From: Candidatus Eiseniibacteriota bacterium | GTDB taxonomy: Bacteria > Eisenbacteria > RBG-16-71-46 > SZUA-252 | Direction: 5' to 3' | Length of the DNA stretch: 17,469 bases | Assembly (NCBI GenBank): GCA_031370645.1 | Contig: JANMQV010000120.1 | Span: forward strand, 1 to 17,469 | Part shown: positions 1 through 17,469 of the stretch, one piece after another | How the letters are laid out: the number at the start of each line of letters is the position of its first letter | How positions within the stretch are numbered: position 1 is the stretch's first letter | Notes under the pieces: model-generated | The model's input: only the letters and a program-made list of their open reading frames with translations | Told to the model about the DNA's origin: nothing | Databases searched by the model: none | Program-made: the position numbers and the translations under genes

Positions 1-1115
1 GGCACCTTGGCCTCGGCCAGCAGCACGTTCATGTGACCGGGCATGCGGCCGGCGACGGGATGAATCCCGAAGCGCACGTTGACGCCTTTGTCGCGTAGGA
101 ATTTGGTGATCTCGTAAACCGTGTGCTGGGCCTGCGCGACCGCCATGCCATACCCCGGCACGATGATGACGCTCTTCGCGTCCCGCAGTAGCTCGGCGGT
201 ATCGGTCGCGCTGATGGGTGTGACGTCGCCAGCCGGCTGGGCGCCCCCGGCGGCCGGCGCAGTGCCACCGCCGGTGCCGAATCCGCCAGCGATCACGGCG
301 AAGAACTTACGATTCATGGCGCGGCACATGATGTAGGAGAGGATGGCGCCGCTCGAACCGACGAGCGCACCGGTAACGATCAGCAGGTCGTTCGACAGCA
401 TGAAACCGGTCGCCGCCGCCGCCCACCCGGAGTAGCTATTGAGCATCGACACCACGACCGGCATGTCGGCCCCACCGATCGCCATCACCATGTGAACGCC
501 GAAGAGCAACGCGATGGCGGTCATCACGATTAGCGATGTCATACCGTGCGTGACGTCGTGCGAGTTGATGAAGGCGCCGCCGAACCAGATCACCGCCAAG
601 AGCCCGGCGAGGTTCATGAAGTGGCGGCCGGGCAGCGTGACCGGTTTGCCGCTGATCTTGCCCGCCAATTTGCTGAATGCGATGAGGGATCCCGAGAAGG
701 TCACGGCGCCGATCAGGATGCCGATGTAGATCTCGATCTCATGGATCGTCTTCTCCGCGCCCGTGAACTGCCCGGCGGCCGCGGGGTCGATGTAGTTGGC
801 GAAGCCCACAAGCACGGCCGCGACGCCCACGAGGCTGTGCATCAGCGCGACCAGTTCGGGCATCTGCGTCATCCGCACGACGCGCGCGGCATAGAGTCCG
901 ACCGTGGCGCCGACGGCTATGGCGCCGATGATCCACGCGAAACCGCTTGGAGTGACCTGCGGGCCGAAGATCGTGGCCAGCACGGCGATGGCCATGCCGA
1001 GGATGCCTAGCAGGTTCCCACGTCGGGAGGATTCCGGGTTCGAGAGCCCTCCGAGACTGAGGATGAAGAGGATCGTCGCGGCGATATAGGAAGCGGTTGC
1101 CAAACTGGCAGACAT
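1..1115 (-). CDS. pntB: NAD(P)+ transhydrogenase subunit beta (partial, 3' end beyond window)
   Basis: Not in the ORF track. Manual translation from ATG at 1115 gives [41 protein letters not shown]..., with later [39 protein letters not shown] and [15 protein letters not shown]...[22 protein letters not shown] motifs. RBS AGGAG lies just upstream; directly follows pntA. Confidence 0.97.
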
Positions 1116-1127
1116 TATTGGTCTCTC

Positions 1128-2726
1128 CTATTTCCGGAACATTTCAAGCATGCGGCGGGTGACCGCGAATCCGCCGAACATGTTGATCGACACGAGCGCG
1201 AGGCTTACCACCGCGAGCCCAAGGATCCAGGTCGCGGGACGATCGGCGCCTGCCGCCCCGTTGATTAACGGCGGCGCGACTTGCACGAGCGCGCCGATCG
1301 CGATGATGCTGGAGATCGCGTTGGTGACGCTCATGAGCGGCGTGTGCAGCGCGGGCGTGACATTCCACACCACCATGTAGCCCACGAAGCAGGCCAGCAC
1401 GAAGACGGTAAAATGGGAGAGGAAGGCCGCCGGCGCGTTCGCGCCGAGGAACCAGAACAAGGCGGCCGCTCCGGCGAACAGGATCGCGGTGCGGGCCGGC
1501 GACGCCGGCTCGCTTCCGCCGTGGCCGTGCCCCTTCGGCTTCTCAGCCGGTTTCGCCGCCGCTGGATTGGCCTGAGCGGGCGGCGCCGCGGAAAGTTTGG
1601 GCGGGGGCGGCGGCCAGGTGATCGTGCCGTCCTTGATCACGGTCGTCCCGCGAATGACCTCGTCGTCCATGTTGACGTTGAGGACGCCATCCTTGGTCTT
1701 GCAGAGTTCCTCGGTGAGCCGCAGCAGATTCGTCGCATAGAGCGTACTCGCTTGTTTGGCGAGGCGGCTCGGAAGGTCGGTATAGCCGATGATGGTCACT
1801 CCGTGCCTCACCACGACCTGGCCGGGCACGGTGAGTTCACAATTGCCGCCCTGCTCCGCCGCCATGTCCACGATGACGCTCCCGGGCTTCATCGACCGCA
1901 CCATCTCCACCGTGATCAGGCGGGGCGCCGGTTTGCCGGGGATCAGCGCGGTCGTGATGATGATGTCGACGTCGGCAGCCTGCTTGGCGAACACCGCGCG
2001 CTGCGCCTTCTGGAATCCCTCGCTCATGACCTTGGCGTAGCCGCCCACGCCGGCGCCTTCTTCGGTGTAGTCCACGGGGACGAACTCGCCGCCCATGGAG
2101 ACGACCTGGTCGGAGACTTCCGGGCGCGTGTCGTTGGCGCGCACGATGGCGCCGAGGCCCGACGCGGTTCCGATGGCCGACAGTCCCGCCACGCCGGCGC
2201 CGATGACGAACACCTTGGCGGGGGGCACCTTGCCGGCGGCGGTGATCTGGCCCGTGAAGAAGCGGCCGAACTGATGTGCCGCTTCGATCACCGCGCGGTA
2301 GCCGGCGATGTTGGCCATCGAGGAGAGGGCATCGAGCTTCTGCGCCCGGGAGATGCGCGGCACGCTGTCCATCGCCAGGACCGTCGCCTTCTTCTCCGCA
2401 AGCCGGTTCATCAACTCGGGGTTCTGCGCCGGCCAGATGAAGGAGACAAGCGTTGTGCCTTCCCGCATCAGACCGATTTCCTCGGCGGATGGCGCGCGCA
2501 CCTTGAAGACGATGTCGGACTTCGCCCAGAGCGCCGCCGCTCCTTCGACCGTCTCGGCGCCGGCGGTGCGATAGGTGTCATCGCCGCAGTTCGCCCCTGC
2601 GCCGGCGCCACGTTCCACCGCCACCGCGAAGCCCAACTTGATCAGTTTCTCAACGACTTCGGGCACGGTCGCAACTCGCTTCTCGTCGGCCGCCGTTTCG
2701 GCCGGAACGCCAATCACCGATGGCAT
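1128..2726 (-). CDS. pntA: NAD(P)+ transhydrogenase subunit alpha (fused domain I + membrane part)
   Basis: [39 protein letters not shown], Rossmann [41 protein letters not shown]. Start placed at ATG 2726 behind GGGAGG rather than at 2768. Confidence 0.97.
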
Positions 2727-3253
2727 GAAGATCCTCCCGTAATGTTTTTGGCGCGGGCCCCGCGTCATCCCGGCGAGGCGCGACGCAATCGGCGCGCTTT
2801 GCCGGGTTGGCTTGACCCAAACCTCGCTGCCATCATGCCGGATCGCCGCGAATCCAACAAGGCGCGGCGCGCTAGCCGCAAGGCGCTTTGTACGGCCTCC
2901 TTAAGTCGCTCCGGTTCGATCGCCGCCACTCCCTCCGTACCATTGCGCGCGACGCGACGGCGGCGGGGGATTGGGCATTATCCGAGTCCCGCCTCAGTTC
3001 TGACGGGAGCCGCCAAATCGGAGGCGGTTGATTGTAGACTCTCCCGGAGCCGTTCGGGGATGAACCCCGCGGAAATCGAAGTTCAGCGAGCGATCAAGAG
3101 GGGTGGGGGCGCATGGGGCGCGGTACTTGAAGGGCTCAGAGAAAATGATCGACCGCTGACCGTCACTTCTTTGCTTGGCCTCAGGATGGGCTCAGGCATG
3201 CGATGCAGTGTTGTAGGTAAGGCGAGTCAGGTTCATTCCCTCCGGGTGCTTGC

Positions 3254-3287
3254 GGCCGTCGCCGGACATCCGCGTCCGGCGACGGCC
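3254..3287. terminator. Perfect 14-bp GC-rich hairpin downstream of the Gln-rich gene (terminator or stabilising stem)
   Basis: GGCCGTCGCCGGAC-ATCCGC-GTCCGGCGACGGCC, about 20 nt past the stop at 3306. No clear U-tract. Confidence 0.5.
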
Positions 3288-3305
3288 ATTCCTGATCAAG
3301 CGCTG

Positions 3306-4178
3306 TTACAAATGGATGCTGATCGCAAGCTGTACGTCCGGGTATTGTTCGCTTAGCAGATAGTATCCGCCTTGCGACTCGACGACGGTGACATAGTCCG
3401 TGTCGTACCAGTCGTCACCCCAGTATTCAGGCACCGGGTCGAGCATGGTGAACCAGTAGCCATCCGAGTAGAACTCCGGATAGCTGTCGACAATTCTTAT
3501 CTGGAAGCTGGAGAGGTGGAAGCGGTGCGGCCGGCCAAAGTAGAGAATGAACTGCCGGTTCGGGATCCGATATCCGGTATAGCCGCCCCGTTGGGACCAC
3601 GTCCGATGCTGTGAAGTCCAGTTATTCGCGCGGTAACGTGACCAGACCCGCTGTTGTTCGACGCGCGTCGAAGCAGTGCGCGGTTGAGCGGGGTACTGGG
3701 TTACGCGGCGAGTCGGAGACGTCGACCGACTCTGAACGCCTGCCGTGGATTCGCGCCGCGGATTTCGAGCTGTGGCCCTGGACTGCTGGCGCTGGGCCAT
3801 GGGCTGCTGCGTCTGCGATGGCCTCTGAACTCGTGCCTGACGACGCGACTGCGCCTGCCGATCCTGAGCGGGGGGCTGCTGCTGCCGGTTCTGCGCCGAG
3901 GGCCGCTGCTGCTGCCGGCTCTGATCTGCGGTCCGGTGCTGCCGGTCCTGCGCCGAGGGTCGCTGCTGCTGCCGGCTCTGCTCCGCGGGCCGCTGCTGCC
4001 GCTTTTGTGCCGAGGGCCTCTGCTGCTGCTCCTGCTGTTGGGGTTGCGTTGCCTGGTCTGGGTGCTTCGCGGAGCCACCGTCGTGACCTCTCTGGTTAGC
4101 TTGGGATCCACTAACCGAAGCGAGCCCGAATACTAGAATTGTGGCTGTCGTGCGAAGCAGTGCTTTTGGATTCACCAT
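3306..4178 (-). CDS. Secreted Gln/Arg-rich low-complexity protein with aromatic C-terminal domain (loosely RcnB-like)
   Basis: Signal-peptide-like N-terminus (MVNPKALLRTTATILVFGLASVSGSQA), disordered Q/R repeats, then W/Y-rich domain (HRTWSQRGGYTGYRIP...FGRPHRF...YWGDDWYDTDYV). Start at 4178 chosen for GGAGGG spacing. Confidence 0.8.
   Translation of the reverse strand: MVNPKALLRTTATILVFGLASVSGSQANQRGHDGGSAKHPDQATQPQQQEQQQRPSAQKRQQRPAEQSRQQQRPSAQDRQHRTADQSRQQQRPSAQNRQQQPPAQDRQAQSRRQARVQRPSQTQQPMAQRQQSRATARNPRRESTAGVQSRSTSPTRRVTQYPAQPRTASTRVEQQRVWSRYRANNWTSQHRTWSQRGGYTGYRIPNRQFILYFGRPHRFHLSSFQIRIVDSYPEFYSDGYWFTMLDPVPEYWGDDWYDTDYVTVVESQGGYYLLSEQYPDVQLAISIHL
3856..4026 (-). repeat. Three imperfect 57-nt coding tandem repeats (19 aa, QQRPSAQxRQxxxxxQxRQ)
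   Basis: GCCGAG anchors at 3895, 3952 and 4009 (57-nt period). Peptide units QQRPSAQKRQQRPAEQSRQ / QQRPSAQDRQHRTADQSRQ / QQRPSAQNRQQQPPAQDRQ. Confidence 0.85.
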
Positions 4179-4249
4179 GATCATCCCTCCCATTCACATT
4201 CCCGGGCGTAGCTCCGGGCGCATTTAGAACCTCATCCACATTGAGTAAG

Positions 4250-4264
4250 GCATCTAGCGTGCCA
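4250..4264 (-). promoter_or_regulatory. sigma54 (-24/-12) promoter for the Gln-rich secreted protein
   Basis: Minus strand TGGCACGCTAGATGC = TGGCAC-N5-ATGC with exact GG-N10-GC spacing, about 70 nt upstream of the start codon. Confidence 0.65.
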
Positions 4265-4335
4265 TGAGGCGAGTTCTTGCAAAGGCTGCGGTGAGCGGGC
4301 GTTGCGGAAGCAGGCTGGTTTCGAGCGGGCCGCAG

Positions 4336-4364
4336 TTGTAAATCTTGCTGGTCGGGCGTTACAA
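4336..4364. promoter_or_regulatory. Candidate enhancer-binding-protein site (inverted repeat)
   Basis: TTGTAA-N17-TTACAA, an AT-rich inverted repeat 70-100 nt upstream of the sigma54 motif. Confidence 0.3.
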
Positions 4365-4402
4365 GTCGGCAGCAGCGGGGCGGGTCGTGGGCTGAGCGAT
4401 CG

Positions 4403-4858
4403 TCAGCGAATCGCCAGCCACGTGCGTGTGGGAAGAACCTCCTCAGTGAGCACCTGGACACGACGGAGCTTCCAGCCATTCACCGTACGGAGCCACCCGT
4501 ACCGGCCCCGGCGCCGGACGGTCCACTCCCGGCGAACGATGCCGAAGGCGCGCACTTGGAACGTCGCGCGCTGCTGCAGGGTCTCGGTAGCGATTCCGGC
4601 ACCGCCGTCCCACTCGAGGGTCTCCCGGCGAAATTCCATTTCGACGGAGCGCATTCGAGCGAGCTGAACCCGCAGGTCATGCGCCAACTCGTCGCGGCCA
4701 ATCGTTCGGCCGTCCCCCTGCGTGTATTCGAGCTCAGGGTGGAAAAGGTCGATGTAAGCGGAGGCATCGCGGCGCGCGTACGCTTCGTGGGCGCGTTTGT
4801 GCGCGGCGACGAACTCCGCGGCGAGAGAAGCCGGCTCCGCGTCTGCGTTCAGGTCCAA
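4403..4858 (-). CDS. NTF2-like / SnoaL / DUF4440 family protein
   Basis: Typical pattern: helix AHEAYARRDASAYIDLFHPELEYTQGDGRTIGRDE, beta strands, C-terminal W..T.NGWKLRR. TTG start; exact start uncertain. Confidence 0.75.
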   Translation of the reverse strand: MDLNADAEPASLAAEFVAAHKRAHEAYARRDASAYIDLFHPELEYTQGDGRTIGRDELAHDLRVQLARMRSVEMEFRRETLEWDGGAGIATETLQQRATFQVRAFGIVRREWTVRRRGRYGWLRTVNGWKLRRVQVLTEEVLPTRTWLAIR

Positions 4859-4961
4859 CCTCTTTCTGAAAGTCGTTGGGCACGGCGTTAGTTACCGCCC
4901 GTTCCCGCATTTTCACACGAGCCGACAGGATCGGATAGGGGAGTCCTCCGAGCGCTCTCGT

Positions 4962-7172
4962 TCATCGGTACCCTTCATCCGTCTCAGCCGGCTCCTCCTG
5001 CATCAGATCCATGCCTGCCTCTGCACCTTCGCCTTGCAGATAATCCGTAATGTGCTGTTCCATTTGCGAGGGGAAGGACGGGGGAGGGCCCATGAGTTGG
5101 TCGGCGTACACCTTCAGCATCACTTCCTCGAATACCGGAAGGGCAACCCGCCCGCCGACCTCTTTCGGGCCCAGTGATCGGTTGTCGTCGAATCCGACCC
5201 GGACGGCGACCGTGATGCCGTCAATGCCGTACGTCGAGCCGACGAAGAGCGCATCCCTGAAATCGCTGGTCGTGCCCGTCTTGCCCATCACCGGAATCGG
5301 GAACGCCGGCGAGTCGAGGGCGTGAGCCGTGCCCGACGGAATTCGCACGACGCCCCGCAAGCCTTCTTGGATCATCAAGAGCGCATCGCTATCGAGCGAG
5401 ATGGGCACGTCAACGCGTTGGTCCTCCTGCCCCTCTCCCTCCTGGCCACGGGCGATGTAACGAATCACGCGGGGCTGCACAAGGACGCCGGACGCGATCG
5501 TACGGTAGACCGTCGCCAGCTCCAGCAGAGTCATTTCAGAGGCGCCCAACGCCGTCGGCGCGTAGCGGTGAAGTGGCGTCTCCACGCCGAGGCTGCGCGA
5601 CGTGGCCAGGACGCTGCCAATCCCCACCTGCTCGGTGATCCAGATCGCGACCGTGTTCCTCGACTCGGCGAGGGCCTGCCGGATCGGGATCATGCCCTTG
5701 TAGCGGCCATCATAGTTCGAGATCCACTTCACACCATGCGAACCGTCCGGCACGCTGATGGGCTCGTCGGGCACCAGAGTGTCGAGCGTGAAGTCGCCGT
5801 CCAGGAAGGCGGTCAGGTAGACGATCGGTTTCATGGCGGAACCCGGCTGCCGAAACGAGTCCCTGGCGCGGTTGAAGTCCCGGTAGGAAGCCTCGCGGCC
5901 GCGATAGAGCTTCCGGCCGCCCGCCTCGGCGAGTACGGATCCGTCTCGATTCCTCAGGACGACGACCGCGCCCTGAGTCATTCCACGTGCGCTCAGGTGG
6001 CGCTCTTCGTACCGGTCCAGGCCATGCTCCAACGCCTCGCTTGCAATCTGCTGCACGCGGGCGTCGACCGTCGAGTAGACCTGAATGCGCCCCTGCAGAA
6101 GGTCGTCGATATCAAGGCCGCCGTGATGGGACGCCAGATCGCCAATAACGTGTTCCACGACCGCGGCCGACTGTGTGCGCCGAGAGATCGGACGAACAAC
6201 GGTAGGAAACGGGCGCCGGCTCGCGGCGGTTAATTCGGCGCGAGATATGAATCCGTCCGCGGCCATAAGCGCCAGAATCTGATTTCGGCGATGGAGGATC
6301 GGCGCGGTTGCCTTCGCCGTGGGCGCATAGTCGCGCGGAGCCTTGGCAATGCCCGCTAGAAGCGCCGCCTTGTCGGCGTCCGCGGCCGTGAACGTGGAAA
6401 GCGGCCGGCCGAAATAGAACTCCGCCGCCCTCACAAAACCGTACTGCCCGTTGCCCATGTACACGTAGCTCGCGTATCGGGCCAGAATCTCTTCCTTCGC
6501 GCGACGCTTCGATCCGAACTGTTCGCGCATCTGCTGTTCGAGCCACACAGAAAGCCGGATCTCCTCGCACTTCCGGAAAAGCATGTTCACGTTGCGCTCG
6601 CCGATCAGGGCTGACAGCGCTCGGGGACTGACGCCAGCGTAGCGGAGCGTGTAGCTGTTTTCCTGGGATGTCAGACGCCGCAGAAAGCAACCGCGCACGA
6701 GCTGCTGGGTGATCGTGGAGCCGCCCTGCGGGAGAATGGCCCGGCCGCTCTCGTTGTCGTGGCGTCCCGCCGAGGCGAGCCGCTCCGCGAAGGCGCCGAG
6801 CCTGATCTTGGAGAGGACGCGCGGAAAACACGAGTAGTCGACGCCGTTGTGGGAGAAGAAGTGCTTGTCCTCCGTGGCGAGGATCGCGTCACGAACGATC
6901 GGAGGGAGCGCGCCATACGGCGCGTTCTGCCGGTATTCCCGCGCGAGCGCGATGAGCGTCTGGCCATTGGCGTCGTAGACATGCCCGATCGCGGGGAATT
7001 CGAAACGCGTGAACGGTCCCAAGTCCGGCAGGTTGCCGCGATCCAGGTAGGTGTGCTGAAGCGCGCCGAGCGTGAAAAGACTCGCGCCGGTCGACATGAG
7101 GAGCGCGATCGCGGTGCCTGCCAACAGGACAATCGTGCCGGCAGTCCAAGGTCCGCCGGCCGGCCGAATCAT
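4962..7172 (-). CDS. Class A penicillin-binding protein (PBP1A family; transglycosylase + transpeptidase)
   Basis: N-terminal TM segment; GT51 motifs EDKHFFSHNGVD, GGSTITQQL, RKCEE, KEEIL; transpeptidase motifs SxxK (QPGSAMKP), SxN (SRN), KTG (GKTGTT). Start ATG 7172 has GAGGA upstream; 7211 is an alternative. Confidence 0.93.
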   Translation of the reverse strand: MIRPAGGPWTAGTIVLLAGTAIALLMSTGASLFTLGALQHTYLDRGNLPDLGPFTRFEFPAIGHVYDANGQTLIALAREYRQNAPYGALPPIVRDAILATEDKHFFSHNGVDYSCFPRVLSKIRLGAFAERLASAGRHDNESGRAILPQGGSTITQQLVRGCFLRRLTSQENSYTLRYAGVSPRALSALIGERNVNMLFRKCEEIRLSVWLEQQMREQFGSKRRAKEEILARYASYVYMGNGQYGFVRAAEFYFGRPLSTFTAADADKAALLAGIAKAPRDYAPTAKATAPILHRRNQILALMAADGFISRAELTAASRRPFPTVVRPISRRTQSAAVVEHVIGDLASHHGGLDIDDLLQGRIQVYSTVDARVQQIASEALEHGLDRYEERHLSARGMTQGAVVVLRNRDGSVLAEAGGRKLYRGREASYRDFNRARDSFRQPGSAMKPIVYLTAFLDGDFTLDTLVPDEPISVPDGSHGVKWISNYDGRYKGMIPIRQALAESRNTVAIWITEQVGIGSVLATSRSLGVETPLHRYAPTALGASEMTLLELATVYRTIASGVLVQPRVIRYIARGQEGEGQEDQRVDVPISLDSDALLMIQEGLRGVVRIPSGTAHALDSPAFPIPVMGKTGTTSDFRDALFVGSTYGIDGITVAVRVGFDDNRSLGPKEVGGRVALPVFEEVMLKVYADQLMGPPPSFPSQMEQHITDYLQGEGAEAGMDLMQEEPAETDEGYR

Positions 7173-7615
7173 GCGTCGTTCCTCTTTGATGAAGCGAGAC
7201 ACCGTGCGCACGGCCAGCGGCGAAAGCGAGCAGCCCCAGTGTTGCTATTACAAAGCGATCTGGAACGAGCGCCGGCATCGCGCACCACTACGGTTGACGG
7301 GGTATCACGTTAGCGCGGAACCGATCGCTGATCGCGACCAGCCGACCCTACCCACCAGGGAGGTATGGCAAGATCGAGGCCAAACCCGACGCCTCGCCGG
7401 CCCGGGCGAACGAGGCTCACTGAGTGTTCGTGCGGCGGCGGCAAGGTACCGGGCACGCTCCATCCCGGGTTTGAAGTTTTCGACGTCATGTGTGCAAGAC
7501 GTTCCGGCGCTGCCTCTCCCTTCGGACTAGCGCTCCCCGCCGATTCGACCCACGTTCCGTCCTAACACCCTTCCCATCAGGGCGTTGGTCGGGTGTGTCC
7601 GAGATGTGGGCGCCG

Positions 7616-7630
7616 TGGCATGAATCTGGC
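7616..7630 (+). promoter_or_regulatory. Candidate sigma54 promoter for small basic peptide
   Basis: TGGCATGAATCTGGC with GG-N10-GC spacing, about 27 nt before a perfect SD. Confidence 0.45.
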
Positions 7631-7673
7631 CCCGCATTCACCCAGGAGAAGCAAGGAAGGAGGTGAATTCAAC

Positions 7674-7790
7674 GTGAAGAAGAGCAGAGGCGGTAGGATG
7701 ACTGCAGCCAAGGTACGTGCAGCCAAGAGACCTGGTGGTAAGGGTCTTGTAAGCAAGCGTGCAGTGGGTCGAAGGATCAAAAAGACCTGA
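7674..7790 (+). CDS. Small very basic protein (38 aa, MKKSRGGRMTAAKVRAAKRPGGKGLVSKRAVGRRIKKT)
   Basis: Extended SD AAGGAGGTGA immediately upstream of GTG 7674, K/R-rich with no acidic residues, followed by a terminator hairpin. Confidence 0.7.
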   Translation: MKKSRGGRMTAAKVRAAKRPGGKGLVSKRAVGRRIKKT

Positions 7791-7842
7791 GCTTAGTTTC
7801 AGTGGCACTTATGACAACGGGTCGCGGCAAGGCGATTCGAGT

Positions 7843-7878
7843 AGCCCCAGGGGAATGCCCCCTGGGGCTTTCGGCTTT
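7843..7878 (+). terminator. Rho-independent terminator between the small basic gene and convergent creD
   Basis: AGCCCCAGGGG-AATGC-CCCCTGGGGCT (11-bp perfect stem) followed by TTCGGCTTT. Confidence 0.75.
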
Positions 7879-7934
7879 ACCGGTCTAGGTCGTCATTCGC
7901 GGCCTTCGCCACCTCTGCCTTCGCGTGGCTGCGC

Positions 7935-9317
7935 TCATGTCGGAGGTAGCCCACCGCCCGGCCTTTCCGGGGTGTTTGGCGAAGACTCCGAGAGCCGGTA
8001 CCAGTCGATCCGCCGCGTGAGGACCATCACGATCGCAAGTGCGGCAAGGAGGAGGACAGAGCCGAGTAGGAGCGCGTAATCCTTCGATTGAAGAATGACG
8101 TAGAGGAAGCCATAGAGCGCCCCCAGTAAGCCGGCGAATGCTCCCGCTCGCGCCATACTGCGAAGCACGTGCCCCACGTAGATGGCGGAGAGGCCGACGC
8201 AGGCGCCACTCGCCACGATGTAGGCGGCGGCGAATGGCAGATGCTCCGAGAGTGAGACGAGGAGCAGGAAGAAGAGCGCGAGCGCGGCGCCGCAGAGGGC
8301 GTACTGGATGGGATGCACCTCGATCCGGCGAAGGACCTCGAAGAGAAAGAACGCAACGAAGGTCAGGAAGACGAAGAGGAAGCCGTACTTCACCGCGCGC
8401 TCGGACTGTTGATACACGTCGACCGGCTGAACGAAGCGAACGCCGAGCTCGGCATCGGGGAATCCCTGCCCGTCGCCGCCGGCGTCGGGCCCGGCTGGGA
8501 CGCTTCGGTTTGAGCTGTCCCCAATCCGTGTCATGAGGTCGTCTATGCCGGTCGCGAAACGCGAAAGCTTCCACCGCGCCTGGAAGCCCGCGGCCGAAAC
8601 GCGGCGTTCGTCGGGGAGAAACGCGCCCACGAAGCCCGGATGCGGCCAATCGGACGACAGCTCGACGTCCGTGACGGCACCGATGGGGAGAAACAGGAGG
8701 CGGTCGGTGCCCACCAGCTCGAGGCTGGCGTCGACCGTCATGCGCCGCCCGGGGGCACCCGAGGGAAGCGGGGCTCTGAACCCGTGCTTCAGCGCACCCA
8801 GACCGGTGCCGAGGCGCAGCTCCTGGATCGCACCGTCGAGTTTCACTTCGGGAATCGCGCGGATGCCCCGCGGATCGGAGATGCTGAAGACGACTTCGGC
8901 TCTCGGCTCCTCCAGCAATTGGCGGTTGTCTAATCCGAGCCCTGGCGGCAAGGTGAACGTGGCGGAGAACCCGGTAGTCGCCCGGAAGAAGGGCACGCGA
9001 TAGATGCCGCGCTGCCGTGTCTCAACAGTTGCGTTGGACCGGAGCCGGAGCGAATCCGGTAACAGCACCTCGATGCCCTCCCTCACCTGATCCGCTTCGC
9101 CCTTCAGAGCCGTCGGCAGGCGCTCGCGGTAGCGTACGACGAGAAGGGGACCCACGATGGTCTGAGCCCTGGCGGTGCTCTTTGCGACCTCGGCCGTTAC
9201 TGTGTCGCGATAGTGGGATCGCTCCTTGACGATTCCCCAGATCATGGCAAGCGGCACGATGAACGCTACCGCTACGCCGGCCACGATGAACGCTTTCAGG
9301 GCCACATTTGTCCGCAT
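7935..9317 (-). CDS. creD: Cell envelope integrity inner membrane protein CreD
   Basis: N-terminal TM + ERxxY, QTIVGP, RGIYRVP, ISDPRGI, SDWPHPGFVGAFLP, PVDVYQQSERAVKYGFLFV, HPIQY...LALFFLLLVSLSEH, EDY-like KDYALLLGS, TRRIDWY. Confidence 0.95.
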   Translation of the reverse strand: MRTNVALKAFIVAGVAVAFIVPLAMIWGIVKERSHYRDTVTAEVAKSTARAQTIVGPLLVVRYRERLPTALKGEADQVREGIEVLLPDSLRLRSNATVETRQRGIYRVPFFRATTGFSATFTLPPGLGLDNRQLLEEPRAEVVFSISDPRGIRAIPEVKLDGAIQELRLGTGLGALKHGFRAPLPSGAPGRRMTVDASLELVGTDRLLFLPIGAVTDVELSSDWPHPGFVGAFLPDERRVSAAGFQARWKLSRFATGIDDLMTRIGDSSNRSVPAGPDAGGDGQGFPDAELGVRFVQPVDVYQQSERAVKYGFLFVFLTFVAFFLFEVLRRIEVHPIQYALCGAALALFFLLLVSLSEHLPFAAAYIVASGACVGLSAIYVGHVLRSMARAGAFAGLLGALYGFLYVILQSKDYALLLGSVLLLAALAIVMVLTRRIDWYRLSESSPNTPERPGGGLPPT

Positions 9318-9372
9318 TCGAAGGTCCGCCCTTTCTTCAGATCGCTAGGGGGCGCGCACTGTTTCGGTGAAG

Positions 9373-9416
9373 TACTTTATATAACAAAGTATAATGCCCG
9401 AGAAAATGCCCGTCAA
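9373..9416 (-). promoter_or_regulatory. sigma70 promoter of creD with overlapping palindromic operator
   Basis: -35 TTGACG (9411-9416), 17 nt, -10 TATACT (9388-9393). Palindrome TACTTT-N7-AAAGTA (9373-9391) covers -10/+1. Confidence 0.8.
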
Positions 9417-9639
9417 GGGCCCGAGTCCGACGCCCGAGAGCGCTCGACTCCCCCGTGGCATTGGGCACCTCGCGATCTCATCCAAGCGGGGATATTGACC
9501 CGCACGACGCCCTTGGACATTATCGTGGGGAGTTGAGGAGGGGATCGAGCTTCCCTCCTGACGTCGGGGGAGGATTCCTGGCGGCGAACAGGCGAACAGG
9601 CAGTCCGTTCGTTGGACGAATCCAACTGTGGGAGCCTTG

Positions 9640-10926
9640 ATGTCGAACGAGTTGTGCTTCGTAGTGGTGCCCTTCGGCCGAAGGCAAGGTCCTACAGGCA
9701 CCTGGATCGACTTCGATAGCCTCTACCAAGATATCATCGAACCCGCCATCAAACACGCTGGCTTCGATGCCATCCGCGCGGAGCAGGGGGATGTACTCGG
9801 CGGTGTCACCCACAAGCCGATGTCTGAGCGGCTGGTCCTGTGTCACGTTGCTATTGCGGACCTGACAGTGGCCAGCGCCAAGGTCTGCTACGAACTCGGC
9901 GTTCGACATGCCGTCCGCCCACACCGCACCGTGATGCTCTTTGCCGCCGGTGGGTGTCTGCCGTTTGATGCGGAGGACCTTCGCGGCATTCCATACCGAC
10001 TCGGAGCCGACGGCAAGCCGAAGGATGTTGACGGCATGCGAGAGGCGATCGTCGACGCGTTGCGCGCGGCCCGGTCTGCCGACGCCGATAGCCCCATCTT
10101 CCAGCTCGCCAATGGTCTGCCGGCACTTCAACTCGATCACCCGAGAACGGACGTATTCCGCGAGAACCTGGGGGACAGCCAAGAGATGAGGATGCGCCTT
10201 GCGCAAGCGAGAACTCGGAATGTGGGCAGTCTCGAGGGGCTCCACGCTCTCGAGGCTGAGCTGGGAGACGTCTCCGATGTGAAGGTCGGAGTCGCTATCG
10301 ATCTCTTCCTCTCCTATCGCTCCATCGAGGCCTGGAAGGACATGATTCGGCTAAAGAATCTCCTGTCCCGACCCTTGCAGGAATCCGTGATGATTCAGCA
10401 GCAGTTCGCCCTGGCGCTCAATCGCGACGGGCGAGGCGAGGACGCCGAACTCGTCCTGCTTCAGCTCCTCGCGCGGCACGGACCATCCAGTGAGTCGTAC
10501 GGTATCCTCGGCCGCGTGTACAAGGACCGCTGGATTAATGCGTTCCGAGCCGGCGAGACATTCCGTGCGCAGGGGTTGCTGGACGAGGCGATAGACGCGT
10601 ACTTGAGTGGATTTCAGACGGACTGGCGCGATGCATACCCGGGGATCAACGCGCTAACGCTGATGGAGATCCGCGATCCGCACGACGGCCGCAAGCGGGA
10701 AATTCTCCCGGTCGTCAAATATGCCGTGACGCGTCGCCTCGCCTCCGGCAGCCCGACCTATTGGGACCACGCAATGCTTTTGGAGCTGGAAGTGCTGGGT
10801 GGTGATGAAGCCGCTGCGGCGGATGCTCTATCGACTACCCTAAGAGAGGTCCGCGAAGTCTGGGAGCCCGACACGACGGCCCTCAATCTGGGCTTGATTC
10901 GCGAAGCCCGCGCACGCCGGTCGTGA
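9640..10926 (+). CDS. Nucleoside 2-deoxyribosyltransferase-like (DRHyd) domain + DUF4071 / MAP3K TRAF-binding / TPR-S protein
   Basis: N-terminal CFVVVPFG...DFDSLY..IIEPAI...IADLT....VCYELGVRHA..LPFD; C-terminal LFLSYR, QQFALALNR, SSESYGILGRVYKDRW, AIDAYLSGF, YPGINALTL, YWDHA, WEPDTT..NL..I motifs. GGAG RBS before ATG 9640. Confidence 0.85.
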   Translation: MSNELCFVVVPFGRRQGPTGTWIDFDSLYQDIIEPAIKHAGFDAIRAEQGDVLGGVTHKPMSERLVLCHVAIADLTVASAKVCYELGVRHAVRPHRTVMLFAAGGCLPFDAEDLRGIPYRLGADGKPKDVDGMREAIVDALRAARSADADSPIFQLANGLPALQLDHPRTDVFRENLGDSQEMRMRLAQARTRNVGSLEGLHALEAELGDVSDVKVGVAIDLFLSYRSIEAWKDMIRLKNLLSRPLQESVMIQQQFALALNRDGRGEDAELVLLQLLARHGPSSESYGILGRVYKDRWINAFRAGETFRAQGLLDEAIDAYLSGFQTDWRDAYPGINALTLMEIRDPHDGRKREILPVVKYAVTRRLASGSPTYWDHAMLLELEVLGGDEAAAADALSTTLREVREVWEPDTTALNLGLIREARARRS

Positions 10927-10975
10927 ACCCCTCGGCAGGCGATCATCGACGGAGGCAGAACTGGCAAAGAAAAAG

Positions 10976-11380
10976 ATGAAACCGCAGGCGGGGGAACGTC
11001 GCAACGTCTTCATCAGTTTTGCCGATGAAGACGAGCCGATGGTCGACCTGTTACGCGGCCAAGCCCAGAGCGAGGACAGCGCTGTGGACTTCAATGATTG
11101 GTCGCTGCGTGCGCCGTTCGCCACCAAGCGGGCCGAAACCATCCGCAGGGGCATCCGCAAGCGCATCCGGCAGGCGTCCCTGACCCTTGTCTACGTGTCG
11201 AAACATACAGCCGAGAGCGAGTGGGTGAATTGGGAGGTTGAAGAGAGCGTCAAACTCGAGAAAAAGGTAGTCGGAGTCTACAAGGGAAAGATTCCAGGGC
11301 GACTGCCTCCCGCGATCAAGAAGCATAGGATCCGAGTCATTGCCTGGACCCACAAAGAGATCGCTAAGGCGCTGAAGTAG
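10976..11380 (+). CDS. TIR domain protein, MTH538/DUF1863 (ThsB-like)
   Basis: RRNVFISF..ED, DFNDWSL, IRKRIRQASLTLVYVS..TAESEWVNWEVEES...KKVVGV; the putative catalytic Glu in WVxWE is present. Confidence 0.88.
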   Translation: MKPQAGERRNVFISFADEDEPMVDLLRGQAQSEDSAVDFNDWSLRAPFATKRAETIRRGIRKRIRQASLTLVYVSKHTAESEWVNWEVEESVKLEKKVVGVYKGKIPGRLPPAIKKHRIRVIAWTHKEIAKALK

Positions 11381-11397
11381 GCGGCCGAGCGGGTGCG

Positions 11398-11433
11398 AGG
11401 AGCCCCAGCGGGATGACCCACGTGGGGCTTCCT
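11398..11433. terminator. Imperfect hairpin between convergent genes
   Basis: AGGAGCCCCA-GC-GGG-ATGA-CCC-ACG-TGGGGCTTCCT followed by GCTTT. Confidence 0.45.
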
Positions 11434-11465
11434 GCTTTGGGGCGCGAACGGTAGCTCTCGGCAAG

Positions 11466-12029
11466 TCACTCCGTCGGTTCTACGCCAGGACCGTTCTGCG
11501 CGCGCGCCGCGCGTCGAAACAACAACCCGGATCCGACAAACAGCATGGCGAAGAGCGCATTCAGACCAAACAAACCCAAGACACCGGAGGGTACCGGGGG
11601 CTTCCAGATCGTCAGCGCAATCACGGGGACCAACATTTGAGCGAGCGCTGTCGCGAACAACACGCGTGCCATCCCACGCGGCTCTAAGCGCACGATGGCG
11701 GCACCAATGAATCCGACGGCAAGCACCCCGATATACATCAAGTTAGCGGGGTTGTCCTCGTCCCCGATGATGCCGACGGCAAGATTCAGCCAGACGAGGA
11801 GGAGCGCTGCCGCGAGCGCCAGGCCGACGGCCGCTCGGTACGCGAGATTCCCCCCCTTCCTCGCTACCAGCTCATAGGTGAAACCAGCGCCTAACAGGAG
11901 GGCGCCGGCTACAACAAAATCAGCGAGGTCCCAGTTCACTTCATGGGTAAACTGCATCGCCAACAGGGGCAGCAGCAATAGGAACGCTGTCGTGAGCAGA
12001 ATGCGGATCATCGCTTTGTTTTGCATCAT
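11466..12029 (-). CDS. Hypothetical integral membrane protein (about 6 TM)
   Basis: LLLLPLLAMQFTHEVNWDLADFVVAGALL, YRAAVGLAL..LLLVWLNLAVGIIGDEDNPANLMY pattern with multiple hydrophobic helices. AAGGA RBS before ATG 12029/12026. Confidence 0.85.
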   Translation of the reverse strand: MMQNKAMIRILLTTAFLLLLPLLAMQFTHEVNWDLADFVVAGALLLGAGFTYELVARKGGNLAYRAAVGLALAAALLLVWLNLAVGIIGDEDNPANLMYIGVLAVGFIGAAIVRLEPRGMARVLFATALAQMLVPVIALTIWKPPVPSGVLGLFGLNALFAMLFVGSGLLFRRAARAQNGPGVEPTE

Positions 12030-12096
12030 GACGAATGTCGTCCTTTCTTCAAATCGGGATTCAGCCCCCAGCACACTTCACGCAACCTACACGAAG

Positions 12097-12140
12097 TACT
12101 TTATAACATAAAGCATAATCGCGAGGAAGGCGCCTGTCGA
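12097..12140 (-). promoter_or_regulatory. sigma70 promoter with the same palindromic operator as creD
   Basis: -35 TCGACA (12135-12140), 17 nt, -10 TATGCT (12112-12117). TACTTT-N7-AAAGCA at 12097-12115. Confidence 0.75.
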
Positions 12141-12196
12141 GCATTTTCACGGGCCCTCGCGCGTCACCATCACGTTCCCTGGCTTGAGAGTCGCGG
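12136..12196 (-). pseudogene. Ser/Thr kinase fragment (subdomains VIb-[22 protein letters not shown])
   Basis: Nucleotide alignment to the kinase at 17051-17111 (ccctcgcgcgtcaccat.acgttccc.ggcttgaga) with two 1-nt indels. Confidence 0.8.
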
Positions 12197-12229
12197 CAAG
12201 CAGAACCGGGCGCGAATCGGGACCGCGGC

Positions 12230-13177
12230 TCAGGCAGCGGACTGCTCGTGCCAACTGAGGACACGCAGCGCACGGAGTGTGTTCCACCGGCTGGGCCGAC
12301 CGTCGCCGTCCTCGAGCGTAAAGTGGACCTTGCCGGGATGCGAGTTCTCCAAGAGCCACGTGCCATCGGGTTGCTGCTTGGATCGGAGCGAATCGATCGC
12401 TTCGTCCATCCGCGAGTCCGGCGCGTCCCCGACCAAACGGAAGTATTCGAGGGCACGCAGCACGTCGTAGAGCCAGCGGGTCGGAAAGGAGAATTGCAGC
12501 CAGGCGGGGTTGACGACTTGGCCGGTGCTCTTACGTCGGACCAGATTTCGTTCGAGGAGGTATTCCTCGCCCCGGCGCCGAGCCGCGATCAATTCCGTAG
12601 AGCCACCCGTTGCGCGCTCGTGCGCCAAGAGCCCTTCCAGGACGTTGATCGTGGTCGCGAACGACGAGCGGACGGAACCGTTCTCCGCCTCGCAGTTCCA
12701 TCCGCCGTCCTCGAGCTGCTCACCCAGTAGGCGGGCGACCACGCCATCCACATCTTGATCAAAGTAGGAGCCCAACATGACGGTCCTGCCATTGATGCAC
12801 GGCTCGACCTCGCCGCTGAAGAACGGCTGCCCGGCGTGCTCCCAACGGCAGTGGTCTCTGGCCAGCGCCACCGCCCGGCGCACTCCGTCTGAGGATGGGT
12901 CGACCCCGAAATCATGCAGCAGCTGGAGTGTCGGCAGCGTGGAGGTCCAGGGCTGCCCCTGGTTCTCGGCGCGCCGCCACCCCTCAGCAGGAAAGCACGC
13001 GCCTCCCGCCCACTGGCCGTCTTCGCCCTGCAATGCCAGCAGCCTGGCACCCCAGCCCTCGGTTGCCACCCGCGCGCGCTCCGAGGCGACGACCTCAGCC
13101 GGCGCACGGACGAGATCGCGCAACACCTGCCAGCGGATGGCGGGATCCGAATCGAGCAGCCAGTCCAGTGGGGGCAT
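12230..13177 (-). CDS. Prenyltransferase/squalene-cyclase-repeat (alpha-alpha toroid) protein of unknown function
   Basis: [15 protein letters not shown]-type repeats ([26 protein letters not shown]), [18 protein letters not shown]. No DXDD cyclase motif seen. Confidence 0.75.
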
Positions 13178-13191
13178 GCGACTGGGATCCC

Positions 13192-13611
<420 letters not shown>

Positions 13612-13827
13612 GTTCTGATCCTAGGAATATGGAGATACGTCGTCAACCCGATTGGGACAAAGTTGGCCAACGGGCTGGCAGAGGAGGGGGAACCAGGTAA
13701 ACAGTCGTACTCGCAATTGGATGGCGGCATGGCCACGTGGCTAGGGTGACCTTCCTTGCTCGGCTAACGGTGGCCAGCCGTTGCCAGGAATGGCCAACCT
13801 GACCGTAGCCACGACCGAAGCCGGTGG

Positions 13828-13914
13828 CGCGAGGTGGCCGTGAAGATCCTGCAGCAGCACCTCTCCGACCACCCCGACGTGCGTGCGCGCTTCGAGCGCG
13901 AGGTCAAGGTGATC
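13828..13914 (+). pseudogene. Ser/Thr kinase fragment (subdomains II-III)
   Basis: Translates REVAVKILQQHLSDHPDVRARFEREVKVI, versus [29 protein letters not shown] in the intact kinase. No kinase sequence on either side. Confidence 0.75.
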
Positions 13915-13918
13915 CGGG

Positions 13919-14275
13919 CTAAGCCTGGCCCGCCTCGGACACGTGGGGGAGCTGCCGCGATGCCGCTGGAGTGAAGCGGAGCAGGGCGCGGAAGGCGGCT
14001 GCATGAGCCTCGGGGCGCCAGGTGGATCCGGCGTACAACGCGGCGAGCAGATCGCGCCATCGAAGCAACTCGCGCCGGAGGCCGCGGCCCGTGTTGGCCC
14101 CAACCGTGAGGTCGACGAGTGCCAGAGCCCGCTCATACGCATTCCGTCGGCGGGTCTCGTCACCGGTATCGAGGAACTTCGATCCACGATTCATCTCGTT
14201 CGCGATCATCAGAATTTGCTGATCGAGGGTGAACCGGCTCCATCGTTCCAAGGTTAGAGCGGCGTGCTGGGCCAT
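13919..14275 (-). CDS. Hypothetical helical protein, partner of DUF5674 gene
   Basis: ERWSRFTLDQQILMIANEMNR...YERALALVDLT...RELLRWRD, predicted all-helical. Start lies 1 nt after the DUF5674 stop. Confidence 0.75.
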   Translation of the reverse strand: MAQHAALTLERWSRFTLDQQILMIANEMNRGSKFLDTGDETRRRNAYERALALVDLTVGANTGRGLRRELLRWRDLLAALYAGSTWRPEAHAAAFRALLRFTPAASRQLPHVSEAGQA

Positions 14276-14276
14276 G

Positions 14277-14639
14277 TCAGAGCTCCTCGCCTTGGCCGAT
14301 CAACGCGAACGTCAGTGCGCGAACGCGCTCCCGAAGTTCCGGATCCTCGAGTTCCATTCCGGGATTTGAGCTCGCGGGACGTATGTTGATCAGCGAAGTG
14401 AACTCGATGCATTTCTCCGGCGACGCGCCCGGATAGTAGTTCGCGCCCCAGAGATTCTCCTGCCGACTTCCGGAATCCAGCAATAGCGCTTCGGCGTCCG
14501 CATGAAGCTCGCCGCCGACGGCGATGACCCCGCGTTCTATGTCGACCACGTACTTCACCATGTCACCGAAGCCGTCGGCAACGAGGCGCCGGAGGTCGTC
14601 CGTGGCGATTCGTTCCTGAAGTATCTCTATTTCGGGCAT
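14277..14639 (-). CDS. DUF5674 family protein
   Basis: FGDMVKYVVDIERGVIAVGGELHADAEALLLDSGSRQENLWGANYYP...IEFTSLINIRP..N. Confidence 0.88.
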   Translation of the reverse strand: MPEIEILQERIATDDLRRLVADGFGDMVKYVVDIERGVIAVGGELHADAEALLLDSGSRQENLWGANYYPGASPEKCIEFTSLINIRPASSNPGMELEDPELRERVRALTFALIGQGEEL

Positions 14640-14686
14640 CTCACGCCTCGAACCCCATTCTCTTCATGAACGCACCCCACCGCGGA

Positions 14687-14761
14687 TTGGCCCATGGCGC
14701 AGGCACCAAGGGTGCCGACGATCTCGTAGGCGCCGAGGCGGGTGCTGGAGGATAGAGGCAT
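14687..14761 (-). pseudogene. Ser/Thr kinase N-terminal fragment (start + Gly-rich loop)
   Basis: ATG 14761 gives MPLSSSTRLGAYEIVGTLGACAMGQ, versus (E)[13 protein letters not shown] at the window end. Similarity is then lost. Confidence 0.75.
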
Positions 14762-14946
14762 AGCCGAGCAGTCTAGCCGCCGGGGCGCGGCCTGTCAGCA
14801 GTCACGAAAGGGCAGGGAAGGCGCGATTTCCGATGGGGCCTGCGCTCCCGGGCGCACGGAAGGAAGCTCCTCTACTCGGTCGCCATGCACACGATGGCGC
14901 TCCGGCACGGATCAAGTGCCGTGATCCTTGGCGCTCGAATTCCCGC

Positions 14947-15036
14947 CTATCGGCCCAGCAGTTCAATTTCGGCGATCTGCATCGCGATAAGCGTCATCAA
15001 GATCACTGCCGACGCGAATCCGAAGTGGAATGGCAT
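14947..15036 (-). CDS. Putative 29-aa hydrophobic small protein MPFHFGFASAVILMTLIAMQIAEIELLGR
   Basis: SD AAGGAG 8 nt before ATG; one TM-length hydrophobic stretch. Below the ORF-track size cutoff. Confidence 0.4.
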   Translation of the reverse strand: MPFHFGFASAVILMTLIAMQIAEIELLGR

Positions 15037-15229
15037 CCGATGGTCTCCTTCGAGCTGGGCAACGTACGCTCACGTTCGACGGGCTACGATATCACTGCCG
15101 GGGACGCGAGTGGAGTGCCACCTGACCCCTAACCCTGCAACTGACGCGCGGGAGGGGATGGATTACCGTCGCTCCCGCTTCGACCGTAGCCGGTAGTTTG
15201 TCCAACAACCCTCCATCAGTCTTGTCGAA

Positions 15230-17469
15230 TCATTCCAGGACGCCCAGGCGGCGGAGGAGATCAATCATCCTCGGGTCCGAGCGGATGGTTTGGAAAATAG
15301 GATCGTACGTGTGCCAGAGCAACCACTGATCGCGCTCTTCGTATGCACGCTCCAGCCACTCGAATACTTGGTCCACGCGGCCCAGACCGAGATGCGCGAT
15401 CGCCACACTGAGGGCGGGAACCCAACCGTGTTGGGCGCGGTCGTGCAGCATCGCGAGCTGGCCCTCTGCATCACTCCGCCGGTCCGCGAGAGCATACGCA
15501 GCGGCGAGATATCCGATCGCGTAAGGGCTCCCACCCGAGCAGCGCACCGCTTCTTCGAACGACCCAATTGCTTCCTCCCCCTTCCCAAGCGCGCCTGCGA
15601 CAATGCCGCTACCGAAATGCGGGAACCATGAGGTCGGGTCGATCTCCCGCAAAATCTCTAATTGATGCGAAGCTCGGTCGTAGTCGCCCAGCGCCCAGTA
15701 TACCCAGGCGAGGATGTAGTTCCAGAAGGCCGCCAGCGGATCCAGTTCGACAGCGCGCTTGGCGGCGACCACGGCGTCATCGGGTCGCCCAGAATAGAGC
15801 TCCACCTGCGCCAGCACGGCATAGGCGTGTCCCAGGTGCGGACCGACTTCGAGCGCTCGCATCAAGGCGGCTCGAGCTGCCGGCTGGTTCCACTCGTAGA
15901 GCATGTGGTAGACGCCAGTGAGGGTCCAGGCCTCCGCCAGCTCTTGATCGAGCGCCAGCGCTTTGGTGAGCGCGGCCTTTGCCTTCGGCCACGCCTCGCG
16001 CGGTGGGGTGGTGACAGCGCTCTCCGCGGCAAAGACGTCCGCCAGCCCGAAGTGCGCCGGCGCATAATTCGCATCAAGCTCAATCGCGCGTTCGAAGCAT
16101 TCCCGGGCCTTCTGCAGCCCCTCCGCCGTCCACTTCTGCCAGTGGTGCCGGCCCTTGAGGTAGAACTGATAGGCCTCGACGTTGAGGGTCGGCCGCTTCG
16201 CTATCGCCGCCTGCTCCTCGCCGAGCAAGTTCACTTTCAGCGCACCGGCAATCGCGAGCGCGATCTCGTCCTGGACTTGAAAGATGTCCTCGAGCTGACG
16301 GTCGTAGCGTTCCGACCATAGGTGGTAGCCGTCGGAGACCTTCACGAGTTGGACGGTGATCCGCACCCGGTTGCCCACCTTGCGGACGCTGCCCTCGAGG
16401 ACGGTGGCGACGTTCAGCTTCTGGCCGATCGTAGCGATGTCGTCGCTCTTGCCCTTGAACTGGAACGATGAAGTGCGCGCCGATACGCGCAGCCCCTTGA
16501 TCTTTGACAGCACGTTGAGCAGTTCGTCGGCGAGGCCGTCGGAGAAGTATTCGTCCTCCTCGTCGCGGCTGCGGTTGACGAAGGGGAGCACGGCGATCGA
16601 GGCAACTCTGCCCGAGGCCGGGTTCTCCGGCTTTCCGCGCTCCAAGTCGCGACGGATGGTTCGAAGCTCGTTCGACACATCGAGGGCCGTTTGGAAGCGC
16701 TCCCGCGGGTTCTTCTGCAAACATCGGCTCACGATGCGCCCGAGGTCGGACGGGAGATCGGTTCGGAGTCGGGCCAGCGGCTCCGGCGTGTCGCGGAGGA
16801 TGGCGTGACTTACGTCGATGGATGTTTCGCCGGTGAAGGGCCGGAGGCCGGTGGAGAGTTCGTAGACGATGATCCCGAGCGCGAAGAGATCCGATCGCGC
16901 ATCCACCGTCTCGCCGCGGATCTGCTCCGGCGCCATGTAAGGCACGGTGCCGAGCACCTGGCCCGCGCCCGAGATGGGGGACTCTGCCGTGGCGTCGATG
17001 GTGGCTCCAGGATCAGGCCCCTCGGTAACCGCCATTTTCGCGAGGCCGAAATCCAACACCTTCACGCGTCCCTCGCGCGTCACCATGACGTTCCCGGGCT
17101 TGAGATCGCGGTGGATCACACCGCGCTCGTGGGCGGCGATGAGGGCGTCGATCAAGGGGATCGAGAGTTCGAGCACACGAGAGAGCGGAAGCCCGCCGGG
17201 GGTGATGAGATTGGAGAGGGTCTGTCCTTCGACCAGTTCCATCGTGAGGAAACGGACGCCGTCCTCATCCTCGACCGAGTGGAGCGTGACGATGTTCGGA
17301 TGATTGAGCCCCGCGACCGTGCGCGCCTCGCGCTCGAAGCGGACCAATCTGTCCGGCGAAGTGGCCACCGCCTCAGGCAGCACCTTGACCGCGACTTCGC
17401 GGCCCAGGCGGAGATCCTTCGCGCGATAGACCTCGCCCATCCCTCCGGCTCCGAGGGGGCCGATGATCT
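15230..17469 (-). CDS. Hanks-type Ser/Thr protein kinase with TolB_N-like (SIAVLPF) domain and TPR repeats (5' end beyond window)
   Basis: Frame stays open to the window edge ([16 protein letters not shown]); [47 protein letters not shown] helices, DP.F..IRSDPR C-terminus. Confidence 0.96.

Follow-up and report, generated by a model that had tools for sequence, protein, structure and literature searches.

A probable type VIII Thoeris-like gene pair with an apparently drifting hydrolase head in an uncultured sediment bacterium

Described systems pairing a TIR with a TPR protein

Two preprints, on parts of which we draw here, describe anti-phage systems in which a small TIR protein is paired with a hydrolase-TPR fusion. 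In Yirmiya et al. (bioRxiv 10.64898/2025.12.03.692087), type VIII Thoeris consists of ThsB and ThsI and protects against phages, with validated systems from Yersinia and a Pseudomonas scaffold. ThsI is described there as a "CMP hydrolase" domain, for which MilB and DNPH1 are cited, joined to a TPR region predicted by Burroughs and Aravind. The ThsB TIR was reported to make canonical cADPR on infection in the two systems tested; cADPR was also found with type VIII TIRs expressed alone, only after infection, and added cADPR was toxic to cells carrying the system. Relatives sometimes have SLATT (ThsH) or Cap9/10/11-like genes in the operon, and Thoeris operons with Cap9/Cap10/Cap11 are presented as a case of type IV CBASS-like priming (Yirmiya et al., Fig. 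6G legend; Wassarman et al. 2025).

For Bacillus cereus, Liu et al. (bioRxiv 10.1101/2023.05.26.542521) report a BcTir/BcTpr pair that defends against T phages. The BcTpr head (residues 1-189) is described as MilB-like, with E86 and N82 essential. BcTpr is reported to bind cADPR with a Kd of 1.9 uM and to form a complex with BcTir, which the authors regard as catalytically dead; of the 78 Tpr genes that they counted, 29 stand alone. In the parts considered, the two preprints disagree over which protein makes cyclic ADPR. The term "type VIII Thoeris" was met in our literature search only in Yirmiya et al.; the search found no paper combining TPR-S with Thoeris and, among the DUF4071 matches listed, none on defense.

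Here we describe a gene pair, A and B, in a stretch of 17,469 nucleotides of a Candidatus Eiseniibacteriota assembly (contig JANMQV010000120.1, GCA_031370645.1), which we call the window. Judged by sequence, the pair appears to be of a type already known, namely type VIII Thoeris and the BcTir/BcTpr architecture. In our view genes A and B, together with a promoter-like site of their own, probably form a self-contained cassette for anti-phage defense, of the same kind as type VIII Thoeris, that this uncultured sediment bacterium acquired horizontally. A defense system validated so far only from Pseudomonadota and Bacillota would then extend to an uncultured sediment lineage, with a minimal mobile unit of 1.9 kb comprising a promoter-like site and two genes. 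The features are as follows.

9495..9523, plus strand: promoter-like site (TTGACC, 17 nt, CATTAT), putative from a consensus scan with 9 of 12 matches, at the left edge of the conserved cassette
9640..10926, plus strand: gene A, thsI-like, DNPH1/MilB-like hydrolase head fused to TPR-S/DUF4071 (Pfam, family profile), 428 aa from ATG 9640
9640..10047, plus strand: hydrolase head (DRHyd), residues 1-136 of the 428-aa form, motif VASAKVCYELG with the nucleophile Glu at codon 9892-9894
10333..10665, plus strand: TPR-S sensor repeats inside gene A (PF20308; invariant motifs FLSYR, GRVYKDRW and DWRDAYPGIN)
10937..10975, plus strand: spacer with the in-frame remnant RRSSTEAELAKKK of an N-terminal extension (translation compared with P0139 and P0189)
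10976..11380, plus strand: gene B, thsB-like TIR, 134 aa (PF08937, PADLOC ThsB1), catalytic Glu in WVNWE at codon 11234-11236
11399..11436, plus strand: palindromic stretch just 3' of gene B, possible terminator (inverted repeat I3, 11407-11436, which a terminator scan did not pick up)

Domains and conserved residues of the two proteins

The longest open reading frame of gene A starts at GTG 9628, but homologs open with MSNELCF, which corresponds to ATG 9640. Pfam places PF13281 (MAP3K_TRAF_bd/DUF4071) on residues 86-431 (1.2e-40) and PF20308 (TPR-S) on residues 236-346 (4.8e-25), the latter span being recovered by a profile search of the genome; the near full-length coverage by the ASK1-type PF13281 model puts gene A in a longer subfamily. 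The head (residues 1-140) is matched by no Pfam model. With a profile of 29 heads, 12 of 13 PDB matches were DNPH1/Rcl deoxyribohydrolases, at E values of only 0.005-0.5, and YELG aligned on the YELG of DNPH1, so that the DNPH1/MilB-type N-glycosidase ("CMP hydrolase") domain of a type VIII effector is recognized by profile at these values. Atlas clusters annotated as nucleoside 2-deoxyribosyltransferase and DRHyd-ASK scored 0.84-0.89, which is below 0.9 and provides leads only. The YELG Glu is present (E89 counted from the GTG). PADLOC has no model for gene A except a weak TIR-effector match (E 0.0077), and NCBIfam has none for either protein. Gene A has more than 4212 homologs.

Gene B matches PF08937 (ThsB_TIR, 4.6e-21), PF13676 (2.9e-9) and PADLOC ThsB1 (2.6e-20), and its profile recovers the structures 8fz9 (3.8e-18) and ThsB 6lhy (2.4e-8). 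The Glu of WVNWE is E87; it is invariant in all 26 aligned homologs, and the motif was found in 119 of 120 homologs. Both genes are under purifying selection, with dN/dS of 0.33-0.48 for gene A against its relatives and 0.15-0.42 for gene B. These assignments agree with those of the earlier note, made from the DNA letters and their translations: a deoxyribosyltransferase-like head with the YELG Glu fused to DUF4071/TPR-S, on which Pfam and the head profile concur, and a DUF1863-type TIR with a WVxWE Glu. Its description of the pair as lacking a Thoeris effector no longer fits, gene A being itself of the effector type. Its scheme of an NAD-derived signal made by the TIR, with the DRHyd-TPR-S protein as sensor or effector, is supported by what the two preprints report for the same architecture.

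The following sequence of events would fit the type VIII reading. Phage infection would switch on the gene B TIR, whose catalytic Glu would serve to convert NAD+ to a cyclic ADP-ribose signal. Binding of this signal by the TPR-S part of the gene A protein would release the N-terminal DNPH1/MilB-like N-glycosidase head, which, with the YELG Glu as nucleophile, would cleave a nucleotide (NAD+ or an NMP/dNMP), starving the phage and arresting the cell. Defense, the cADPR signal and its binding, and the requirement for the head Glu, are taken here from the parts of the two preprints that deal with relatives, and we infer all biochemistry of the window copy by this analogy. A predicted complex of A and B scored 0.00 in both runs, which speaks neither for nor against binding.

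A different division of labor, after BcTir/BcTpr, would make the gene A protein the NADase: its head would produce a cyclic ADPR isomer, its TPR part would bind it, NAD+ would be depleted, and the TIR would be a bound regulator and not the maker of the signal. Liu et al. report this working for the same architecture, and the two pairs share an N-glycosidase head followed by TPR and a small TIR partner, with the catalytic Glu of BcTpr four residues after an Asn. BcTpr N80-P81-N82...E86 also agrees with NPNxxYE of plasmid homologs of gene A. We nevertheless regard this working as improbable for the window pair. Its TIR keeps the ThsB catalytic Glu, whereas BcTir is described as dead, and this retention, together with the motif in nearly all homologs, points to a TIR that acts as an enzyme. 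In 8fz9, the closest solved TIR, a Glu likewise aligns with that of ThsB; the loss of Glu in the window's clade falls on the head and not on the TIR; and Yirmiya et al., in the part considered, found cADPR from TIRs alone after infection. As for the BcTpr head residues reported essential, the window copy has the Glu (E89), and Lys at the position four before it, where BcTpr has N82, a correspondence that comes from the motif spacing in Liu et al. and not from aligned sequences.

Compared with type VIII Thoeris, the window pair has the same two-gene operon of a small ThsB-type TIR, with its catalytic Glu, next to an effector with a DNPH1/MilB-type head and a TPR-S part of the kind predicted by Burroughs and Aravind, and this operon is recurrent. 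It differs in being chromosomal and outside a defense island, in the replacement of the phosphate-binding Asn pair and in the longer, PF13281-type form of gene A. Identity to the nearest Pseudomonas plasmid pair is about 25% for A and 20% for B, and the validated ThsI was compared by description only. Type I Thoeris (ThsB with the SIR2-SLOG protein ThsA) shares the TIR family (PF08937, PADLOC ThsB1) and the logic of a TIR signal read by a sensor-effector, but the window pair has no adjacent SIR2 or SLOG, its sensor is TPR-S and its effector head is of the DRHyd type.

Genes A and B lie on the same strand with a spacer of 49 nt, and the remnant found there is of the N-terminal extension borne by Gly-tailed relatives of gene B. 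The frame of the remnant has no upstream ATG, GTG or TTG; the gene B protein begins MKPQAG, and the MGGGGG tail is gone from it. The closest outgroup to the window pair lies in cassettes with the order TIR-TGT, OGG, QueC, Gly-tailed ThsB, gene A, ThsB (loci L010, L011, L044 and L083, and a Rhizobium plasmid), which resemble Cap9/10/11 Thoeris. Unlike these, the window pair has no QueC-, TGT- or OGG-like gene among its neighbors, its ThsB tail is reduced to the remnant, and the order is A then B. SLATT (ThsH) or Cap9/10/11-like neighbors were also seen beside homologs of gene A.

Setting, recurrence and mobility of the cassette

Around the pair lie pntAB, a class A PBP gene, creD, membrane genes and DUF genes, and among these neighbors PADLOC matches only one, as a generic Ser/Thr kinase. 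The window is not a defense island. The other large genes of the window are all on the minus strand. None of the 16 neighboring ORFs belongs to the ThsA (SIR2-SLOG), Macro-TM or caspase-like effectors of types I/II/IV Thoeris, or to the SLATT or CBASS families. Upstream of creD and of a membrane gene, the stretches 9369-9417 and 12093-12141 are 71% alike over 49 nt, and similarity reaches 89% between 9327-9344 and 12039-12056; each of the two regions has minus-strand promoter-like sites. The earlier note had described an operator common to these two genes, with the pair between them as the only multi-gene plus-strand unit and with no adjacent ThsA, SLATT or CBASS gene, and on all three points our survey of the locus bears it out. 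We also considered the repeats at 9327-9417 and 12039-12141 as insertion marks of the cassette and rejected this, since a sister species (G002) has the right-hand copy at its membrane gene as a native element and the homology of the cassette ends well inside the repeats. No RNA family was found by Rfam in the window at gathering scores. Sequencing runs containing the window sequence were sediment metagenome DNA runs, with no RNA run listed.

The homologous DNA itself is a cassette of 1.9 kb (about 9467-11384), which is found again, at 77-84% DNA identity, in five other loci whose flanks are unrelated. Homology among related loci spans only 9467/9495 to 11378/11384, where the left edge derives from three loci whose DNA extends there. 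Gene B is directly downstream of gene A in all five related loci with at least 70% protein identity (L005, L006=L106, L007, L107 and L108), and the percent identities of A/B to the window drop in step across loci (77/81, 74/78, 70/71, 56/55, 55/56, 52/51, 54/48, 48/48 and 25/20). The pair is a recurrent, co-diverging operon, and the earlier note, which had made its reading depend on co-location of the homologs, is upheld in this by other genomes and by plasmids. Among the homologs listed, 14 of 120 for gene A coincide exactly in the size of the longest contig with a listed TIR homolog.

The distribution is patchy. Among 206 phylum genomes surveyed, 7 were found to contain the cassette; the counts are 1 of 40 for other members of the family and 0 of 7 for the genus. 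At the matching place in the sister species, creD, A and B are all absent; the genus comparison was anchored on the PBP gene, and creD was matched in 0 of the 7 genus genomes. A profile search of the 95%-complete genome identified gene B as its only TIR and gene A as its only TPR-S protein.

On the Pseudomonas plasmid pA7J1, a pair occurs in the same order and with the same sizes, A having 411 aa (25% identity, full-length, E 6e-26) and the TIR 134 aa (20% identity, E 6e-8). Distantly related pairs also occur on an E. coli IncP plasmid and on plasmids of Acinetobacter, Vibrio, Lactiplantibacillus and Rhizobium, and a TIR lies at most two genes from A in 6 of 7 plasmid loci inspected. Mobilizable and conjugative plasmids are among those that have the pair, with toxin-antitoxin genes beside it. 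In metagenome loci of the 51-59% tier, a TIR-like ORF lies within 3 kb of A in about 22 of 76 non-duplicate loci, an approximate count that comes from a local TIR profile iterated for four rounds and may include false positives. Where at least 3 kb is available on both sides, 9 of 19 loci have such an ORF within 3 kb and 10 do not. By Pfam alone, 12 of these loci have a TIR encoded by the directly adjacent same-strand gene, with one of the 12 matches under the cut-off. The density of TIR-like ORFs is 1.23 per 10 kb up to a distance of 3 kb from A and 0.32 per 10 kb farther out. Many members of the gene A family stand without a TIR, and in one genome (G028, 47% identity) no TIR was found within 1.5 Mb of the A homolog on its contig.

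The surroundings lend some weight to a role outside defense, as a housekeeping module for nucleotide signaling or stress that is linked to the surrounding envelope genes, creD and the membrane gene. There are no defense genes among the neighbors, and the cassette sits between two copies of one promoter/operator element. Eukaryotic ASK kinases use a homologous module in stress signaling. Yet the cassette travels alone, its homology stopping at its edges with differing flanks; an HEPN/MNT pair adjoins one relative; the distribution is patchy; and pairs reside on mobile plasmids near toxin-antitoxin genes. Defense by relatives was also demonstrated experimentally, according to the parts considered of Yirmiya et al. 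and Liu et al. We consider a role outside defense very improbable. Counted against the type VIII reading are the location outside a defense island, the many A relatives without a TIR, the low identity to the nearest Pseudomonadota plasmid pair, the conflict between the preprints on the maker of cyclic ADPR and the poorly kept active site of the head in the window's clade.

The hydrolase head and its likeness to ASK1

Based on comparison with the wider family, the substrate-binding residues of the head have changed in the window's clade. The phosphate-binding Asn pair of relatives is mostly replaced across the clade and is Ser/Lys in the window copy, and 9 of the clade's 38 members, compared with 0 of 80 in the next tier, have another residue in place of the Glu. 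Positions conserved in the wider family are still conserved in the clade at 31 of 64 sites in the head versus 75 of 96 in the TPR part, and dN/dS is higher for the head than for the TPR part in all six pairs (0.43-0.61 for the head). The Glu-less copies of gene A are intact and are partnered by an intact TIR, as in locus L107 and, where the pairing is taken from coinciding contig sizes, in P0022, P0028 and P0031. A hydrolase active site that appears to drift while the Glu motif of the TIR stays is, as read from these alignments, a new observation.

It is possible, although in our judgment unlikely, that the ThsI head in this clade is turning into a non-catalytic nucleotide-binding module, which would leave the TIR as the sole enzyme and gene A as a pure sensor or regulator for cyclic ADPR. 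If true, this would mirror the change by which the ASK kinases of eukaryotes came to have an inactive DRHyd-TPR front end; ASK1 has YHLG, with His, aligned with the bacterial YELG and its nucleophile Glu. A related account, in which the head is already such a module or becoming one, gene A only senses or regulates, and the TIR acts through NAD+ depletion or an unlinked target, would draw on the same loss of Glu and of the Asn pair, the weaker constraint on the head and the intact Glu-less copies. We hold it to be similarly doubtful. In the window copy, as in the eight relatives closest to it (79-85% identity), the Glu is still present inside a conserved S-A-K-x-x-Y-E-L-G, which looks like an altered pocket and not a dead one; dN/dS of the head, though higher, is still below 1; no unlinked effector is known; and the genome has no other TPR-S or TIR protein.

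Under the type VIII reading, the clade would offer naturally occurring variants that have or lack the head Glu, all of them partnered by an intact TIR, as material for asking whether ThsI needs its hydrolase. Such variants could also help to settle the dispute between the preprints over which protein makes and which uses cyclic ADPR.

The likeness of the DRHyd and TPR-S parts to the N terminus of ASK1 (MAP3K5), to which the earlier note had drawn attention, proves to be real homology. The whole-protein profile of the gene A family matches the structures 8qgy (1.4e-13) and 5ulm (3.3e-12) of the ASK1 regulatory region, and the head-plus-TPR module is common to both. Gene A has no kinase Pfam match and ends after the TPR part, unlike ASK1. 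Given this closeness in sequence, the small bacterial proteins may be a tractable model, which could show whether the ASK1 region binds a nucleotide ligand.

Gene models and domains of the cassette

Genes A and B are two plus-strand genes flanked by minus-strand genes on both sides:

creD, 7935-9317, minus strand, left neighbor of genes A and B
gene A, ATG 9640 to stop 10926, plus strand, start placed from homolog alignment
gene B, 10976-11380, plus strand, TIR protein
small membrane gene, about 11466-12029, minus strand, right neighbor of genes A and B

The start of gene A was set to ATG 9640, not GTG 9628 of the longest ORF, because this ATG corresponds to the first residue of 23 aligned homologs.

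Based on Pfam, gene A carries PF13281 (MAP3K_TRAF_bd, formerly DUF4071; 1.2e-40) and PF20308 (TPR-S; 4.8e-25), and no Pfam model matched its head (residues 1-140). PADLOC 2.0 holds no model for gene A, and NCBIfam holds one for neither gene. Twenty-nine heads, taken from plasmids, metagenome loci and the window itself, were aligned and the resulting profile was compared with the PDB; 12 of 13 matches were DNPH1/Rcl 2'-deoxynucleoside-5'-phosphate N-hydrolases (E 0.005-0.5), with the YELG of the head aligned on the DNPH1 YELG that contains the nucleophile Glu. A language-model atlas, used for leads only, placed the head with nucleoside 2-deoxyribosyltransferase and DRHyd-ASK clusters (scores 0.84-0.89). 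A whole-protein profile of the gene A family matched the human ASK1 structures 8qgy (1.4e-13) and 5ulm (3.3e-12), although human ASK1 has YHLG at the position of YELG. The description of gene A in the earlier note, DRHyd plus TPR-S as in ASK1 with the Glu kept, is thus correct.

Gene B matched PF08937 (ThsB_TIR; 4.6e-21) in Pfam and ThsB in PADLOC 2.0 (2.6e-20). The ThsB catalytic Glu is present (WVNWE) and invariant in all 26 aligned homologs; among the matches listed, 119 of 120 TIR homologs have a Glu motif of this type. Among solved structures, the nearest to gene B are a 138-aa TIR (8fz9; 3.8e-18) and the ThsB proteins 6lhy and 9b7d.

The pair as a unit and its genomic position

Gene A is found at 70-78% protein identity in five other loci (L005, L006, which is the place of L106, L007, L107 and L108), and gene B lies directly downstream in all five. 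Together with the Pfam, PADLOC, head and ASK1 results, this confirms the two-gene DRHyd/TPR-S and ThsB-like TIR module proposed earlier. DNA identity across these loci is 77-84%. In loci reaching that far, homology starts at window positions 9467-9495, where there is a promoter-like site (9495-9523), and it stops at 11378-11384, the stop of gene B. The flanks are unrelated, one copy adjoining a HEPN/nucleotidyltransferase pair and a TonB-dependent receptor; the unit is therefore a 1.9-kb cassette. Over 13 loci, A and B become less similar to the window's copies in parallel, with identities going from 77/81% to 25/20%, as expected of a jointly inherited pair. With dN/dS of 0.33-0.48 for gene A and 0.15-0.42 for gene B, both genes are under purifying selection, and they form one unit.

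The pair is accessory and horizontally acquired. Of 206 genomes in the phylum, 7 carry gene A, counting the window's own, as do 1 of 40 others in the family and none of 7 in the genus. In G002, a sister-species genome (L102, G002:C181), after the PBP gene, whose protein is 79% identical, come a homolog of the gene at 3306-4193 and then the membrane gene; creD, A and B are all absent from the matching place, and homology to the window resumes at 11450. By this comparison, the interval from the PBP gene to the membrane gene is a variable spot. When window 3248-7383 and 11450-12161 are set against G002, about 4 kb are extra in the window (7384-11449: small ORFs, creD, A and B), and gene 3306-4193 lies on the opposite side of the PBP gene.

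The window is an entire 17.5-kb contig of a metagenome-assembled genome (3.0 Mb, 95% complete), and its DNA is present in freshwater and other sediment metagenome runs. The A/B pair contributes the sole TIR and the sole TPR-S protein of the genome. Neighbors include pntAB, a class A PBP, creD, DUF1801 and DUF5674 genes and a Ser/Thr kinase-TPR protein, and the window itself is no defence island. The kinase-TPR protein (15230-17440, minus strand) lies 4 kb from the cassette; in G167, another genome, such a protein (L111 12242-14536) lies 2 kb from it. Its strong PADLOC PD-T4-6 matches (1e-85) are confined to the kinase domain and may reflect general kinase likeness, perhaps nothing more.

Direct repeats (49 nt at 71%, 18 nt at 89%) connect 9327-9417 and 12039-12141, the minus-strand upstream regions of creD and the membrane gene, respectively. 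Both regions contain a promoter-like site along with the palindromic TACTTTATATAACAAAGTA or a variant of it; G002 has the right-hand copy too. Both genes have the ribosome-binding stretch GAAGAAAGG about 10 nt before the ATG; one common regulator probably controls them. The 202-aa ORF call of the membrane gene (11466-12074, minus strand, from GTG 12074) is probably overlong: by analogy, because this stretch is shared with creD, the start is placed at ATG 12029 (MMQNKAMIRILL...). Its protein had no match in Pfam or PADLOC.

Relation to described systems and wider contexts

Two preprints bear on the Thoeris-like signaling interpretation made earlier and lend it support. Yirmiya et al. (bioRxiv December 2025, 10.64898/2025.12.03.692087) describe type VIII Thoeris as ThsB plus ThsI, the latter a "CMP hydrolase" domain (citing MilB and DNPH1) joined to TPRs for which Burroughs and Aravind had predicted a role in TIR signaling. 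Systems from Yersinia enterocolitica and a Pseudomonas scaffold protected E. coli; the TIRs made canonical cADPR only after infection, and cADPR in the medium halted growth of cells carrying the system. In some operons ThsI occurs together with the SLATT effector ThsH, and the Fig. 6G legend mentions Thoeris operons bearing Cap9/Cap10/Cap11; all these contexts were found around gene A homologs. Liu et al. (bioRxiv 2023, 10.1101/2023.05.26.542521) describe the Bacillus cereus pair BcTir/BcTpr, active against T phages. In their account, NADase activity resides in the MilB-like head of BcTpr, depends on E86 and N82 and yields a cyclic ADPR isomer; the Kd of BcTpr for cADPR is 1.9 uM, and BcTir is inactive and complexed with BcTpr. 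Among their 78 Tpr genes, 29 stood alone and 28 were TIR-paired. The kind of system has therefore already been described, its mechanism is still disputed, and the window's clade (gene A sequences at least 60% identical) may already be among either preprint's supplementary tables.

We consider it very probable that the cassette belongs to this kind of system. For the window's copy we lean, by a small margin, towards the following full chain: upon infection, the TIR would produce cyclic ADPR as a signal, which the TPR-S part of gene A would bind, and the head would cleave a nucleotide N-glycosidic bond via E89 (the YELG Glu, counted from GTG 9628). Alternatively, gene A could work as BcTpr does, as a self-signaling NADase; by the motif spacing of Liu et al. 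(10.1101/2023.05.26.542521), the position of BcTpr N82 is Lys in the window, and gene B keeps its Glu. In 8fz9_A (titled only "TIR", 138 aa), the Glu of WVPHEV aligns with the ThsB catalytic Glu against the gene B family; if 8fz9 is BcTir, a different alignment may underlie the claim of Liu et al. that BcTir lacks it (K37).

More than 4212 homologs of gene A were counted. In the 51-59% identity tier, 80 metagenome loci were surveyed, and only 6 of them have a close relative of gene B next to A. An iterated local TIR profile detected a TIR-like ORF within 3 kb of A in 22 of 76 non-duplicate loci, and in 9 of the 19 that extend 3 kb or more to each side; roughly half of these well-flanked loci have no nearby TIR. 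The density of such ORFs was 1.23 per 10 kb near A vs 0.32 further out. In the genome G028, a 47%-identical A copy has no TIR within 1.5 Mb. Seven plasmid loci were inspected, and in 6 of them a TIR is no more than two genes away from A. They include a 9.8-kb mobilizable Pseudomonas plasmid (A, then a 134-aa TIR, with toxin-antitoxin genes alongside) and an E. coli IncP plasmid (A, TIR, TIR, DUF4231). A non-defence role of the cassette is a further alternative. The sole TIR-less plasmid locus (L092, Aliarcobacter) encodes, directly upstream of A, a 223-aa protein (3318-3989) that weakly matches nucleoside 2-deoxyribosyltransferase (E 1.1e-5, below cut-off).

A Pfam scan of 97 neighboring proteins identified small ThsB, TIR-nSTAND1-FGE, TIR-NACHT-TPR, TIR-HEAT, TIR-TGT and pYEATS-TIR architectures beside A, and SLATT/DUF4231 and DUF4062 proteins in 3 loci each. 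TPR-S paralogs adjoining A carry patatin (L018, L051, L065, L067, L070 and L082, plus one at second position), an alpha/beta-hydrolase group (L025, L031, L052, L073 and L086) or CHAT (L012); individual loci seem to stack several effectors built on one type of sensor.

The nearest outgroup of the window's pair consists of cassettes ordered TIR-TGT, OGG, QueC, ThsB, gene A, ThsB, which is the Cap9/10/11 arrangement.

Cap9/Cap10/Cap11-like cassettes beside gene A homologs
L010, 982-5602
L011, 4740-9777
L044, 956-7328
L083, 263-3260
L089, 477-8139

These comprise a TIR with a TGT-like C terminus, OGG-like and QueC-like genes and MGGGGG-ThsB, with gene A homologs and a second ThsB alongside; the Cap10-like part carries an additional, fused TIR, and a Rhizobium plasmid also has a SLATT gene nearby. 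The first ThsB begins MGGGGG in L010, L011, L083, the Rhizobium plasmid and L044 (where the ORF call is over-long). In type IV CBASS, as Wassarman et al. showed, Gly2 of the cyclase is modified by Cap9 with a 7-deazaguanine base. Relative to the outgroup, the window has a reversed gene order (A before B), and its ThsB has lost the MGGGGG tail. The 13 codons 5' of the gene B ATG (RRSSTEAELAKKK) match, in translation, the helix that follows the Gly tail in relatives; no start codon was found upstream in their frame.

The head in the window's clade

The apparently decaying head is the single feature meriting specialist attention. In the outer tier (54-59% identity; motif ANANVFYELG), all 80 sequences have the Glu and 78 of them the Asn pair. 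Among the 38 members of the clade, 9 have Ala (7) or Gln (2) instead of the Glu, and fewer than a quarter retain both Asn. Taking positions with at least 95% conservation in the outer tier, the clade retains at least 90% conservation at 31 of 64 in the head and at 75 of 96 in the TPR part. Likewise, dN/dS is higher in the head (0.43-0.61) than in the TPR part (0.22-0.43) in all six pairs. The active site of the head is drifting in this clade. The Glu-less copy L107 is intact and has an intact TIR partner; the Glu-less homologs P0022, P0028 and P0031 are also intact, their TIR pairing being judged from coinciding contig sizes. Gene A as a non-catalytic sensor in this clade is the alternative to which these copies speak, and the window's motif, VASAKVCYELG, keeps the Glu. 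S-A-K-x-x-Y-E-L-G is common to the window's eight nearest relatives, which looks like a changed pocket, not decay.
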